From Zoogloea sp. (GTDB lineage: Bacteria > Pseudomonadota > Gammaproteobacteria > Burkholderiales > Rhodocyclaceae): a stretch of 64,000 nucleotides of DNA. The stretch covers positions 319 to 64,318 of the forward strand of contig NZ_JAQVCN010000025.1 of NCBI RefSeq assembly GCF_028689785.1. Direction: 5' to 3'. The translations under genes were made by a program, and so were the position numbers. The notes under the pieces were generated by a model, which saw nothing but the letters and a program-made list of their open reading frames with translations, was not told where the DNA came from and ran no database searches. Positions 1-64,000 of this stretch are shown here, piece by piece (position 1 is the stretch's first letter; the number at the start of each line of letters is the position of its first letter).

Positions 1-1907
1 GTGGAAGGGCGGGGCCGGGTGAGTTGCAGGTGCAGGAGCTGGAAGGCGTCCTCAAGGTGCTTGTCGGGGCTGCTGATCACGATCTGGCTCCCCAGATCGG
101 CGACGGTGGTGCGGATGCCGATGCCGCGTTGGGCCTTCCAGTGCGCGAAGGACTCGCTGTTCAGGTTGATGGTGCGCCGTTCAAGCCAGGAAAAGGCCTG
201 GCCCGCCAGTGAGTAGTTGCTGTCGGACAGATGCAGCAGCCCGCGTGGGCTGTGCAGGCCGATGGTGGTGGTGTTGCCACGGGCGGCTCCGGGTACGATC
301 AGGGCCGTCATGCCGTTGGAGAGCGTCCATGCTTCGGCTCCTGGAATGCCTTCCAGGTGGGCGCTGTTGATGATGGAGCCGGCCGTGGGTGGGTCCATCA
401 GGCGGATGAAACGGACATCCTGCGAATGACGGACCGGAGTAACGGCCGCTGGCTGGACGGAATCCTCCAGGCGGGCAAAGTGGGCGGCATCCAGCGGAGG
501 GGTGTCGAAATCCCGTCCCTCCCAGATCACCACTTTATCGCTGCTGGCTCGCATGTCCTTCCAGGCCTGATGAAGTTCGCCGGGGGTCAGTGTGTTCAGA
601 CGATCGGCCAGCAGGGCATGCTGTTGGGAGGGGGAGAGCAGGGGCTCGCCATTGTTCCGGGCTGCGTCGAGGCGCCCGATGAGGGTGCGGGAGTCGAGGG
701 GCGCGGCCCCGCTGGCGAGCCTCTCCAGGCTGGTGACGAGGAGGCCACGCTGGTGCTGCAGTTCGGCAGGCGAGAAGCTGTTGTGGTCCAGGTCGCCGAG
801 TTCGGCGAGGAGCTGGCGGGCGCCGTCCTCGGCGCGCATACCCTCGGGAAGGGGGAGGCGGGCCTGGAGCATGCGGCTGCCGTCGGGCAGGGGCATGAGC
901 TGCAGGTTCAGGCCTGCCCGGCGCCCTTGCTGGCGATCAGTGCTGCGCTGGCTGGCCAGCCGCAGGGCCAGATTCTCGCGGGTATGTGCCCACACGGCCG
1001 CCTGGCTGTCCATCACTCGCCGGGGCTGGCGTTGAGCCAGGGCGAGCGCCCGGGCGCTGCGCTCCGGATCGGCCAGGGTGAGGTGACGGGTGCCGTCGAT
1101 CTCCGGCCGGAGCCGCGGCCCACGTTCGGGAACGGGGCGTGCTGGGAGGTCGCCCAGGGCCCGCTCGATGAGGCTCTGCATGTGCTGTGAGGAAAGGTCG
1201 CCGACGGCGAGGAAATGCATGTTGCCGGGGGCATACCAGCGCTCGTAAAAGGCCTTGAGGTGTGGCGCCTCGGCGGACTGCACGTGTTCCATGACCCCGA
1301 TCGGGTTGCGTTCGGGGTAGCCGCTGCCGGGCAGCACGGCACTGATCAGGCGGGGCGAGAGGCGTTGCCCGGGGCCCTGCCGGGCCCGCCATTCGGCTTC
1401 GATCACGCCCCGCTCCCGGATTACCTCGTCGGGGCTGAAAGTGGCGTGGGCGGCCCACTCCCGGAAGATCCCCAGCACTTCGGCGAGCCGTGCCGGCTCG
1501 CCGTCGGGCAGGGTGATCATGTAACGGGTCTGGTGATGGCCGGTTAGGGCATTGACGTCGCGGCCAAAGCGCAGGCCGAGAGTTTCCAGACGTTCGACGA
1601 GGCGGTTGCCGGGGTAACGCGCAGTGCCGTTGAAGAGCATGTGCTCGACAAAATGGGCGTAGCCACGTTCATCGTCGGCTTCGTCCATGGCACCCGCATC
1701 GACCGTCAGCCACAGGTGAAGCTGACCCTTGGGGTGGGGGTTGGGCAGCACGCTCCAGCCCATGCCGTTACCCAGCCGTCCGGTCCTGAGTTCGGGGTGG
1801 CTGGGCAGGGGGCTATCGGCCCGGACGGGGAGGGCCGCGGCCAGCAGGCAAGCCAGCAGCAGCGCAACCGGCTGCCGGACGGGGGGGCGGACAGAACGCG
1901 GAGGCAT
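1..1907 (-). CDS. M16 (insulinase/pitrilysin) family zinc protease, PqqL/FusC-like; 3' part runs off the left edge
   Basis: Absent from the ORF track; translated by hand. ATG at 1907 overlaps the TGA of the upstream receptor (TGATG). Signal-peptide-like N-terminus, inverted zinc motif GYAHFVEHMLFNGT (about 1625-1665), YPERNPIG and LKAFYERWYAPGNM. Confidence 0.88.
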   Translation of the reverse strand, partial: MPPRSVRPPVRQPVALLLACLLAAALPVRADSPLPSHPELRTGRLGNGMGWSVLPNPHPKGQLHLWLTVDAGAMDEADDERGYAHFVEHMLFNGTARYPGNRLVERLETLGLRFGRDVNALTGHHQTRYMITLPDGEPARLAEVLGIFREWAAHATFSPDEVIRERGVIEAEWRARQGPGQRLSPRLISAVLPGSGYPERNPIGVMEHVQSAEAPHLKAFYERWYAPGNMHFLAVGDLSSQHMQSLIERALGDLPARPVPERGPRLRPEIDGTRHLTLADPERSARALALAQRQPRRVMDSQAAVWAHTRENLALRLASQRSTDRQQGRRAGLNLQLMPLPDGSRMLQARLPLPEGMRAEDGARQLLAELGDLDHNSFSPAELQHQRGLLVTSLERLASGAAPLDSRTLIGRLDAARNNGEPLLSPSQQHALLADRLNTLTPGELHQAWKDMRASSDKVVIWEGRDFDTPPLDAAHFARLEDSVQPAAVTPVRHSQDVRFIRLMDPPTAGSIINSAHLEGIPGAEAWTLSNGMTALIVPGAARGNTTTIGLHSPRGLLHLSDSNYSLAGQAFSWLERRTINLNSESFAHWKAQRGIGIRTTVADLGSQIVISSPDKHLEDAFQLLHLQLTRPRPS

Positions 1908-4687
1908 CAGAAGCGGTAGCCGAGTTCCAGCCAAAACTGGCGGCCGGCTTCATAGATCGTCGAGGGGGACGTGGTGTCCAGGGTGTTCGTGCGATTGAGC
2001 ACATTGTTGATGGTGACGGTGACAAAGGCCTCCTGGCCAGCGCTGGTGGGAATGCTCCAGTTGATGCGGGTATCCCAGGTCAGGGCCGGGCCGAAGCTGA
2101 GTTTGTCGTAGCTGTTCACCTGGCTACCCTGGTAGTCGGCCTTGCCGTTGAGGGCCATCTTCTGGAAGCCGGTGCGGTAGCGCAGGAAGTTGCCGATCTG
2201 CAGTCGGGCCCGGGGGATGTAGGTGTTAAAGAGAATGCGCAGGGTCTGTGGGCGGGCGTAGTTGTCGGCGGGGCGGTCGGTCCAGCGGATGAACTTGCCG
2301 TCGTAGCGCACCATGCGTTCCAGATCACCGCTGCCCAGGTCGCTGAGGGTGTCGCTGTAGTTGGCATGGGAGGTCTCGACCCGGGTCCAGTCGAGGGCGC
2401 CCATCACTGTGGTGGTGGTGCCAAAGGCCTGGATGGGCTTGAGGCTTTCATAGGCCAGGGACCACACGCTGCTGTCGGACTTGCCCACGTTGTCCCACCA
2501 GTAGTTGCCGGCCGAGCGCAGGTGGAGGACGACTTCGTCGCGGCTCTTGCGGCCGACCCGTTTCAGGGTCCATTGGCCGTTGGCCCATTTCTGGCGCACG
2601 CCCAGTACGGTTTCGTCGCTGTAGGGCACGCTCAGGTCGCCGATGTTGTACATGGCGGCGGTATTGGCGACGGTGGGGGTGCCCCACATGCCGAGCACGC
2701 CGCCCACGAGGCTGCGGTCCTGGCTGGCCATCTGCAGGGACAGGCGTTCGCGGTAGGTATGGAACTGCATGAAGTTGCGGCCGTAGTAGCGGTTGTAGCC
2801 GGCTTCCAGCAGGGTCTGTCCGTTGCCCAGCGCGTCGAACAAGAGCGCACTGCGGGGGGCGAAGGTGCCTTTGGACGCAAGGTTGCTGTCATCGTAGCGC
2901 AGGCCCAGACGGGTGGTCAGGCGGCCGTAGCGGATCTCGTCCTGGATGAAGGCGCCCTGGCTGGATTCGTTCACTTCGAACTTGCCCGCCAGGTAGATGA
3001 TGCGCCGCTTGAGGTATTGGCCTTTGCCGTTGGAGGTGGGGGAGAGGGAGCAGGTGGCGCTGTCGACTGTGCCGTTGGCCTGCAGGCAGGTGTCGGTGGC
3101 GGTGGAGAGTGTGTATTGCTCGTACTGGGTGTTGCGCTCGTAGAGAGATTCCTTGCGCTCCAGTTCGATACCGGCCTGCAGCCGGTGCTCCATACCCAGC
3201 AGGGTGAGGGGCTTGAGGTCGGCCCGGGCGGTGTAGTTGAGGGTGTCCTGCTGCTGCTTGATGTCGCCGTAGCCGCCTTCGCCGCTGTTGCCGCCCGGCA
3301 CACCCCAGTTCTTGTCGGCGGCGGAGTAGCCCCACAGTTTCCAAGTGCTGGCGTCACTATCCCGGGAGCTCTTCATGCTGCTCCAGGTGAGGCGCTGGGT
3401 GAGCTTGACGTCGTCGAAACGCTGGACCAGGCCCGCGTTGAGGCCGACCCCGCCGGACTCCAGGCGGAAGAAGCTGTTCCTGGCGTTGCTGATGAAGTAC
3501 TCGTTGTCGGAAGGGGCGTAGCTGACGGAGAGATCCAGGTCGGTGTCCCGATCGAGCCTGGCAAAGCCCTTCAGGAAGAGGTTGTCGATCTGCCGCTGCT
3601 GGACCTTGCGCCTGCTATCCCCGTCCATGCCCGCACTCCCGGTGTAGCCGGTGAGGGGGATCTCCGACGTACGCCGGACGAAGCTGCCGATGAAGCCGAA
3701 ACTGTCATTCACTTTGGATTCGATGGCGGCCCGGTAGGTCATCTTGTCGAAGCGCGGCTGCTCTGTCATATCGGCGGAGCGTTCGTACTCCTGCCGGTTG
3801 GCCGGGGCGACCTTGGCCTGCATCCATTCGGAGCGGGTCATTTCCACCGACACACGCCCGCCGAGACTGCGCCTGGGCGCGCAGGTGTCGGCACTGACCA
3901 CGCCGCCGCTGAAGCGGCCGTAGGCGGCGGGCACATTGGAATCACGCACGGTCACATCGCAGATCAGGCTGGAGTCGATGGCGAAGCCCTGACTGGCGGA
4001 GGGCGGGCTGTTGTTGCTGTTGACGCCGCTGAGGCTGGAGCCGGTGCTGGCCGGGTTGATGTCGTTGTTGATCGGCATGCCGTCCAGCTGGTAGAGGTTG
4101 GCGTAGAACTTGGCGCCGTTGATGCTGATGTCGGCGGGGGCGATCTCGCCTTGGGAGCCGGAGCGCTGCTGCTGTTCGCTGAACTGCACGCTGGGGTGCA
4201 GCTTGAGCAGGCTGGTCACGTCGCCGTTGCCGGAGGGCATGGCGCGCAGGGTGGCTTCATCCACGGTGAATACGCCGATGGATGGGTCCCGCGGGGCTTC
4301 CACCCGCACGGGGGCCAGGGTCGACTCGCTGCTGCCCTGGGGGAGACCGGGTGCCGGTTGGATGGCGGCCTGCGGTGCCGCTTCCACCAGCACGGCGTTG
4401 CTGCCCACCAGGCGGTAGCGCAGGCCGCTGCCGGCGAGGAGCTGATCAAGGGCTTCGTGTGGGGTAAGGCGGCCCTGCACAGCGGGGGCAGCCTTGCCGG
4501 CAACCGCCTCGGGGGCGTGGGAGATCTGCAGCCCGGTCTGCTGGCCAAGCACAAGCAGGGCCGCGCCGAGGGGCTGGGTGGGGATCAGGACGCTGATTTC
4601 CTGAGCGTGGGTGGCAGGGCAGGCAAGGCCGAGCAGCGCTGCAGTGAGCAGGGCGGGTGCTGTGGGGCGAAGTGCGTTGGCTTTCAT
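1907..4687 (-). CDS. TonB-dependent receptor with N-terminal STN signalling domain, YddB/FusA-like
   Basis: 926 aa; signal peptide; STN-like segment (QPLGAALLVLGQQTGLQI...ALDQLLAGSGL); plug motif ISINGAKFYANLYQLDGMPINND; paired-Cys loop; C-terminal LELGYRF. Confidence 0.9.
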   Translation of the reverse strand: MKANALRPTAPALLTAALLGLACPATHAQEISVLIPTQPLGAALLVLGQQTGLQISHAPEAVAGKAAPAVQGRLTPHEALDQLLAGSGLRYRLVGSNAVLVEAAPQAAIQPAPGLPQGSSESTLAPVRVEAPRDPSIGVFTVDEATLRAMPSGNGDVTSLLKLHPSVQFSEQQQRSGSQGEIAPADISINGAKFYANLYQLDGMPINNDINPASTGSSLSGVNSNNSPPSASQGFAIDSSLICDVTVRDSNVPAAYGRFSGGVVSADTCAPRRSLGGRVSVEMTRSEWMQAKVAPANRQEYERSADMTEQPRFDKMTYRAAIESKVNDSFGFIGSFVRRTSEIPLTGYTGSAGMDGDSRRKVQQRQIDNLFLKGFARLDRDTDLDLSVSYAPSDNEYFISNARNSFFRLESGGVGLNAGLVQRFDDVKLTQRLTWSSMKSSRDSDASTWKLWGYSAADKNWGVPGGNSGEGGYGDIKQQQDTLNYTARADLKPLTLLGMEHRLQAGIELERKESLYERNTQYEQYTLSTATDTCLQANGTVDSATCSLSPTSNGKGQYLKRRIIYLAGKFEVNESSQGAFIQDEIRYGRLTTRLGLRYDDSNLASKGTFAPRSALLFDALGNGQTLLEAGYNRYYGRNFMQFHTYRERLSLQMASQDRSLVGGVLGMWGTPTVANTAAMYNIGDLSVPYSDETVLGVRQKWANGQWTLKRVGRKSRDEVVLHLRSAGNYWWDNVGKSDSSVWSLAYESLKPIQAFGTTTTVMGALDWTRVETSHANYSDTLSDLGSGDLERMVRYDGKFIRWTDRPADNYARPQTLRILFNTYIPRARLQIGNFLRYRTGFQKMALNGKADYQGSQVNSYDKLSFGPALTWDTRINWSIPTSAGQEAFVTVTINNVLNRTNTLDTTSPSTIYEAGRQFWLELGYRF

Positions 4688-4769
4688 TGGGGCATTCGAA
4701 TGGTTGTTGTTCGATGCCTGTAAGACGTTGCTGACCGGGGGCTACCTCACCCCTCTGCGCAAAAATATT

Positions 4770-5714
4770 TCAGCGCACCACACGGATGCCGGGGAGTCGG
4801 ATTACACGCCGATTGGCCGCGGCAGCGAGCAGGGTCAGCGCGGTCTCCGGATCCTTGCTGCTGACCGTCCCGGATATCCGCTGTCGGCGGGCATTGGCCG
4901 AGGGCACCAGGATGATCTGGTGGGTATGGCGGCCAAGCACGGCGAGGGCATCGGCCAGTGGTGTGTCCTGGAAGACCAGAGTGCCTTCGGTCCAGCCTTC
5001 TTCCTGGGGCAGGGCAGGGGGCTCGGGATGGAGACCGCTGGCGTCGATGCGCACCCGCTCGCCGACGCCCAGCGTGGCGGGAGGCGTATCGGCCGGACAC
5101 CGGCTACAGGTGGCCCGCACCCGGCTTTCGAAAACACTCACGGTGGTGCCGTCGGCCTCCCGGCTGACGTCGAAACGGGTGCCCAGTGCTTCGGCGGCGC
5201 CGTCCCGGGTCTCGACGGTGAAGGCACGCGGCCGCTCCTGGCGGGCCACCTCGAAGTGGGCCCGGCCGGTTAGCAGCGCCACGTGCCGCCCCTCCGCATC
5301 CATGCGTACCCGGATTGCGCTGTCGGCATCGAGGGTGGCGATGGAGCCGTCGGCCAGGGTGATCCGGCGGATCTCGCCCTTGCCGGTGGCGTGGTCGGCC
5401 TGGAGCAGGGGAACGAGGATCTCCCGGGCGGGGTCGGCCGCTAGCAACACAATGCCGCCAGCCAGCAGGATCGCCATCGCTGCGGCCTGCGGCCGGCCCC
5501 GGCACAGGCGGCGCCGGAGCTTGTTGGAATCAATCTGACCCATCTGCGCCCAGATCCGCTGCAGTCGCTCGAAGGCGTTGCGGTGGCCAGGGTCGGCAGC
5601 CTGCCAGGCCTGGAAGGCCGCTTCCTCGTCGGCGGAGAGGGGGCCGCGTCCGTGGCGGATGACCCAGCGACCCGCTTCCTCCAGTACCGGGTCCGGGGGC
5701 GCGGCGGCGCTCAT
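4770..5714 (-). CDS. FecR-family anti-sigma / transmembrane sensor
   Basis: EEAGRWVIR...FQAWQAADPGHRNAF N-terminus, one TM helix, TGKGEIRRITLADGS, LGTRFDV, W...LVFQDTPLADAL. Confidence 0.92.
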   Translation of the reverse strand: MSAAAPPDPVLEEAGRWVIRHGRGPLSADEEAAFQAWQAADPGHRNAFERLQRIWAQMGQIDSNKLRRRLCRGRPQAAAMAILLAGGIVLLAADPAREILVPLLQADHATGKGEIRRITLADGSIATLDADSAIRVRMDAEGRHVALLTGRAHFEVARQERPRAFTVETRDGAAEALGTRFDVSREADGTTVSVFESRVRATCSRCPADTPPATLGVGERVRIDASGLHPEPPALPQEEGWTEGTLVFQDTPLADALAVLGRHTHQIILVPSANARRQRISGTVSSKDPETALTLLAAAANRRVIRLPGIRVVR

Positions 5715-6206
5715 TCAGTTTGCCAGCACAGCCTGGCAGGTCAGCAGGATGCGCATCATGTGCTTTTCCACCGCGCTGACCGAGATGCCCAGCAGGTGTG
5801 CTGTTTCGGCATGGCTGAGGCCGTCGAGCTTGTGCGCCACGAAGACTTCGATGCTGCGGCTGGGCTGGGCGAGGAGGGCTTGTTCAAGGCGCCGGATGGT
5901 GTCGGCCGCTGCTACCGAGTCGAAGGTGTCGGGTGCGGCGACGTCCCCGTACAGTGTGTCGTACTGGCCGAGAGCTGTCTTTTCTCGGCGCTGCTGGCGG
6001 TGCCAGTCCATGGCGATGTTGGCTGCCACCCTGAACACATAGGCCTTGAGGTTGGCTGGCGGTGTGGCTGGCCGTGCTGTGCTTAGGCGCAGCCAGGTGT
6101 CCTGGGCGCAGTCCCGCGCAGTGTCCCGGGAGCCTGTGCGCAAGGACAGGAAATCCACGATTTCCGGGTAATGCGCGACCAGGATTTGTGACAGACATGC
6201 AGACAT
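5715..6206 (-). CDS. FecI-like ECF sigma factor
   Basis: 163 aa; DCAQDTWLRL, YVFRVAANIAMD, GLSHAETAHLLGISVSAVEKHM; stop abuts the FecR start. Confidence 0.92.
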   Translation of the reverse strand: MSACLSQILVAHYPEIVDFLSLRTGSRDTARDCAQDTWLRLSTARPATPPANLKAYVFRVAANIAMDWHRQQRREKTALGQYDTLYGDVAAPDTFDSVAAADTIRRLEQALLAQPSRSIEVFVAHKLDGLSHAETAHLLGISVSAVEKHMMRILLTCQAVLAN

Positions 6207-6229
6207 CGGGGGCAGTCGCGAAATTCATT

Positions 6230-6248
6230 ATTGAGAATCGTTATCATT
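6230..6248. promoter_or_regulatory. Fur box
   Basis: ATTGAGAATCGTTATCATT, a 7-1-7 TGAGAAT-C-GTTATCA match, 24 bp upstream of the ECF sigma start. Confidence 0.8.
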
Positions 6249-6511
6249 ATATTTTCAGCCCGATACCTCCGCAAGAGGCGTTCTGCCGGGAAGACCGACG
6301 AACACGCCTATCCATGTGGCAGTGCGCCATGAAGGCGATTTTGAAATGCGGGGAAGCTCCCTTGGCAGGCGGCAGGGCTTGTTCCCCTATCCAGCAGCGG
6401 GTAGACTCCGGAGGTTTGGATCGTGTGGCGAAACAGCAGGGTTCGCATCATGATGCAGGACGCGTGAATTGGGCTGGTTGCAGCGCAACGCTCAACTGGC
6501 CATGGCACTCC

Positions 6512-6539
6512 AATAGGCGAACGCGAGTTCGCCTATTTT
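6512..6539 (+). terminator. Rho-independent terminator-like hairpin upstream of ppiD
   Basis: AATAGGCGAAC-GCGA-GTTCGCCTATT followed by TT; perfect 11-bp stem with GNRA loop. Confidence 0.6.
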
Positions 6540-6591
6540 GCATTTCCCATCCAATAGATCATCCGCCGTTAGCAGCAATCGAGGATTCAGC

Positions 6592-8499
6592 ATGTTTGAC
6601 GCCGTACGCAACAACAAGAAGATTGTTCAGATATTTCTGGTACTGATCACTCTTCCCTTCGCTTTTTTTGGTGTCGATTCCTACGTCAAGAATGCAGGTA
6701 GTGGTGGCGAGCTGGCTTCGATCGGTGGTTCGCCGATCTCTCAGCTGGAGTTTCAGCAGGCCATGCGCGATCAGCAGGAGCGCCTGCGCAACGCCATGGG
6801 TGAGAACTTCAATCCCGCGATGTTGGAGACCGCTGAAGCACGCAAAGCTGTTCTGGATAATCTGATCAATCAGCGCCTGCTTGCCCTGGATGCCAGCAAG
6901 ATGGGATTGACCGTGTCCGACCAGCAGATGCGCGAGACGATTGCGGCCATTCCTGCCTTTCAGGACAACGGTCAGTTTTCCTTGCCCCGCTATGAGGCTC
7001 TGCTCAAGGCGCAGGGCATGAATCAGCCGATGTTTGAATCCCGCCTGCGCAGCGATCTTGCGCTGAAACAGGTGGTCGGGGCTGTGGCAGAAGGCTCCCT
7101 GGTCTCCAGTGCATCTGCTGAGCGGGTCTTTGCCGTGCAGTTCGAGGAGCGGCAAGTCAGTGACGCGCGTATCGGTACGCAGGCCTTCGTCGGAGGAGTC
7201 AAGCTTGCGGAAGGCGCGGTGCAGAAGTTCTACGATGCCAATCGCAGTCGTTTCGAGATCCCTGCCCAGGTTCGGGCCGAGTACGTGGTGCTCAGCCAGG
7301 ATGCCTTGGCCGCCCAGCTGAGTCCGAGCGATGCGGATCTGCGCAAGGAGTACGACGCGCACCCGGAACGTTTCCGTCAGGGCGAAGAACGTCGGGCCAG
7401 CCACATCCTGATCCAGGCGCGCAAGGATGCGGGTGAAGCTGCAGTGAAGGCTGCTCGCGAGAAGATTGAGGGTATTGCTGCCCAGATCAAGGCAAACCCT
7501 GCCGATTTTGCCAAGCTTGCCAAGGAGAATTCCCAGGATCCGGGTTCGGCTGAAAAAGGGGGCGATCTGGGTTTCTTCGGTCGTGGCGCCATGGTGAAGA
7601 CCTTTGAGGATGCAGCTTTCGGGCTCGCCAAGGAAGGAGATGTGTCTGGCGTGGTGCAGTCTGATTTTGGCTTCCATATCATCAAACTGACGGGTATCAA
7701 GGCCGAGCAGGTCCGTCCGTTCGAAGAGGTGCGGAACGAGATCTCCGCCGAGTTGAAGAAGCTTGAAGCAAGCCGGAAGTTTGCGGAGTTGGCCGAGGGC
7801 TTCACCAACTTGGTTTACGAGCAGGCCGACAGCCTCAAGCCGGCTGCCGAGAAGTACAAGCTGACGGTCCAGACCACGGATTGGATCGCTCGCAATGGCA
7901 AGGCCCCTGCGCCGTTCAACAATGAGAAGCTCGTGACGGCTGTCTTTTCCGATGATGCAGTAAAGAACAAGCGAAATACCGATGCCGTGGATGTGGGCAA
8001 GGGCGTGCTTGTGTCCGCACGGGTTGTGGAATCCAGGCCTGCTTCCCTGCGCCCGTTTGACGAGGTGAAGGCTGAGATCGAGAAAGTCCTGATCCAGGAA
8101 GAAGCCGTTGTTCAGGCTGAAAAGGATGGCGAGAAGAAGTTGGCCCAACTCAACAAGGGTGAGGCCGTGGCCATCGACTGGAGCCCTTCGCGCCCGCTCC
8201 AGCGGATGGAGCAGGGGATTCCGCCGGAGGTACTGAGGGCGATCTTCCGGGCACCGTCCGACAAGTTGCCGAGTTATGCGGGCGTTAAGCTGCCGGGCGC
8301 GGGCTACGTGCTCTTCCGTATCGAGAAGGTGACGCGGCCGACTTCGACGGGCAAGGATGATCCGCGGCTTCAGGCCATCAAGCAGCAGTATTCCCGTCTG
8401 CTGGCCGAGCAGGATTTTGCTGCCTATGTGGCGGCACTGCGTAAGCGCTATGACGTCAAGGTGAATGCCGCCATGCTGGAAAGCAGCAAGGACAAGTAA
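6592..8499 (+). CDS. ppiD: Peptidyl-prolyl isomerase D (SurA N-terminal + parvulin domain)
   Basis: MFDAVRNNKK with N-terminal TM, ERRASHILI, SQDPGSAEKGGDLGFF, MVKTFEDAAF, SDFGFHII; GAGG before ATG 6592. Confidence 0.92.
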   Translation: MFDAVRNNKKIVQIFLVLITLPFAFFGVDSYVKNAGSGGELASIGGSPISQLEFQQAMRDQQERLRNAMGENFNPAMLETAEARKAVLDNLINQRLLALDASKMGLTVSDQQMRETIAAIPAFQDNGQFSLPRYEALLKAQGMNQPMFESRLRSDLALKQVVGAVAEGSLVSSASAERVFAVQFEERQVSDARIGTQAFVGGVKLAEGAVQKFYDANRSRFEIPAQVRAEYVVLSQDALAAQLSPSDADLRKEYDAHPERFRQGEERRASHILIQARKDAGEAAVKAAREKIEGIAAQIKANPADFAKLAKENSQDPGSAEKGGDLGFFGRGAMVKTFEDAAFGLAKEGDVSGVVQSDFGFHIIKLTGIKAEQVRPFEEVRNEISAELKKLEASRKFAELAEGFTNLVYEQADSLKPAAEKYKLTVQTTDWIARNGKAPAPFNNEKLVTAVFSDDAVKNKRNTDAVDVGKGVLVSARVVESRPASLRPFDEVKAEIEKVLIQEEAVVQAEKDGEKKLAQLNKGEAVAIDWSPSRPLQRMEQGIPPEVLRAIFRAPSDKLPSYAGVKLPGAGYVLFRIEKVTRPTSTGKDDPRLQAIKQQYSRLLAEQDFAAYVAALRKRYDVKVNAAMLESSKDK

Positions 8500-8541
8500 G
8501 CACCGCAGATGTGGACCCCCGCTTCCGTTCAGGGAGCGGGG

Positions 8542-8580
8542 ATGCAAAAAGGCCCCTGATGATCAGGGGCCTTTTTGCAT
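8542..8580. terminator. Bidirectional terminator between convergent ppiD and fabI
   Basis: ATGCAAAAAGGCCCCTGAT-G-ATCAGGGGCCTTTTTGCAT palindrome; a second hairpin lies at 8517-8540. Confidence 0.9.
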
Positions 8581-8598
8581 GTGCGTGCCCAGTGGCGC

Positions 8599-9393
8599 TC
8601 AGCTGCCTTGGTCCGGGTTGCCGAGGGCCGTGGTGTTGAAGCCGGCATCGACGTACATGATTTCGCCGGTAATGCCACTGGCGAGGTCGGAACACAGGAA
8701 GGCCGCGGCATTGCCGACTTCGTCGATGGTCACATTACGCCGCAGGGGCGCATTGCGCTCGTTGAAGGCGAGGAGCTTGCCGAAGCTGCCGATGCCGGAG
8801 GCCGCCAGGGTTTTGATCGGGCCTGCGGAAATGGCATTGACCCGGGTGCCTTCCGGTCCGAGGCTGACGGCCATGTACCGAACGGCGGCTTCCAGGCTGG
8901 CTTTGGCCAGACCCATGATGTTGTAGTTGGGCATGGTGCGTACCGCACCCAGGTAGGACATGGTCAGCATGGCCCCGTTGCGACCTTTCATCATGGGGCG
9001 GGCAGCCTTGGCAAGGGCGGGAAAGCTGTAGGCGCTGATGTCCTGGGCGATGCGGAAGGCTTCCCGGGAGGCGCCGTCGAGGAAATCCCCTTCCAGGGCT
9101 TCGGTGGGTGCATAGGCGATGGAGTGCACGAGGCCATCAAGGCCGTCCCATTGCTGGCCGAGTTGTTCGAACAGGCTGGCGATCTCGGTGTCGCTCTGCA
9201 CGTCACAGGGGTACACCAGCGTGCTGCCGAATTCGGCCGCCATTTTGATGACGCGATCGTGGAAACGCTCGTTCTGATAGGTGAAGGCCAGCTGGGCGCC
9301 TTCCCGGTGCATGGCTTTTGCGATCCCGTAGGAAATCGAGCGGTTGGACAGCAATCCGGTGATGAGAATGCGTTTGCCGGCGAGAAAGCCCAT
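8599..9393 (-). CDS. fabI: Enoyl-ACP reductase
   Basis: [54 protein letters not shown]. Confidence 0.97.
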
Positions 9394-9486
9394 CAAGGTG
9401 TCTCCAGTGAATAACCACTCGATTATAACGGATGCTTTCCGGCTGCGCCCTGTCGCGGATTCCGGGACATCCGGTAGACTGGGGGG

Positions 9487-11649
9487 ATGCGTGTGATGAT
9501 CCGATATCTTGCAACTCTCGTCCTGGTTGCCGTGGCTTCAGGCTGTGGGCAGGTCTGGAACGATCCCTATCCTGCAGCCGAGCGGGGCCAGAACATCTTT
9601 TATTCGGCCTTCACCCAGCGCCCCAAACATCTTGATCCGGTTCAGTCCTACAGTGAGGACGAGGCGATTTTCCTCTACCAGATCTATGAGCCGCCGCTCC
9701 AGTATCACTACCTCAAACGCCCTTTCCAGCTTGTGCCGGCGACGTCACGGGCCATGCCTACCCTGAGGCAGTACGACGGAGCCGGGCAATTGCTGCCCGT
9801 CGGCGTTGATCCGGCCAAGGTTGCCCTCAGCGAGTACGAGATCCAGATCCAGCCGGGGATTCGCTATCAGCCCCATCCGGCCTTCGCCATCGACGGCGCG
9901 GGCAAGCCGATCTACCTGAACATGAACGCCGATATGCTGGCCAGCAAGCGCAGCCTTGGCGACTTTCCGCTCACCGGCACCCGGGAGCTGACCGCCGACG
10001 ACTATGTTTACCAGATCAAGCGTCTGGCTCACCCGCGCCTGCACTCCCCGGTGCTGGAGCTGATGGGGGACTACATCATCGGGCTGAAGGACCTGCATGC
10101 GCTCCTGGTCGCCGACGAGAAGGTCAGCAAGGACAGGCAGGCGTGGATCGACCTGCGAAGCTACCCCATGAGCGGTGTCGAGGTGGTAGACCGCTACACC
10201 TACAGGGTGCGGATCAAGGGGGCTTACCCGCAGTTTCCGTACTGGCTGGCCATGCCCTTCTTTGCGCCGGTGCCCTTCGAGGCTGACCGTTTCTTCGCTC
10301 AGCCGGGGATGGCCGAGCGCAACCTGACTCTGGACTGGTGGCCCATCGGGACCGGGCCCTACATGCTCCAGGAGAACAACCCGAACGCCCGGATGGTGCT
10401 GGTGAAAAACCCCAATTACCACGGTGAGAGCTACCCCTGCGAGGGGGAGGATGAGGACAAGGCGGCGTCATTGCTGGCCGATTGCGGCAAGCCGCTGCCG
10501 TTCATCGACAAGGTGGTGTTTACCCGGGAGAAGGAGAGCATTCCTTACTGGAACAAGTTTCTGCAGGGTTACTACGATGCCTCGGGGGTGTCGTCGGACA
10601 ACTTCGATCAGGCCGTGCAGATGGGTGGGCAGGGGGACGTGACTCTCAGCGATGAGATGGTCGTCAAAGGGATCAAGCTCAACACCTCGGTGGCGCCGAG
10701 CGTGATGTACATGGGCTTCAACATGCTCGATCCAGTGGTGGGAGGCAGCAGTGAGCGGGCGCGCAAGCTGCGTCTGGCCATTTCCATTGCCATCGATCAG
10801 GAGGAGTTCATTGCGGTTTTCCTGAATGGCCGGGGCGTTCCGGCGATGCACCCGATTCCGCCGGGTATTTTCGGCTATCGCGCTGACAAGGATGGGATCA
10901 ACCCCCGGGTGTACGACTGGGTGGATGGTTTGGCCCGGCGCAAGTCGGTGGAAGAAGCACGGCGTCTGCTGGCCGATGCCGGCTACCCCGGTGGCCGGGA
11001 CGCGAAAACCGGTGAGCCGCTGGTGGTCTATCTGGATACCACGGCGGGTGGGATGGGTGACAAGTCCACCATCGACTGGCTATCGAAGCAGTTTCGCAAG
11101 CTGGATGTGCAGCTCGTGGTGCGGGCGACGGATTACAACCGTTTCCAGGACAAGATCCGCAAGGGCAATGCGCAACTGTTCTACTGGGGCTGGAATGCCG
11201 ATTATCCAGACCCGGAGAACTTCCTGTTCCTCCTTTACGGGGCCCAGGGCAAGGTCAAGAGCCAGGGCGAGAATGCGGCCAATTACGAAAATGCTGAATA
11301 CGATCGTCTCTTCGAGCGCATGAAGGCCATGCCCGACAGCCCGGAGCGTCAGGCCATCATCGAGCGCATGCTGGCCATCCTGCAGCATGACGCGCCATGG
11401 GTGTGGGGCTTCTATGAGAAGGCTTATTCCCTGCAACACGGCTGGCTGCACAATCGCAAGCCGGGCAAGATCGTCCGCAACGGCCTCAAGTACCAGCGTA
11501 TCGACGTGGATGCGCGGCAGCGTCTGCGTGCCGAATGGAACAGCCCGATGGTGTGGCCCCTGGTGCTGGTTGTGCTGGTGGGGGCCCTGGCGGTGGCTCC
11601 GGCCATCATTCACTACCGGCGTCGGGAGCGGGCAGGTGCGAGGGCCTGA
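9487..11649 (+). CDS. Family-5 (peptide/nickel) ABC solute-binding protein; lipoprotein with C-terminal TM helix
   Basis: Lipobox [30 protein letters not shown]; hydrophobic C-terminal stretch followed by YRRRER. Confidence 0.85.
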
Positions 11650-11700
11650 TCCGTCCGGCTGCATGTGCGATGGGGTGTCGTGAGAGCGGCGCTCCGACCC

Positions 11701-12327
11701 TTAGGGGGCGGGCAGCAGACCTTCCGACTGGAGCTTGCCCCCCAGCAGCTTGATGAGCTCTTCGACGACCTGGGCGGATGACCTGGGATTGAGGGTTTCG
11801 CTGACGGCGGTCCACACGGGTTTGCCTTCCGGCAGGCGATACAGCAGGGTTTCCACAACAACGGTGGTGTTTTCCACCGTGTATCCCGGCGTGGTGTAAA
11901 CATAGGGATAGAAAGTGTAGAAGGAGCCGTAGCGGGGGCCAAAGCGGCGGAAAAGAGGGTCGTTGGCGAACTGGGTCTGGGGCGGCACCACGACTTGGGA
12001 TTTATCCACCGACACCAGCCGTGACAGCAGTGCCGCATCGAAGCCCTCCCGGGCCAGCCGGGCGCGAACCTCGGCGGCTTCGAGGCTGGGGTCGAGTTCT
12101 AGGGTGTGGCCGGCGGCGGCGTTGGTGCCGGGGGGGATCGACTGGAGAACCCGATTCTCGGCCATCCGGCGCAGGTTCTCATCCTTCACTGCAACAAACA
12201 CCACCAGTTTGCGGGGTACCGCACCCGAATCAGAATCGTCGCGCCAAGTGGATTTGAGGGTGGAGCTTGCGCAGCCCGTGAGCAGGAGAGCTGCGCTAAT
12301 CAGGGCGGTGACGTGCTTGAGTGACAT
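11701..12327 (-). CDS. Conserved lipoprotein of unknown function (DUF4136-like)
   Basis: GGAG before ATG 12327; lipobox LLTGC; aromatic-rich loop YGSFYTFYPYVYTTPGY; VETLLYRL...VW. Confidence 0.6.
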   Translation of the reverse strand: MSLKHVTALISAALLLTGCASSTLKSTWRDDSDSGAVPRKLVVFVAVKDENLRRMAENRVLQSIPPGTNAAAGHTLELDPSLEAAEVRARLAREGFDAALLSRLVSVDKSQVVVPPQTQFANDPLFRRFGPRYGSFYTFYPYVYTTPGYTVENTTVVVETLLYRLPEGKPVWTAVSETLNPRSSAQVVEELIKLLGGKLQSEGLLPAP

Positions 12328-12386
12328 GGATGCTCCGCTTCGGAATTGTCGGTTGAATGCGTGAGACCGCAAGATTAACGCCAGAT

Positions 12387-15300
12387 TCAATGAAAATCCC
12401 GGCTTCGTGGGGCCAGGCGGCCCAATTGGGCAGAGCGGTCTACGACGCGCTTGGCATGCAGGTGCACCACGCGGCCCTGGCGGGTGATCTGCCCATATAC
12501 TCCGAGCAGGCGCGCACCCAGCAGAATGCGCCGCTCGGCCTCAAGGAGTTCGGGCCGGATGATCACGTTTACCCAGCCCGTTTCGTCTTCCAGGGTGATG
12601 AACAGGGTGCCCTTGGCGGTGCCCGGGCGCTGACGGCAGGTGACGATGCCGGCAGCCCGGGCCAGCTTGCGGTCGGGGCAGTCGGCGATTTCGGCAGCGC
12701 TTAGGAAGCGCTCCTCACGCAGCAGGCCGCGCAGGAAGCTCAGGGGGTGACTGCCCAGGCTGAAACCCAAACGGGCGTAATCGGCGATGACCTCCTGGGT
12801 TTCACCGGGAGGGCGCAGGAATGGCATGGCATCGGGGATAGGGGCATCCCGCAGCAAGCCAGGGGCGGCTTCGCTGCCGGCTGCTGCCCAGCAGGCCTGA
12901 CGACGGTGGCCGGCGAGACTGCCCAGGGCGCCTGCCGTGGCGAGCACCTGCAATTCGGTCGTGCTCAGGGCCGCACGGCGGGCCAGGTCTGCCACCGACT
13001 CGAAGGGGCAGGCCCGCCGTGCTGTGACGATGCGTGCTGCAGCGTCCGGGTTGAAGCCCTGGATCAGGCGCAGTCCCAGCCGGGCAGCCGGGGGGCCATG
13101 GGTGGAGGAGGGGGCCAGGGTGGATTCCCAGTCGCTCTCTGCTGCATCAGCCGGCAGGACTTCAACCTGATGGCGACGGGCATCCTGGATGAGCTGGGCG
13201 GGGCCGTAAAAACCCATCGGTTGGCTGTTGAGCAGGCCGCACAGGAAGGCTGCGGGTTCGAAGCGTTTGATCCAGGCGGATACGTACACCAGCAGGGCGA
13301 AGCTGGCGGCATGGGATTCCGGAAAGCCGTAGCTCCCGAAGCCCTGGATCTGACGGCTCAGGGCCTCGGCAAAGCTGGCTTCGTAGCCCCGGGCCAGCAT
13401 GCCCGCGGCGAGCTTGTCCTGGTAGCGGGTGAGCTCGCCCTTGCGCCCCCAGGCGCCCATGGCCCGGCGCAGCTGGTCGGCCTCGCCGGCGGTAAACCCT
13501 GCCGCCACCATGGCCAGCTGCATCACCTGCTCCTGGAAGATCGGCACGCCGTGAGTCCGGCACAGGACGGGTTCGATCTCTGGCCGGGGATAGGTGATCT
13601 TCTCATTTCGGGCGAGTTTCTCCCGGGCGGAAAGGTAGGGGTGCACCATGCCGCCCTGGATAGGCCCGGGCCGCACGATGGCGACTTCCACCACCAGGTC
13701 GTAATAACGGCGGGGGCGCAGGCGCGGCAGCATGCTCATCTGGGCCCGGGATTCGACCTGGAAAACGCCCATCGCATCGGCCTCACAGAGCATGTCGTAG
13801 ACCTCCGGCTGCTCCCGGGGGATGTCGGCCATCGTGAACGGCGCCCCCCGCCACTGGCCGATCAGCGCCAGGCTGCGGCGGATGGCTGACAGCATGCCCA
13901 GGGCCAGCACATCCACCTTGAGCAGGCCCAGGGCTTCCAGGTCGTCTTTGTCCCACTGGATGACGGTGCGATCTGCCATGGCGGCGTTTTCCATGGGCAC
14001 CAGTTCGGCCAGGGGACCGCGGGAAATAACGAAACCACCTACATGCTGGGACAGGTGGCGGGGAAAGCCGACGAGTTCGTTGGCCAGTTGGAGCAGTAAC
14101 TGGATGCGTGGGTTTGCCAGGTCCAGGCCTGCTTCGCGGATCCGCTCCGGTGACACTTTCAGACCATCCCACCAGGCCAGGCGGCGGGTGAGCTGATCCA
14201 ACTGGCCGCTATCGAAGCCGAGGGCGCGGCCCACGTCGCGCAGGGCGCTCCGGGGGCGGTAGCGGATCACTGTGGCGGCCAGGGCTGCCCGGTCACGGCC
14301 GTACTTGCGGTAAATGTACTGGATGACCTCCTCGCGGCGGTCGTGCTCGAAATCCACGTCGATGTCGGGGGGCTCGTTGCGTTCCCGGGAGATGAAGCGC
14401 TCGAACAGCAGGCTGGCTTCAGCCGGGGCCACTTCGGTTACACCCAAGGCATAACAGACCACCGAATTGGCGGCCGAGCCACGGCCCTGGCACAGGATCT
14501 TCTGACTGCGGGCAAAGCGCACGATGTCTTCGACCGTCAGGAAGAAGGCTTCGTAGCGCAGCTCGGCAATCAGAGTGAGTTCCTTGTTGACCTGGGCACG
14601 GATGCCTTCCGGCAGAGGGGTCTTGCCGGCGGCCCAATCGGGGTAGCGGCGACGCAGGCCCTGTTCCACCAGTGCCCTCAGATGGCTCGTGGCTGTGGCC
14701 CCGGCGGGCACGATCTCTTCCGGGTACTCGTAGCGCAGGGTGTCCAGGGTGAATGTGCAGCGGGCGGCTACCTTCAGGGTTTCGGCCAGCCATTCGGCCG
14801 GGTGGTGGTCGCCCAGCCGGGCCCGTGGCTGCAGGTGGGCCTCGTGATTGGGAGCCAGCAGATAGCCGGCCTCGTCCAGGCTGCAGCGGTGGCGCAGGGC
14901 GTCCAGTACGTCGGCCACGGCCTTGCGCTCCGGGGTGTGCATCAAGGGTGCGCAGGTGCTGACTACTGTCATGCCGGCACGCCGGGCTGCGTCGGTAATC
15001 CATCGGCACCGCCAGGCATCGTCGGGCCCCAGGTGAAGGGGGGCGGCCAGCCAGCTTGCACCTGGAAAGAGGCGGGCCAGCCAGCAGGCATCGGCAGCGA
15101 GCCCGTCGGGCCGCTGATCGATCGCGTCGGGGGGAAGCAACAGAGCCAGGCAGCCGGGGAGGCCGTTTTCGAGATCACTGCGCTGAAGGTGGTAAGCCCC
15201 CTTGTCCGCGGCCCGCCGGCCTTTGCTGATGAGGCTGGAGAGGCGGCCATAGGCGGAGCGGTCTGTAGCGATCAGCACCAGCCGGGGGCCGTCGGCAAGC

Positions 15301-15527
15301 TGCAGCGAGGTGCCGATCAGCAATTGCAACGCGTCCGGTTGCTGGCGCCACTGGGTATGAGCCCGGACCACACCGGCCAGGGAGCATTCGTCGGTGATGG
15401 CCAGCGCTGCATAGCCCAGGGCCACGGCCTGGGCGACCAGCTCTTCGGGGTGGGATGCGCCGGTGAGGAAGCTGAAGTTGCTGCGGCAGTAGAGTTCGGC
15501 GAAGGCTGGTGAGGGGATGCTTGTCAT
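12387..15527 (-). CDS. dnaE2: Error-prone DNA polymerase III alpha subunit (ImuC)
   Basis: FAELYCRSNFSFLTGASHPEEL, GRGSAANS, PPDIDVDFEH, FPRHLSQHVGGF, YGFPESHAASFA, CRQRPGTAKG, SRDFH tail. Confidence 0.97.
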   Translation of the reverse strand: MTSIPSPAFAELYCRSNFSFLTGASHPEELVAQAVALGYAALAITDECSLAGVVRAHTQWRQQPDALQLLIGTSLQLADGPRLVLIATDRSAYGRLSSLISKGRRAADKGAYHLQRSDLENGLPGCLALLLPPDAIDQRPDGLAADACWLARLFPGASWLAAPLHLGPDDAWRCRWITDAARRAGMTVVSTCAPLMHTPERKAVADVLDALRHRCSLDEAGYLLAPNHEAHLQPRARLGDHHPAEWLAETLKVAARCTFTLDTLRYEYPEEIVPAGATATSHLRALVEQGLRRRYPDWAAGKTPLPEGIRAQVNKELTLIAELRYEAFFLTVEDIVRFARSQKILCQGRGSAANSVVCYALGVTEVAPAEASLLFERFISRERNEPPDIDVDFEHDRREEVIQYIYRKYGRDRAALAATVIRYRPRSALRDVGRALGFDSGQLDQLTRRLAWWDGLKVSPERIREAGLDLANPRIQLLLQLANELVGFPRHLSQHVGGFVISRGPLAELVPMENAAMADRTVIQWDKDDLEALGLLKVDVLALGMLSAIRRSLALIGQWRGAPFTMADIPREQPEVYDMLCEADAMGVFQVESRAQMSMLPRLRPRRYYDLVVEVAIVRPGPIQGGMVHPYLSAREKLARNEKITYPRPEIEPVLCRTHGVPIFQEQVMQLAMVAAGFTAGEADQLRRAMGAWGRKGELTRYQDKLAAGMLARGYEASFAEALSRQIQGFGSYGFPESHAASFALLVYVSAWIKRFEPAAFLCGLLNSQPMGFYGPAQLIQDARRHQVEVLPADAAESDWESTLAPSSTHGPPAARLGLRLIQGFNPDAAARIVTARRACPFESVADLARRAALSTTELQVLATAGALGSLAGHRRQACWAAAGSEAAPGLLRDAPIPDAMPFLRPPGETQEVIADYARLGFSLGSHPLSFLRGLLREERFLSAAEIADCPDRKLARAAGIVTCRQRPGTAKGTLFITLEDETGWVNVIIRPELLEAERRILLGARLLGVYGQITRQGRVVHLHAKRVVDRSAQLGRLAPRSRDFH

Positions 15528-15534
15528 GGGTTGA

Positions 15535-15550
15535 CTGTATAAATAAACAG
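15535..15550. promoter_or_regulatory. LexA (SOS) box upstream of dnaE2
   Basis: CTGT-ATAAATAA-ACAG, a perfect CTGT-N8-ACAG, 7 bp from the dnaE2 ATG. Confidence 0.9.
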
Positions 15551-15575
15551 TCTTCCCGGCAAGCCTCCCCGAGAG

Positions 15576-17429
15576 TCAGTGTCTGAAGAAGCGTCGCTTT
15601 GCCGTCAGGATGGCCAGGCATAGCAGGACGCCCAGGCTGCCGGGGTCCATCGCCCCTCCACCGCCGGAGGATTTGGTCGCTGCCACCTGGACTTCGACAG
15701 TCACTTGATTTGTGCCCTGACGTCCCGAGTCATCGGTGACGGTCAGGCTCAGCACATAGGTGCCGGCCACAGGGGCCGTGAAGGAGGGGCTGGCGACGTT
15801 GTCGGCGCTGAAGCTGCCGGTGCCTGGACCGCTGAGCTGGGTCCACTTCCAGCCCACCAGGGTGGCGCCGCTGGACACCGTGCTGCCGGTAGAGTCCAGG
15901 GTGATGGGCGTACCTGCCATGGGTGAAGCCGATACGCTGATCTTTGCGACAGGATCGGTGATCGCAGCCGCCGCGGCAGCGGAAACGGCGCCGACGGTAT
16001 TCAGCATGCCCGCGCCGCAGGTGGTGGTGGTGCAGTTGCACTGCCCGTCTGCGGAGGTGATGGGGCAGGTGGGCAGCGTGTTGTCGAGGGGAAAGGGGGT
16101 GGCACTGCTCTTGATGAAGCGGCTCACATCCGTTTCCGTCAGGGCCGGGTTGGCGGCCAGCATGAGGGCGGCGGTGCCCGCCACCAGCGGTGCGGCAAAG
16201 CTGGTGCCCACGGTGCTGTCGCCCGTACCGGTGTAGGTATTGCCCGCTGGGCTGGTGCTGCCCTGGTTGGTCAGGGTGACCAGGGGAAACAGGCAGGGCT
16301 GGCCCGCCTGGATGTTTACGCAGTTGCCGGCCGGGGCGCTGATGCCCACCTCGATCCCATGGCTCGAATAGCCCACCTTGGTGCCCACGTGGCGGATGCC
16401 GGCCACGGCCAGCACGCCCGGGCAGTTGGCCGGCTCGTCGACCGCACCGGATTCGTTGCCGGCTGCGGCGACGATCAGGGTGCCGGCGGCGCGGATTTCG
16501 GCAATCGCCGAGCGGTAAGCTGCGCTGCAGCTGCCTGCTCCGGCCAGGCTCAGGTTGATTACTCGCGCGGGTGTCGGATTGGTGGGCACACCAGGGACGG
16601 CCAGCCCGGCAGCCCAGCGCATGCCGGCAATGATGTCCGAATCGAAGCCACCACATTTGCCGAGTACGCGGACGGGCTGGATGCGGGTGGCACCACCCAT
16701 CCCGGCGATGCCCCGGGAGTTGTTGGTTTCTGCAGACAGGATGCCCGCCACCTGGGTGCCATGCCAGCTGCTGGCCTGGGTGCTCAGGGTGCCGCACAGG
16801 GCAATCAGGGCCGGATTGCTGCGATCGGCCAGGGAGACGTAATCGCCCGGGTCCGAGGGGTCGGCGTCGCGGCCGCTCTGACCGTCGTTGGCATTCAGGT
16901 TGTCGGTGATGAAGTCGTAGCCGGCCACCAGACGCGGTGCCAGATCTTCGTGATCCAGGCGTACGCCGGAGTCCACCACGGCCACGACCACCGCGCTGCT
17001 GCCGCGGGTCAGGTCCCAGGCGGCCTGGGCGTTGGTGGCGGCAAGGCGGGTGGTGTCGGGGGCCTGCAGATACCACTGAAACCCGAACAGGGGGTCGTTG
17101 GGCAGGGCGCTGATCTTCTTGATGCGGTCGGGGACCGCGTACTCCACGTCGGCATCCCGGGCCAGCCTGGCTGCCAGCGCTTCGGAGCTCAGGCCGCTGG
17201 CGCGCATCACATGGAGATCGCGGCCGGGCTGGCTGAGCATGTGGGCGGTCAGCCCGAGGCGGGTGCCCAGGGTTTCGACACGCCCGGCCGCCTGGATCTG
17301 CTTGAGGGGGGAGCTGGCCTTGAGCTTGACGATCACCCGGGCTTCACTGGGCTCGGCAGCGTGGGCGCACAGGGGGAGGAGGGCTGCCAGGGCGCTCAGG
17401 ACCAGGCTGGTTCGGGTTGGCGCTTTCAT
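15576..17429 (-). CDS. S8 subtilisin-like secreted serine protease with PKD-like domain and GlyGly-CTERM tail
   Basis: Catalytic triad in VAVVDSG, SWHGTQVAG and GTSFAAP; signal peptide from ATG 17429; tail SSGGGGAMDPGSLGVLLCLAILTAKRR. Confidence 0.9.
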   Translation of the reverse strand: MKAPTRTSLVLSALAALLPLCAHAAEPSEARVIVKLKASSPLKQIQAAGRVETLGTRLGLTAHMLSQPGRDLHVMRASGLSSEALAARLARDADVEYAVPDRIKKISALPNDPLFGFQWYLQAPDTTRLAATNAQAAWDLTRGSSAVVVAVVDSGVRLDHEDLAPRLVAGYDFITDNLNANDGQSGRDADPSDPGDYVSLADRSNPALIALCGTLSTQASSWHGTQVAGILSAETNNSRGIAGMGGATRIQPVRVLGKCGGFDSDIIAGMRWAAGLAVPGVPTNPTPARVINLSLAGAGSCSAAYRSAIAEIRAAGTLIVAAAGNESGAVDEPANCPGVLAVAGIRHVGTKVGYSSHGIEVGISAPAGNCVNIQAGQPCLFPLVTLTNQGSTSPAGNTYTGTGDSTVGTSFAAPLVAGTAALMLAANPALTETDVSRFIKSSATPFPLDNTLPTCPITSADGQCNCTTTTCGAGMLNTVGAVSAAAAAAITDPVAKISVSASPMAGTPITLDSTGSTVSSGATLVGWKWTQLSGPGTGSFSADNVASPSFTAPVAGTYVLSLTVTDDSGRQGTNQVTVEVQVAATKSSGGGGAMDPGSLGVLLCLAILTAKRRFFRH

Positions 17430-17552
17430 GGGGCGTCCTGGATGGTGTCGGATGAGCATGGGGGCTCCAGCGGGAAAGAGCCTGCCACTTTATGTGAATA
17501 GGATTTCATCCGCATGCAAAACAAAGTCGCGCCTCTACTGGCAGCGTCGTCT

Positions 17553-17804
17553 TTAGCGGCGCTGACGCCCTTTGATTGGGCCGCCGGACGGTGCGGCAGG
17601 GGCTGGTTTGCCGTATTCCTTGAATACCCGCTTTGCGTCCTGCTCGGCTCGCAATTGGGTGCACAGGCTTGGGTCGTCGTCGTGTTCGCTGAAATAGCCG
17701 GCTGCCTGGGCCTTCATCACGAGCTGGATGGCGGCGTGTTCGCTGAGGCCAAAGCGCTCAAAAATGAGGGTGGTCACTTCGTCCAGATGTTCTTCGTAGG
17801 TCAT
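17553..17804 (-). CDS. Small hypothetical protein (83 aa)
   Basis: MTYEEHLDEVTTLIFERFGLS...FSEHDDDPSLCTQ; protein-like composition, fills the gap between two genes. Confidence 0.6.
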   Translation of the reverse strand: MTYEEHLDEVTTLIFERFGLSEHAAIQLVMKAQAAGYFSEHDDDPSLCTQLRAEQDAKRVFKEYGKPAPAAPSGGPIKGRQRR

Positions 17805-17925
17805 GGTGTGATTGATCGCAGGGCGGGAGACAAGCCTTGCATTGTACCGGCAGGCGGGCGGGCTCATTGCCCACCTGTCTGGGCTGCGCGGATAATCGGG
17901 CCCATCATCTGCCTTCGCCGCCACC

Positions 17926-18726
17926 ATGTCCGACTCCTCGCCCGTTCTCTCCGCCCTTTACCGCTACCCCGTCAAGTCCATGCGTGGGCAGCGCCTGGAT
18001 GCCAGCCCGGTCAGCCCCCTGGGCCTGCCCTTCGATCGTATGTGGATGGTGGCTGATCCGTCCGGCCGCTTCGTGACCGGGCGTGACTACCCGGAGTTGG
18101 TCCTGATCGATGCCCATCCCTCGGCGCTCGGGCTGACGCTCTCGGCGCCAGGTAGGGAGGCCCTCTTCGTGCCCAATAGCGCCTTCACCGAAGTCTGCGA
18201 GGCCACTGTGTGGGGTGACCGCTTTGCTGCCTGGGAGGGGAGCGCCGAGGCGGCAGACTGGATCTCTGCCTACATCGGGGCGCGCCTCAAGCTTCTGTGG
18301 ACCGGCGCCAAGACGGTACGCCGCGTCAAGGTCGATGACAGCGTGCCTTTGTCCTTCGCCGATGGCTATCCGCTGCTCATCATCGGCCAGGCTTCCCTTG
18401 ATGACCTCTCCGCGCGCCTGGGGCACCCGCTGGCCATGGCGCGCTTTCGCCCCAACCTCGTGGTCTCCGGGGCGGAGCCCTTCGCTGAAGACGGCTGGAA
18501 GCGCATCCGCATCGGTTCCGCCACCTTTCGCATCGCCAAGCCCTGCGAGCGCTGCGTATTCACGACAGTCGACCCGGAGACAGGTTACAAGGCCCTGAAC
18601 CAGGAGCCTCTCCGAACCCTGGCCAAGTACCGCAAGACGCCCGAGGGGGTGATTTTCGGGCAGAACGTGATTGCCGAGGGCAGCACCGAATTGCAATGTG
18701 GAATGCCTGTGGAAGTGCTTGAGTGA
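17926..18726 (+). CDS. MOSC domain protein (YcbX N-terminal / mARC-like)
   Basis: LYRYPVKSMRG, FDRMWMV, SFADGYPLL, RFRPNLVV, KPCERCVFTTVDP. Confidence 0.93.
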   Translation: MSDSSPVLSALYRYPVKSMRGQRLDASPVSPLGLPFDRMWMVADPSGRFVTGRDYPELVLIDAHPSALGLTLSAPGREALFVPNSAFTEVCEATVWGDRFAAWEGSAEAADWISAYIGARLKLLWTGAKTVRRVKVDDSVPLSFADGYPLLIIGQASLDDLSARLGHPLAMARFRPNLVVSGAEPFAEDGWKRIRIGSATFRIAKPCERCVFTTVDPETGYKALNQEPLRTLAKYRKTPEGVIFGQNVIAEGSTELQCGMPVEVLE

Positions 18727-18845
18727 CGAATTTCCCTCCCTTGGCTGGGGGAGGGCGAATCAGCGTTTAATTAATTAGCAATTTCTGATGTATTGGATTT
18801 TCCAATCCGGGTTCCCTGAAATTGGCTGGAAATGGGTCTCCAGCC

Positions 18846-18859
18846 TTGATCTCAGTCAA
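18846..18859. promoter_or_regulatory. FNR/Dnr-type box
   Basis: TTGAT-CTCA-GTCAA, one mismatch from TTGAT-N4-ATCAA, about 110 bp upstream of the cytochrome cluster. Confidence 0.65.
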
Positions 18860-18968
18860 AACCAGGGCAATTAACTGCATCGATTTATCCTATGCAAAAA
18901 AACAGGAGCCGATAATTCCCCGGTCAGCCAACAGGGGAATTCAAGTGTTCGGGAATCTTGGAAAAAAG

Positions 18969-19916
18969 ATGCGTGGTGCCATGGCACTGCTGGCTTTGCT
19001 GGCTGCACCAATGGCCTTTGGCGATGATCCACCTCCTACCCCCGAAGAGCTCGTGAAGATCCGGGCCGCCAATGCCGAGTGCCTCAGCTGCCATTCGGAA
19101 GCGGGGCTCAAGAAACCCCCCAAGGAAGGGATGGATCTCAAGAAGCTGCGCAGTCATCTGGTCCACCTGGATACCTTCACGGCATCAGATCACGGGCAGA
19201 TGGCCTGTACCAAGTGCCATGGAGACGGCTATGCAGAACACCCCCACGCCGCCGACGCCAAGGACGAAATAGCGGAATGCCAGGACTGCCATGCCCGCAA
19301 GGCCATGCGCATCGAGCGCCAGTTCGACAAGTCGGTGCATGCCGAAAACCTGAGCGATACCTTCACCTGCAAGACCTGCCATGACGCCCACACCATGGCC
19401 CTGGCAAGCAAGCTGCGCGACCCCCACAAGATCGTGGCCCAGGACAACAAGATCTGTCTTGACTGCCATGACTCCGATCTGGCCTTTGCCAAGATGGCTC
19501 CGGACAACAAGAAGCGTCCGCCCATCGACGACATTCACGCCTGGCTGCCCAACACCCGCCTGCACTGGAAGGCAGTGCGCTGCGTTGAATGCCACACCCC
19601 CACCGAAGACAAGCTCTCCCTGTCCCACGAGATCCAGAACAAGGACAAGGCGGAGAAGAAGTGTGCCAGTTGCCACAGTGCCAACTCATCGCTCAACGCA
19701 CGTCTCTATCGCCATCTGCAGGCCGAGGAGCAGAACAAGTACGGCTTCCTCAACAGCGTGATGCTGAGCAGTTCTTATGTAGTCGGTGCAACCCGCAATC
19801 CGACCCTCGACAAGGCCTTGATCGCCCTGTTCATTGCCACTGTGCTGGGCGTCATCGGCCATGGCATCGTCCGCATCATCACGACCCGTCTGCGTCGGAG
19901 AAAGAACCATGACTAA
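18969..19916 (+). CDS. Heptaheme c-type cytochrome with C-terminal membrane anchor (CbcA-like architecture)
   Basis: Seven CXXCH motifs (CLSCH, CTKCH, CQDCH, CKTCH, CLDCH, CVECH, CASCH); signal peptide; C-terminal TM containing His. Start could be 18981. Confidence 0.88.
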   Translation: MRGAMALLALLAAPMAFGDDPPPTPEELVKIRAANAECLSCHSEAGLKKPPKEGMDLKKLRSHLVHLDTFTASDHGQMACTKCHGDGYAEHPHAADAKDEIAECQDCHARKAMRIERQFDKSVHAENLSDTFTCKTCHDAHTMALASKLRDPHKIVAQDNKICLDCHDSDLAFAKMAPDNKKRPPIDDIHAWLPNTRLHWKAVRCVECHTPTEDKLSLSHEIQNKDKAEKKCASCHSANSSLNARLYRHLQAEEQNKYGFLNSVMLSSSYVVGATRNPTLDKALIALFIATVLGVIGHGIVRIITTRLRRRKNHD

Positions 19917-20523
19917 TCGCGTCTTCATGCTGCCCCTGTGGATACGCCTGTGGCACTGGAGCAATGCCCTGGCGATCATCGTGCTGTCGATCACAGGCAT
20001 CAGCCTGCATTTTTCCGATCCCAGCCTGCCCTTGGTGGAGTTTTCCCTGGCGGCCCGCATCCACAACATAGCCGGCGTCTGCCTGGCGGTGCTCTATGCC
20101 GGGTTCGTGATCGGCAATATCGTCACCGGCAACTGGTGGCAGTACGTGCCCAAGCCACCTGGCATCATCAAGCGCTGCCTGCGCCAGATGCAGTTCTATG
20201 GTTCGGGCATCTTCAAAGGTGAGGCCGAGCCTTTCCCGCCGACTCCGGAAGTCAATTTCAACGCCCTGCAGGCCGTCACCTACTGGTCCATCATGTATCT
20301 GGTGATGCCGGTGGTGATCCTCAGCGGGCTGGTCTTCCTCTATCCCCAGTTCGCTCCGGCCACCCTGTTCGGCCTCGACGGCCTGCTGCCGGTGGCGCTG
20401 GTGCATTACCTGGGGGCGGCGGTGATCCTGCTGTTCATGGTCAGCCATATCTACCTCGGCACCATGGGGCCCAAGGTCAGCAGCCTGTTCAAGATGATGT
20501 TCACCGGCTGGTATGAGCATTGA
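19909..20523 (+). CDS. Di-heme cytochrome b (FdnI/HyaC-like, CbcB-like)
   Basis: Four TM helices; RLWHWSNA, ARIHNIAG, LVHYLGA, VSHIYLG; overlaps the upstream stop by 8 bp. Confidence 0.88.
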   Translation: MTNRVFMLPLWIRLWHWSNALAIIVLSITGISLHFSDPSLPLVEFSLAARIHNIAGVCLAVLYAGFVIGNIVTGNWWQYVPKPPGIIKRCLRQMQFYGSGIFKGEAEPFPPTPEVNFNALQAVTYWSIMYLVMPVVILSGLVFLYPQFAPATLFGLDGLLPVALVHYLGAAVILLFMVSHIYLGTMGPKVSSLFKMMFTGWYEH

Positions 20524-20575
20524 GCCACCGGCTCCGATTTACCCAACCTAAACACCATCCTCAAGGAGAGTTCAG

Positions 20576-20932
20576 ATGAGATTCACCCTGCAAGCCCTTG
20601 TCCTTGGCGGTCTGTGCAGTACCAGCCTGTTCCTGTCGGCCCAGGTCCACGCCCAGGCCGTTGATGCGGACGCCGCCCAGGCTCTGGCCAAAAAGGAGGG
20701 CTGCCTCAAGTGTCATGCCCTCGACAAGAAGAAGGAGGCCAAGTCCCTCACGGACATCTCCAAGTCGCTGAAAGGCAAGGCTGACGCCGAAGCCAAGCTT
20801 GTGCATCACCTGACCTCCGCCGAGATGGTCAAGTTCGATGACGGCAAGGAAGAAGAGCACAAAGTGCTGAAGACCAAGGACAAGGCCGCCATCAAGAATC
20901 TGACGGACTGGATTTTGTCCCTCGCCAAGTAG
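20576..20932 (+). CDS. mtoD: Monoheme periplasmic cytochrome c, MtoD-like
   Basis: CLKCH; KGKADAEAKLVHHLTS...KFDDGKEEEHK...IKNLTDWILSL closely follows my recollection of Sideroxydans MtoD, including the distal His. Confidence 0.75.
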   Translation: MRFTLQALVLGGLCSTSLFLSAQVHAQAVDADAAQALAKKEGCLKCHALDKKKEAKSLTDISKSLKGKADAEAKLVHHLTSAEMVKFDDGKEEEHKVLKTKDKAAIKNLTDWILSLAK

Positions 20933-21000
20933 TACCCGCAGGACAGGCCCCGACTTGCCGGGGCCTGGTGGAAACCGATAGCAGGATCAGGGAGAAAAAA

Positions 21001-21987
21001 ATGAAAGTCTTGCGACAGTTGTTTGCCTCGTGCCTCGTGCTCGGGGCCCTTGCCGGTTCGCCCGCCGCCCTCGCGGCCGATGCGCCGGCCGCCAGCGCAG
21101 CCAAGCCCCCCGCAAAGGATCTGGTCCTGAAGGGAGATGCCAAGTGCACCAGTTGCCATGACGAGTCTGATGAACCCAAGCTCCTGCACATCGGCAAGAC
21201 CAAGCACGGCACCCTGGCGGATGGCCGTACACCCAGCTGCACCAATTGCCACGGTGAGAGTGACCTGCACACCAACAACCCGCAGAAGCTCAAGGATCGC
21301 CCGGCCACTGACCGTAACTTCAGCAAGACTTCCCGGCTGACCGCCGAGGAAAAGAGCGCCGCCTGCACCACCTGCCACCAGGGTGGCAAGCACATGAACT
21401 GGAACACCAGCGCCCACGCCAACCGCGATGTGGGCTGCACCTCCTGTCACCAGGTGCATGTGGCGAAAGACAAGGTGCGCGACAAGCGTGCCCAGGCCGA
21501 GGTCTGCTACACCTGCCACAAGCAGCAGCGTGCGGAGACCAACAGGCCCTCGCATCACCCCATCCCGGAAGGCAAGATGACCTGCTCCGACTGCCACAAC
21601 GCCCACGGCTCCGCCGGGCCGAAGATGCTGGTCAAGGACACCACCAACGCCACCTGCTATACCTGCCATGCCGAAAAGCGCGGCCCCTTCGTGCATAACC
21701 ACCAGCCGGTCGTCGAGGACTGCGGCAACTGCCACAACCCCCACGGCACCACGGCTGAAGCCATGCTCAAGGCCCGCCAGCCCTTCCTCTGCCAGCAATG
21801 CCATGCCGACGCCTCCCATCCGGGCAACGTGCCGGCCATCCGCGCCAACATGCCCAATGCCGTCAGCAGCAACATCGGCCCGGGCTATGCCCAGGCACGC
21901 GGCTGCGCCAACTGCCACACCAATGTGCACGGCAGCAACAGCCCGAGCAATGCGACGTCCAGCGGACCCTTCCGCTTCTTCCGCTGA
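21001..21987 (+). CDS. mtoA: Decaheme c-type cytochrome, DmsE/MtrA/MtoA/PioA family
   Basis: Ten CXXCH motifs; HAEKRGPFVHNHQPVVEDCGNCHNPHG; CANCHTNVHGSNSPS; GGAG before ATG 21001. Confidence 0.93.
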   Translation: MKVLRQLFASCLVLGALAGSPAALAADAPAASAAKPPAKDLVLKGDAKCTSCHDESDEPKLLHIGKTKHGTLADGRTPSCTNCHGESDLHTNNPQKLKDRPATDRNFSKTSRLTAEEKSAACTTCHQGGKHMNWNTSAHANRDVGCTSCHQVHVAKDKVRDKRAQAEVCYTCHKQQRAETNRPSHHPIPEGKMTCSDCHNAHGSAGPKMLVKDTTNATCYTCHAEKRGPFVHNHQPVVEDCGNCHNPHGTTAEAMLKARQPFLCQQCHADASHPGNVPAIRANMPNAVSSNIGPGYAQARGCANCHTNVHGSNSPSNATSSGPFRFFR

Positions 21988-22002
21988 TCGAGGAGAGGGA
22001 TC

Positions 22003-24138
22003 ATGAGCACGCAATCCATTTTCAGGCCGACCATCCTTGCCATCGCGCTGGCGGCGGCCTTTCCGGCTGCCTCCGCCTGGGCTGATGACGAGATCTCCGA
22101 GCTGACCTCGCCCAACACGGCCGAGGCCGCCATCAATCTGCCCTACACCGACAAGATCAATCCCCTGTACCGGCAGTACGACGGGGTGAACAACGCGGGC
22201 ATCAATGCCAATGCCGATCTCGACTATGTGCGTCGCAAGGACGCCGAGTGGTTCCGCATCAACGCCCGTAACCTGGGCCTGCGCACCCAGGAGATGGGCA
22301 TCTCCTACGAGAAGCAGGGCGACTGGTCGATCAGCCTCGACTACAACCAGATTCCCCGCTACAGCCCCTACCAGGTGAGCACGGCAGTCAGCGGCGTGGG
22401 CAGCACGCGCATCGTCCAGCCCGACATCGCCAACACCGCGGCAGCAGCCAACAACGCCAACCTGTACGACGTCACCCTCAAGACCGAAAGGGAGATCACC
22501 ACCCTGGCGGCCAGCAAGTTCCTGATGCCAGGGCTCAAGCTCGGCTTCACCGTCAAGAACGAGGACAAGACGGGCACCCGCCTGAGCGGCGTGCGCGGCG
22601 TGACTGGCAGCGGGGCCACGCCGGCCAACATCTACAGCGCCTTCCTGTTTGCACCCGAGCCCATCAACCAGAACCACAAGCAGCTGGAAGCCACGGTGGA
22701 ATACACCACCGAGAAGTACCAGCTGGTTGCCGGCTACTACGGCAGCTTCCTGGGCACCAAGCAGAACGCCCTCACGGTGGTGCCTGGCACCAATACCGCG
22801 CTGGTGGCGGCCAACCTGTCACCCATCGCCCTGGCACCGGACAACTCCGTGCAGCAGTTCTACGTGACGGGCGCCTACAACTTGTCCAAGGATACCCGTG
22901 CCAATCTGAAGGTGGCCTGGTCCGAAGGGCGGCAGGATGACGCCTTCCTGGTGGGCCAACCCACCTTGGCCGGCATCGGCGGCAACCTGAATGCCAAGGT
23001 TCAGACCACCGAGGTCTATTCCGCTGTTACGTCCCGCCTGACCCGCGACCTGAAGCTGCTCGCGTCGTGGCGCTATGAAGACCGCCAGGACAAGACGCCG
23101 GTGCGCATCTTCGGCACATCCACCAGCAACGGCGTGACCACCAACTACTACAACAATCCCGAATCCCACACTGCCAACTGGGGCAAGCTTGAGGCCAGCT
23201 ACAGGCTGGGGGCGGGCTTCAACCTGACCGGCGGTTTCGACTACACCAACAAGAGCAGCAAGGAGTGGGAGCGTCACGATGTGTCCGAGCTGACCTCCCG
23301 CATTGCCGTTTCCCGCAGCATGGGTGAATCCATCAACGGTACCCTCAGCTTTGCCCACGCCGAGCGCAAGGGTTCTGAATGGAACAACGGCATTACGCCA
23401 CCCATCCTTCCGGTGTACCTGGCTGACCGCAACCGGGACCGTGTCCGCGGCATGCTCGACCTGGCAGCTACCGAAAACCTGAATCTCCAGTTTGCTTACG
23501 AGGCCTATTTCGAGGACTACAACAAGAGCAGCTACGGCCTCGACAAGGGGCAAGGGCAGATCTTTTCGGTGGATGGCAGCTACGCCATCAGCGACGTGTG
23601 GAAGCTCAATGCCTGGTACACCAAGCAGAACGGTGAAACCCGCCAGTACGCTCAGGGCGCGGTGTGTACCACCGGCAACAGCAGCAACTGCACGGTCAAT
23701 ACCTTCCGCACCGGTACGCTGGTGCAGTGGGATGCTAACCTCAAGCAGGACTCCGACCAGTTCGGCCTCGGCCTCAATGGCCGGATCAGTCGGGTGGACG
23801 TGGGCGCCCAGCTGTTGATCTATCAGGACGTGAACAAGCAGGAAGTGAGCAAGATGCCGACCACCACCTGCACCAACGCCAGCTGTTCGACCACGGGCAC
23901 GGTGGCGGCCGCCATGGGCATCCTGCCCGACACCAAGTACACCCAGAACACCCTCAAGCTGTTCGGCATCTATCCGGTGAGCAAGGCGACTCGCGTGCGT
24001 CTCGACTACATCTACGACATGCGCAAGATGGACGACTACACCTGGAGCAACTGGGTGTATGCCGATGGTACGCGGGTGTATGTGAAGCCGGAACAGACCA
24101 CCCAGGTGATCGGCCTGTCCCTGCTGCACTCCTTCTGA
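22003..24138 (+). CDS. mtoB: MtrB/PioB/MtoB outer-membrane beta-barrel (porin for the decaheme cytochrome)
   Basis: 711 aa, signal peptide, NLGLRTQE, PEPINQNH, LAPDNS, beta-strand pattern, C-terminal Phe; directly follows the decaheme gene. Confidence 0.9.
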   Translation: MSTQSIFRPTILAIALAAAFPAASAWADDEISELTSPNTAEAAINLPYTDKINPLYRQYDGVNNAGINANADLDYVRRKDAEWFRINARNLGLRTQEMGISYEKQGDWSISLDYNQIPRYSPYQVSTAVSGVGSTRIVQPDIANTAAAANNANLYDVTLKTEREITTLAASKFLMPGLKLGFTVKNEDKTGTRLSGVRGVTGSGATPANIYSAFLFAPEPINQNHKQLEATVEYTTEKYQLVAGYYGSFLGTKQNALTVVPGTNTALVAANLSPIALAPDNSVQQFYVTGAYNLSKDTRANLKVAWSEGRQDDAFLVGQPTLAGIGGNLNAKVQTTEVYSAVTSRLTRDLKLLASWRYEDRQDKTPVRIFGTSTSNGVTTNYYNNPESHTANWGKLEASYRLGAGFNLTGGFDYTNKSSKEWERHDVSELTSRIAVSRSMGESINGTLSFAHAERKGSEWNNGITPPILPVYLADRNRDRVRGMLDLAATENLNLQFAYEAYFEDYNKSSYGLDKGQGQIFSVDGSYAISDVWKLNAWYTKQNGETRQYAQGAVCTTGNSSNCTVNTFRTGTLVQWDANLKQDSDQFGLGLNGRISRVDVGAQLLIYQDVNKQEVSKMPTTTCTNASCSTTGTVAAAMGILPDTKYTQNTLKLFGIYPVSKATRVRLDYIYDMRKMDDYTWSNWVYADGTRVYVKPEQTTQVIGLSLLHSF

Positions 24139-24180
24139 GCGGAGTCGCCCCCCTCCGGGCGGCGGCTGCCGCCCACCATG

Positions 24181-24212
24181 CAAAAAGCCCCGGCCTAAAC
24201 CGGGGCTTTTTG
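24181..24212. terminator. Bidirectional terminator
   Basis: CAAAAAGCCCCGG-CCTAAA-CCGGGGCTTTTTG between convergent mtoB and ettA. Confidence 0.9.
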
Positions 24213-24251
24213 CTGGCCTGTGAGGTGCTACAGGCCCGGCGCTTCAGCGGA

Positions 24252-25916
24252 TCAGCGGCTGATCGGCTTGTAGCGGATGCGCTTCGGCTTGGCACCTTCC
24301 TCGCCCAGGCGCTTGCGCTTGTCTTCTTCGTACTCCTGGTAGTTACCAGCGAAGAAGGTCCATTGGGACTCGCCCTCGGCGGCCAGGATGTGGGTACAGA
24401 TCCGGTCCAGGAACCAGCGGTCGTGGGAGATGATCAGCGCACAGCCGGCAAACTCCAGAAGGGCGTCTTCCAGAGCCCGCAGGGTTTCCACGTCAAGGTC
24501 ATTGGACGGTTCATCGAGGAGCAGCACGTTGCCGCCGCTCATCAACGTCTTGGCCAGGTGCAGGCGGCCGCGTTCGCCACCCGACAGGTTGCCCACCAGC
24601 TTCTGCTGGTCGCCACCCTTGAAGTTGAAGCGGCCGATGTAGGCCCGGCTAGGCATCTCGAACTTGCCAATGGTCAGGATGTCTGCGCCGCCGGCCAGCT
24701 CGTCGAACACCGTCTTGGAGCCATCCAGGCAATCGCGGGACTGGTCCACGTAGGCGATCTTGACTGTGGGGCCGATCACCACGTCACCGGCGTCGGGCGT
24801 GTCCTGACCGGTGATCATCTTGAACAGGGTGGACTTACCGGCCCCGTTGGGGCCGATGATGCCGACGATGGCACCGGCCGGGATGCTGAAGTTCACCTTG
24901 TCCATCAGCAGCTTGTCGCCAAAGCCCTTGGAAACGTCGGTGAATTCGATGACCTTGTCCCCGAGGCGCTCGCCCACGGGGATGAAGATCTCCTGGGTTT
25001 CGTTGCGCTTCTGGTATTCGACCGAGGACATCTCCTCGTAGCGGGCGATACGGGCCTTGCTCTTGGCCTGGCGCGCCTTGGGGTTGGAGCGCACCCATTC
25101 CAGTTCCTGCTTCATGGCCTTGATGCGGGCGCCTTCCTGCTTGGCTTCCTGCTCCAGGCGGGCTTCCTTCTGTTCCAGCCAGCTGGAGTAATTGCCCTTC
25201 CAGGGGATGCCGTGGCCGCGGTCGAGTTCGAGAATCCACTCGGCGGCGTTGTCGAGGAAGTAGCGGTCGTGGGTGACGGCCACCACGGTGCCCGGGAAGC
25301 GCACCAGGAACTGTTCCAGCCATTCCACCGATTCGGCGTCCAGGTGGTTGGTGGGTTCGTCCAGCAGCAGCATGTCGGGGCGGGACAGCAGCAGCTTGCA
25401 CAGGGCCACGCGGCGCTTTTCACCACCGGACAGGGGGCCAACCTTGGCATCCCATGGAGGCAGGCGCAGGGCGTCGGCGGCAATTTCGAGCTGGGTTTCC
25501 AGATCGGCGCCGCTGGTGGCGATGATGTTCTCGTATTTGGCCTGCAGTTCGGCCAGCTTGTCGAAGTCGGCGTCCGGCTCGGCGTAGGCGGCGTACACCT
25601 CTTCGAGCTTCTGCTTGGCCTCCATCACTTCACCCAGGCCGGATTCCACTTCCTCGCGGACGGTTTTGGCCGGGTCGAGCTGGGGCTCCTGGGGCAGGTA
25701 GCCGATGGACATGTTGGGCTGCCACTGGACTTCGCCGTCGTATTCCTTCTCGACGCCGGCCATGATCTTGAGCACGGTGGACTTGCCCGCGCCGTTGAGG
25801 CCGAGCAGGCCGATCTTGGCTCCGGGGAAGAAGGACAGGGAGATGTCTTTGATGATCTGCCGCTTGGGCGGGACGACCTTGCTCACGCGGAGCATGGACA
25901 TGACGTATTGGGCCAT
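24252..25916 (-). CDS. ettA: Energy-dependent translational throttle ABC-F protein
   Basis: MAQYVMSMLRVSK, FFPGAKIGLLGLNGAGKS, two NBDs, WVRSNPKARQAKSKAR, RIRYKPISR. Confidence 0.97.
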   Translation of the reverse strand: MAQYVMSMLRVSKVVPPKRQIIKDISLSFFPGAKIGLLGLNGAGKSTVLKIMAGVEKEYDGEVQWQPNMSIGYLPQEPQLDPAKTVREEVESGLGEVMEAKQKLEEVYAAYAEPDADFDKLAELQAKYENIIATSGADLETQLEIAADALRLPPWDAKVGPLSGGEKRRVALCKLLLSRPDMLLLDEPTNHLDAESVEWLEQFLVRFPGTVVAVTHDRYFLDNAAEWILELDRGHGIPWKGNYSSWLEQKEARLEQEAKQEGARIKAMKQELEWVRSNPKARQAKSKARIARYEEMSSVEYQKRNETQEIFIPVGERLGDKVIEFTDVSKGFGDKLLMDKVNFSIPAGAIVGIIGPNGAGKSTLFKMITGQDTPDAGDVVIGPTVKIAYVDQSRDCLDGSKTVFDELAGGADILTIGKFEMPSRAYIGRFNFKGGDQQKLVGNLSGGERGRLHLAKTLMSGGNVLLLDEPSNDLDVETLRALEDALLEFAGCALIISHDRWFLDRICTHILAAEGESQWTFFAGNYQEYEEDKRKRLGEEGAKPKRIRYKPISR

Positions 25917-26035
25917 GGGGGAGAGTTCCAGTAGGGCAAAAATCGAAGGCGTGACTTTACCCGATTGCCCCCCGGGTCGGCATCTGAAAACCGCGGCTGC
26001 CCGGTGATGTCGGCGAGTGGACTGGGCGCTGGGGG

Positions 26036-26803
26036 TCAGTGGCCCTGGGTCAGGGCGGCGAGAACCTCGTCCTGCTCTTCCCGGGAGAGAAAGTAGGCGT
26101 ACAGGGAGCGTGCCCGGCACGAACCGCTGCCGCCGAGCAAGGCGACCTGCTTATCCACATGATGCATGTCCAGGTGTAGCAGCACCGCTGGCGCATTGTT
26201 GACCCGCGGACAGGCCTTCTCGCCACCGATCTCGGTAAAGCCGAGCATGCGCTTGTAGAAGCTGGCGTGGCGGGGGTGAACTTCGATGATCACGGCCGTT
26301 GCGCCATGGATCAGGCGGGAATGGATGTAGATCAGGTGGAAGAGGGCACCGAGCACTTCCTTGGTGTTGTGGTGGGTGTCCACGGCCAGGCGGGTGAGCT
26401 CGCACAGGCGGGCCTTACCCTGGCGGTAGTAGGCCAGCTCGTCCCCGTACAGGGTGTCGGCGAGGAGACCTTCCGGCCCGTCGAGGCGCAGGGTTATGGT
26501 GCCGAAGACCTTCTCGCCGCTGGAGGCGACCAGGGTGATGCAGTCGGGACGGATCTGCTGGTGGTGGGGCTCACCGGCATGGAGGCCGCGCCAGGCGTAG
26601 CGGCGTTCGATCAGCAGGCGCACGGCGTGGCCGTGGCTGTGGGGGTCGGCACATTGCACCAGGTAGGAGGTGGTGTTCGAGGAGGTAAAGCTCAGAGGAG
26701 CGGCGTTGCTGAAGGGGGAGGCGGTGAGTGGGTGGGTGGATGCAGGGGGCGTTACGTCGGGGCGCCAGTCTCGGGCGCCGTGGGCGGATTGGCGAGTTTT
26801 CAC
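26036..26803 (-). CDS. N-acyl amino acid synthase-like (FeeM-domain / GNAT) protein; start uncertain
   Basis: LIERRYAWRG, GTITLRLDGPEGLLAD, CELTRLAVD, IEVHPRHASFYKRMLGF, CPRVNNAPAVLLHL. Confidence 0.7.
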   Translation of the reverse strand: MKTRQSAHGARDWRPDVTPPASTHPLTASPFSNAAPLSFTSSNTTSYLVQCADPHSHGHAVRLLIERRYAWRGLHAGEPHHQQIRPDCITLVASSGEKVFGTITLRLDGPEGLLADTLYGDELAYYRQGKARLCELTRLAVDTHHNTKEVLGALFHLIYIHSRLIHGATAVIIEVHPRHASFYKRMLGFTEIGGEKACPRVNNAPAVLLHLDMHHVDKQVALLGGSGSCRARSLYAYFLSREEQDEVLAALTQGH

Positions 26804-26933
26804 GGGGCTTGGTGAGGCAGAAGAATGCGCCAGATTTGAGCATTTACAGGCACTTAAGTCACGATCTGCCTTGTAACCAATCATGTCCCTGATGAGCAGC
26901 CTATTGCCCCCTGATCCGCCGAAGAGCCAGTGT

Positions 26934-28670
26934 TTACGCCACAAACTGCAGGCGGGCCAGGCGTGCGTAAAGCCCGTCGGCGGCAATCAGATTTGCGTGA
27001 CTGCCTTGCTGGATAATGCGCCCTCCATCCATCACCACGATCCTGTCGGCCTTCTGCACGGTGGCCAGGCGGTGGGCGATGACCACCGTGGTGCGCTGAC
27101 GCATCAGGCCGTCGAGAGCCTGCTGGACCATGCGCTCGCTCTCTGCGTCGAGGGCCGAGGTGGCTTCGTCGAGGAGCAGCAGCGGCCGGTCGGCGAGAAT
27201 GGCCCGGGCGATGGCAATGCGTTGGCGCTGCCCCCCGGACAGGCGTACGCCGCGTTCGCCCAGGTCGGTGTCGTAGCCCTGGGGCAGACCGGTGATGAAC
27301 TCGTCGGCGAAAGCAGCGCGGCAGGCTGCCTGCACTTCGTCGAAGCTGGCATCGGGGCGGGCGTAGCGCACGTTGTCGGCTACGCTGGCGGCGAAGATCA
27401 CCGCCTCCTGGGACACTAAGGCGATGTGGCGGCGCAGAGTCAGCGGGTCGGCTGCGGCCAGGGGCACGCCGTCGATGGCGAGTTGGCCGGCCTCCGGGTC
27501 ATAGAAGCGCAGCAAGAGCTGGAAGACGGTGCTCTTGCCCGACCCGGAGGGGCCGACTAGCGCCACTGTCTCGCCGGGTTGCACCACCAGGCTGAAATCG
27601 TCGAGGGCGGGGGTGTCGGGCCGGGAGGGGTAGTGGAAGCGCACGCCGTCGATGGCGATGGCGCCCAGGGCCGGGGCCGGGAAGGGGCGAGGCTGGGCCG
27701 GAGCCTGGATCGCCGGCGCGGTGGCGAGGATCTCCATCAGCCGCTCGGTGGCGCCTGCCGCCCGCTGCAGCTCACCCCACACTTCCGACAGGGCACCGAT
27801 GCTGCCGGCCACGATGGCGGCGTAGAAGACGAAGGCCGACAGTTCGCCCGCCGTCAGGCGACCAGCCAGCACGTCATGCCCGCCCACCCACAGGATGAAG
27901 GCGATGGCGCCAAACACCAGCAACAACACCGCCGCCACCAGCTTGGCCCGGCTGGCGACACGCTGGCGGGCGGTGTCGAAGCTGCTTTCCACACGGCGTC
28001 CGAAATCCTGCCGGTCGGCATCCTCGTGGCCATAGGCCTGGACGATGCGGATCTCGTGGATGGTCTCGTCGATGCGGTTGCCCAGCTCGGCCACCCGGTC
28101 CTGGCTCTCCCGGGCCAGCTTGCGCACCTTGCGCCCGAACACCACGATGGGCGTGACCACCAGGGGCACGCCGGCCAGGGTCAGCAGAGTGAGCTTGATG
28201 CTGGTGGTAAACAGCATCACCAGCCCGCCCACCAGCAGCAGGACATTGCGCAGGGCGATGGACAGGCTGGAGCCCACCACGTTCTCGATCTGGGTAGTAT
28301 CGGAGGTGAGGCGCGAGATCACTTCACCGGTGCGACCGGCTTCGAACCAGGCCGGGGGCAGGCTCAGCAGATGGTCGAAGACCCGCCGCCGGATATCGGC
28401 GGTGACCCGCTCCCCCAGCCAGGAGACGTTGTAGAAACGCAGATAGGTGGCCACGGCGAGCAGCACGATAACGCCGAACATGGCCGCCAGGCTACGGTCC
28501 AGCCAGGCCGGGTCGCCTGCCGAGAAGCCCTTGTCGATCACCATGCGCAAGCCTTGGCCCACCGCCAGCATGGCCCCGGCAGCCAGTATGAGGGCGATGG
28601 CAGCGGTAATCACCCGCCGCCGGTAGGGCGCGAGGAGGTGGAGAAGGGCGCGGGCGGGATGGGTAGGCAT
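26934..28670 (-). CDS. ABCB-type half transporter (MsbA-related exporter, fused TMD + NBD)
   Basis: Six TM helices; [38 protein letters not shown]. Confidence 0.92.
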   Translation of the reverse strand: MPTHPARALLHLLAPYRRRVITAAIALILAAGAMLAVGQGLRMVIDKGFSAGDPAWLDRSLAAMFGVIVLLAVATYLRFYNVSWLGERVTADIRRRVFDHLLSLPPAWFEAGRTGEVISRLTSDTTQIENVVGSSLSIALRNVLLLVGGLVMLFTTSIKLTLLTLAGVPLVVTPIVVFGRKVRKLARESQDRVAELGNRIDETIHEIRIVQAYGHEDADRQDFGRRVESSFDTARQRVASRAKLVAAVLLLVFGAIAFILWVGGHDVLAGRLTAGELSAFVFYAAIVAGSIGALSEVWGELQRAAGATERLMEILATAPAIQAPAQPRPFPAPALGAIAIDGVRFHYPSRPDTPALDDFSLVVQPGETVALVGPSGSGKSTVFQLLLRFYDPEAGQLAIDGVPLAAADPLTLRRHIALVSQEAVIFAASVADNVRYARPDASFDEVQAACRAAFADEFITGLPQGYDTDLGERGVRLSGGQRQRIAIARAILADRPLLLLDEATSALDAESERMVQQALDGLMRQRTTVVIAHRLATVQKADRIVVMDGGRIIQQGSHANLIAADGLYARLARLQFVA

Positions 28671-28765
28671 GGGATGGCAGAGAAGATGGGAAGACGGGAT
28701 TCTATGTGCAACGCACAATTGGTCGGTAAGCTATGGCTCTTCAATAACTGAACAGTTCCGCTGAC

Positions 28766-29167
28766 ATGCTGCCCTCTTCCCCAATGACGGCAGGGGTGAC
28801 CCTGTTGATCGTCCTGTTGTTGTTTGCCACCGCCTTCGCCGTGGGCCGTGGGCGCCACAAGTATGGCGTTGCTGCGCCCGCCGTGACCGGCCACCCGGTT
28901 TTCGAGCGCTTGTACCGGGTGCAGATGAACACCCTTGAATGGGCCGTGATGACCTTGCCCTGCCTGTGGATTGCCGCCACTTACGTGAGTGATGTTGGCG
29001 CGGCAGGCCTGGGCCTGGTGTGGTGGCTCGGTCGCATCGCCTATGCCCTGGCTTACGCTGCCGATCCGGCGAAGCGGGCCCGTGGCTTCACCGTAGGGGC
29101 GCTGGCCTTTGGGGCCCTGGGGCTGATGGCCGGGGGCGGAGTGATCTGGCAGCTGATTGGAGCATGA
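28766..29167 (+). CDS. MAPEG family membrane protein
   Basis: FERLYRVQMNTLE, GRIAYALAY; four TM helices; start 28766 or 28784. Confidence 0.9.
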   Translation: MLPSSPMTAGVTLLIVLLLFATAFAVGRGRHKYGVAAPAVTGHPVFERLYRVQMNTLEWAVMTLPCLWIAATYVSDVGAAGLGLVWWLGRIAYALAYAADPAKRARGFTVGALAFGALGLMAGGGVIWQLIGA

Positions 29168-30219
29168 GCATGAAACGCGTTTCCTTGGCTGCACTGTTTC
29201 TGGCCGGATATGCGCTTCCGGTCCATGCGGCGCCAACCCTGCCGGCCATGGGGGCCCGGGGCGATGCCGTCACCGTGTCGGGAATTTCGTCGGGTGGCTA
29301 TATGGCGGTGCAGTTCCAGGTGGCCTTTTCGAGCCTGGTCAAGGGCGCCGGGGTGCTGGCGGCGGGGCCCTATGACTGCGCCGAGGGCAGTACCTGGCGT
29401 GCCCTCAACAACTGCATGACGCCCAAGAGCTGGGCGCTGCCGCCGACGCCCGAGTCCATCAAGCCGCGCATGGAGTCCCGTGCCCGGCTGGGTCTGATCG
29501 ACCCGCCTACCGGGCTGGCCGACGACAAGGTGTGGGTGCTTACCGGGGGTGCCGACCACACGGTGGAGCGCCCCGTGGTGGATGCACTGGTGGCTTTCTA
29601 CCGGCAGTGGATGCCCGCCGGGGCCATTCGCCTGGTGCCTTTGCCGGATGCGGGCCATGCCATGATCTCGGTATCCGATACGCGGCCCAATGCCTGCGCC
29701 ACCTCGGAGCCGCCCTTCATCAACCGCTGCGGTGACTTCGATGCCCCGGGAGAACTGCTCGGCCATCTGCTCGGCCCGCTGAAGCCCAAATCCACAGGGC
29801 GTCCCGAGTCGCTGGTGGCCTTTGACCAGCGCCCCTTCATTGCCGGCCGGCCTGTGGACATCAGCATGGCGGAGCAGGGTTTTGCCTATATTCCGGCCGC
29901 CTGCCGCTCGGGGGGCTGCCAGGTGCACGTGGCTTTCCATGGCTGCCGCCAGAGTGAAGACCAGGTGGGACGCCGTTTTGTGGAGGGCGCCGGCTACAAC
30001 GCCTGGGCAGAGAGCAACCGGCTGGTGGTGCTCTATCCCCAGACGGTGGCCCGTAGCGGGCCGGCGGCGGGTTCTCTGCGCTGGGTGTACAACCCGAAAG
30101 GCTGCTGGGACTGGTGGGGCTACGCCTCCCTAGATTACGCCACCCGCAACGGACCGCAGATGGCCGCGGTGCGCAAGATGGTCGCCCGTCTGGCCGAGGC
30201 GCGGGAGCGCCCCAATTGA
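29164..30219 (+). CDS. Extracellular PHB depolymerase-like esterase (catalytic domain only)
   Basis: Signal peptide; VSGISSGGYMA lipase box, GPYDCA, VAFHGCRQ, NPKGCWDWWGY; ATGA overlap with the MAPEG stop. Confidence 0.82.
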   Translation: MSMKRVSLAALFLAGYALPVHAAPTLPAMGARGDAVTVSGISSGGYMAVQFQVAFSSLVKGAGVLAAGPYDCAEGSTWRALNNCMTPKSWALPPTPESIKPRMESRARLGLIDPPTGLADDKVWVLTGGADHTVERPVVDALVAFYRQWMPAGAIRLVPLPDAGHAMISVSDTRPNACATSEPPFINRCGDFDAPGELLGHLLGPLKPKSTGRPESLVAFDQRPFIAGRPVDISMAEQGFAYIPAACRSGGCQVHVAFHGCRQSEDQVGRRFVEGAGYNAWAESNRLVVLYPQTVARSGPAAGSLRWVYNPKGCWDWWGYASLDYATRNGPQMAAVRKMVARLAEARERPN

Positions 30220-30285
30220 GGTCATGGGAATGAACCTGATTCCGCGGTTTCTCTCTCTGAAACCATGATGCTGGATGGAAGGTCT

Positions 30286-30371
30286 GTGGGGTCGAGTTCA
30301 TTCGACCGCGGACTTCCGCTCAACGGCTTGCCGTAATTTCAAGCCCGGAGGTCGAGTAAATTCGACCCCAC
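30286..30371. repeat. REP doublet (REPIN-like) copy 1
   Basis: GTGGGGTCGAGTTCATTCGACC plus inverted GGTCGAGTAAATTCGACCCCAC; 86 bp between convergent genes. Confidence 0.8.
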
Positions 30372-30379
30372 AGGAGATG

Positions 30380-31156
30380 CTACTTCTCGACGAAGGCCCG
30401 CTCAATCACGTAGTCGCCGGGGGCGCCGATGTGGGGCGAAATCTTGAAGCCGCGGGCGTCGAGCATCTTGCAGCAGTCGTCGAGCATGGCCGGGCTGCCG
30501 CAGATCATGGCCCGGTCAAAAGCCGGGTCAAGGGGCGGCAGGCCGGTGTCTTCGAAGAACTTGCCGGTAGTGATCAGGTCGGTGACGCGGCCCTGGTTGC
30601 GGAATTCCTCGCGGGTCACCGTGGGGTAGTACACCAGCTTGTCCCGGACTTCCTCACCGAAGAACTCGTTCTGGGGCAGGTAGTCTTCGATGAACTCGCT
30701 GTAGGCCAGTTCGGACACATAGCGCACGCCGTGGAGGAGCACCACCTTGTCGAAGCGCTCGTAGGTCTCCGGGTCCTGGATCACGCTCATGAAGGGGGCC
30801 AGGCCGGTGCCGGTGGAAAACAGGTAGAGGTTGCGGCCGGGCAGCAGATCGTGGAGTACCAGGGTGCCGGTGGGCTTCTTGCTGATCACGATGGGGTCGC
30901 CAGGCTGCAGGTGCTGCAGGCGCGAGGTCAGGGGGCCGTTGGGCACCTTGATGCTGAAGAACTCCAGGTGCTCTTCATAGTTGGGGCTGGCGATGCTGTA
31001 GGCGCGGGTCAGGGGGCGGCCTTCCACTTCGAGGCCGATCATCACGAACTGGCCGTTCTCGAAACGCAGGCCAGCGTCGCGGGTGACCTTGAAGCTGAAA
31101 AGGGAGTCGTTCCAGTGGTGGACGGACAAAACGGTCTGGGTACTCAGTTTGCTCAT
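30380..31156 (-). CDS. fpr: Ferredoxin-NADP+ reductase
   Basis: VHHWNDSLFSF, RAYSIASPNYEEHLEFFSIKV, STGTGLAPF, MICGSPAML, YVIERAFVEK. Confidence 0.96.
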   Translation of the reverse strand: MSKLSTQTVLSVHHWNDSLFSFKVTRDAGLRFENGQFVMIGLEVEGRPLTRAYSIASPNYEEHLEFFSIKVPNGPLTSRLQHLQPGDPIVISKKPTGTLVLHDLLPGRNLYLFSTGTGLAPFMSVIQDPETYERFDKVVLLHGVRYVSELAYSEFIEDYLPQNEFFGEEVRDKLVYYPTVTREEFRNQGRVTDLITTGKFFEDTGLPPLDPAFDRAMICGSPAMLDDCCKMLDARGFKISPHIGAPGDYVIERAFVEK

Positions 31157-31209
31157 GACAGGGCGTGCTCGGGTTGGCGTTGATTTGCCCATTTTAGTGA
31201 GCGCAGTCA

Positions 31210-31255
31210 ATCTGTAAAATGGATTGTATTGATATATGTATTCCATTTTACAGAT
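31210..31255. promoter_or_regulatory. Perfect 14-bp inverted repeat in the fpr/finR intergenic region (candidate operator)
   Basis: ATCTGTAAAATGGA-N18-TCCATTTTACAGAT, ending at the base before the LysR ATG. Confidence 0.6.
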
Positions 31256-32182
31256 ATGAAATACACCCTGCGCCAGCTTGAGATCTTTCTCGCCGTGGCC
31301 CGCCACGAAAGCGTGTCACGGGCTGCGGAAGAGCTGTCCCTGTCCCAGTCTGCGACGAGCACGGCCCTGGGCGAACTGGAGCGGCAGTTCGACACCCAGC
31401 TTTTCGACCGTATCGGCAAGGCCCTGCGCCTCAATGAGCTGGGGCAGGTGGTACAGCCCCACGCGGTGCAGCTCATCGAGCATGCTCAGGAGATCGAAGG
31501 CATGCTGGCCCGGCAGACCGACTTTGGCCCCCTGCAGATCGGCGCCACCCTGACCGTGGGCAATTACCTGGCCACGCTGATTGCTGCCGATTTCCTGCGT
31601 GACCACCCAAGCGCCCGGGTGAGGCTGACTGTCCACAATTCGGCCACCATCGTCCAGCAGCTGATCCGCTATGAGCTTGATCTGGGGCTGATCGAGGGGA
31701 GCTGCCGTCATCCCGACCTGCTCGTCGAGCCCTGGGTGGAGGACGAACTGGTGGTGTTCTGTGCGCCCGGGCATGTCATGGCCCATGGCCGCCCGGTGGA
31801 CACGGATGAACTGGCTGGGCAAGACTGGATTTTGCGGGAGATCGGCTCGGGTACCCGTGAGACCTTCGATCAGGCGCTACGGCATTTCTCCGGGGAGGTG
31901 AAGGTGCGCCTGGAGCTTGAGCATACCGAGGCCATCAAGCGCGCTGTGGAGAGCGGCCTGGGCATTGGCTGCATATCGAGGCTTGCCCTGCGCGACGCCT
32001 TTCGCCGGGGCAGCCTGGTGCCCATCGATACGCCGCAACTCGACCTGCGTCGTCAGTTCCAGTTTGTGACCCACCGGCGCAAGTACGTGACCGCCGGCAT
32101 GCGGGAGTTCATCGCCCTGTGCCGGAAGATGACCGCGGGAGTGACGCGCAGCGACCTGATCGACTTGCCCTACGTTCCCTGA
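31256..32182 (+). CDS. finR: LysR-family regulator divergent from fpr (FinR-like)
   Basis: MKYTLRQLEIF HTH; IGATLTVGNYL, LELEHTEAIKRAVESGLGIGCIS; divergent fpr arrangement as in Pseudomonas finR-fpr. Confidence 0.85.
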   Translation: MKYTLRQLEIFLAVARHESVSRAAEELSLSQSATSTALGELERQFDTQLFDRIGKALRLNELGQVVQPHAVQLIEHAQEIEGMLARQTDFGPLQIGATLTVGNYLATLIAADFLRDHPSARVRLTVHNSATIVQQLIRYELDLGLIEGSCRHPDLLVEPWVEDELVVFCAPGHVMAHGRPVDTDELAGQDWILREIGSGTRETFDQALRHFSGEVKVRLELEHTEAIKRAVESGLGIGCISRLALRDAFRRGSLVPIDTPQLDLRRQFQFVTHRRKYVTAGMREFIALCRKMTAGVTRSDLIDLPYVP

Positions 32183-32195
32183 GTCCTCCAACCCT

Positions 32196-32580
32196 TGTGG
32201 GAAAGTCTCCGGGAATTCACACAGAGCGTGGGCAAGCCTGTGGACAAGATGTGGGGGGCGCTGTCATCTACCGGACACATAAGGGAATTTTGTTGCTGCC
32301 TAAAAATAGGGCAATTCTGTTGATTCAGTGGCTTGAATAGTTTTTATCTATTCACAAAAATCCGGGGATAAGTTGTGAATAAGCTGTGCGGCGGTGCAGC
32401 ATTGCATTGATATTAAAGAAAAAAGACGCTCTGCCACAAAATGGGGCAGGGCTTGTCCAGTGTGGTGCGGGGGCAAATTGTCCCCATGGGGCGTGGGCAA
32501 GGGTGTGGACAAACTGTGGGGTTGGGCGGCAAGGCCTTCACCCGTAAGGCTTTTGTTTGGCTGCCTAAAAAATAGGCAGC
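32196..32580. promoter_or_regulatory. DnaA-box cluster (three modules) with Fis- and IHF-like sites
   Basis: TGTGAATAA (32374), TGTGGACAA (32239, 32504), CTATTCACA (32348), TTGTCCCCA (32478) and weaker boxes; GCCTAAAAAATAGGC (32563) and GCCTAAAAATAGGGC (32298). Confidence 0.7.
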
Positions 32581-32662
32581 GGGGTGGCGGCATCTTCCGG
32601 GGCGGGGCGTCTGGCCTTTGCTAGAATCCGGGCCACTCCTGCTTTTCCGGCTTGTACCTCCT

Positions 32663-34447
32663 ATGACCTCTCCCGTCCGCTACACCATCCAGGCCGTCCA
32701 TCCCGCCGCGCATCTGTTTGAAGTCAGCCTGCAGCTCGACGCCCCGGATCCGGCCGGGCAGGTGTTCACCCTGCCAGCCTGGATTCCCGGCAGTTACATG
32801 ATCCGGGAGTTCGCCAGGAACATCGTCAGCCTGTCGGCCAGGGCTGGCCGGCAGGAGCTGGAGGTCACGCGACCCGACAAGCACACCTGGCAACTGCCGG
32901 CGGGCATCCAGGGCCCCGTGAGCCTGCGCTACACCGTATATGCCTGGGATCTGTCGGTGCGCACGGCCCACCTCGATCAGACCCACGGCTTCTTCAACGG
33001 CACCAGCGTCTTCCTGTGTGCCCGCGGCCATGAGGGGCGGGCACACCTGGTGGACATCCGCCCCCCGGTGGGCATGGAGGACGCGGGCTGGCGGGTGGCC
33101 ACCAGCCTGCCCGAGGCCGAGGGCGAGAAGGGCGCAGCCGAGCGTTACGGCTTCGGCCTGTACCGGGCGCCGGACTACGATGCCCTGATCGATCACCCGG
33201 TGGAAATGGGGCGCTTCAGTCTGGCCGAGTTTGATGCCTGCGGGGTGCCCCATGCGGTGGCCATCACCGGCCGCCATGACTGCGACCTGGGGCGCCTGGT
33301 GGAAGACCTCAAGCCCATCTGTGAGGCGCAGATCCGCCTGTTCGGCGAACCGGCGCCGATGGACCGCTACGTGTTCCTGGTCATGGCGGTGGGGGACGGC
33401 TATGGCGGGCTGGAGCACCGGGCTTCCACCGCCCTGTTATGCAGCCGCGCCGATCTGCCTTACGTGGGTATGGACGCGCCGGGCGAAGGCTATCGTCAGT
33501 TTCTGGGCCTGTGCAGTCACGAGTACTTTCACACCTGGAATGTCAAGCGCATCAAGCCGGCAGCCTTCGTGCCCTACGACCTGTCCCGGGAGAACTACAC
33601 CCGCCTGCTGTGGGCCTTCGAAGGCTTCACCTCGTACTACGATGATCTGATGCTGGTGCGCAGCGGGCGTATCAGCGTGGCCGATTACCTGGGGCTGCTG
33701 GGCAAGACCATCACCCAGGTGCACAAGGGCAGTGGCCGCCGCAAGCAGAGTGTGGCCGAGTCGTCCTTCGGGGCGTGGACCAAGTATTACCGTCAGGACG
33801 AGAACAGCCCCAATGCCATCGTCAGCTATTACACCAAGGGTTCCCTGGTGGCCTTGCTCCTCGATCTGCGCCTGCGCGTGGAAAGCGGGGGTGCTCGCAG
33901 TCTCGATGATCTCATGCGGGCCCTGTGGCAGCGCCATGGCCAGACCGGGGTGGGGGTGGCCGAGGATGGCCTGTTTACGTTGGTAGCGGAGCTGGGCGGT
34001 GAGGAAACGGGCCGCTGGCTGCAGGCCCTGGTGGAGGGTACCGATGAACTGCCCCTGGAGGCCTGGCTGAAGCGGGTGGACGTAGGCCTGGCCTGGGAAG
34101 CCGCGGCAGCGGCGCCCGGCCTGGGCGCACGTACCGCGGCCGAGGGTGATGCGCTGCGCCTGGCCAATGTCTTCGATGGCGGTGCCGCCCAGGCGGCGGG
34201 CCTGTCGGCGGGGGATGTGCTGGTGGCCCTGGATGGCTTGAAGGTGAGCGCGGGCAATCTGGACAAGCTGCTGGCCCGCCGCCTGCCGGGTGAGGTGGTG
34301 GAGATCCACGCCTTCCGCCGGGACGAACTGATGCGTTTCGAGCTGAGCCTGCAGGAGGCGCCCCGGGATACGGCCAGGCTGAGCCTGGTGGAGGAGGGTG
34401 GCAGCCCGGCGCACCAGGCGCTCAGGGAGGCCTGGCTGGGGCGTTGA
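32663..34447 (+). CDS. M61 family glycyl aminopeptidase with C-terminal PDZ domain
   Basis: LPAWIPGSYMIREF, GGLEHRAS, CSHEYFHTWNVKRIKP, WAFEGFTSYYD, SYYTKG; PDZ AQAAGLSAGD. Confidence 0.93.
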   Translation: MTSPVRYTIQAVHPAAHLFEVSLQLDAPDPAGQVFTLPAWIPGSYMIREFARNIVSLSARAGRQELEVTRPDKHTWQLPAGIQGPVSLRYTVYAWDLSVRTAHLDQTHGFFNGTSVFLCARGHEGRAHLVDIRPPVGMEDAGWRVATSLPEAEGEKGAAERYGFGLYRAPDYDALIDHPVEMGRFSLAEFDACGVPHAVAITGRHDCDLGRLVEDLKPICEAQIRLFGEPAPMDRYVFLVMAVGDGYGGLEHRASTALLCSRADLPYVGMDAPGEGYRQFLGLCSHEYFHTWNVKRIKPAAFVPYDLSRENYTRLLWAFEGFTSYYDDLMLVRSGRISVADYLGLLGKTITQVHKGSGRRKQSVAESSFGAWTKYYRQDENSPNAIVSYYTKGSLVALLLDLRLRVESGGARSLDDLMRALWQRHGQTGVGVAEDGLFTLVAELGGEETGRWLQALVEGTDELPLEAWLKRVDVGLAWEAAAAAPGLGARTAAEGDALRLANVFDGGAAQAAGLSAGDVLVALDGLKVSAGNLDKLLARRLPGEVVEIHAFRRDELMRFELSLQEAPRDTARLSLVEEGGSPAHQALREAWLGR

Positions 34448-34484
34448 AACCCCTGCTGTCCTCGTCGGGCGGGTTTGGGCTCGC

Positions 34485-35180
34485 TTAGAGGAAGCGGTCG
34501 GGGGTCAGGCGCAGGCCGAAGGAGAACCAGCGGTTATCGGTCGGGCCGTGCAGTTCGCGCCCGAAGGTGGCGTCCACCTGGATGCGCTCCGGCACGATGG
34601 CGAAGCGGGCGCCCGCCTGCCAGAAAGGGCCGTTGCGATTGTCGCCGAAGGCCTCGGCAATGGCCGTGACCCGCGTGCTTACGTGAAACTCGCCGCCCAC
34701 ACCCCAGGTCAGGCGGTGGTCGCAGCTGGCCTTGTCTTTCAGCCAGCCCAGGTTGTGGTGGATAACAACTTTGTCGTCGGCGAAGGAGAAGGAAACCGGC
34801 ACATAGACGAAAGTGTTGCCGAGCAAGTTGGGACCGGGGTTGATGTCCGGATGCTGCACACTGCCCGCGGCCAGCCCCCAGCCCCAGCCATTGGTCTCCA
34901 GGGGGCGAAAGAGCGTCTTGAACTGGAACATGTAGTCCCGGGTGGCGTTCTCGCCGCTGTTTTTGGCGTGCCCACCGCCGAAAGTGAACTCCAGGTTGCC
35001 CCATGGGTTGCAGGCCGGCAGGGCCCACACTTCACGGCTTTCGGGATAGACCCGCATCCAGCTCTCGAGCTGGCAGCTGCCGGCGGTGGTCATGCGGGCG
35101 TCGTCGGTCACGAAGGGGCGGGCGGCCAGGGCGGGCAGGGCGACGGCCTGGAGCAGGCCCAGCAGGGCGATTCTTTTCAT
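34485..35180 (-). CDS. Exported, probable outer-membrane beta-barrel protein of unknown function
   Basis: Signal peptide ending ALA-ARPFVTDDA; amphipathic beta-strand pattern; three Cys. Confidence 0.6.
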   Translation of the reverse strand: MKRIALLGLLQAVALPALAARPFVTDDARMTTAGSCQLESWMRVYPESREVWALPACNPWGNLEFTFGGGHAKNSGENATRDYMFQFKTLFRPLETNGWGWGLAAGSVQHPDINPGPNLLGNTFVYVPVSFSFADDKVVIHHNLGWLKDKASCDHRLTWGVGGEFHVSTRVTAIAEAFGDNRNGPFWQAGARFAIVPERIQVDATFGRELHGPTDNRWFSFGLRLTPDRFL

Positions 35181-35204
35181 CGTGTGAAGCGTAAGGTCGG
35201 TCTG

Positions 35205-36584
35205 TTATCCCGTCGTGACAGGGTGGGCCCCGTTGCGCGAGACGACGTGCAGGTAGGCGCCGAACAGCAACGCAGCGGCCACGTTGCTGAGCACGCAGGC
35301 CTGCCAGAAACCGGCCACCCCCTGGGGGGGCAACAGGCTGCCGAGGCCGTGGTAGGCCAGCCCGTAGCCTCCGGCCAGGCCGATACCCCAGAAACACAGG
35401 GTGTGCACGAGCATGGGGCCGAAGGTGATCTTGTAGCCACGCAGGGCATGGGCGGCGACAGTCTGGATGGCGTCGAAGAACTGATACAGGCAGATGTAGA
35501 TCACCAGAGACACAGCCAGGCTGTTCACTGCCGGATCGGCGGTATAGGCCGCCATCAGCCCATCCCGGAACACCCAGGCGACGATGCTGACCAGGGTCGA
35601 CAGGCCCGTGGCCAGCAGGATGCCGACCCGTGCCGCCTGCCTTGCAGCATGCCCGTCCCGGGCGCCGAGGGCCTGGCCGACCAGCACCAGGGTGGCAATG
35701 GCCAGGGCCAGGGGCAGCATGTAGATGAGGGCCGACAGGTTGCCGACGATGCGGTGTCCGGCCACCACCGTGGCGCCGAGCCGGGCCACCAGCAAGGCGA
35801 TCAGGGTGAAGGCGGTGATCTCGACGAAGCTGGAGAAACCCATGGGTAGGCCGAGGCGCAGCAGTTCGCCGATGGGCCCGGCCTGGGGGCGGGACCATCT
35901 GGAGAACAGCGGATAGGCCGTATAGGCCGGGGAGCGCAGCACGTGCAGGCCGGCACACAGCAGCGCCAGCCAGCCCATGCAGGCACTGGAGACGGCACAG
36001 CCGGTGCCCCCGAGGGCGGGGATGCCCGGCAGCTGTCCGTTGATCAGGGCCCATGAGAGGGGGATGTGCACGCCAGTGGTGGTCAGGCTGATCACCATCA
36101 GCACCCGGGTGCGGCCCAGAGCGTTGGTGAAGGCGTAGAAGGTGCGGTAGAGCAGCACCGCCGGCAGCCCCCAGGCGATTGTGGACAGGTAGTCCCGGGC
36201 GCCGGCCTCGACTTCCGGGCTGATCTCGGAGATCTGCATCAGCCAGTCCGGGTGGCGCAGGAACAGCACCGCGGGGATGGTCAGGCCCAGGGCCAGCCAG
36301 AAGCCCTGCTGCACCGCCGGTGCGATGGCGTCCTTGCGTCCGGCACCCACGTGGTGGGCCACGGTGGGGGAGACTGCCTGCAGGATGCCGACCATCAGCA
36401 TCACGATGGAGATGTAGATGCCACTGCCGACGGCTACGGCGGCCAGATCAGTGGTGCCATAGCGACCGGTCAGGACGGTGTCGCTGACCATTTGTGTCAT
36501 CGACGACAGCTGGGCGATCAGCACCGGCCAAGCGAGGTCGATGATGCGACGGGCGAGGCCGGGTTGGGCAGTGGTGTGGCTCAT
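35205..36584 (-). CDS. MATE family efflux transporter (NorM-like)
   Basis: LAWPVLIAQL, DTVLTGRYGTTDLAAVAVG, LGLPMG...EITAF, FDAIQ...ALRGYK. Confidence 0.93.
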   Translation of the reverse strand: MSHTTAQPGLARRIIDLAWPVLIAQLSSMTQMVSDTVLTGRYGTTDLAAVAVGSGIYISIVMLMVGILQAVSPTVAHHVGAGRKDAIAPAVQQGFWLALGLTIPAVLFLRHPDWLMQISEISPEVEAGARDYLSTIAWGLPAVLLYRTFYAFTNALGRTRVLMVISLTTTGVHIPLSWALINGQLPGIPALGGTGCAVSSACMGWLALLCAGLHVLRSPAYTAYPLFSRWSRPQAGPIGELLRLGLPMGFSSFVEITAFTLIALLVARLGATVVAGHRIVGNLSALIYMLPLALAIATLVLVGQALGARDGHAARQAARVGILLATGLSTLVSIVAWVFRDGLMAAYTADPAVNSLAVSLVIYICLYQFFDAIQTVAAHALRGYKITFGPMLVHTLCFWGIGLAGGYGLAYHGLGSLLPPQGVAGFWQACVLSNVAAALLFGAYLHVVSRNGAHPVTTG

Positions 36585-36652
36585 GAGGGGAGTGTAACGA
36601 CTCGCAGGCGCACGGAGCGCGGAAGGGATGATGGAGAGCGTTGACACGCTTC

Positions 36653-36737
36653 CATGGGTCGAATTCATTCGACCGCGGACTTTGACCAGAGGCGTGCCGG
36701 TCATTGGCGTGCGCAGGTCGAATAATTTCGCCTTCAC
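36653..36737. repeat. REP doublet (REPIN-like) copy 2, degenerate
   Basis: GGGTCGAATTCATTCGACCGCGGAC ... GGTCGAATAATTTCGCCTTCAC. Confidence 0.72.
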
Positions 36738-36818
36738 GGGCGCTTCAGCCGCCGTAGGTGCAGTTGGAGCGCCCTTGTCGTTTCACTCGTAGGGTGAAAC
36801 GGGCTTGTTCACATGCTT

Positions 36819-38291
36819 TCAGTTGAAGTAGCCGTGGATAAACCAGCCGTGGGGAGGCTGACGTTCCTGGAAGATCCACACCAGGCAGTCGTCGTGACTG
36901 CGGGCGACGAAGTAGTCCCGATTGATGGTGGCCGCGGGCCCGTCCCACCAGCCGGCCTCGATGCGTTCTGGGCCTGTGAGCAGGCTCTCTGCTGCAGGGC
37001 GGGCGATGGGCCGAGGTGTGGCCAGCAACCATAGGGGGCGGGGCGATGAGGGCAGGTCGAGGGGGCCGGTGGGGGCAGCATTGCTGGTGGGAGAAGGATC
37101 AATCCAGCGCCAGGCCCGTTCGGGGCGGTGATCTGGATGGGGGGCCAGGCAGCGTACGGCATCATGGCCCAGACGGGCGCGCAGGGTAGCGAGAAGCAGG
37201 CCCGGGTCGCCCTGCTGTCCGTCGTCGCCATCGAAGAGATCGGTGCGGGGTGGAGTGAGCGGGTTGGGGTTGTCGGCTTCCAGACGCAGGGCATCCACGG
37301 GGGCAGGCAGGGGGTTGCGGGTAAGGTGCTCGCGGGCCAGCAGTTGACAGCGGGCCATGTCCTGGGACAGGGCGCCGAGAACGATCTCGTGGGGTTCCTC
37401 GTAGCCTTCATGGCCCTGGTAGTGGCGTTCGTATTCGAGTACCAGGGTGAAGCGCTCCAGCCCGGCCTGACGGGCGTCCAGCCAGCCGGAGAGGCCGGCC
37501 AGCAGGCGTCGCACGCCGAACAGCAGGGTGTCCACCTGGTCGGTAGGGGCTGGCAGAGGCAGGCGGGCGACGTAGCGTTCAGGGGGCACGAACCATGGGC
37601 GTGGGTCGGGGATGCGGGCGTAGGCCCGATCGAGCTGTGCGGTGACGGCTCGGGCATGACGTCGCGCCAAGCCGCTGCGGGGCAGGCGCCGCACGTCGGC
37701 CAGCACACGGGCGCCGATGCCGGTGAGCAGGTCCAGGCTGGCTGGTGTGGCCGGTTCGGCGCCATCTGCCAGGACTGCCAGGGGCAGAGGGTCGAGGGCG
37801 GAGGCCAGGCCGGCGTGAGTGTCGATCTGACTTCCCGGGGCACAGCGGGCCAGCCAGCGGGCCGCCAGCGGGGTGGGTGCGACGGCCAGTTGCCCGACAA
37901 AGCCGAGCTCTCCCAGGGTATCTCCGATGCGTGTGCAGAGGGGCGTGAGCCCCCCGAACAGACGCAGGCTGGGCTGTACTTCGAGCAGCAGGGTGTCGGG
38001 CGGGTCGAGGCTGATGCTGGAGGTGAAGCGACCAGCCCAGGTGGCGATATCGATCAGGGCGGCTCTTTCGAGGGCGGGGGCACGCTCCCGCAGGTGCAAT
38101 CCGGGAGCTAGGGCCAGAGCACTGGCGCGGCCCATCCCTGGCTCCACGCCGCATGCCATTGCCGTTGAATCCGCAGCCACCACGCGGAGTTGCGGGCGGG
38201 GGCCGAGAATGGCCAGCGGTGCGGCTTCACTGCGCCCCCGCGTGAAGACCTGCAGGGCCAGATCGGGCAGGACGAGGGCGCACCAGAGCAT
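36819..38291 (-). CDS. imuB: Y-family polymerase-like ImuB
   Basis: MLWCALVLPDLAL, AVAPTPLAARWLAR, RPLWLL...GPERIEAGWW, RDYF, WFIHGYF. Confidence 0.93.
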   Translation of the reverse strand: MLWCALVLPDLALQVFTRGRSEAAPLAILGPRPQLRVVAADSTAMACGVEPGMGRASALALAPGLHLRERAPALERAALIDIATWAGRFTSSISLDPPDTLLLEVQPSLRLFGGLTPLCTRIGDTLGELGFVGQLAVAPTPLAARWLARCAPGSQIDTHAGLASALDPLPLAVLADGAEPATPASLDLLTGIGARVLADVRRLPRSGLARRHARAVTAQLDRAYARIPDPRPWFVPPERYVARLPLPAPTDQVDTLLFGVRRLLAGLSGWLDARQAGLERFTLVLEYERHYQGHEGYEEPHEIVLGALSQDMARCQLLAREHLTRNPLPAPVDALRLEADNPNPLTPPRTDLFDGDDGQQGDPGLLLATLRARLGHDAVRCLAPHPDHRPERAWRWIDPSPTSNAAPTGPLDLPSSPRPLWLLATPRPIARPAAESLLTGPERIEAGWWDGPAATINRDYFVARSHDDCLVWIFQERQPPHGWFIHGYFN

Positions 38292-39003
38292 GGACGGAGG
38301 CGTTGATGTTGGAATGGAGGCGGGAGGGCGGCGCGGCCGATGTGGGCAGATCGGGGCGGGGCATGACGCCGGGCCAGGGCAGCGGGAGGTGCAGGGGAGC
38401 GGCCAGCAGGGGGCCGCGGCGCTTGAGGACTCGGACCTGGAGCCCCCCCTGGTCGGCACGTAGTGCCAGACGCAGTACGGCCGGGGATGCCTGGCCCGCG
38501 ACTTGGGCAGGGCGCAGCAGAATCAGGGGGGTGGCGCTGTCTTCAGCGGCCAGTTGCAGGCGGCGCAGGGCGGCCATGTCGGCCTCGGCCAGCCACAACA
38601 GAACGACCTCGCAGCTGCGTGAGGCCAGGGCCTGACGGCAGGCCCAGCGGGCATGGGCCGGGCTTTCCGCGTGCACCAGCAGCAGGCGCTCAAGGGGGAC
38701 GCCGGCAGCGGCGAGGGCCGGGGCGTAGGGCAGGCCGGGCGGGGCGATGCATACCCCCCAGCGCCCGGCGGGAACGTTGCACAACTGGGGAAGCAGGAGC
38801 CCCAATTCACCTACGCCGAAGTGGGGGATCAGCAGTTCGGTCAAGGCTCCAGGGGGCCATCCGCCCCCGGGCAGCACGGCGTCCAGGGGCGGGTAGCCGG
38901 TGGGGCGCCCGGGGGCAGCCTCGGCGGCAAGCCGGTCCCCCCGCCAGACCAGGTGATCGAGGGCGGCCAGGGCGCTGGCAGAGAGAGGTGCCGGGGTGGC
39001 CAT
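38227..39003 (-). CDS. imuA: Translesion synthesis protein ImuA
   Basis: VWRG, TGYPPLDAVLPGGGWPPGALTELL, LRRLQLAA, VRVLKRRG. Confidence 0.93.
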   Translation of the reverse strand: MATPAPLSASALAALDHLVWRGDRLAAEAAPGRPTGYPPLDAVLPGGGWPPGALTELLIPHFGVGELGLLLPQLCNVPAGRWGVCIAPPGLPYAPALAAAGVPLERLLLVHAESPAHARWACRQALASRSCEVVLLWLAEADMAALRRLQLAAEDSATPLILLRPAQVAGQASPAVLRLALRADQGGLQVRVLKRRGPLLAAPLHLPLPWPGVMPRPDLPTSAAPPSRLHSNINASVHALVRPRPARSGPAGLHAGAQ

Positions 39004-39030
39004 GGTGTTGGAACGCGGGGGGCGAGGAGC

Positions 39031-39633
39031 TCAGAGGGACTCGGAGCGGATCAGGCCGACGGCGAGGCCTTCGATTTCCAGGGGCGAGCTGCGGGTGTCC
39101 ACCACGATGGGTTCGAATTCCGGGTTGGCGGGGAGCAGCTCGACGATGGGCCCCTTGCGGGCCAGGCGCTTGACGGTGACTTCGTCCTCCACCCGGGCGA
39201 CGACGATCTGGCCGTTGCGGACTTCGCTGGTGCGGTGAACCGCCAGCAGGTCGCCGTCGAGGATGCCTGCATCGCGCATGCTCATGCCGCGTACCTTGAG
39301 GAGGTAGTCGGCACGGGGGGAGAACAGGCCGGGGTCAAGCTGGTAGCGGCCCTGGACGTGTTCGGCGGCGAGGATGGGGCTGCCGGCGGCGACCCGCCCG
39401 ATCAGGGGCAGACCGAGGGCTTCCATCAGGCGGATGCCCCGGGCACGGCCTTCTTCGAGGGTGATGGCGCCCTTGGCGGCGAGGGCGCGGAGGTGGGTTT
39501 CCGCCGCGTTGGGAGAACGGAAGCCGAAGGCGGTGCAGATCTCGGCCCGGGTGGGCGGGCGGCCCTCCTGCTCGACGGTGTCGCGGATGAGCTGCAGGAT
39601 CTCCTGCTGACGGGGGGTGAGCATGTCTGACAT
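39031..39633 (-). CDS. lexA: SOS repressor LexA
   Basis: [16 protein letters not shown]...[29 protein letters not shown]. Confidence 0.97.
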
Positions 39634-39652
39634 GGGGACTCCTGTAGGGTTT

Positions 39653-39668
39653 GTGTAATTTTATACAG
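39653..39668. promoter_or_regulatory. LexA box upstream of lexA-imuA-imuB
   Basis: GTGT-AATTTTAT-ACAG, one mismatch from CTGT-N8-ACAG, about 20 bp upstream of lexA. Confidence 0.75.
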
Positions 39669-39920
39669 GTTTTCGGCAATCGCAAGTTGTCGCATCCTTG
39701 CGCAAAGGCGCAGCGGGCCGTGATAAACGTCAAACACGGACCATAATTCCCTTGAGCCCCCGGCCCCCATGGGCTATCCCTTCAAGGACGCAGGCTAAAA
39801 AGCGCGCCGCCGCCGTGGCGGCCGAAACACAAAAAAGACAAGAACAGAGAACAGCGCAAGTCGTATCGCCCAATCAGCAAGGGTTCAATCCAGAGCCCAC
39901 AGCCCCCGGAGGAGATCTTC

Positions 39921-40508
39921 ATGCATGTCAGCCCCCAACACGCTTCGGGTAGAGTTCTCAAGGCGGCTCGGTTAGAATCCCCAGCCGTGCCGACCGAGCC
40001 CCGCGAAGGCGAGCCGGCCCCGCTCTTTTCCCTGCCCGATGCCGACATGGAGATGTTCGATCTGGCGTCGGTGCTGGGGTCCCATCATGTGGTCCTGTAT
40101 TTCTACCCCCGTGACAACACTCCCGGCTGCACGCGCCAGGCCATCGATTTCAGCGATCACGATGCCGATTTCGAGCAGGAGAAGTGCATCGTGGTCGGCA
40201 TAAGCCCCGATGACTGCCTGACGCATGCGGATTTTCGCGATGAGCATGGTCTGTCGGTCGAGCTGCTCTCCGATGAAGAGGGCGAGGTGTGCAGGCTCTA
40301 CGGGGTGTGGCAGTCGGCGCTGGTGAATGGGGTCATGAAACGCAATGTGCGCCGCTCGACCTTCATCATTTCTGCCGATGGGGTTTTGCAGCACGTACTG
40401 CACGATATCAATCCGCGCGGCCATGCCGCCGAAGTCTTCCAGCTGATCAAGCAGCTCAACTCAAGGAATGTAAATGGAAATCGCCAAGAACACGGTCGTC
40501 ACGCTTAA
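39921..40508 (+). CDS. bcp: Peroxiredoxin, BCP/PrxQ type
   Basis: GGAGGA before ATG; VLYFYPRDNTPGCT, VVGISPD, RSTFII. Confidence 0.85.
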   Translation: MHVSPQHASGRVLKAARLESPAVPTEPREGEPAPLFSLPDADMEMFDLASVLGSHHVVLYFYPRDNTPGCTRQAIDFSDHDADFEQEKCIVVGISPDDCLTHADFRDEHGLSVELLSDEEGEVCRLYGVWQSALVNGVMKRNVRRSTFIISADGVLQHVLHDINPRGHAAEVFQLIKQLNSRNVNGNRQEHGRHA

Positions 40509-40953
40509 CTACACGGTCACCGATCCGGACGGCAACATGATCGACGACGGTCAGCACCCGCTGGTGTATCTGCATGGCGGTTACGACGGCATCTTTGCGG
40601 TGATCGAGGAAGCCCTGCACGGCAAGAAGGTGGGCGACAACACCAAGGTCAAGCTGCTGCCCGAAGATGCTTTCGGCGAATACGACGAAGAGCTGGTGCT
40701 GGTGGAAGAGGCTTCCCTGTTCCCCGACAATATCGAAGTCGGCATGTCCTTCGAGCGTGTCGGTGAAGATGGCGAAGAGGATGTGGTCTATCGCATCACC
40801 GACATCGCCGACGGCAAGGTGGTCGTGGATGGCAACCATCCCCTGGCCGGTACCGCGCTGATCTTCGACATCACCGTCAAGGAAGTCCGCAGCGCCAGCG
40901 CCGAAGAGATCGGCCATGGTCATGTGCATGGCGAGGGTGGTCACCACCACTGA
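40474..40953 (+). CDS. slyD: FKBP-type PPIase SlyD
   Basis: MEIAKNTVVTLNY, YLHGG, PEDAFGE, DGNHPLAG, His-rich tail HGHVHGEGGHHH. Confidence 0.95.
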   Translation: MEIAKNTVVTLNYTVTDPDGNMIDDGQHPLVYLHGGYDGIFAVIEEALHGKKVGDNTKVKLLPEDAFGEYDEELVLVEEASLFPDNIEVGMSFERVGEDGEEDVVYRITDIADGKVVVDGNHPLAGTALIFDITVKEVRSASAEEIGHGHVHGEGGHHH

Positions 40954-41087
40954 GGGTAGGAGAGCAGGTTCTGCCCCCCCGTGGTCAGGCATCTGGCGCG
41001 GGCCGCATGCGGGGCAGGATCTCCTTCCATCGTTTGCCTCAACGGCCCCGGGTGTCATGCAGACATGATGTCCCGGGGCCGCACTTG

Positions 41088-41116
41088 AACGGGCCGCAGC
41101 GCGGTCCGTTTTCTTT
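41088..41116 (+). terminator. Terminator-like hairpin between slyD and the ABC ATPase gene
   Basis: AACGGGCCGC-AGC-GCGGTCCGTT followed by TTCTTT. Confidence 0.55.
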
Positions 41117-41119
41117 GCG

Positions 41120-43165
41120 ATGAACAGACTGGACAAGGATGGCCCGGCCCTTCTGAGTGTTGAAGGGCTGCGGATTGAGCTTGGACCCCGGAGCAAGCCG
41201 GTGCGTCCCGTGGATGGCATCAGCTTCGAGGTGCCCGCCGGCCGGACCCTGGCGCTGGTCGGTGAATCCGGCTGCGGAAAATCCATGACGGCCCTGGCCT
41301 GCATGCGCCTGCTGCCGTCCGGCGGACGCATCGCCGAGGGTAGCGTCCGGCTTGGCAGCGAGGCCTTGCAGGATCTCCCCGAGACGCGCATGCGCGACAT
41401 CCGTGGCAAGCATCTGGCGATGATCTTCCAGGAGCCGTCCACCAGCCTCAATCCGGTGATGACGGTGGGCGACCAGATTGGCGAAGTGCTGGTCCGGCAT
41501 CGGGGTCTCCGCGGCCAGCCGGCCTGGGACGAGGCCGAGCGCCTGCTCGACGCGGTGGGTATCCCCGATGCCCGGCGCCGCCTGTCCGAATATCCCTTCC
41601 AGCTTTCCGGCGGCATGAAACAGCGGGTGATGATCGCCATCGCCCTGGCCGGTGATCCGCGGCTGCTGATTGCCGACGAGCCGACCACCGCCCTGGACGT
41701 GACCATCCAGGCCCAGGTGCTGGATCTGCTGGCCGAGCTGCAGGCCCGCCGCGGCATGGGCATGCTGCTGATCACCCATGATCTGGGCGTCGTCTCGCGG
41801 ATGGCTCACCGGGTGGGTGTGATGTATGCCGGCGAGCTTGTCGAGACCGGTGACCGGGAAGATTTCTTCAGCAAACCTCTGCATCCTTATTCCCGCAAGC
41901 TGTTCGCGGCGCTGCCCACGCCGGCCCAGCGCGGCCGGGCTCTGGAAACCATCGCCGGGCAGGTTCCCCGCCCCGGGGAGCGCCAGGATGGCTGCCGTTT
42001 TGCGGAGCGTTGCCCGCAGGTCCAGGCGCATTGCCGGGGTACTCCACCAGCGCTGCACAGGGTGGGGCGGCAGACAGTGCGCTGCCATCTCTACGACCCC
42101 AATGGCCGCATGGCCTGGGTGCAGACGCCTCCGCGTGCCTCTGCGCCGGAAGCCCGCCCGGTGGAGGCCGGCAAGGTGCTGGATATCGCTGCCCTGCAGG
42201 TTCACTTCCCTGTCCGCAAGGGCTTGTTCCGGCGCGTGGTGGGGCATGTCAAGGCGGTGGACGGGGTCTCCCTGCAGGTGCCCGCGGGCGAAACCCTGGC
42301 CCTGGTGGGCGAGTCCGGTTGTGGCAAGACCACTGCCGGCAAGGCGCTCCTCAAGCTGGTGCCGGCCAGCGGTGGGCAGGTTCATTACGGTGCCCAGGAG
42401 CTTCTGTCCCTGCCGGCTGCCCAGTGGCAGCCCCTGCGGCGTGACCTGCAGATGATCTTCCAGGACCCCTTCAGCTCCCTTGATCCGCGCATGCGGGTAG
42501 GCGAGATCCTGGAGGAGGGGATGCAGGCCCTGGGGGTGGAGCCCGACGCCGCCAGCCGGCAGGCCCGGGTCGATGCGCTGCTCAGCCGGGTGGGTCTCGA
42601 TCCGGCCATGCGTCACCGCTTTCCTCACGAGTTCTCGGGGGGGCAGCGTCAGCGCATCGCCATCGCCCGAGCCCTGGCCGTAGCGCCGAAGCTGATCGTC
42701 TGCGACGAGCCGACCAGCGCCCTCGACGTGTCGGTGCAGGCCCAGATCCTCAACCTCTTGCGGGAGCTGCAGGCTGAGTACGGGCTGTCGTATCTGTTCA
42801 TCACCCATAACCTGGCCGTGGTGGATTACCTGGCCCACCATGTGGCCGTGATGTACCTGGGGCGTATCGTGGAGCGGGGCACGGCTGAAGAGGTGTTGCG
42901 GGATCCGCGCCACCCCTACACCCGCATGTTGCTGGCCGCGGTGCCGCGCATCGAGGCGGGCAGCCGAGTCGGTGTTCGGGGCGAGTCGACCCGGGGCGAT
43001 ATGCCCTCGGCCTTCAATCCGCCCTCCGGCTGCCATTTTCACCCGCGCTGCGAGCACGCCAGCGAGGTGTGCCGCAGTACCTATCCCGAAGAGACCCGCC
43101 TGTCGGACAGTCGGGTGGTACGCTGCCATTTCCCTCAGGTGATGCCAGTGGCGGTGTCCGCGTAA
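41120..43165 (+). CDS. Fused double ATPase of a peptide/nickel ABC importer (DppD-DppF type)
   Basis: Two GESGCGK Walker A motifs, [10 protein letters not shown] and [14 protein letters not shown], two Cys-rich oligopeptide-transporter C-terminal domains. Confidence 0.93.
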
Positions 43166-43207
43166 GGAGTGAGGTCGACGCCCCCGCACGCGGCACGCGC
43201 GAAAGCC

Positions 43208-44518
43208 TTACATCCCCAGATAGGCCGCCCGCACCTGTTCGTCCTCAATCAGCTCGCGGCCACTACCGGTCAGCGTGATGTTGCCGGTTTCCAGCACATA
43301 GCCCCGGTCGGCGATGGCGAGGGCTGAGAAGGCGTTCTGCTCGGCCAGGATGATGCTCATGCCCTGGGCTTTGAGGGTCTTGACCACGTTGAAAACCTCC
43401 TCCACCAACAGCGGGGCCAGGCCCATGGAGGGCTCGTCGAGCAGCAGCAGCTTGGGGCGGCCCATCAGCGCGCGGCCGATGGCCAGCATCTGCTGCTGGC
43501 CGCCGGACAGGGTGCCGGCGGGGAGCTTCCGCTTCTCCTTGAGGATGGGGAACATGGCGTAGATCTTCTCCAGGTCACCCTCTACCTGCTCCTTGGGCTG
43601 GGTGTAGGCACCCAGGCGCAGGTTGTCCTCGATGGACAGGGGGCCGAACACCTGGCGCCCCTCCGGTGACTGGCAGATGCCCCGGCGCATGCGCATGTCG
43701 GCGCGCAGCTTCGAGATGTCTTCCCCGTCGAAGCTGATCCGCCCGGCGCTCATGGGTTGCACACCCGACAGGCTGCGCAGAAAGGTCGTCTTGCCGGCGC
43801 CGTTGGCTCCAACCAGAGCCACGGTCTCGCCGCGTCGTACTTCCAGGGAGATACCCTTGAGGGCTTTGATGCGGCCGTAGCAGCTTTCCAGACCATCCAC
43901 TTTCAGCAGCACCTCGGCGGCTGCGGCGGACGACTGCAACTCTCCGGCCGTGCTGCCGCCCAGGCCCACCGAGACAGGCGCCAGGCTGGCCACCTTGTGG
44001 AACAGCTCGCGGAATTCGGCCCGCGCGGCGCTACCAAAAATTGGGTCGTCGTTGTCGAGAAAGGCCGCGTCGATCTCGGCCCAGTCGGCGGGGGTGAGCA
44101 CCTCCCGGGCAAGGGGGTAGATGTCCTGCTCCTCGGCGCGGATGTGGGCCTTCTGGTCATTCAGGTAGAGACGCAGGGCTTCGGTGAGGCCACCGACCGT
44201 GCTGCGCCCGGCTGCCGTGTCGGCCAGTTGCTGGCGCAGGGCGGCGAGGTTGTGGGGCGCGTTGCGGTGCTCGGCTTGCAGGCGGTCAAGGAGCGGGGTG
44301 GCTGAATCGCTGCGCAGGCGCAGCAGGCGGAAGAGGTGTTCGTCTTCCTTGCGGTGATGGCAACCGTCCATGAAGTGCTCGAAGTAGTCGAGCACCGAGG
44401 TGATGAAGGCCGGGTCGACCTTGTTGGCCTGCTGCATTTCCTCGATGACCTGATCGAGGGTGATGGCCAGGCGCCACAGGTTGCGGTGCTCATCCTTGAT
44501 GATGCGGAGTGCTTCCAT
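43208..44518 (-). CDS. Hemerythrin-like domain fused to LivF-type ABC ATPase
   Basis: N-terminal about 185 aa: DEHRNL, CHHRKEDEHLF, AEHR, AHIRAEEQDIYP. C-terminal: GANGAGKTT, LSGGQQQMLAIGRALM, LDEPSMGLAP, VRAAYLG. One continuous frame. Confidence 0.9.
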   Translation of the reverse strand: MEALRIIKDEHRNLWRLAITLDQVIEEMQQANKVDPAFITSVLDYFEHFMDGCHHRKEDEHLFRLLRLRSDSATPLLDRLQAEHRNAPHNLAALRQQLADTAAGRSTVGGLTEALRLYLNDQKAHIRAEEQDIYPLAREVLTPADWAEIDAAFLDNDDPIFGSAARAEFRELFHKVASLAPVSVGLGGSTAGELQSSAAAAEVLLKVDGLESCYGRIKALKGISLEVRRGETVALVGANGAGKTTFLRSLSGVQPMSAGRISFDGEDISKLRADMRMRRGICQSPEGRQVFGPLSIEDNLRLGAYTQPKEQVEGDLEKIYAMFPILKEKRKLPAGTLSGGQQQMLAIGRALMGRPKLLLLDEPSMGLAPLLVEEVFNVVKTLKAQGMSIILAEQNAFSALAIADRGYVLETGNITLTGSGRELIEDEQVRAAYLGM

Positions 44519-44536
44519 CTTTGTTCTTCCTTGGTC

Positions 44537-45298
<762 letters not shown>

Positions 45299-45302
45299 GG
45301 TG

Positions 45303-46235
45303 TTATTCCCCTTTGCCCAGCTTCGCCGCCAGCGTCGGCACGAGGCCTTTGGGCAGGAAGATCATGCAGATCATCAGGATGGCGCCGAACACCACGGTCT
45401 CCCAGCCCTCGAAGGTGGCCAGGGCCTGGGGCAGGGCAGTGAGCAGCACGGCGCCCACGAGGGAGCCATACACCGAGGCCATGCCGCCGATCACCACCAT
45501 GGTTACCAGCTCAATGGAGTGGAAGAAGTCAGCCAGGTTGGGGGTCACGAAGCCCACGTAATGGGCAGTGATGCTGCCCATCAGGCTGGCAAAGACCGCC
45601 GACAGCACAAAGATGGAGACCTTGTAGCGCACCACGTCCACGCCCACCACCCGGGAGGCGACCTCGGAGCCATGCAGCGCGCGCAGGGCACGGCCGAAGG
45701 GTGAGTCGATGAGGTTGAGGGAGGCCCACACGCTTACCGACAGCAGCACTGCCACTACCCAGTACCAGTGCTTGTCGCTGGACAACTCGAAACCAAACAC
45801 ACCGAAGGCCGGCACCGGCATGCCGTCGGGGCCGCCGGTCCATTGGGCCTCGTTGCGCAGGGCGATGCTGAGGATGATGCCCAGGCCCAGGGTGGCCATG
45901 GCCAGATAGTTGCCCTTGAGCTTGAAGATCGGCCGCGCCACCAGTGCAGCCAGCACGCCGGTGGCCACTGCGCCGGCCACCATTGCCAGCACCGGATGCC
46001 AGCCGAAGTGGGTGGGTAGCACCGCCGAGGCATAGGCGCCAATGCCCAGGAAGCCGGCATGGCCCAGGCTGATCTGGCCGGCAAAGCCGATCAGCAGGTT
46101 GAGCCCGAGCACGATGACCGCGTTGATGGCCATGCGGATGACCAGGTCGAGATAAAAGCTGTTGGGCAGCACGAAGGGCAGCACGAGGAGGATCGCGATG
46201 ACGATGTAGAGCCCGTTGTAAGCACGGTTGCGCAT
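45303..46235 (-). CDS. LivM-type ABC permease
   Basis: GLNLLIGFAGQISLGHAGF, GNYLAMATLG, TGGPDG, VVIGG. Confidence 0.93.
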   Translation of the reverse strand: MRNRAYNGLYIVIAILLVLPFVLPNSFYLDLVIRMAINAVIVLGLNLLIGFAGQISLGHAGFLGIGAYASAVLPTHFGWHPVLAMVAGAVATGVLAALVARPIFKLKGNYLAMATLGLGIILSIALRNEAQWTGGPDGMPVPAFGVFGFELSSDKHWYWVVAVLLSVSVWASLNLIDSPFGRALRALHGSEVASRVVGVDVVRYKVSIFVLSAVFASLMGSITAHYVGFVTPNLADFFHSIELVTMVVIGGMASVYGSLVGAVLLTALPQALATFEGWETVVFGAILMICMIFLPKGLVPTLAAKLGKGE

Positions 46236-46237
46236 GT

Positions 46238-47113
46238 TTACACCCGGTCGGTGACCCGGGCGCCAAACAGGCCACGGGGCATGAAGAAGAGGATGAAGAG
46301 GATCAGCACGAAGGGAATCGCGTCTTTGTAGGCCGACGACAGGTAGCCCGCGCCCATGGCTTCCAGGATGCCCACCAGCAGCCCGCCCACCACCGCGCCC
46401 AGCCCGTTGCCGAGGCCACCGAGCACGGCCGCCACAAAACCCTTGAGGCCCATCATGATGCCGGCGTCGTAGGAGGTGAGGGTGATGGGGGTGACCAGAA
46501 TGCCGCCCAGGGCGCCCAGGGCAGCCGACATGGCAAAGCTCATGAACAGCACCCCGTTGGTGTTGATGCCCACCAACTCAGCCGCTACCCGATTGTAGGA
46601 CGTGGCCAGCATGGCCTTGCCGGTGAGGGTGCGGTTGAAGAAATACCACAGCACCACCACCACGATGGCGGTGACGCCCAGCACCCAAAGGCTTTGCGGC
46701 ATCAGGGTGGCACCGAGGATCTGGATGGGCTCGTCACCGGAGAAGGCCGGCAGGCTGTGGGTGCCCTTGCCGAAGATCACCGCAGTGAGGCCGCGGATCA
46801 CCAGAGAGGCGCCGATGGTGATGATGATCAGAGTGACGGTCTCGGCCCCCTTGACCGGCTCGATGGCCAGCTTCTCGATAAGGATGCCGACGATGGCAGG
46901 CACCAGGATGGCCAGCACCAGCGCGGCAGGCAGGGGCAGGCCCGACTGGACGAAGAACACTGCCAGCATGCCGCCCAGCATGATGAACTCGCCCTGGGCA
47001 AAGTTGATCACGTTGCTGGCGTTGTAGATCAGCGTGAAACCAAGGGCGGCCAGTGCATAGGTGGCACCCACGGTGACGCCGGAGAAGAGGAATTGCAGGA
47101 ACTGGGCAAGCAT
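46238..47113 (-). CDS. LivH-type ABC permease
   Basis: YALAALGFTLIY...INFAQGEF, GKAMLAT, LKGFVAAVLGG. Confidence 0.93.
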   Translation of the reverse strand: MLAQFLQFLFSGVTVGATYALAALGFTLIYNASNVINFAQGEFIMLGGMLAVFFVQSGLPLPAALVLAILVPAIVGILIEKLAIEPVKGAETVTLIIITIGASLVIRGLTAVIFGKGTHSLPAFSGDEPIQILGATLMPQSLWVLGVTAIVVVVLWYFFNRTLTGKAMLATSYNRVAAELVGINTNGVLFMSFAMSAALGALGGILVTPITLTSYDAGIMMGLKGFVAAVLGGLGNGLGAVVGGLLVGILEAMGAGYLSSAYKDAIPFVLILFILFFMPRGLFGARVTDRV

Positions 47114-47238
47114 GATCACCGCCCCCCTGTCCGGCCGTTCTCGATTCGATGGTCCATGATGTCTCCTGTCGTGATTGTTGTAGGACGGATGACCAGCGCC
47201 TTTGAGGCGTGTTCTGTATTTTGTAATCGATTCTGTAA

Positions 47239-47283
47239 ATTAGAAATGATACAAAATATCTAGTCAAGACAAAAATATGTATC
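47239..47283 (-). promoter_or_regulatory. Sigma70 promoter overlapped by a PaaX-type operator (transporter operon)
   Basis: Minus strand TTGACT (47267-47262)-N17-TCTAAT (47244-47239); GATACA-N24-TGTATC at 47248-47283. Confidence 0.7.
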
Positions 47284-47297
47284 GAAATGCCGTGGGC

Positions 47298-47325
47298 AAA
47301 AAAAAGCGCCGACACAGGTCGGCGC
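47298..47325 (-). terminator. Terminator of the IclR gene
   Basis: GCGCCGAC-ACAG-GTCGGCGC with an A8 run on its left, i.e. a U-tract on the minus strand. Confidence 0.8.
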
Positions 47326-47386
47326 GGAGAGTGAAATGATAGGGAGAGGAGCTGCGCTGATCGGGTGGTGGTCGATGCGCTTAGCT

Positions 47387-48193
47387 TCAGTCGTCGGCGG
47401 GTGGGGCGTCCCGGGTTGAGCCCAGGCGACGGGAGAGGGATTCGGCGGCCCGTTTGAGTTCGGCAATCACGCTGCTGTCAGGGCCCATGTCCACCGAGCC
47501 CTCCACTCCCACGATGATCAGGCCCATGGTGAGTTCGTTCTTGAAGTTGAACACCGGCGCGGCGAGGGCTTCGACCCCCTTGACCATGTAATTGCCGGTG
47601 ATGACGGCTACGCCGCGGGCCTCTACCTCAGCCAGCAGCGTGCGGGCGTCTTCGAGGGTTTTCACGCCCGGTGGAAGCCTTTTCTCGCTGACGAGTTCCT
47701 GCTGCAGCAGGGGGTCGATCTGGGCACGGGGCAGCCAGGTGGCAAACACCCGCCCGGCGGCCGAGTTGAGCAGGCTGAGGCGGGTGCCGGTGACCACATT
47801 CACCGTGATGGCCCGCCGCGGCCGCTCCCAGCGCACCACCACCGGGCCGCTGTCGCCCCACACGGCCAGGGCCGTGGTCTCGTTGATCTGGTCGCGCAGC
47901 TCGGCGATGGCCGCCATACCCACCCGCACCCGGTCGAGGCGGTCGATGGCGACTAAGCCGATGTTGAGGGCGAAAGGGCCCAGGTTATAGCGGGAACTGA
48001 GAGGGTCTTGCTCCACAAGGCCGGCCCGGATCAGGCTGACCAGGTAGCGGTGGGCCTTGGAGGGCGGCATCTCGGCGGCAGCGGCGATGTCCTTGAGCAT
48101 CATCGAGCGCTTGCCGCCCACCATGGCCTTGAGGATGCCCATGCCCACTTCCAGGGACTGGACGCCATGTTTGCCTTCCAGCTCGTCACTCAT
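47387..48193 (-). CDS. IclR-family transcriptional regulator
   Basis: VQSLEVGMGIL, PSKAHRYLVSL, YNLGP, NETTALAVW, SAAGRVF, ALAAPVF. Confidence 0.92.
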   Translation of the reverse strand: MSDELEGKHGVQSLEVGMGILKAMVGGKRSMMLKDIAAAAEMPPSKAHRYLVSLIRAGLVEQDPLSSRYNLGPFALNIGLVAIDRLDRVRVGMAAIAELRDQINETTALAVWGDSGPVVVRWERPRRAITVNVVTGTRLSLLNSAAGRVFATWLPRAQIDPLLQQELVSEKRLPPGVKTLEDARTLLAEVEARGVAVITGNYMVKGVEALAAPVFNFKNELTMGLIIVGVEGSVDMGPDSSVIAELKRAAESLSRRLGSTRDAPPADD

Positions 48194-48288
48194 GATGTCG
48201 GATTCTCGGGTAAGGTGATGGGTGTTACGCATTGAGTAATAGATTTCATCATAAGAAACCAAGTGTCAAGCCAAGGAGAGCATCAATC

Positions 48289-48909
48289 ATGACAACAAGC
48301 CTGCGTGTATATGCCATCGACGGTATCGTTCCAGTGGTGCACCCCACCGCTCATGTCCACCCGTCCGCCGTGCTCATCGGTGACGTGATCGTCGGCCCGG
48401 GCTGTTACGTTGGACCCTGCGCCAGCCTGCGTGGCGATTTTGGCCGCCTGATCCTGGAGGAGGGCGCCAATATTCAGGATACCTGCGTCATGCACGGTTT
48501 TCCCGGTACGGATACGGTGGTGGAGCAGGACGGCCACATTGGCCACGGTGCGGTGTTGCATGGCTGCCGCATCGGCCGCAACGCCCTGGTGGGCATGAAC
48601 GCGGTGATCATGGACAACGCCGTGATCGGCGAGTCCACCATCGTGGCGGCATCGGCCTTCGTCAAGGCCGGAGCGGAGATCCCGTCGCGGGTGTTGGTGG
48701 CCGGCATGCCCGCCAAGGTCATCCGCGAGCTCAGCGACGAGGAGATCCGCTGGAAGGGGGAGGGCACCGCCACCTACCAGGACCTCACCCGCCGTTGCCT
48801 CGCCACCCTGGTGGAGACCGCCCCGCTCACCGAAATCGAGCCCGATCGCAAACGCATCCACCTGCCCGACGTGGTGCCGCTGGTGGCGCTGCGCAAGAAA
48901 GAGGGCTGA
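48289..48909 (+). CDS. paaY: Phenylacetate degradation protein PaaY (hexapeptide-repeat thioesterase)
   Basis: [54 protein letters not shown]. Confidence 0.93.
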
Positions 48910-48939
48910 GCCGGGAACGGCCGACGCGGCTGCTCTCCC

Positions 48940-49025
48940 GTGGGGTCGAATTCATTCGACCTCGGACCCGGATCAAAGGCATGCCGATGGTTTGGGCTCG
49001 TGGGGTCGAATGAACTCGACCCCAC
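48940..49025. repeat. REP doublet (REPIN-like) copy 3
   Basis: GTGGGGTCGAATTCATTCGACC ... GTGGGGTCGAATGAACTCGACCCCAC; 86 bp between convergent paaY and paaX. Confidence 0.82.
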
Positions 49026-49035
49026 GAGCCGCCGC

Positions 49036-49980
49036 TCAGGCCAGGGGGTCGGCTTCGCGGAAGCGTTCGAGGAGGAGGGGCGAGGCTTCGGGGGTCTGGC
49101 CGTTGGCGAGCTGGAAGAGGGCGTCCAGGTGGCTTTCGGAGGCGGGCAGCAGGCGGCGGTAGACTTCCTTGCACAGCAGGCGGGCTTTCTGGCCCGGCCA
49201 CTCGGCGGGCAGCAGCACATCGGGCAGCTCCGGGTCGCGCAGCAGCAGACGGCGGTAGTCGTGGATCAACAGGGTGCGCAGCAGGAAGGCGCTTTCCCCG
49301 TCGATGTCCTCCTGCACGTCGGCCCGCAGTTGCGCCAGCACCGGCTGGTAGCGGTCGACGAACTCGGCATACATGGCGGCGAGTCGTTCCAGGTTCCAGG
49401 CGCCATGCACCATGTCGATGTCGTTGGCGGCGTTGCCGAACTGGGCGTCGGCGGCGAGCAGGGGTTTGAGCTTGCCCAGCAGCTCCGACAGGCCTTCGGC
49501 GATCAGGGCGTCGAAGGCTGCCGACAGATCGGCGCTGGGGTGTACGAAACAGTCTCCGCCGATCACCCCGAAGCCCTGCCAGAACAGGGCGCGGCGCAGG
49601 GCCTCGCGCTGTTTCGGGGCGAGATCGCCGACCGTCACGATCAGACGCCAGCGGCGGTCCCACTGGGGGGCGCTGGAGGCGTAGATGTGGCGGGAGGCTT
49701 CCTCGAAGCGGCGCTGGCCGGACGGGGTGAGCAGGTAGTCGGTGCGCCGCCCCGAGGGCTCGGTGCGCAGCCATTCTTCCTTGGCCAGCCGGAAGACCGA
49801 GGTGCGCACCAGGCGCTCGTTGAGCTCAAGCGGCTCCAGCAGGCGGATCAGGCTGCCCAGCCAGATCCGCCCCCCGCGGGGCAGTATGGCGTCGCCGAAC
49901 ACCGAGATGATGAGTGAGCCAGCCTGCACGCGGCCCTGCTGGCGAAAGTCGTCGAGGCGTTTCTGAACGGGGGAATGCAC
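49036..49980 (-). CDS. paaX: Phenylacetate degradation repressor PaaX; start uncertain (GTG 49980)
   Basis: SLIISVFGDAILPRGG, ERLVRTSVFRLAKEEW, RRALFWQGFG, LIHDYRRLLLRDPELP. Confidence 0.93.
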   Translation of the reverse strand: MHSPVQKRLDDFRQQGRVQAGSLIISVFGDAILPRGGRIWLGSLIRLLEPLELNERLVRTSVFRLAKEEWLRTEPSGRRTDYLLTPSGQRRFEEASRHIYASSAPQWDRRWRLIVTVGDLAPKQREALRRALFWQGFGVIGGDCFVHPSADLSAAFDALIAEGLSELLGKLKPLLAADAQFGNAANDIDMVHGAWNLERLAAMYAEFVDRYQPVLAQLRADVQEDIDGESAFLLRTLLIHDYRRLLLRDPELPDVLLPAEWPGQKARLLCKEVYRRLLPASESHLDALFQLANGQTPEASPLLLERFREADPLA

Positions 49981-50062
49981 TGTAGCCGAAGCGGATGAGA
50001 GGCATGAAAGCGGCGAGTTTAGCGACTCGCCCTGCTTATGGGTAGCGCGCCTCCTGGCCGGC

Positions 50063-51112
50063 TCAGAAGCTGAGGAGATGATCCGCATCGGCCACCACCG
50101 GCTGCTGCTGGGCAAAGAAGCCCTCGGTGTGCACCCTTTCCGGCACGGCCCCCAGCCCTTTCACCGTGGCCACGCAGCTGTCCACAAAGGCCGGGCTGCC
50201 GGCGGCAAACACGGTGTGCTTCGACAGATCCGGAAACAGGCCGGGCAGCACGCTGTCGATGCGGCCGGAGAGGCTGTCATCGCGAAGCTCACGGGTCAGG
50301 GTGATCCGGTAATCGAAGTTGCGGTGCTTGGTGCGCCACCAGGCCAGCATGCCCCGGCTATACACATCGGCTTCACTGCGGGCCGAGAAGATCACCGTGA
50401 CCGGCTTGCGAAAACCCCGGCGCAGGGCGGCTTCGGTAAGCGCGAGGATAGGGGCGAGGCCTGTGCCGGCGGCCAGGCACAGCACCGGGGTGTCCACGCC
50501 AGGGTCGCCGATGAAGGTGCCGTAGGCGCCGGAGAGCTTCACGCTCTCGCCCACCGCCAGGCTGTCGTGCACCCACTGGCTGGTGATGCCGCCGTCGGCC
50601 CGGGCCACCTGCAGCACCAGCTCGCCATCCGGGCGCGGGGCGTTGGCTATCGAGTAGGCCCGGGCTGGGATGTCGGCCCGGGGGTTGCCCAGGGTGACGT
50701 ACTGGCCGGGCCAGTAGCGGATGGGCTGGCCCACCGGGCGCAGGCGCAGCTCGACCACCCGCTCGGCCACCGGGCGCTTGTCGACGAGCACGAAGAGGGC
50801 GTCCTCCCGGGGCGGAAAGAGCTTGGGCTTGGCGTCTTCGGTGCCCCATTCGATGGTCAGCTCGTCGGAGATGGGCTTGGCCATGCACATCAGGCCGTAG
50901 CCCTGGCGGCGTTCTTCCCGGGACAGGGCCATGTCCAGCACCATGCCCTGGTCGAACTGGCCGGCCGTGACCTTGACTTTGCATTCGCCGCAGGCGCCAG
51001 CGCGGCAGTTGTTGGGGAGGGCGTAGCCGGCCTTCTCAAGGGCCATCAAAACGGTGTCGCCGTAGGCGCAGTCCACCGACTTGCCCGAGGGTTGCATGAT
51101 GATGCGGGACAT
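50063..51112 (-). CDS. [2Fe-2S]/FAD/NAD(P)H oxygenase reductase
   Basis: CRAGACGECK...C ferredoxin domain; YWPGQY, RAYSIAN, GAYG, AGTGLAP, AGSPAFV. Confidence 0.92.
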   Translation of the reverse strand: MSRIIMQPSGKSVDCAYGDTVLMALEKAGYALPNNCRAGACGECKVKVTAGQFDQGMVLDMALSREERRQGYGLMCMAKPISDELTIEWGTEDAKPKLFPPREDALFVLVDKRPVAERVVELRLRPVGQPIRYWPGQYVTLGNPRADIPARAYSIANAPRPDGELVLQVARADGGITSQWVHDSLAVGESVKLSGAYGTFIGDPGVDTPVLCLAAGTGLAPILALTEAALRRGFRKPVTVIFSARSEADVYSRGMLAWWRTKHRNFDYRITLTRELRDDSLSGRIDSVLPGLFPDLSKHTVFAAGSPAFVDSCVATVKGLGAVPERVHTEGFFAQQQPVVADADHLLSF

Positions 51113-51212
51113 TGAAGATTCCTGTCAGATTGAGGTCATTTTCAGCGGGGCAGGGGCGTGTGAGGCCGATGTCGTCGTGTGTAGGCCCCTGCACTGCCCC
51201 TGCGGCCCTGAG

Positions 51213-52241
51213 TCAGAACACGGGAATGATGTCTTCCATGTCCAGGTCGCTGACTTCCTGGCCGGTGATGCCCACCTCGGGGATGGCCGGGAAGGGGATG
51301 TTGTAGCGGTCGAGCACGCCCTTCAGGTTGACCATCGCGTTCTTCCAGTTCTGCAGCTTGGCCTCGTAGGTGGGGATACCGAAGCCGGCGCCGCGGGCCA
51401 CTTCCTCGGCTTCGCGCTGGTTGTCGATGAAGTCGGCGCGCAGATCCCAGAACTCCATGGGCGGTTCGAACAGCACTGCGGACAGGAACAGGTAGCCGGC
51501 GCGGATCTGCTTGGTGACGATGGCCTTGGTCTCGTCCTTGAGGCCCGGGTAGTCCCGCTCCATCACCGCCATGCAGATGGCCATGTGGCGGCCCTCGTCA
51601 CGGCCGATGTTGCGAAAACCCTCCTTGAACACCGCCTCGCGGGAGTTCTCGTACATCTGCTTGAAGATGGTGGCGGCGGCGATCTCGCCCATCAGGAAGG
51701 AGCTGAACAGCACGGCCAGATCGTACTTGGGCACGGCCTGCTTGTAGCCGGCCCAGTAGCGGCCGCCATTGAAGTACAGCCAGGCCACGTTCTTCTGCAG
51801 GCGCTTGCCGAGCTCAGTCTTGGGCTGATAGGTCAGCGGGTCGGGGTGACCCAGCAGCCTGGTGATGGCCAGCCCGCACATGATCTCGTGGTTCTGCTCG
51901 TCCCGGGTCACCGAGAAGAAGCACTTGCGCACCGGGTCTTCCTCGTGGACCTCGTAGGTCTTGATCAGGGCCTCGGCAAAAACCGGTGGTGCGGAGGCGT
52001 CGAACACCGATAGCAGGCTCCACCAGTAGGCGATGGATTCGCGCTCTTCCCAGCTGTAGCTGTCCAGGTCCAGGGTGTCCCAGGGCAGCTTTTCCGGGTC
52101 CCAGTTTTCGCGCAGGGAGGCCTCCCAGACTTCCTGCAGCTTCTTTGTCTTGCTGTTCCACGACAGGGGATAGATGTTGGGCTGCGCGGTGGCAGGCGGA
52201 AATTCCATTTTGTCGGCAAAACGTTCCTTGTGACTGGCCAT
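51213..52241 (-). CDS. Ferritin-like diiron-carboxylate protein (probable oxygenase), family unassigned
   Basis: 342 aa; FDAS...DEQNH...GEIAA...DEGRH ligand pattern; directly upstream of a reductase. Confidence 0.75.
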   Translation of the reverse strand: MASHKERFADKMEFPPATAQPNIYPLSWNSKTKKLQEVWEASLRENWDPEKLPWDTLDLDSYSWEERESIAYWWSLLSVFDASAPPVFAEALIKTYEVHEEDPVRKCFFSVTRDEQNHEIMCGLAITRLLGHPDPLTYQPKTELGKRLQKNVAWLYFNGGRYWAGYKQAVPKYDLAVLFSSFLMGEIAAATIFKQMYENSREAVFKEGFRNIGRDEGRHMAICMAVMERDYPGLKDETKAIVTKQIRAGYLFLSAVLFEPPMEFWDLRADFIDNQREAEEVARGAGFGIPTYEAKLQNWKNAMVNLKGVLDRYNIPFPAIPEVGITGQEVSDLDMEDIIPVF

Positions 52242-52312
52242 GACTCCTCCTTGGTGTGCTCTGGTCGTGCTTCGTTGGCATCCAAACCCTTGCGGTTTGT
52301 GAGGTTAATAGT

Positions 52313-52349
52313 GATACAAAAATAAATTATCAGTCAACAAAAATGTATC
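52313..52349. promoter_or_regulatory. PaaX-type operator over the promoter of the diiron oxygenase operon
   Basis: GATACA-N25-TGTATC enclosing TTGACT on the minus strand (52337-52332). Confidence 0.68.
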
Positions 52350-52510
52350 GCTTTTGATTGGCGTGGCAAAACCGTGCTGCCATAAAAAAATTCTTTGCCT
52401 GCGCTATTTTTTGCCGAAATAGGAATTCAAGTGCTTGTTTTTATTTGAATTACTTTTATGTAAACCAGTTCTGAAATACAGAATTTCATGGTTTTCTATC
52501 AGATTGATTC

Positions 52511-52550
52511 GATACCTAGCATTGACATAGATCATGTGTATTTGTAACGT
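52511..52550 (+). promoter_or_regulatory. Sigma70 promoter of the paaN operon with a degenerate operator half-site
   Basis: TTGACA (52522)-N17-TAACGT (52545); CGATACC just upstream of the -35, as at the other two sites. Confidence 0.6.
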
Positions 52551-52587
52551 TTGCATCAAGAGAGCACACCCAACCGGAGACAAGACA

Positions 52588-54255
52588 ATGACTCACCCCC
52601 TGTTCGAGAAGCATCGCGCCACCCTGGAGGGCGCCCTGGGCGCCATCGCCACCCGGAGCTACTGGTCCGCCTATCCCGAGATGCCCAGCCCCAAGGCGTA
52701 TGGCGAAACGGCGCCTGACGATGGCAAGCGTGCTTTCGAAGCCCACCTGAGCAAGCCCTTCGAGCTGGGGCAGCCGGGCCAGAGTGGCTGGCATGGTGGT
52801 GAGTCCTCGCCCTACGGCGTGGCCCTGGGGGTGAGTTACCCGGTGTGTGATCCGGAGGCCCTGATCGCCGCCGGCCTGGAGGCCATGAAGGGCTGGCAGG
52901 CGGTGGGGGCCGATGGCCGCACCGGTATCTGTATGGAGATCCTCGACCGCCTCAACAAGCAGAGCTTCGAGCTTGCCCACGCGGTGATGATGACCACCGG
53001 CCAGGGCTGGATGATGGCCTTCCAGGCCGGCGCGCCCCATGCCCAGGATCGCGGCCTCGAAGCCGTCGCCTACGCCTGGCGCGAACAGAGCTTTGTGCCC
53101 GCCGAGGCCGTGTGGGAGAAGCCCCAGGGCAAGAACCCGGCCCTGGTCATGAAGAAGCATTTCCAGATCGTCGGCCGCGGCATCGGCCTGGTGGTGGGCT
53201 GCGGCACCTTTCCCACCTGGAACACCTATCCGGGCCTGTTTGCGGCACTGTCCACCGGCAACGCGGTGATCATCAAGCCCCACAGCAACGCCATCCTGCC
53301 GGCGGCCATCACCGTGCGTACCATTCGCGCCGTGCTCGCCGAAAACGGCATCGACCCCAACCTCGTCACCCTGTGCGTCACCGAGAAGCGCGCCACCACC
53401 CAGGCTCTGGCCACCCACCCGGCGGTCAAGTCCGTTGATTTCACAGGCAGCAATGTGTTTGGCCAGTGGCTCATCGACAACAGCCGCCAGGCCCAGGTGT
53501 ATGCCGAGCTGGCCGGGGTGAACAACATCGTCATCGACTCCACCAACGCCTACAAGGCCATGCTGGGCAACCTGGCCTTCACCCTGTCCCTGTACTCCGG
53601 CCAGATGTGCACCACCTCCCAGGCCATCTTTGTGCCGGCCGGTGGCATCCAGACCGAAGACGGCCCCAAGAGCTACGACGAGTTCTGCGCCGATCTGGCC
53701 AAGGCCATCGAGCGCTTCCTGTCCAAGCCCGAAGTGGCCCACGCCGTGCTGGGCGCCATCCAGTCCGCCGACACCGCCGAGCGCATCGAGCTGGCCAACA
53801 GTGGCGCCCTGGGCAAGGTGGTGCTGGCCTCCACGGCCCTGGAGAACCCCGAGTTCCCGGCTGCCAAGGTGCGCACTCCGGTGCTCTTGGCCTGCGATGC
53901 CGCCGACGAAAAGGCCTACATGGAAGAGCGCTTCGGCCCCATCAGCTTCATCGTCAAGGTGGCCGACACGGCCGCCGCCATCGCCCTGTCGGAGCGGGTG
54001 GTCAGCACCCACGGTGCGCTCACTGCCGGCGTCTACTCCACTCGCCAGGACGTGATCGATGCCATGACCGAAGCCACCTGGCGCAGCAAGGTCGCCCTGT
54101 CCATCAACCTCACCGGCGGCGTCTTCGTCAATCAGTCGGCGGCCTACTCCGACTACCACGGCACCGGTGGCAACCCGGCAGCCAACGCGTCTTACGCCGA
54201 TTCGGCCTTCGTTGCGAATCGTTTCCGCGTGATCCAGCGTCGTTACCACGCCTGA
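52588..54255 (+). CDS. paaN: Phenylacetate degradation aldehyde dehydrogenase PaaN (ALDH only, no MaoC domain)
   Basis: MTHPLFEKH, QAGAPHAQDRGLEA, GCGTFPTWN, DFTGS, ELAGVN, YSGQMCT, EERFGP. Confidence 0.9.
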   Translation: MTHPLFEKHRATLEGALGAIATRSYWSAYPEMPSPKAYGETAPDDGKRAFEAHLSKPFELGQPGQSGWHGGESSPYGVALGVSYPVCDPEALIAAGLEAMKGWQAVGADGRTGICMEILDRLNKQSFELAHAVMMTTGQGWMMAFQAGAPHAQDRGLEAVAYAWREQSFVPAEAVWEKPQGKNPALVMKKHFQIVGRGIGLVVGCGTFPTWNTYPGLFAALSTGNAVIIKPHSNAILPAAITVRTIRAVLAENGIDPNLVTLCVTEKRATTQALATHPAVKSVDFTGSNVFGQWLIDNSRQAQVYAELAGVNNIVIDSTNAYKAMLGNLAFTLSLYSGQMCTTSQAIFVPAGGIQTEDGPKSYDEFCADLAKAIERFLSKPEVAHAVLGAIQSADTAERIELANSGALGKVVLASTALENPEFPAAKVRTPVLLACDAADEKAYMEERFGPISFIVKVADTAAAIALSERVVSTHGALTAGVYSTRQDVIDAMTEATWRSKVALSINLTGGVFVNQSAAYSDYHGTGGNPAANASYADSAFVANRFRVIQRRYHA

Positions 54256-54264
54256 GGCCCCGCC

Positions 54265-55062
54265 ATGGACTACAAGAACATCCTCTTCACCATCGAGGCG
54301 GGCGTCGCTCGCCTGACCCTCAACCGCCCCGACAAGCTCAACAGCTTCACCGGCGAGATGCATGCCGAGCTGCGTGACGCCCTCGACATCGTCCAGGCCG
54401 ACACTTCGATCCGTGTGCTGGTCCTCACCGGCGCCGGTCGCGCCTTCTGCGCCGGCCAGGATCTGGCCGACCCGGACATGGCCCGGACTGCCAGCGGCGG
54501 CATGCCGGACATCGGCAACGTGGTCGAGAAGAACTACAAGCCTCTGGTGCTGCGCCTGCAGAATCTGCGCGTGCCCACCATTGCGGCCGTCAATGGCATC
54601 GCCGCCGGTGCCGGCGCCAGCGTGGCCCTGGCCTGTGACCTGGTGATCGCCAGCCAGTCCGCGTCCTTCCTGCAGGCCTTCAGCAAGATCGGTCTGGTGC
54701 CGGATACCGGCGGAACGTGGTTCCTGCCCCAGCGGGTCGGCATGGCCCGGGCCATGGGCCTGGCCCTGCTGGCCGACAAGCTGCCCGCCGCCAAGGCCGC
54801 CGAGTGGGGCCTGATCTGGGAGGCGGTGGCCGACGACGCCTTTGCCGCCCGCGTCGGCGCCCTGGCGACCCAACTGGCCTCCATGCCCACCAAGGCCCTG
54901 GTGCGCACCCGCCAGGCCATGCACGCCGCGCCGGGCCACACCCTGGAGCAGCAGCTCTCCTTTGAAGGCGGCTTCATGCGCGAGCTGGGCTGGAGCCCGG
55001 ACTACGCCGAAGGCGTGGCCGCCTTCATGGAAAAGCGCGCACCGAAGTTCACCGGGGAATGA
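54265..55062 (+). CDS. paaG: 1,2-epoxyphenylacetyl-CoA isomerase
   Basis: LNRPDKLNSF, FCAGQDL, AGAGASVALACD, IGLVPDTGGTW. Confidence 0.92.
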   Translation: MDYKNILFTIEAGVARLTLNRPDKLNSFTGEMHAELRDALDIVQADTSIRVLVLTGAGRAFCAGQDLADPDMARTASGGMPDIGNVVEKNYKPLVLRLQNLRVPTIAAVNGIAAGAGASVALACDLVIASQSASFLQAFSKIGLVPDTGGTWFLPQRVGMARAMGLALLADKLPAAKAAEWGLIWEAVADDAFAARVGALATQLASMPTKALVRTRQAMHAAPGHTLEQQLSFEGGFMRELGWSPDYAEGVAAFMEKRAPKFTGE

Positions 55063-56606
55063 GTGTGAGCCAGCCCCTCATCACCCAGCCTCTCTCCACC
55101 CAATCCGTGATCGCCGTGGTCGGTACCGGGGCCATGGGCGCCGGTATTGCCCAGGTGGCGGCCGCCGCCGGCCATCCGGTCAAGCTGCTCGACAACCGCC
55201 CGGGTGCCGCCGCCAAGGCGGTGGAGGGCATCCAGGCCCAGTTTGCCAAGCTCGCCGACAAGGGCCGCATGAGCGTGGACGCCGCCCAGGCCGCCAGCGC
55301 CCGCCTGATCTCCGTGGAGCAGCTCGGTGACCTGGCCGACGCCGCCCTGGTGGTCGAGGCCATCGTCGAAAACCTCCAGGCCAAGCAAACCCTCTACAAG
55401 GATCTCGAAGCCATCGTCGGCGCCGACTGCCTGTTCGGCACCAACACCTCGTCCATCTCCGTCACCGCCATCGGTGCCGTGCTGCAGCGGCCGGAGCGCC
55501 TGGCCGGCCTGCACTTCTTCAACCCGGCGCCCCTGATGGCCTTGGTGGAGATCGTCTCTGGCCTGGCCACCGACAAAGCCGTGGCCGACACCCTGTTCGC
55601 CACGGCCGCGGCCTGGGGCAAGACCCCGGTGCATGCCAAGTCCACCCCGGGCTTCATCGTCAATCGCGTGGCCCGGCCGTACTACGCCGAAGCCCTGCGC
55701 ATCGTGGGGGAGGGCGGCGCCGACTGTGCCACCCTCGACGCGGTGATGCGCGAAGCCGGCGGTTTCCGCATGGGCCCCTTCGAGCTGATGGACATGATCG
55801 GCCACGACGTGAACTTCGCCGTGACCCGTTCGGTGTGGAGCGCCTTCTACAATGACCCGCGCTTCACTCCGTCGCTGATCCAGCAGGAACTGGTGGAGGC
55901 GGGCTTCCACGGCCGCAAGACCGGGCGGGGCTTCTACGACTATCGGCAAGGTGCCGAGCGCCCCGAGCCGAAGAGTGCCGTGGCCCAGAGCGTGCCCGAC
56001 AACATCGTGCTCCACGGCGACTCTGCCGCCGCCCAGGCCATTGCCGACCGTCTGTATGAACACAATGTGGCCTATACCTGGGGTGAGGCCAGCGACGGTC
56101 GGGTGGCCGAGGTGGGCGGCGCGGTGGTCTTCATCACCGATGGCCGCACCGCCACCCGCCGCGCGGTGGAGGAGGGCATCGACAATCTGGTGCTCATCGA
56201 CCTGGCCCTGGATTACGCCAAGGCCACGCGTCTTGCCGTGGGCGCCGCCATCAACTGCTACGCCCCGGCCGTGGGCGCGGCCATCGGCCTGCTGCAGGCG
56301 GCCGGTTTCGCCGTGTCGCGTCTGGGGGACATCCCCGGGCTGGCGGTGATGCGCACCGTGGCCATGCTTGCCAATGAGGCCGCTGATGCGGTCAATCAGG
56401 GCGTGTGCGATGCCGCCGCCGCCGATTCGGCCATGCGCCTGGGGGTCAATTACCCCCGCGGGCCCCTGGCCTGGGCCGACAGCACCGGCCTGCCCCTCAT
56501 CAATCGCGTGCTCGCCAACCTGGCTAACCACTATGGCGAAGACCGCTACCGGGTCTCCCCGCTGATCCAGCAGCACGTCCTTGCAGGAAAGAACATCCAT
56601 GTCTGA
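55059..56606 (+). CDS. paaH: 3-hydroxyadipyl-CoA dehydrogenase
   Basis: GTGAMGAGIA, TNTSSIS, GLHFFNPAP, PGFIVNR, MGPFELMD, YGEDRYR. Confidence 0.93.
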   Translation: MSVSQPLITQPLSTQSVIAVVGTGAMGAGIAQVAAAAGHPVKLLDNRPGAAAKAVEGIQAQFAKLADKGRMSVDAAQAASARLISVEQLGDLADAALVVEAIVENLQAKQTLYKDLEAIVGADCLFGTNTSSISVTAIGAVLQRPERLAGLHFFNPAPLMALVEIVSGLATDKAVADTLFATAAAWGKTPVHAKSTPGFIVNRVARPYYAEALRIVGEGGADCATLDAVMREAGGFRMGPFELMDMIGHDVNFAVTRSVWSAFYNDPRFTPSLIQQELVEAGFHGRKTGRGFYDYRQGAERPEPKSAVAQSVPDNIVLHGDSAAAQAIADRLYEHNVAYTWGEASDGRVAEVGGAVVFITDGRTATRRAVEEGIDNLVLIDLALDYAKATRLAVGAAINCYAPAVGAAIGLLQAAGFAVSRLGDIPGLAVMRTVAMLANEAADAVNQGVCDAAAADSAMRLGVNYPRGPLAWADSTGLPLINRVLANLANHYGEDRYRVSPLIQQHVLAGKNIHV

Positions 56607-57063
56607 AACCCTGATCCCCACCGACCCCCAGGCCTTGGCCGAGGCTGTCACTGAAGCCATGTGGTCCCGCGATCGGGCCGCCCGGGCCCTCGGCATGCAG
56701 GTCGAGGCCGTCGGCGCCGGCCATGCCCGCCTCACCATGAAAGTGCGGGGTGACATGGTCAATGGCCATCACATCTGTCATGGCGGTCTGATTTTCACTC
56801 TGGCGGACACGGCGTTTGCCTACGCCTGCAACAGCTACAACAGGAATACCGTGGCCTCCGCCTGCCACATCGACTTCCTTGCCCCGGGCAAGGAGGGTGA
56901 CACCCTGGAAGCCGAAGCCGTCGAGATGTCGGCAGCGGGCCGGACCGGCGTTTACGACGTCACCATCCGCGACAGCGCCGGTAAGACCATTGCCCTGTTC
57001 CGGGGCAAGAGCTACCGGATTTCCGGCGAAGTGATCGCCGGTCTCCAGGCCGAAGAGGCCTGA
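56599..57063 (+). CDS. paaI: Acyl-CoA thioesterase PaaI
   Basis: NGHHICHGGLIFTLADTAFAYACNS hotdog motif; ALFRGKS. Confidence 0.93.
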   Translation: MSETLIPTDPQALAEAVTEAMWSRDRAARALGMQVEAVGAGHARLTMKVRGDMVNGHHICHGGLIFTLADTAFAYACNSYNRNTVASACHIDFLAPGKEGDTLEAEAVEMSAAGRTGVYDVTIRDSAGKTIALFRGKSYRISGEVIAGLQAEEA

Positions 57064-57100
57064 ACAGCACCCGTTCAAGAACAATGCAGAGGAGACATCC

Positions 57101-58426
57101 ATGACCGCCAAATTCCCCCAGGCCGGCGAACTCGACCCCATAGAAACCGCCAGTCGTGATGAGATCTCGGCACTCCAGCTGGAGCGCCTCAAGTGGTCCG
57201 TGCGCCACACCTACGACAACGTTGAGCCCTACCGCCGGAAGTGCCTGGACAAGGGGGTGCATCCGGACGATCTGAAGCAGCTCTCCGACCTGTCGAAGTT
57301 CCCCTTCATGACCAAGTCGGACCTACGCGACAACTACCCCTTCGGGCTGTTTGCCGTGCCGCGCAGCCAGGTGGCGCGCCTGCACGCCTCGTCGGGTACC
57401 ACCGGCAAGTCGGTGGTGGTGGGTTACACCAAGCGCGATATCGACAACTGGGCTGAGGTGGTGGCCCGCTCCATCCGCGCCGCAGGTGGCCGGCCGGGCG
57501 ACATGGTGCATGTGGCTTACGGCTACGGCATGTTCACCGGCGGTCTGGGTGCCCACTACGGTGTCGAACGCCTGGGCTGTACGGCGGTGCCCATGTCCGG
57601 CGGCCAGACCGAGAAGCAGGTCCAGCAGATCATGGACTTCAAGCCCGAGATCATCATGGTCACCCCGTCCTACTCCCTGGTGATCGCCGAGGAGTTCGAG
57701 CGCCTGGGCATCAAACCCGACGAGATCTCCCTCAAGGTCGGCATCTTCGGGGCCGAGCCCTGGGGCCAGGGCATGCGCGCCGAGATCGAACGCAAGTTGG
57801 GCATCGACGCCATCGACATCTACGGCCTGACCGAAGTGATGGGCCCCGGCGTGGCCTGTGAGTGCATCGAGACGAAGGATGGCCCGGTGATCTGGGAAGA
57901 CCACTTCTACCCCGAGATCATCGACCCGGAAACCGGCGAAGTGCTGCCCGATGGCGAAGAGGGCGAGCTGGTGTTCACCTCCCTGACCAAGGAGGCCTTC
58001 CCGGTCATTCGCTACCGCACCCGCGACCTGACCCGCCTGCTCAAGCCCACCTCCCGGGCCTTCCGGCGCATGGACAAGATCGTCGGCCGCTCCGACGACA
58101 TGCTGATCGTGCGCGGGGTGAACGTGTTCCCGACCCAGATCGAGGAGCAGATCCTGCGCGAACCGCGCCTCACCGGAAACTACCAGATCGTGCTGACCCG
58201 CGACGGCCACCTGGACAACGTGGAGATCCGCTGCGAGCTGCAGCGCGAGCTGTCCGGCCATGTGGGCCGCGGCACCATCGAGGAGATCAGCCGCAGCGTG
58301 GCCCAGCACATCAAGACCATCATCGGCATCAGCACCAGGGTGAACGTGATGGACTTCGACAGCATCCCGCGCACCCAGACCGGCAAGGCTCGCCGGGTCA
58401 TCGATCAGCGCCCGAAGCAACTGTAA
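57101..58426 (+). CDS. paaK: Phenylacetate-CoA ligase
   Basis: HASSGTTGK, YGYGMFTGGLGAHYG, DIYGLTEVMGPG, RYRTRD, GRSDDM, GKARR. Confidence 0.96.
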   Translation: MTAKFPQAGELDPIETASRDEISALQLERLKWSVRHTYDNVEPYRRKCLDKGVHPDDLKQLSDLSKFPFMTKSDLRDNYPFGLFAVPRSQVARLHASSGTTGKSVVVGYTKRDIDNWAEVVARSIRAAGGRPGDMVHVAYGYGMFTGGLGAHYGVERLGCTAVPMSGGQTEKQVQQIMDFKPEIIMVTPSYSLVIAEEFERLGIKPDEISLKVGIFGAEPWGQGMRAEIERKLGIDAIDIYGLTEVMGPGVACECIETKDGPVIWEDHFYPEIIDPETGEVLPDGEEGELVFTSLTKEAFPVIRYRTRDLTRLLKPTSRAFRRMDKIVGRSDDMLIVRGVNVFPTQIEEQILREPRLTGNYQIVLTRDGHLDNVEIRCELQRELSGHVGRGTIEEISRSVAQHIKTIIGISTRVNVMDFDSIPRTQTGKARRVIDQRPKQL

Positions 58427-58448
58427 GCGTCGCAAAGGAAAGAACATC

Positions 58449-59654
<1,206 letters not shown>

Positions 59655-59682
59655 AGCACAACCATAAAGAGGAGACACACCC

Positions 59683-60828
59683 ATGAAGACCATCATGAAG
59701 AAGTTTGCCGTGGGCGCCGTGCTGGCCCTGGGCAGCCTGGCCGCCATCGCCAATGAGCCGATCAAGATCGGTTCCGTGCTGTCCGTCACCGGCCCGGCCG
59801 CCTTCCTTGGCGACCCGGAGCTGAAGACCCTGCAGCTTTACGTGGAAGACATCAACAAGAAGGGCGGGGTGCTCGGCCGTCAGCTGCAACTGGTGCACTA
59901 CGACGACGGCAGCGACGCCAACAAGGCCAACGGCTTTGTCAAGCGCCTGCTGGACGACGACAAGGTGGACATCTTGATCGGTGGTACCACTACCGGTGCC
60001 ACCATGTCCATGGTGCCGCTGGCTGAGAGGTCCGGCACGCCCTTCATCTCCCTCGCGGGCGCCGTGGTGATCATCGAGCCGGTCAAGAAATTTGTCTTCA
60101 AGACTCCCCACACCGACCGCATGGCCGCTGAAAAAGTATTCGAGGACATGAAAAAACGCGGTCTGAGCAAGGTGGCCCTGCTGTCCGAGACCTCCGGCTT
60201 CGGCCAGTCGGGCAAGAAAGAGACCGAGGCGGTGGCCGGCAAGTACGGCGTGACCCTGGTGGCCAACGAGACCTACGGGCCCAAGGACACCGACATGAGC
60301 CCGCAGCTCACCAAGATCAAGAACACAGCTGGCGTGCAGGCGGTGTTCGTGTTCGGTCTGGGGCAGGGCCCGGCCATCGTCACCAAGAACTACAAGCAGC
60401 TCGGCATTGCGCTGCCCCTGTACCAGTCCCACGGAGTGGCCTCGGATGAGTTCCTGAAGCTCGCCGGCCCGGCCGCCGAAGGTGTGCGCCTGCCGTCCCC
60501 GGCCCAGCTGATCCCAGAGAAGCTCCCCGCCAACGATCCGCAGAAGCCCGTCGTGACCGCCTACGATAAGGCCTATAAGGAGCGCTACAAGCAGGACGTG
60601 TCCACCTTCGGTGGCTATGCCTACGACGGCCTGATGATCGCCGTGGATGCCATCAAGCGCGCCGGCAGCACCGACAAGGCCAAGGTCCGCGATGCCATCG
60701 AGGCGACCAAGGGCTTCATCGGCACCAGCGGCAGATTCAACATGTCTCCCACCGACCACATGGGCCTGGATCTCTCCTCCTTCCGCATGCTGGAAGTGAA
60801 GAGCGGTGACTGGACCCTCTCCCAATAA
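59683..60828 (+). CDS. Liv-type ABC solute-binding protein (probable phenylacetate binding)
   Basis: Signal peptide; IKIGSVLSVTGPAAFLG, INKKGGVLGRQL, DMSPQL. Confidence 0.88.
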   Translation: MKTIMKKFAVGAVLALGSLAAIANEPIKIGSVLSVTGPAAFLGDPELKTLQLYVEDINKKGGVLGRQLQLVHYDDGSDANKANGFVKRLLDDDKVDILIGGTTTGATMSMVPLAERSGTPFISLAGAVVIIEPVKKFVFKTPHTDRMAAEKVFEDMKKRGLSKVALLSETSGFGQSGKKETEAVAGKYGVTLVANETYGPKDTDMSPQLTKIKNTAGVQAVFVFGLGQGPAIVTKNYKQLGIALPLYQSHGVASDEFLKLAGPAAEGVRLPSPAQLIPEKLPANDPQKPVVTAYDKAYKERYKQDVSTFGGYAYDGLMIAVDAIKRAGSTDKAKVRDAIEATKGFIGTSGRFNMSPTDHMGLDLSSFRMLEVKSGDWTLSQ

Positions 60829-60846
60829 GCAGTCAACGAAGAAACA

Positions 60847-60871
60847 GGCGCCCGTCCTTCGGGCGGGCGCC
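60847..60871 (+). other. C(UUCG)G hairpin after the binding-protein gene (mRNA stabiliser or partial terminator)
   Basis: GGCGCCCGTCC-TTCG-GGCGGGCGCC with no U-tract. Confidence 0.55.
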
Positions 60872-60882
60872 GGGAGAACAGC

Positions 60883-61656
60883 ATGAGCAAGCTTGTAATC
60901 ACCGAAGTCCATGGCAAGGTCGGGCTGATCCGCATCAACCGGCCCGAAGCCCTCAACGCCCTCAACAACGAGGTGGTGGATGGCATCGGTGCGGCCATCG
61001 ACGGCTTCGAGGCCGACGAGAACATCGGCTGCATCGTCCTGACTGGTAGCGAGAAGGCCTTCGCCGCAGGAGCCGACATCGGCTTCATGAAGGACTTCGA
61101 CTACATGCACGCCTACAAGACGGATTTCATCACCCGCAACTGGGAGCGCATCAAGACCACCCGCAAGCCGGTGATTGCCGCGGTGGCCGGTTTTGCCCTG
61201 GGCGGCGGCTGCGAGATGGCGATGATGTGCGACATGATCTTTGCCGCCGACACGGCGAAGTTCGGCCAGCCGGAGATCCGCCTGGGCACCATGCCCGGTG
61301 CCGGCGGCACCCAGCGCCTGCCCCGTGCCGTAGGCAAGGCCAAGGCCATGGACCTGTGCCTCACCGCCCGCATGATGGACGCCCTGGAGGCCGAGAAAGC
61401 CGGGCTGGTAGCCCGCATCATCCCCGCCGAGCAGTTGCTGGACGAAACCCTCAAGGCCGCGGCCACCATCGCCGGCTTTTCGCTGCCGGTGGTGATGATG
61501 ATCAAGGAGTCGGTCAATCGTGCCTTCGAGAGCAGCCTCAACGAGGGCCTGCTGTTCGAACGCCGGGTCTTCCACTCGGCCTTTGCCCTCGAAGACCAGA
61601 AGGAAGGCATGGCCGCCTTCGTCGAAAAACGCAAGCCGGCTTTCCGGAACTGCTGA
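60883..61656 (+). CDS. paaF: Enoyl-CoA hydratase (PaaF-like)
   Basis: FAAGADI, ALGGGCEMAM, FGQPEIRLG...PGAGGTQRL. Confidence 0.85.
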   Translation: MSKLVITEVHGKVGLIRINRPEALNALNNEVVDGIGAAIDGFEADENIGCIVLTGSEKAFAAGADIGFMKDFDYMHAYKTDFITRNWERIKTTRKPVIAAVAGFALGGGCEMAMMCDMIFAADTAKFGQPEIRLGTMPGAGGTQRLPRAVGKAKAMDLCLTARMMDALEAEKAGLVARIIPAEQLLDETLKAAATIAGFSLPVVMMIKESVNRAFESSLNEGLLFERRVFHSAFALEDQKEGMAAFVEKRKPAFRNC

Positions 61657-61663
61657 GGTCACC

Positions 61664-62455
61664 ATGGCAAATGCCTACGAAACCCTTGTTGTCGAACGTT
61701 CGGGCCGCATCGCCACGATCTGGATGAGCCGCCCCGAGGTCTTCAACGCCTTCAACGAGCAGCTCATCACCGACCTCCACCAGGCCTGTGTCGAGCTGGA
61801 CGGCGATGCCTCCGTACGGGTGGTGGTGCTGGCCGGGCATGGCAAGCACTTCTCTGCCGGTGCCGACCTCAACTGGATGAAGCGTGCCTCCGCCTATGGC
61901 GAGGACGAGAACCTGGCAGATGCCCGGCGCTTCGCCGGCATGCTGCGGGCCCTGTCCGACATGAGCAAGCCCACCATCGCCCGGGTGCAGGGCGCGGCCC
62001 TGGGGGGCGGCACCGGTCTGGCTGCGGCCTGCGACATGGCCGTGGCCGCCGACGATGCCAGCTTCTCCACCTCCGAGGTCAAGTTCGGGATCATCCCGGC
62101 GGTGATCAGCCCCTTCGTGCTGCGCGCCATCGGGCCGCGCCATGCCCTGCGCCTGTTCCAGAGCGCCGAGCGGGTCGATGCCGTGCGGGCCCTGGCCATG
62201 GGCCTGGTGGGTGAGGTGGTGCCGGCGGAGCAGCTCGACGCCGCCGTGGCCCGCCTGGCCGAGACCCTGGTCGTCGGCGCCCCCGACGCCCAGAAGGCCG
62301 CCAAGGATCTGATCAGCGCTGTTAATGGCCGGCCCATCGACGACACGGTGAGCGAGGACACGGCCCGCCGCATCGCCCGCCGCCGGGCTACCGCCGAAGC
62401 CCGCGACGGTATCGCCGCCTTCCTCGAAAAGCGTCCCCCTGCCTGGCTGCAATAA
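61664..62455 (+). CDS. Second crotonase, methylglutaconyl-CoA hydratase (LiuC)-like
   Basis: FSAGADLNWM, ALGGGTGL (first catalytic Glu absent), SEVKFGIIPAVISPFV. Confidence 0.8.
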   Translation: MANAYETLVVERSGRIATIWMSRPEVFNAFNEQLITDLHQACVELDGDASVRVVVLAGHGKHFSAGADLNWMKRASAYGEDENLADARRFAGMLRALSDMSKPTIARVQGAALGGGTGLAAACDMAVAADDASFSTSEVKFGIIPAVISPFVLRAIGPRHALRLFQSAERVDAVRALAMGLVGEVVPAEQLDAAVARLAETLVVGAPDAQKAAKDLISAVNGRPIDDTVSEDTARRIARRRATAEARDGIAAFLEKRPPAWLQ

Positions 62456-62497
62456 GCAGCCGGCGGAACTGTCCAACCTATAAAGGAGAGACACCAG

Positions 62498-63504
<1,007 letters not shown>

Positions 63505-63508
<4 letters not shown>

Positions 63509-63801
63509 ACACCCCCGCACTCAATGAATGGCCCCTCTGGGAAATCTTCGTCCGCAGCAAGCAGGGCCTTGAGCACAAGCACTGCGGCAGCCTGCACGCC
63601 GCCGATGCCGCCCAGGCCCTGCACATGGCCCGCGACGTGTACACCCGCCGCCAGGAAGGCGTGAGCATCTGGGTGCTGCCGTCCGCCGCCATCACCGCCA
63701 GCAACCCGGATGACAAGGGCGAGCTGTTCGACCCCGCCGCCGACAAGATCTACCGTCACCCGACCTTTTACGAGATCCCGGAAGAAGTGGGGCACATGTG
63801 A
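63505..63801 (+). CDS. paaB: Phenylacetyl-CoA epoxidase subunit B
   Basis: [41 protein letters not shown]. Confidence 0.97.
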
Positions 63802-64000
63802 TGAGCGCGATCCAACCGAGCGTGGCGCAGGACCGCTCCAAGCAAGCGAGCGCCCCCGTGGGGGGCAGCGCACCCAACGCAGTGGGAAGCGTGGGGGCTC
63901 CTATCGACTACCTCCTGCACCTGGCAGACAACGCCGTGGTGCTGGGCCAGCGCAACGCCGAATGGTGCGGCCACGGCCCCATCCTCGAGGAAGACATCGC
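63801..64000 (+). CDS. paaC: Phenylacetyl-CoA epoxidase subunit C (partial, runs off the right edge)
   Basis: Translated by hand from ATG 63801 (TGATG overlap): ...IDYLLHLADNAVVLGQRNAEWCGHGPILEEDI. Confidence 0.93.
   Translation, partial: MSAIQPSVAQDRSKQASAPVGGSAPNAVGSVGAPIDYLLHLADNAVVLGQRNAEWCGHGPILEEDI
63828..63898. repeat. GC-rich palindromic repeat-like element inside the paaC 5' end
   Basis: CAGGACCGCTCCAAG...CGCCCCCGTGGGGGGCAGCG...GCGTGGGGGC; resembles, from memory, an intergenic repeat of Rhodocyclales/Burkholderiales. Only one copy here. Confidence 0.5.

Follow-up and report, generated by a model that had tools for sequence, protein, structure and literature searches.

A FusA/YddB-type receptor and a PqqL-like protease gene in a probably mobile, iron-regulated Zoogloea cassette with its own cell-surface signalling genes

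INTRODUCTION

The receptor YddB and the M16 protease PqqL of Escherichia coli are linked to uropathogen fitness. The closest described counterparts of the locus reported here are the Fus system of Pectobacterium (FusA/FusB/FusC/FusD) and the YddA/YddB/PqqL system of E. coli (Grinter et al. 2019, PMC6793856). According to that study, FusA-family receptors have a known substrate only in Pectobacterium, PqqL was unable to cleave any of the iron proteins tried, and growth in LB did not benefit from YddB/PqqL. Its main text never mentions sigma or anti-sigma factors, and full-text searches for literature joining FusA/PqqL with FecR, anti-sigma factors or cell-surface signalling found no such paper.

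Here we analyzed a 64-kb stretch of DNA (the window) from contig C28 of a Zoogloea draft genome (5.08 Mb, 128 contigs, 2.7% estimated contamination). The first position of the window is base 319 of C28, and its left edge is thus 318 bases from the contig end. A first-pass annotation of its left end had listed a Fur box, an ECF sigma factor, FecR, an STN-bearing receptor, and a gene for an M16 protease that overlaps the receptor gene at TGATG, and all of these parts are present. With a probability of about 0.8, we regard the locus as a horizontally mobile, iron-regulated five-gene "protease-associated import" cassette under cell-surface signalling control.

RESULTS AND DISCUSSION

Comparison of the cassette with described systems

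The cassette genes in the window all lie on the minus strand, and the five-gene order is sigma factor, FecR, receptor, M16 protease, and a lipoprotein with Lcl_C and di-haem peroxidase domains. The same cassette is kept in relatives whose M16 proteins are 70 to 88% identical: the Zoogloea metagenome-assembled genomes (MAGs) G013 and G018 encode a 931-aa M16 protein with two M16_C domains followed by an Lcl_C plus CCP_MauG protein, and a metagenome contig with a 70% identical M16 protein carries the same five genes.

With Fus and YddA/YddB/PqqL the locus shares a FusA/YddB-family receptor, an adjacent overlapping gene for a PqqL-like M16 protein of ~930 aa with an HxxEH motif and a putative signal peptide, and likely iron control through Fur. 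In contrast to these systems, the Zoogloea receptor bears an N-terminal STN domain, the locus has its own ECF sigma/FecR pair and the Lcl_C plus di-haem peroxidase lipoprotein as an addition, and in the genome studied here an insertion sequence (IS) divides its protease gene. Neither a FusB-like TonB protein nor a FusD/YddA-like ABC transporter is encoded in the cassette; the first-pass annotation had seen no such partner, and this also holds for the part beyond the left edge of the window. A tblastn search of the whole genome for YddA detected no orthologue and gave only weak matches to nucleotide-binding domains.

An identical part list, including the STN receptor, a peroxidase-family gene and an M16 gene, is found among the FusA homologues of the "Pseudomonas" cluster whose contexts are given as FecI/FecR/A/C550(/C) in the part of the supplementary material of PMC6793856 considered here. 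The order in these entries is receptor-peroxidase-M16, whereas it is receptor-M16-peroxidase in Zoogloea; moreover, the Zoogloea-type peroxidase has the extra Lcl_C domain and 717 aa instead of about 380 to 460 aa, and the Zoogloea receptor falls into another clade. The M16 protein also belongs to another lineage than that of Azonexus, scoring 49 to 59 bits against Azonexus M16 but 281 bits against PqqL.

A further comparison is provided by sigma-FecR-FusA-FusC-FusD loci of the Pseudomonas type, as in Pseudomonas sp. 10-1B, P. cuatrocienegasensis and Ectopseudomonas mendocina (L089, L065 and L081). These have the sigma/FecR pair, the STN-bearing FusA-like receptor and the M16 gene in the same direction, and in many of them a Fur-like box precedes the sigma gene. 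They differ from the Zoogloea cassette by a YddA-like ABC transporter gene at the end (24 of 25 loci), by the absence of the peroxidase, by the placement of their receptors and M16 proteins in separate clades, and by the ECF motif TGAAAAT...CGTCTT. FecIRA and HasISR resemble the locus in the Fur box, the ECF sigma factor, the DUF4880 FecR protein, the STN transducer and the promoter in the interval that separates the FecR gene from the receptor gene, but the Zoogloea barrel is FusA-like and the operon contains protease and peroxidase genes instead of ABC import genes.

Regulatory genes and candidate promoters

The sigma gene (positions 5715 to 6206, minus strand) encodes a FecI-type ECF sigma factor of 163 aa with Sigma70_r2, Sigma70_r4_2 and Sigma70_ECF domains, which also matches ECF/FecI-like NCBIfam models. 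Directly after its stop codon (TGAATG) starts the gene for a 314-aa FecR-type transmembrane anti-sigma factor or sigma regulator (4770 to 5714, minus strand) with DUF4880 and FecR domains; the match to FecR PRK09774 (1.6e-38) lies below the curated cut-off.

A Fur-box-like operator (6227 to 6251, minus strand) is formed by two overlapping 19-mers, of which the one at 6233 to 6251 matches GATAATGATAATCATTATC best (15/19) and the one at 6227 to 6245 matches at 14/19. The site precedes the sigma ATG by ~27 nt and overlaps a TATAAT hexamer; a consensus scan for a full sigma-70 promoter at this position detected only this hexamer with a weak -35 region. No position in the 64-kb window matches better, and the 5.08-Mb genome has six sites, this one included, with a score of at least 15/19. 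At the equivalent position relatives have a match of 15 to 17/19, and among the sigma-bearing FusA-like loci surveyed below, 33 of 59 reached at least 13/19, compared to ~5% of background windows. Iron control through Fur is therefore likely.

The FecR gene is separated from the receptor gene by 85 nt, which hold a candidate ECF-dependent promoter (4722 to 4751, minus strand), GGTGAGGT-N16-CGTCTT, which has only two matches in the whole genome. The same bipartite motif, with a spacer that is not conserved, precedes the receptor genes of L020 (receptor 89% identical), L101 and L102 (M16 70% identical to that of L020), L027 (receptor 57%) and L023 (receptor 53%). In Azoarcus indigens it occurs also upstream of the peroxidase gene, which is placed apart. 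As in FecIRA, an ECF sigma factor, a DUF4880 FecR protein and a receptor STN domain are encoded side by side, and computational predictions place a sigma-dependent promoter before the receptor gene and the sigma gene under Fur control. The sigma/FecR/STN wiring read from the first-pass annotation is complete and is backed by both motifs.

Receptor, protease and peroxidase lipoprotein

The third gene (1907 to 4687, minus strand) encodes a 926-aa TonB-dependent transducer made up of a signal peptide, an STN domain, a plug and a barrel. In a phmmer search against the PDB, residues 117 to 925 aligned to residues 49 to 867 of FusA (4zgv, 2.4e-83), and YddB (6ofr) was matched at 8.6e-60, whereas the remaining PDB receptors matched only the STN region (residues ~14 to 114). 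At E < 0.01, the PDB yielded no match to the barrel of any siderophore or haem receptor. The stretch following the STN domain, ~810 aa, has the length of a FusA-like barrel, and in the receptor tree the protein falls into a clade (100*) of 25 FusA-like receptors. By sequence, the receptor is a member of the FusA/YddB family; a grouping with siderophore or haem receptors, which would have spoken against the original assignment, was not seen in the PDB search.

The ATG of the M16 gene (1907 to 1905) has one base in common with the TGA of the receptor gene (cTGATGc), which suggests translational coupling and gives a receptor gene directly linked to an M16 gene of the FusC/PqqL type. The window contains the 5' part of the protease gene (codons 1 to 635; 1 to 1907, minus strand), recognized by homology and the HFVEH motif. 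In agreement with the first reading as a PqqL/FusC-like protease, the best PDB match was E. coli PqqL (6ofs, 2.7e-82), and FusC was matched at 7e-38. HFVEH, an HxxEH motif, occupies residues 85 to 89, the sequence ERGVIEAEW at residue 165 aligns with ERGVITEEW of PqqL, and the N terminus, MPPRSVRPPVRQPVALLLACLLAAALPVRA followed by D, resembles by inspection a Sec signal peptide. Residues 1 to 697 are 77% identical to residues 1 to 697 of an intact 931-aa Zoogloea MAG protein. Relatives have M16 proteins of 931 to 944 aa with two M16_C matches, i.e., the single-chain four-domain form of about 900 to 930 aa, which the genome studied here does not have in intact form.

The peroxidase ATG is located 7 nt past the M16 stop codon. 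Its 717-aa product has a lipobox (LAAC), two CxxCH motifs, and an Lcl_C domain combined with a di-haem cytochrome c peroxidase domain of the MauG type.

Interruption of the protease gene by an IS1182-like element

As suspected in the first-pass annotation, genes do continue past the left edge of the window, but the M16 frame runs into an insertion sequence. The gene reaches C28:125, which is 194 nt beyond the left edge of the window, enters a repeated IS end at C28:124 and stops four codons further on, which results in a 703-aa open reading frame; of the 931 codons of the intact gene, the break falls at codon ~697. The remaining 235 codons are found, together with the peroxidase gene, where contig C61 ends. 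These two parts of the gene correspond to residues 1 to 697 and 695 to 931 of the intact protein and show no other lesion. We infer that C61 and C28 are joined across the IS. We also considered whether the 703-aa frame might be a natural variant of three domains that has a terminator of its own. This reading does not hold, as the apparent terminator and the following ATG are the end of the multicopy IS and the relatives have proteins of 931 to 944 aa.

C28:1-124 is repeated in the genome, and identical copies of both element ends (100% identity) are present at 13 contig ends. The element has 12-bp inverted ends, CAGACTGCTGAC, and is flanked by a 19-bp direct repeat, GGGGCGCTATTAGCGCCCT. Degenerate copies on C64 and C11 encode a transposase with DUF772 and DDE_Tnp_1_6 domains. 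With this DDE transposase, short terminal inverted repeats, many copies and a long direct repeat at a palindromic target, the element has the features of the IS1182 family, the transposase being that of the degenerate copies; the assembly contains neither the IS interior nor a full-length copy, and the copy in the M16 gene is a probable member of this family. By the insertion of this IS1182-like element, the fourth M16 domain is lost and the peroxidase gene is cut off from its promoter. With the regulators and the receptor intact, the gene structure indicates that the processing half of the cassette is very probably disabled in this genome.

Survey of FusA-like loci

The first-pass annotation had assumed that Fus-type loci lack a dedicated sigma/anti-sigma pair. 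This premise does not hold: in the 80 nearest FusA-like loci, which formed our survey sample, a FecR gene adjoins the receptor gene in 62, and in 59 of these a sigma gene is present as well. It is also contradicted by S1 Table of PMC6793856, which contains 29 "FecR" entries and lists FecI/FecR/A/... contexts, including FecI/FecR/A/C550/C of Azonexus hydrophilus. The sigma/FecR wiring of FusA-type loci has thus already been tabulated in the literature searched, though it is not discussed there. All 62 receptors with an adjacent FecR gene have an STN domain, and an M16 gene is also present in ~35 of these loci. The layout sigma-FecR-receptor-M16 was found in 25 surveyed loci, all except one with a YddA/FusD-like ABC transporter. 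Most loci of the clade to which the Zoogloea receptor belongs contain the peroxidase gene only and no protease gene, and the M16 genes next to FusA-like receptors are drawn from three different lineages.

Proposed mechanism and alternative explanations

In cell-surface signalling, the inducing ligand is normally the transported substrate. Under iron limitation, Fur would leave the sigma-fecR promoter, and a ligand bound to the FusA-family receptor would cause the periplasmic STN domain to signal to FecR and thereby free the ECF sigma factor. The latter would transcribe the tightly packed receptor-M16-peroxidase operon from GGTGAGG-N16-CGTCTT. By analogy with FusA/FusC, the receptor may import a small protein or another large ligand, which the presumably periplasmic PqqL-like M16 protein may cleave, and the peroxidase-like protein may act on the redox cofactor of this ligand. 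An iron protein as the substrate is pure conjecture. Tentatively, we consider it possible that the inducer is the imported protein, i.e., that the cell senses a specific foreign or community redox or iron protein and then makes importer, protease and haem peroxidase to dismantle it; the Zoogloea-type cassette would then be a distinct processing variant that does not need a FusD-type transporter.

The receptor might instead take up a small iron compound (siderophore, haem or metal chelate) as in classical FecIRA, with the M16 protein and the peroxidase being accessory or unrelated. The characterized FecI/FecR/STN systems all answer to small iron carriers or to haem/haemophore, which is established knowledge (review cited in PMC11658791), the loci of the receptor clade mostly have the peroxidase without the protease, and a protein substrate has not been demonstrated for YddB/PqqL. 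We nevertheless judge this explanation unlikely, because the barrel is specifically FusA/YddB-like and has no siderophore or haem receptor counterpart in the PDB at the threshold given above, and because the TGATG overlap suggests translational coupling of receptor and protease. M16 proteins of three lineages have been recruited beside FusA-like receptors, which speaks for a functional tie to proteolysis, a view also put forward by Grinter et al. (PMC6793856).

The survey bears on the question of whether the locus in the window represents a new regulatory variant, with cell-surface signalling attached to a Fus/PqqL-type system for the first time. The silence of the main text of PMC6793856 on sigma and anti-sigma factors and the empty literature searches would fit such novelty, but it is very improbable in view of the 62 of 80 loci with adjacent FecR and the 25 loci with the complete sigma-FecR-receptor-M16 arrangement, 24 of them with the YddA-like transporter; the locus is better described as one member of a widespread group. 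The break in the M16 gene, in turn, could be an assembly or binning artefact or be present in only part of the population, the organism or most of its cells then having an intact 931-aa gene. A 128-contig draft with 2.7% estimated contamination and with the IS interior missing leaves room for this, yet we consider it quite improbable: both contig ends pass from M16 coding sequence into opposite ends of one element, the 19-bp target duplication is found on both sides, and assemblers do not create duplications of unique coding sequence. In addition, ends that close 13 contig ends at 100% identity are typical of a real multicopy IS. A genuine insertion therefore remains our reading of the break.

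As most close relatives of the receptor are under cell-surface signalling with a conserved sigma-dependent promoter, a promoter-reporter screen for the inducing ligand would be possible in a culturable carrier. If the inducer is the imported protein, the conserved ECF promoter could serve in a simple reporter screen for what protease-associated import systems take up. The locus in the window adds little in itself, being one more, partly broken copy of a widespread layout; it illustrates that the genes of the cassette travel together and that IS insertion can lead to its decay.

Mobility and insertion site of the cassette

The homology to the cassettes of relatives is confined to positions 7 to 6279 of the window, and homology to the conserved ppiD locus begins at ~6371, which places the right-hand boundary of the cassette between 6279 and 6371. 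The housekeeping gene ppiD (6538 to 8496, plus strand), with SurA_N_3 and rotamase domains, flanks the insertion site but lies outside the system. The gene order on C61 is tig-clpP-clpX-lon-tRNA-Arg-hupB-tRNA-Val-tRNA-Asp, and ppiD comes next in the window; the cassette is thus located between tRNA-Asp and ppiD. In four congeners, ppiD follows directly after hupB-tRNA-Val-tRNA-Asp. A comparison of the cassette borders by tRNA-Asp for direct repeats of the att type revealed no common 9-mers. The receptor was found in only 2 of 24 congeners searched, and the cassette sites differ between Zoogloea genomes. The whole five-gene unit is a mobile cassette; its GC content is 0.64 to 0.70, compared to 0.56 to 0.59 in the ppiD region.

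Genes of the locus

The locus in the Zoogloea sp. genome under study (G000) is another example, broken in part, of a widespread class of import loci that S1 Table of Grinter et al. 2019 (PMC6793856) already lists. The Fur box, ECF sigma factor, FecR, STN-bearing receptor and overlapping M16 protease gene listed in the first-pass annotation were all confirmed. On the minus strand, a gene for a FecI-like ECF sigma factor (5715-6206, 163 aa) is followed by a FecR-like gene (4770-5714, 314 aa, DUF4880 and FecR domains) and the receptor gene (1907-4687, 926 aa, STN and Plug domains). The M16 gene starts on the same strand with an ATG at 1907-1905, which has one base in common with the receptor TGA. 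To the right of the cassette lies ppiD (6538-8496); a 662-aa ORF antisense to it (6559-8547, minus strand) had no family match and is almost certainly an artefactual shadow frame due to high GC.

In a search of all PDB chains, the receptor matched FusA (4zgv; 2.4e-83) over residues 117-925 and YddB (6ofr; 8.6e-60), whereas the matches to FpvA, PupA, FemA and HasR were confined to its N-terminal STN region. The proposed FusA/YddB type thus held in this comparison, with no grouping with siderophore or haem receptors. The M16 protein was likewise confirmed as FusC/PqqL type by its matches to PqqL (6ofs; 2.7e-82) and FusC (6b03; 7e-38) and by an HFVEH motif at residues 85-89. The peroxidase lipoprotein of the cassette has two CxxCH motifs and a lipobox.

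Probable disruption of the M16 gene by an insertion sequence

The window spans C28:319-64318, leaving just 318 contig bases to its left, and the M16 frame closes there at 703 codons, compared to a length of 931 for PqqL. Two Zoogloea MAGs, G013 and G018 (loci L020 and L021), share the cassette genes with G000 at 86% nucleotide identity; their M16 protein is 931 aa long and includes a second M16_C domain, and its gene is followed by one for an Lcl_C and di-haem cytochrome c peroxidase (CCP_MauG) protein. Collinearity of G000 with these MAGs ends at C28:136. The sequence C28:1-124 (L001:1-124) is a repeat within G000 and represents one end of an IS1182-like element, whose opposite end lies at L019:14684-14809 (G000:C61:44683-44808). 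The right end of contig C61 carries the remaining 235 M16 codons and an intact peroxidase gene, followed by this other IS end. Against the intact protein, one M16 fragment covers residues 1-697 and the other 695-931, without further lesion. The element has inverted ends of 12 bp (CAGACTGCTGAC), and an identical 19-bp stretch of the M16 coding region, GGGGCGCTATTAGCGCCCT, borders it on either side. A single, recent IS insertion at M16 codon ~697 explains this most simply, with the join of C61 to C28 inferred. On the same reading, the insertion takes away domain 4 of the protease and severs the peroxidase gene from the operon promoter, and the processing half of the system is probably non-functional in G000.

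In G000, 13 contig ends terminate in identical copies of the two element ends, which implies about 6-7 full IS copies whose interiors are missing from the assembly; a search of the G000 assembly for the interior found none. Target duplications are 17-19 bp long and near-palindromic (GGGGCGCTATTAGCGCCCT in the M16 gene, GGGAGCCAGCAGGCTCCC on contig C64). On C64 and C11, degenerate copies of the element encode a transposase with DUF772 and DDE_Tnp_1_6 domains, which points to the IS1182 type. These copies (L017:732-1620 on C64 and G000:C11:37097-37773) are internally deleted to ~0.7-0.9 kb with ends 85-92% identical, and one keeps a 241-aa transposase remnant.

Mobility of the cassette

Homology of G000 to the two MAGs is restricted to window positions 7-6279 and the C61 piece, ~9.3 kb in total. 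The left flank, on C61, is tig-clpP-clpX-lon-tRNA-Arg-hupB-tRNA-Val-tRNA-Asp and the right flank is ppiD, with the insertion point directly past tRNA-Asp (L019:10856-11637 and window 6279-6538). This site is empty in four congeners including G013, where ppiD directly follows hupB and the tRNA genes; the G013 cassette sits elsewhere, beside an IS66 transposase. The receptor was present in 2 of the 24 congeners searched, the GC content is 0.64-0.70 in the cassette versus 0.56-0.59 in the ppiD region, and a metagenome contig with an M16 protein 70% identical to that of L020 carries the five genes in another context. The five-gene unit is a mobile cassette; neither att-like or border repeats at its edges nor an integrase gene at the insertion site were seen. 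Immediately upstream of the cassette on metagenome contig ERZ28598266 (L101:1-5512) are eCIS_core, Colicin-DNase/WHH toxin and SMI1_KNR4 immunity-like genes, a further sign that it resides in variable regions.

Predicted control of the operon

A Fur-box-like site at 6233-6251 (15/19), overlapped by a 14/19 match at 6227, precedes the sigma ATG by ~27 nt and is the top match in the window and within the six best of the 5.08-Mb genome. Close relatives have Fur-like boxes of 15-17/19 upstream of the sigma gene, and boxes of at least 13/19 occur in 33 of 59 sigma-bearing loci versus ~5% of background windows. A consensus scan detected no full sigma-70 promoter at the Fur box. The 85-nt gap between FecR and receptor genes contains GGTGAGGT-N16-CGTCTT (4751-4722), which occurs only twice in the entire G000 genome. 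Both boxes, with an unconserved 16-nt spacer, are found upstream of the receptor in L020, L101/L102, Azoarcus indigens (L023) and Oryzomicrobium (L027), and the motif fits a candidate ECF promoter. In A. indigens DSM 12121, the Lcl_C and peroxidase gene forms a separate unit upstream of the sigma gene (L023:5818-8104) with its own upstream copy of the motif, supporting co-regulation with the receptor and membership of the peroxidase in the regulon. FecI-type motifs differ in less closely related loci, an example being TGAAAAT...CGTCTT in Pseudomonas.

Based on established FecIRA biology and these motifs, Fur would act first, on sigma/FecR; a ligand-dependent signal would then be relayed via the STN domain of the receptor, with transcription of the receptor-M16-peroxidase operon as the outcome. 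By analogy to FusA/FusC, the receptor may bring in a protein that M16 would cleave, and reductive cofactor release was suggested as the peroxidase role (PMC6793856). The cassette contains no FusB or FusD partner, and a YddA search of G000 returned no orthologue. The locus is of value mainly for the idea that control by surface signalling could serve as a handle for identifying the substrates of protease-associated import systems.

Distribution and phylogeny

The neighbours of the best 80 FusA-like loci from a species-representative genome collection were typed by the window's own proteins. The order sigma-FecR-receptor was followed by M16 in 25 loci, by peroxidase in 25, by peroxidase-M16 in six and by M16-peroxidase in two, the two Zoogloea MAGs; a further 13 had receptor-peroxidase without regulators (10 of 13 without STN, mostly Janthinobacterium). 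A YddA/FusD-like ABC transporter gene came after M16 in 24 of the 25 sigma-FecR-receptor-M16 loci. The earlier view that Fus-type loci have no sigma/anti-sigma pair is wrong family-wide, as FecR is adjacent in 62 of these 80 nearest loci; all 62 receptors have an STN domain, as do 70 of 80 overall.

In a quick maximum-likelihood tree rooted with YddB, the window receptor fell within a clade (support 100) of 25 mostly betaproteobacterial receptors with peroxidase as usual partner, and the Pseudomonas M16/YddA-type receptors formed a distinct clade (support 100). Receptor-linked M16 proteins fell into three lineages. The Zoogloea cassette protein, distant from those of Azonexus and Pseudomonas, grouped with E. 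coli PqqL, a pairing that is tentative due to long branches and an SH-aLRT of 87. M16 proteins of cassette relatives are 70-88% identical and the next matches ~30%, with no receptor gene beside the latter on two contigs examined. It thus seems that FusA-like receptors acquired M16 protease partners on more than one occasion, in agreement with the argument of Grinter et al. (PMC6793856).

The main text of that study never mentions sigma factors, and we found no literature discussing FusA/PqqL-type import together with FecR or cell-surface signalling. Its S1 Table includes FecI/FecR/A contexts, among them FecI/FecR/A/C550/C in Azonexus hydrophilus, and its row for Pseudomonas sp. 10-1B enters the operon as A/C/D. 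On contig_15 of this strain (L089, 8151-17208), a sigma gene and a FecR gene immediately precede a FusA-like receptor gene, with M16 and YddA downstream. Judged by this gene order the table may under-report regulators, at least in that row, which could refer to either of two homologues from a protein search. Phytopseudomonas dryadis (L078, 5103-19844) has a tandem pair of sigma-FecR-receptor modules, the first with a peroxidase gene and the second with M16 and a YddA-like gene.

Follow-up and report, generated by a model that had tools for sequence, protein, structure and literature searches.

Gene content of the locus

The window analysed here, a 64,000-nucleotide stretch of a Zoogloea sp. 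genome, contains five intact, co-oriented genes on the forward strand between positions 18969 and 24138. A first-pass annotation had described them as such, and a check of the open reading frames bore this out. The genes and their associated features are as follows.

18727–18968, forward strand: upstream intergenic region, presumed promoter region (242 nt between a MOSC gene and the first haem gene)
18969–19916, forward strand: gene 1, CbcA-like periplasmic heptahaem cytochrome c with a predicted C-terminal transmembrane (TM) anchor carrying a conserved His298
19909–20523, forward strand: gene 2, CbcB/PhsC-like dihaem cytochrome b, putative quinone-reactive subunit
20576–20932, forward strand: gene 3, MtoD, periplasmic monohaem class I cytochrome c
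20936–20971, forward strand: conserved intercistronic mtoD/mtoA stem-loop without a U-tract
21001–21987, forward strand: gene 4, MtoA/MtrA-family decahaem cytochrome c
22003–24138, forward strand: gene 5, MtoB/MtrB/PioB outer-membrane porin
24180–24213, serving both strands: bidirectional intrinsic terminator common to the cluster and a convergent ABC-F gene

Genes 1, 3 and 4 contribute 7 + 1 + 10 CxxCH motifs, matching the total of 18 c-haem motifs initially counted. The neighbours of the cluster encode a MOSC protein, a subtilase, a DnaE2-like polymerase and an ABC-F protein, and no BccR-like sigma-54-dependent regulator was found among them. In the upstream region (18727–18968), a promoter scan detected no sigma-70 consensus site and a site scan no TGGC-N8-TGC sigma-54 type site. 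The terminator that the first-pass annotation had placed at the end of the cluster was recovered as a hairpin past the end of mtoB, ahead of the convergent ABC-F gene, with a 14-bp GC-rich stem that has an A-tract on one side and a U-tract on the other (z = −4.7 for a 131-nt stretch); its U-tract side was also picked up by the scan that sought sigma-70 sites. The five genes probably form a single transcript.

The heptahaem cytochrome c and cytochrome b

The product of gene 1 (315 aa) has a Sec signal peptide, seven CxxCH motifs and a single predicted TM helix, located at the C-terminus (residues ~283–301). In an alignment of 15 homologues, H298 and all seven haem motifs were invariant. Pfam returned only generic c3/c7 matches, and against PF03264 the protein scored 24.0 bits (cut-off 24.1) over a short stretch only; it is not an N-terminally anchored tetrahaem cytochrome of PF03264, as CymA and ImoA are. 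An AlphaFold2 model built from 15 sequences had a pLDDT of 48.8 and a pTM of 0.30, a quality insufficient for structural comparison. The only match in the PDB was 28pb, whose entry title is merely 'Cytochrome c', and a literature search on this code returned nothing relevant.

Gene 2 starts, with an ATG, inside the end of gene 1; the 8 nt that the two genes share include the stop codon of gene 1. The encoded cytochrome b, present in a single copy in the genome, has 204 aa and four TM helices, matches PF01292 (E 2.9e-24) and scores 162 bits against the NCBIfam PhsC model, under its cut-off of 204. His16, 34, 52, 166 and 180 are conserved across 74 homologues, including a His pair in helix 4 spaced 14 residues apart, and the protein is predicted to bind quinone. 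No solved relative in the PDB was detectable by sequence search. Fused c-b proteins of 500–550 aa are common among the relatives of this pair.

MtoD, MtoA, MtoB and the remaining genome

Gene 3 encodes a protein of 118 aa with one CxxCH motif that aligns over residues 12–116 with MtoD of Sideroxydans (PDB 4XXL, E 1.1e-29), the CLKCH (CxxCH) and HH motifs being aligned. Judged by this alignment, it is a true MtoD homologue, and it is the only one in the genome. MtoA, for which an alternative GTG start exists at 20968, scored 277 bits against TIGR03508 (cut-off 192) and 240 bits against MtrA of the 6R2Q structure (chain A), and contains ten CxxCH motifs. MtoB (711 aa), whose gene starts 15 nt past mtoA, matched PF11854 (407 bits, above the cut-off), TIGR03509 (310 bits, cut-off 240) and chain B of 6R2Q (E 3.3e-31). 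It is the only MtrB/PioB porin of the genome.

Folding of the 79-nt stretch 20925–21003, which includes the mtoD/mtoA stem-loop, gave a minimum free energy of −26.5 kcal/mol for the whole stretch. Sixteen Zoogloea loci have a hairpin at this position, with differing stem sequences, and compensatory changes were observed in all eight predicted pairs. Such an element could uncouple expression of the genes upstream from that of mtoAB.

Neither the cluster nor the genome as a whole, which is 98.8% complete, yielded an MtrC/OmcA homologue (TIGR03507), in line with the initial observation that an MtrC-type surface cytochrome is missing. Only five ORFs in the entire genome have at least three CxxCH motifs. 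The sole PF03264 (NapC/NirT) protein is NapC, encoded in a napH-napB-napC arrangement on a different contig; the genome thus lacks a dedicated CymA, in agreement with the first-pass proposal of a c/b quinone module in place of CymA. No EB_dh partner was found in the genome. Nar was considered as an electron sink and rejected, as NarI was not found in the genome.

Distribution and neighbourhoods of the c/b pair

Relatives of the heptahaem cytochrome, and with them the c/b pair, were found in 323 species genomes, and c and b were adjacent in all 80 loci with DNA to inspect. Among 401 sampled Rhodocyclaceae genomes, 28 carry the heptahaem gene, and about 20 of these 28 genes lie within 6 kb of an MtrB/PioB porin gene. 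In this family mtoD comes next after the c/b pair, usually with MtoAB or MtrCAB adjoining. Across the 72 loci that were classed, mtoD lies 3' of b in 36, while a sigma-54 regulator is found near the pair in 24, all of them without MtoD and MtoAB nearby. Outside Rhodocyclaceae, the neighbours of the pair are an EB_dh haem protein and a two-component system of the sigma-54 type.

At least eight genera have an MtrB/PioB porin gene close by, in several different gene orders and orientations. In sister genera, the c-b-mtoD trio accompanies MtrCAB conduits that include MtrC (relatives L087, L097 and L098), and in one family member mtoAB and c-b-mtoD are on separate contigs. The survey of neighbourhoods suggested in the first-pass annotation returned the trio repeatedly beside Mto/Mtr conduits in Rhodocyclaceae. 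In a tree of c + b, the MtoD-linked pairs cluster and form their own clades. Within Zoogloea the MtoAB type has been replaced while c-b-mtoD is unchanged. Inner and outer modules appear to evolve independently.

Comparison with known systems

A five-gene putative extracellular electron transfer (EET) cluster has already been described in a Zoogloea sp. MAG from an anode biofilm (PMC8258643, Biofilm 2021), in which the MAG carrying it rose from 0.01% to 7.2% (720-fold) on a +400 mV anode. By its described gene content, that cluster corresponds to the one reported here: same genus, an MtrB/PioB porin, a DmsE-like decahaem, a b-type cytochrome, a heptahaem c and a further c-type cytochrome. The last three were reported there as having 'no characterized homologues' and were left unnamed, whereas here they are assigned to a CbcBA-type pair and a homologue of MtoD. 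Our contribution is a better annotation of a published cluster and not a new discovery. Our literature search found no paper naming a CbcBA-type module beside Mto.

The Mto cluster of Sideroxydans lithotrophicus ES-1 (MtoA, MtoB, MtoD, ImoA/CymA and PmcA) shares MtoD, the decahaem MtoA, the porin MtoB and the absence of MtrC with the Zoogloea locus. It differs in its inner-membrane module, a NapC/NirT tetrahaem instead of the c/b pair, and in having PmcA, as no PmcA-like second monohaem gene is present in the Zoogloea cluster. In Gallionella ES-2 and Dechloromonas aromatica RCB, the mtoABCD clusters encode MtoC, a CbcL-type c/b fusion, as the Mto partner; clusters of this type also occur in Rhodocyclaceae (L086, L092, L094 and L095). 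These combine an Mto conduit with a quinone module made of a multihaem c and a PF01292 b, as the Zoogloea cluster does. The hybrid of Mto and c/b that the first-pass annotation proposed stands as regards gene content, but a b-containing module beside Mto has a precedent in MtoC, and the five-gene cluster had been published. The c/b pair would represent a third inner-membrane option for Mto/Mtr conduits, besides CymA/ImoA and MtoC.

The characterized architectural counterpart of the pair is CbcBA of Geobacter sulfurreducens (GSU0593/GSU0594). Joshi et al. described a c subunit with seven haems whose C-terminal TM helix contains a conserved His, together with a four-TM 'thiosulfate-reductase-like' b that likewise has conserved His residues. 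Export of electrons to extracellular acceptors of low potential depends on CbcBA, and menaquinone is named as the donor of CbcB. The Zoogloea pair resembles these Geobacter proteins, by their described architecture, in every published hallmark: a periplasmic c with seven CxxCH motifs, a C-terminal TM helix with His298, and a separate, adjacently encoded four-TM dihaem b of PhsC/HydC type with conserved His. The locus tags GSU0594/GSU0593 suggest that the c gene precedes the b gene in Geobacter too. The CbcBA assignment made at first pass agrees with all of this, but not with the regulatory setting, since cbcBA adjoins a BccR-like sigma-54 regulator and the Zoogloea locus has neither such a regulator nor a sigma-54 promoter; many relatives of the pair outside Mto clusters do adjoin a sigma-54 regulator, as cbcBA does. 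Further differences are that the Zoogloea pair is tied to MtoD and MtoAB rather than to the Geobacter periplasmic and outer-membrane cytochromes, and that its host is a betaproteobacterium of ubiquinone type, as opposed to menaquinone; a literature search pairing rhodoquinone with Zoogloea found nothing. The hits from a search of representatives with the cytochrome b, supplemented by name look-ups, were limited to Magnetococcales, Bacteroidales, Aquipluma and one MAG of Thermodesulfobacteriota (~37% identity). The stand-alone b of Aquipluma nitroreducens (Prolixibacteraceae), which belongs to a lineage in which Joshi et al. reported cbcBA homologues, is 36% identical to that of Zoogloea (E 2e-50).

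A proposed trans-envelope conduit

We propose, with a probability of about 0.72, that the products of all five genes make up a single electron conduit across the cell envelope, composed of a CbcBA-type inner module and an MtoAB outer module. The proposal builds on the assignment of MtoD, MtoA and MtoB to their families, on how the c/b pair is built and conserved, on the strict adjacency of c and b with their natural fusions, and on the recurrence of the c-b-mtoD trio beside Mto/Mtr conduits. The inner module, encoded by genes 1–3, would act as a quinone oxidoreductase. [quoted passage not shown] MtoD would be the soluble periplasmic partner, and in the outer module (genes 4 and 5) the MtoA decahaem, threaded in the MtoB porin, would carry electrons across the outer membrane. 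MtoD probably links the two modules, although a shuttle role is uncertain because Sideroxydans ES-1 MtoD (+155 mV) showed no interaction with MtoA or with the inner-membrane cytochrome (ImoA).

This lack of MtoA binding in ES-1 would also fit a trio that works on its own, as a quinol:cytochrome c module for periplasmic sinks or sources, with no functional link to the adjacent mtoAB. Half of the relatives have no MtoAB nearby and are found instead with the EB_dh haem protein, the sigma-54 two-component system or, in six loci, a molybdoenzyme; the conserved hairpin separating mtoD from mtoA and the replacement of the MtoAB type within Zoogloea point the same way. We nevertheless consider such independence improbable, given that porin co-location recurs in varied arrangements across genera, that the MtoD-linked c/b pairs form clades of their own, that mtoD itself is standard in Mto clusters and that MtoAB has no other multihaem partner encoded in this genome. 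Less credible still is that the pair is a split version of MtoC/CbcL. Both place a multihaem c and a PF01292 b next to mtoAB, and their haem domains align weakly (24%), but MtoC is a single fused protein with 5–6 predicted TM helices and 8 CxxCH motifs as counted in Rhodocyclaceae examples (published as nine haems and six TM), as opposed to two genes, seven haems and four TM helices. Identity between the Zoogloea b and the b domain of one Rhodocyclaceae MtoC is just 23% (pairwise E 1e-5), well below the value for the Prolixibacteraceae b, and CbcBA and CbcL share no sequence homology according to Joshi et al. We therefore rejected this reading on sequence and architecture.

For the conduit proposed here, direction cannot be read from sequence, as the first-pass annotation had also stated, and the circumstantial evidence leans outward. 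Quinol oxidation with electron export to an anode, Fe(III) or humics is slightly favoured, uptake appears unlikely, and truly bidirectional use takes the share that these two leave. Under uptake, the electron source would be Fe(II), a cathode or reduced humics, and MtoAB followed by MtoD would relay the electrons to the c/b pair, which would reduce the quinone pool. FdnI/HydC-type dihaem b proteins usually reduce quinone using periplasm-derived electrons, and the Nap and NapC of this genome could drain the resulting quinol. The names MtoA, MtoB and MtoD also come from the Fe(II) oxidizer Sideroxydans, and MtrC is absent. The first-pass annotation had taken the presence of MtoD and the lack of MtrC to favour uptake, an argument that we find weak: the cluster-bearing Zoogloea was enriched on an oxidizing anode, not on a cathode or Fe(II) (PMC8258643), the same trio stands beside MtrC-bearing conduits in sister genera, and ES-1 MtoD, besides its lack of interaction with MtoA or the quinone module, has a potential too high for feeding a quinone reductase. 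In addition, the architectural relative CbcBA serves electron export, which points to quinol oxidation (Joshi et al.), and a heterotrophic organism does not need reverse electron flow.

Implications for Zoogloea and Rhodocyclaceae

For the literature on the anode-enriched Zoogloea MAG (PMC8258643), the present annotation adds the identity of three unnamed genes as MtoD and a CbcBA-type pair. A more tentative extension, which we hold somewhat short of even odds, is that the c-b-MtoD trio could form a portable module spanning inner membrane and periplasm, with MtoD as its dedicated partner, fitted to interchangeable outer conduits. If true, this would reveal the physiological partner that MtoD has so far lacked, and the outer conduits of Rhodocyclaceae would comprise two deep MtoAB clades and MtrCAB, apparently exchanged at the same site next to an unchanged trio.

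Zoogloea is a dominant wastewater floc former repeatedly met on bioelectrodes, and a defined quinone-to-surface conduit would provide a concrete genetic handle on this behaviour. Cultured Zoogloea bearing the cluster exist, Z. oleivorans Buc and Z. oryzae NBRC 102407 among them; being heterotrophic hosts, they are likely easier to grow than iron oxidizers and would offer a system in which to address both the function of MtoD and the direction of the conduit.

Organization of the gene cluster

Five intact genes in the same orientation were read as ORFs at 18969-24138 (+) of the window, with a stem-loop between the third and fourth and a terminator at the end:

18969-19916, +, gene 1, heptahaem cytochrome c (315 aa; Sec signal peptide; seven CxxCH)
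19909-20523, +, gene 2, cytochrome b (204 aa; PF01292 at E 2.9e-24)
20576-20932, +, gene 3, MtoD (Sideroxydans MtoD structure 4XXL, E 1.1e-29)
20936-20971, GC-rich stem-loop between mtoD and mtoA, no U-tract
21001-21987, +, gene 4, MtoA/MtrA decahaem cytochrome (ten CxxCH; TIGR03508 277 bits, cut-off 192)
22003-24138, +, gene 5, MtrB/PioB porin (PF11854 407 bits; 6R2Q chain B E 3e-31)
24180-24213, bidirectional terminator at the cluster end, shared with the convergent ABC-F gene

ORF, profile and structure matches bore out every detail of the five genes described in the first-pass annotation, including the 18 haem motifs. Gene 1 has only generic c3/c7 and paired-CxxCH Pfam matches and ends in a single transmembrane helix followed by a tail rich in Arg and Lys; His298, within this anchor helix, is invariant in the homologue alignment. 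Gene 2 starts within the final codons of gene 1 (8-nt overlap) and encodes four hydrophobic helices. It scores 162 bits against the NCBIfam PhsC (thiosulfate reductase cytochrome b) model, under the cut-off of 204, and its His16, 34, 52, 166 and 180 are conserved among 74 homologues, His166 and His180 both lying on helix 4 with a spacing of 14 residues. Gene 3 aligns with 4XXL at both its haem motif and its HH motif, and by this sequence match it is a true MtoD. Gene 4 matches MtrA of 6R2Q at 240 bits. A promoter was sought upstream of the cluster by site scans, and none was identified. Between 18001 and 24000, G+C is 0.60-0.62 across the cluster, compared with 0.66-0.68 on either side, and the sign of the GC skew switches along with the coding strand.

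The heptahaem cytochrome c and cytochrome b pair

In Geobacter CbcBA, the c subunit carries seven haems and is anchored via a His-contributing C-terminal helix, and the b subunit is a separate, four-helix, dihaem protein usually annotated as thiosulfate-reductase-like (Joshi et al., bioRxiv 10.1101/2021.04.15.440034). The window pair is alike in both the c architecture and the separate b. CbcBA adjoins a sigma-54 regulator (same study), whereas none was seen at the Zoogloea locus among the neighbouring genes and upstream sites examined. The window b is 36% identical (E 2e-50) to a stand-alone b of Aquipluma nitroreducens, a species whose lineage is reported to contain cbcBA homologues (Joshi et al.). 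Assignment of the window pair as probably CbcBA-type rests on architecture and indirect similarity. Given that c-b fusions of 500-550 aa occur naturally and often among the relatives, the sequences argue that c and b form one complex. A split MtoC/CbcL was rejected, as the b shares only 23% identity with the b domain of one Rhodocyclaceae MtoC and the helix and haem counts differ. Chain A of PDB entry 28pb (278 aa; its sole label is 'Cytochrome c') shares the seven CxxCH and their order with the heptahaem family, which it matches at E 1.6e-9; it may represent a solved CbcA-like domain.

The window is part of contig 28 of a 5.08 Mb, 98.8% complete genome, placed in Zoogloea by 97%-identical loci from MAGs of this genus. 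Searches of the genome detected neither MtrC/OmcA nor an EB_dh protein nor NarI, and the MtrB/PioB porin, the b and MtoD were each found only once. Only five ORFs of the whole genome contain at least three CxxCH: MtoA, the heptahaem protein, an octahaem-TPR protein, a monohaem-domain fusion and NapC. The latter, the sole NapC/NirT-family protein, is encoded in napH-napB-napC on a different contig. Within its own genome, MtoD and MtoAB are the only visible partners of the c/b pair. The octahaem-TPR protein (730 aa; contig 35, L003:4630-6822) has eight CxxCH (c554/c7-like) and C-terminal TPR repeats, and its gene lies directly 3' of a sulfatase gene.

Distribution and gene neighbourhoods

Of about 185,000 species genomes, 323 encode relatives of the heptahaem protein, and c and b stand next to each other in every one of the best 80 loci whose DNA reaches far enough. 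Two settings predominate. The gene mtoD follows b in half of the classed loci (36 of 72; 37 tree rows including the window), and 30 of these 36 have MtoAB within 8 kb, in several gene orders. The neighbourhood survey proposed in the first-pass annotation found c-b-D-A-B recurring in Zoogloea and other orders among the rest of these 30 loci: A-B-c-b-D in Propionivibrio, Uliginosibacterium and others, and divergent or spaced layouts elsewhere.

In 30 loci of other Beta- and Alphaproteobacteria (range L037-L084), the gene after b encodes an EB_dh (PF09459) haem-domain protein (e.g. L056:9584-10687 and L054:6378-7832), with no MtoAB nearby. These loci usually have genes for a sigma-54 response regulator and a histidine kinase 5' of the c/b pair, and a molybdopterin oxidoreductase was found in six loci of this context. 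c-b-EB_dh with a two-component system is an uncharacterised operon type. In the c+b tree, MtoD-linked pairs cluster (three label changes, against 24.8 expected from shuffling) and are nested inside the EB_dh/sigma-54 type.

Among 401 Rhodocyclaceae genomes sampled evenly, an MtrB/PioB porin is encoded in 116 and the heptahaem protein in 28; in about 20 of these 28, the heptahaem gene lies within 6 kb of the porin gene. Inspection of 16 further loci showed that the inner-membrane component beside Rhodocyclaceae Mto conduits may be absent, of CymA/ImoA type, of MtoC type or a c/b pair, so that every published option is represented within this single family.

Probable modular exchange of the inner and outer parts

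In the c+b tree, the c/b pairs of Zoogloea all group in a single tight clade, and Zoogloea MtoA and MtoB fall into two deeply separated clades, between which MtoB is about 31% identical. When loci L005-L025 are compared with the window (21001-24138), both MtoAB types, one per genome, occupy the same syntenic place between mtoD and the ABC-F gene, and the flanking MOSC and ABC-F genes remain syntenic across the Zoogloea loci. The single c/b clade, the two MtoAB clades and the syntenic flanks therefore indicate a probable replacement of the outer module in place, with c-b-mtoD kept. The c, b and MtoD genes of these Zoogloea loci are still 70-98% identical. In one Rhodocyclaceae genome (G139), mtoA-mtoB and c-b-mtoD are on separate contigs (L099 and L100), the mtoA-mtoB locus having no mtoD, which suggests that the c-b-mtoD trio is the unit that travels together.

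The position of the stem-loop between mtoD and mtoA is kept across Zoogloea, with differing stem sequences and compensatory changes in 8/8 predicted pairs. It may give the inner and outer modules different expression levels, possibly by fixing their ratio through an effect on mRNA stability or attenuation.

Direction of electron flow and relation to described clusters

We favour electron export, at a probability of roughly 55%. Electron uptake, towards which the first-pass annotation leaned given the absence of MtrC and the presence of MtoD, appears less likely as the physiological direction, and bidirectional use accounts for the remainder. Several lines of evidence counter the uptake argument. 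A Zoogloea MAG carrying the cluster increased its share of reads from 0.01% to 7.2% on an anode at +400 mV (PMC8258643), and Geobacter CbcBA is needed for electron export to low-potential acceptors (Joshi et al.). The MtoD of Sideroxydans ES-1 (+155 mV) was found in 2026 to interact with neither MtoA nor ImoA (PMC13390432). The same c-b-mtoD trio is paired, in one genus, with MtrC-bearing MtrCAB conduits. In FdnI/HydC/PhsC-type b cytochromes with a cytoplasmic-side quinone site, inward flow would be electrogenic and would require a low-potential donor, and outward flow would cost proton-motive force. These energetics would carry over to the window b only if its quinone site were on the cytoplasmic side.

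Mto clusters with CymA/ImoA or a fused MtoC are well described (PMC5566968, PMC6295460). The present gene cluster is itself already known, because the same five-gene set was reported in the Zoogloea MAG, as a porin, a DmsE-like decahaem, a b-type cytochrome, a heptahaem c and a further c-type cytochrome, the last three having no characterised homologues found by the authors (PMC8258643). What is added here are the identities of the cluster parts, the survey of their neighbourhoods and the evidence for modular exchange.

Follow-up and report, generated by a model that had tools for sequence, protein, structure and literature searches.

Chromosomal sites that act on DnaA

To our knowledge, the control of the DnaA ATP/ADP cycle by chromosomal sites (DARS1, DARS2 and datA) has been worked out experimentally only in Escherichia coli. 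In the MG1655 genome the DARS1 core, written as boxes I, II and III with the spacers in base pairs, is TTATCCACT-5-TGTGGATAA-3-TGTGTATTA, and the DARS2 core is TTATTCACC-5-TGTGGATAG-3-TGTGAAGAA. DARS1 has a 5-bp spacer between boxes I and II, is described by a head-to-head model and carries a degenerate, dispensable box III' (PMC6868365). A head-to-head pair of DnaA molecules that releases ADP is thought to sit on boxes I and II, and box III aids oligomerisation (PMC6868365). DARS2 needs sites for IHF and Fis at optimised distances, and its dispensable boxes IV–VI form a second core-like triplet (PMC4245941). Of 52 E. coli box pairs with a similar arrangement, no more than two were confirmed as DARS (PMC5835720), so the geometry is necessary but not sufficient.

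For DARS2, the published sequence conservation consulted here covers only gamma-proteobacteria, namely eight species in addition to E. coli (PMC4245941 supplement). PMC6868365 credits Fujimitsu 2009 with the prediction of candidate DARS in a variety of species, and a literature search for DARS together with beta-proteobacteria returned nothing.

The third site, datA, promotes ATP hydrolysis and consists of boxes 2, 3 and 7, with box 4 stimulatory, around one essential IHF site (PMC10950094). Tandem double boxes 2–3 bp apart are a general DnaA-binding unit that is also found at datA and in promoters (PMC11317965).

Setting of the array

The window, the whole stretch of 64,000 nucleotides of Zoogloea sp. 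DNA analysed here, corresponds to bases 319–64318 of one contig (C28) of a 5.08-Mb assembly in 128 contigs. Within it, a threefold array of DnaA boxes occupies a gap of 480 bp that separates a LysR gene from an M61 peptidase gene, both on the plus strand:

31229 to 32182, plus strand: LysR-family regulator, YeiE-like (NCBIfam PRK10837, above its cut-off); the upstream flank, a neighbour that an earlier note on this DNA had named finR
32663 to 34447, plus strand: M61 peptidase with a PDZ-like tail (Pfam PF17899 and PF05299), ATG at 32663; the downstream flank

The closest named relatives of the M61 protein come from Zoogloea MAGs (81–93% identity), which places the DNA in Zoogloea or a genus very close to it. 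The alignment also shows a genus-conserved TAGAAT at 32622-32627, ~100 bp downstream of unit 3 and ~36 bp upstream of the M61 ATG, which is likely the -10 element of an M61 promoter lying downstream of the array.

Anatomy of the three units

The earlier note had described three modules with a common DnaA-box layout, and re-reading the sequence placed all three exactly where it had put them. The plan of each module is a forward box I, 5–6 bp, and then three tandem reverse boxes 2–3 bp apart. Units 1 and 3 also have linkers with recognisable features:

32213 to 32258, plus strand: core of unit 1, boxes I to III', with a degenerate box III' at 32250-32258 (genome-wide scan; box conservation)
32259 to 32297, plus strand: linker of unit 1, with the conserved islands CTGTCAT, CGGACAC and AAGG-TTTT (alignment; information-content profile)
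32348 to 32393, plus strand: core of unit 2, boxes I to III', with box III' at 32385-32393; its box I to box III distance is 26 bp, equal to that of units 1 and 3
32478 to 32523, plus strand: core of unit 3, boxes I to III', with box III' at 32515-32523; an 87% direct repeat of unit 1, 265 bp apart
32529 to 32556, plus strand: linker of unit 3, a short hairpin-like GCCTT...AAGGC followed by a T run, and a AAGGCTTTT element (alignment)

In module 1, box I (32213-32221, GAATTCACA) is followed after 5 bp by box II (32227-32235, CGTGGGCAA), after a further 3 bp by box III (32239-32247, TGTGGACAA) and, 2 bp later, by TGTGGGG from 32250. Module 2 differs in its spacers, with box I (32348-32356, CTATTCACA), 6 bp, box II (32363-32371, CGGGGATAA), 2 bp, box III (32374-32382, TGTGAATAA), and again 2 bp before TGTGCGG from 32385. 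Module 3 has box I at 32478-32486 (TTGTCCCCA), 5 bp, box II at 32492-32500, 3 bp, box III at 32504-32512, 2 bp, and TGTGGGG from 32515. With this TGTG a fourth box begins in each module, reverse and degenerate (III'), so that a module has its three reverse boxes in an 11–12 bp register.

The boxes are of unequal strength. Box III matches the high-GC DnaA consensus exactly, reading TTGTCCACA on the minus strand (TTATTCACA in module 2), and the box III types of the array recur in the best origin candidate of the genome. Box II is the weakest box; it reads CGTGGGCAA or CGGGGATAA and carries 2–3 mismatches to TT[A/G]TCCACA in all species.

The AAGGCTTTT element of the unit 3 linker is common to other units of this kind. 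The hairpin and T run beside it drew no terminator call and no convincing RNA structure. Short hairpins with a T run follow both unit 1 and unit 3, and Alifold energies lie below those of column-shuffled controls, as they might if the gap held a small RNA gene or a repeated RNA element. However, the predicted pairs are merely the head-to-head boxes and the dyads, the energies amount to just -5 to -12 kcal/mol per ~115 nt, and Rfam returned noise only (mir-1788, E = 0.3). A consensus scan gave no promoter-like site, and its two terminator-like calls correspond to the dyad and a weak stem. We regard an RNA gene or element here as highly improbable.

Accessory sites

The two 15-bp G-N13-C sites that had been described as Fis-type, at 32298-32312 and 32563-32577, are both real. 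A third, degenerate site at 32433-32447 was absent from the earlier list. Each of these three A-tract dyads begins exactly 85 bp beyond the first base of its unit's box I. They are given here with the one IHF-like site, the dyads having no strand assigned:

32298 to 32312: dyad 1, a G-N13-C A-tract (GCCTAAAAATAGGGC) in which CTAAAAATAG is invariant in the genus; one mismatch to the Fis consensus
32433 to 32447: dyad 2, a degenerate G-N13-C (GCCACAAAATGGGGC), 85 bp from box I of unit 2
32561 to 32581: dyad 3, a perfect 21-bp palindrome whose core (32563-32577, GCCTAAAAAATAGGC) fits the Fis consensus at all specified positions
32400 to 32412, minus strand: IHF-like 13-mer TATCAATGCAATG, one mismatch to WATCAANNNNTTR, with only the TGAT core conserved

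The Fis consensus used was GnnYAnnnnnTRnnC (PMC4245941 supplement), and the common form of the dyad, GC[A/C][C/T]AAAAAT[G/T]AGGC, matches it at five to six of the six specified positions. We estimate that a match to this consensus arises by chance ~0.5 times per 480 bp, so the case for the dyads rests on their conservation and their fixed offset. The dyad stands at +85 in the five-unit array of a congener (see below) and in other genera including Aromatoleum as well. For the IHF-like 13-mer the earlier proposal holds in part: the site is present, but it is one mismatch off WATCAANNNNTTR and poorly conserved, with the full IHF consensus at the homologous position in four of 18 relatives. The genome encodes a 79-aa Fis-family protein, whose gene adjoins dusB, as well as IHF-alpha, IHF-beta and two HU proteins.

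Conservation in the genus

The array region is present in all 24 congeneric genomes sampled. In 19 congeneric species the boxes, the dyads and the module spacing are kept, and the spacers vary. The alignment of these 19 species, with identity down to ~70%, has no indels from unit 1 to the last dyad (~365 bp), and the distances from one box III to the next are 135 and 130 bp in all 19 (129 in two). Information content over 14 non-redundant species is 1.6–1.9 bits per position in the boxes, 1.25 in the spacers within modules and 1.16 in the remainder of the gap. Each module keeps its own type of box I across species, which indicates that the triplication is old, vertically inherited and predates the genus.

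No conserved open reading frame crosses the gap among the aligned relatives. The four gap-crossing frames (53–81 aa) that might have suggested a coding region are broken by stops or frameshifts in most relatives. A mobile repeat was also considered and rejected; units 1, 2 and 3 are each orthologous across species, and each exact dyad string has a single occurrence in the genome.

In two congeners the LysR and M61 genes are only ~90 bp apart with no array between them, and some congeners have the array at other loci, so the array is not tied to one gene. In three congeners an insertion of ~880 bp separates the array from the M61 start. The number of units among congeners ranges from one to five. 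The five-unit case (congener G019, contig C5; L028:1340-2070) has a period of ~155–160 bp, each unit comprising core and dyad, and has neither LysR nor M61 within 1.3 kb.

These contexts bear on the possibility that the array serves DnaA-dependent transcriptional control of its flanking genes, chiefly the M61 peptidase, and plays no part in the DnaA nucleotide cycle. Such units do occur upstream of the M61 homologue in Zoogloea, Aromatoleum and further genera of the family, other units of this genome lie in promoter-side gaps (of an rluA-like gene, priA and exbB; see below), and DARS1 and DARS2 of E. coli overlap promoters too. The congeners with a short gap or a long insertion argue against it, as does the lack of modules upstream of M61 relatives in Thauera, Paraburkholderia, Cupriavidus and others. 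Units 1 and 2 are also 250–400 bp upstream of the -10-like TAGAAT, and triplication at invariant spacing would be unusual for a simple operator. Control of the neighbouring genes as the sole function seems to us rather improbable.

Position relative to the origin

The earlier note had left room for a displaced origin, which the surrounding sequence does not bear out. There is no GC-skew switch at 32.4 kb; the skew stays positive on both sides of the array, between ~24 and ~52 kb of the window, and the locus lacks a strong AT-rich region for unwinding. As the earlier note had observed, dnaA, gidA and parAB are not near the array; contig C42 carries dnaA, C57 carries gidA and parB, and the window has none of them.

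A better oriC candidate is found on C42 (42,800-43,490). It has five boxes with at most one mismatch, four of them within 500 bp, together with AT-rich repeats, lies at the GC-skew minimum of its contig and is the top box cluster genome-wide. The lowest GC over 80 bp is 23.7% there versus 32.5% at the array, and only 19 loci in the genome reach 25% or less. Two of these are in the window, at ~47,209 and ~52,435 (C28:47,527 and 52,753). The skew of the window is negative past ~52 kb and at 18–24 kb, possibly a mark of islands or of a switch in gene orientation. The C42 candidate is beside earP, ~37 kb from dnaA, and adjoins neither dnaA nor gidA.

Ranked by density of boxes with at most one mismatch, the array comes second among the clusters of the genome, and the stretch between units 1 and 2 is moderately AT-rich, as might be expected of a displaced or second oriC or of the origin of an integrated element. 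Against this stand the lack of a skew switch, a higher GC minimum than at the C42 candidate, the absence of replication or partition genes nearby, and the occurrence of the same unit singly or in two to five copies at other loci. We judge an origin at this position to be very improbable. In a congener assembled in ten contigs the oriC candidate and the array are on different contigs, and in complete genomes of other genera units of this subtype are at widely differing distances from dnaA, taking the gene and not the origin as reference.

Related sites in this genome

An a-priori scan of the whole genome (5.08 Mb) for the layout box I-5/6-box II-2/3-box III (TTNTNCACA, at most four mismatches in 21 specified positions) gave eight matches, versus 0, 0 and 1 in three Markov-3 simulated genomes. 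The modules of the window account for three of the eight. A fourth match, at C56:8,860-8,915 on the minus strand, is a single unit of the window subtype with a 5-bp spacer between boxes I and II. It has a CHASE8 hybrid sensor kinase gene on one side and the gene of an RluA-type pseudouridine synthase on the other, and its degenerate dyad overlaps the stop codon of the kinase gene.

Two further sites have a canonical DARS-type core, TTGTCCACA-5-TGTGGATAA-3-TGTGGGAAA and a close copy. One is upstream of priA (C38:140,420-140,466, minus strand) and is near-perfect with one mismatch; the other, also near-perfect, is upstream of an exbB/tolQ-like gene (C5:154,705-154,750, minus strand). The two have ~70 bp of similar flank, a dyad at ~+86 and an AAAA(T)CAA motif in common. 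These sites could already cover the role that a DARS-type reading would give to the array.

Their presence is one of the points in favour of the main rival to that reading, in which the array is a datA-like or purely titrating sink. Its 12 phased boxes would assemble ATP-DnaA oligomers that are inactivated by ATP hydrolysis or sequestered, restraining initiation. The three tandem boxes of each unit stand in an 11–12 bp register as for head-to-tail ATP-DnaA oligomers at oriC and datA, and a bending-protein site beside the boxes parallels the IHF site of datA (PMC10950094). However, an opposed box I conserved at a fixed 5 bp is a hallmark of DARS and is not among the described features of datA, the IHF consensus is not conserved in the array, and twelve boxes make a small sink. 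Although it is the main competitor, we think a sink of this kind unlikely.

Distribution in the family and the order

The pattern of boxes II-III-III' that defines the window subtype was found in 14 of the 151 sampled genomes of the family, representing eight of 89 genera; the reversed pattern, used as a control on the same sample, had zero matches. The subtype often forms arrays of two to three units spaced 134–318 bp apart. The opposed box I is kept at its fixed 5-bp distance in every unit and genus.

Cores of the canonical DARS type are widespread in the order as a whole. The pattern TYCAC-N6-TGTGGATAR-N3-TGTG has an exact match in 155 of 251 genomes, and its reversed control has 0 matches in the same 251. 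With at most one mismatch allowed, this pattern finds DARS1 and DARS2 only in E. coli MG1655. Across the order the canonical units have a TTGCC-N7-GGCAA-type dyad at ~+86 plus a AAGGCTTTT-like element, and often a AAAATCAA (IHF-like) motif further downstream. They have a perfect box II (TGTGGATAA) and are single-copy, whereas the window subtype has a weak box II and a strong box III, occurs in tandem arrays and is more narrowly distributed. The comparable dyad at +86 makes the two kinds of unit look homologous, and those of the window appear to be a paralogous, diverged subtype of an element that is widespread in Betaproteobacteria.

The weak box II deserves separate consideration, as it departs from the DnaA consensus alike in all units and genera (CGTGGGCA-). 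This could be the preference of another protein, for example a regulator of TGTGG-type repeats; a purely structural or nucleoid-organising repeat belongs to the same class of explanation. However, box III corresponds exactly to the high-GC DnaA consensus TTGTCCACA, a box found in the oriC candidate too, the full layout reproduces DARS box for box, and the architecture is common to canonical units whose boxes are perfect TTATCCACA. A role that bypasses DnaA is accordingly given little weight here and appears quite improbable.

The DnaA protein

The dnaA gene (L001:799-2508, contig C42) has a longest open reading frame with a ~90-aa N-terminal extension that is probably not translated. The base-contact residues of domain IV (R399, P423, D433, H434, T435 and H439) are identical to those of E. 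coli, so equal box specificity is expected. Of the residues compared elsewhere in the protein, Leu290, Phe239 and Lys243 are kept, and the residue aligned to Gln208 is Ala. In E. coli, Gln208 is needed for the release of ADP that depends on DARS, and Q208A is defective (PMC6868365). The presence of Ala at a position needed in E. coli makes this locus a natural experiment on the head-to-head DnaA interface.

Proposed mechanism

We consider it quite likely that the array is a selected, non-coding, non-origin locus at which DnaA binds and a nucleoprotein complex forms, and it is probably a site that controls the timing of replication. The more specific reading that we favour, though only tentatively and at somewhat less than even confidence, is that of a DARS-type DnaA-reactivating locus, present in triplicate, that helps to set the timing of initiation. 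The earlier note had already pointed towards DARS. At the level of sequence that proposal is supported by the orientation and spacing, which match DARS1 and DARS2, by boxes footprinted through their conservation, by dyads at a fixed 85 bp and by the encoded Fis and IHF; it fits less well with the weak box II and with Ala in place of Gln208.

From the sequence we infer that DnaA binds to the array, that a protein binds the dyad and that nucleotides are exchanged there. Under the DARS-type reading three nucleoprotein units of ~100 bp, inherited vertically, would make up a non-coding array in the gap. In each four-box core a head-to-tail trimer of DnaA would occupy boxes II, III and III', and a fourth DnaA on box I would face this trimer head-to-head across the 5-bp spacer (6-bp in unit 2). 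E. coli removes ADP from spent DnaA with this same geometry, at DARS1 and DARS2. The A-tract dyad 85 bp downstream would be the binding site of a second protein, most likely a Fis-family member or some other nucleoid protein that bends DNA, and this protein may shape the complex, as IHF and Fis do at DARS2.

A broader proposal is that Zoogloea and related Rhodocyclaceae have a multi-copy, cis-acting switch of the DnaA nucleotide state. The tandem units would act in one higher-order complex, with the 135/130-bp spacing kept genus-wide, and ADP-DnaA would be reactivated through a head-to-head contact that does without Gln208. On balance we think this unlikely in its full form. If true, it would extend DARS-type control to the Betaproteobacteria, with a different interface chemistry and a dosage-tunable design of one to five units. 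If the array is active at all, the number of units among congeners (one to five) could be an evolutionary dial for initiation timing.

Comparison with known systems

The DnaA-regulon double boxes of E. coli (PMC11317965) resemble the array in their tandem spacing of 2–3 bp, which is that of boxes II and III and of boxes III and III'. As tabulated, those sites are box pairs and have no opposed box at 5 bp, no accessory dyad and no repetition of a whole unit. Like the array, datA is a non-origin cluster of DnaA boxes with a bending-protein site, and it controls the nucleotide state of DnaA. It differs, in a comparison made by description, in having no repeated unit, and a 5-bp head-to-head pair is not among its described features.

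DARS sites have boxes I and II head-to-head at 5 bp, and this spacing is found in units 1 and 3 and in the single C56 unit, with 6 bp in unit 2. Box III is tandem to box II at 2–3 bp as in DARS (2 bp in unit 2 and 3 bp in the other two). Where DARS has box II as the high-affinity nucleating box, with 0–1 mismatch, the consensus box of the array is box III. One of the DnaA residues compared also departs from the DARS model, position 208 being Ala.

DARS1, in the 101-bp bioD-uvrB spacer, has the same I-5-II-3-III order plus a degenerate box III' as each unit of the array. In contrast to the array, its box II is a perfect consensus and nucleates assembly, it needs no protein cofactor, and it is present in single copy.

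The closest likeness is to DARS2, in the rppH/ygdT-mutH spacer (Fujimitsu 2009; Kasho 2014, PMC4245941). Both loci are intergenic and not origins, both have one box opposed to two tandem boxes with spacers of 5 and 3 bp, and both have accessory sites for bending proteins at fixed distances, putatively so in the array; in DARS2 this spacing matters. The natural DARS2 locus, like the array, has more than one core-like triplet, the additional one being boxes IV–VI. The array differs in having three full units versus one essential core, in having its strong box at position III and not II, in its extra phased box III', and in its A-tract dyads, one per unit at +85, with no IHF site seen to be conserved. 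Its host has a DnaA without Gln208, there is no detectable sequence homology beyond the boxes, and the activity of the array is a prediction. What it adds to the known systems is a DARS-type core under strong selection in a betaproteobacterial genus, accompanied by a second putative protein site at a rigid distance and repeated three times at invariant spacing.
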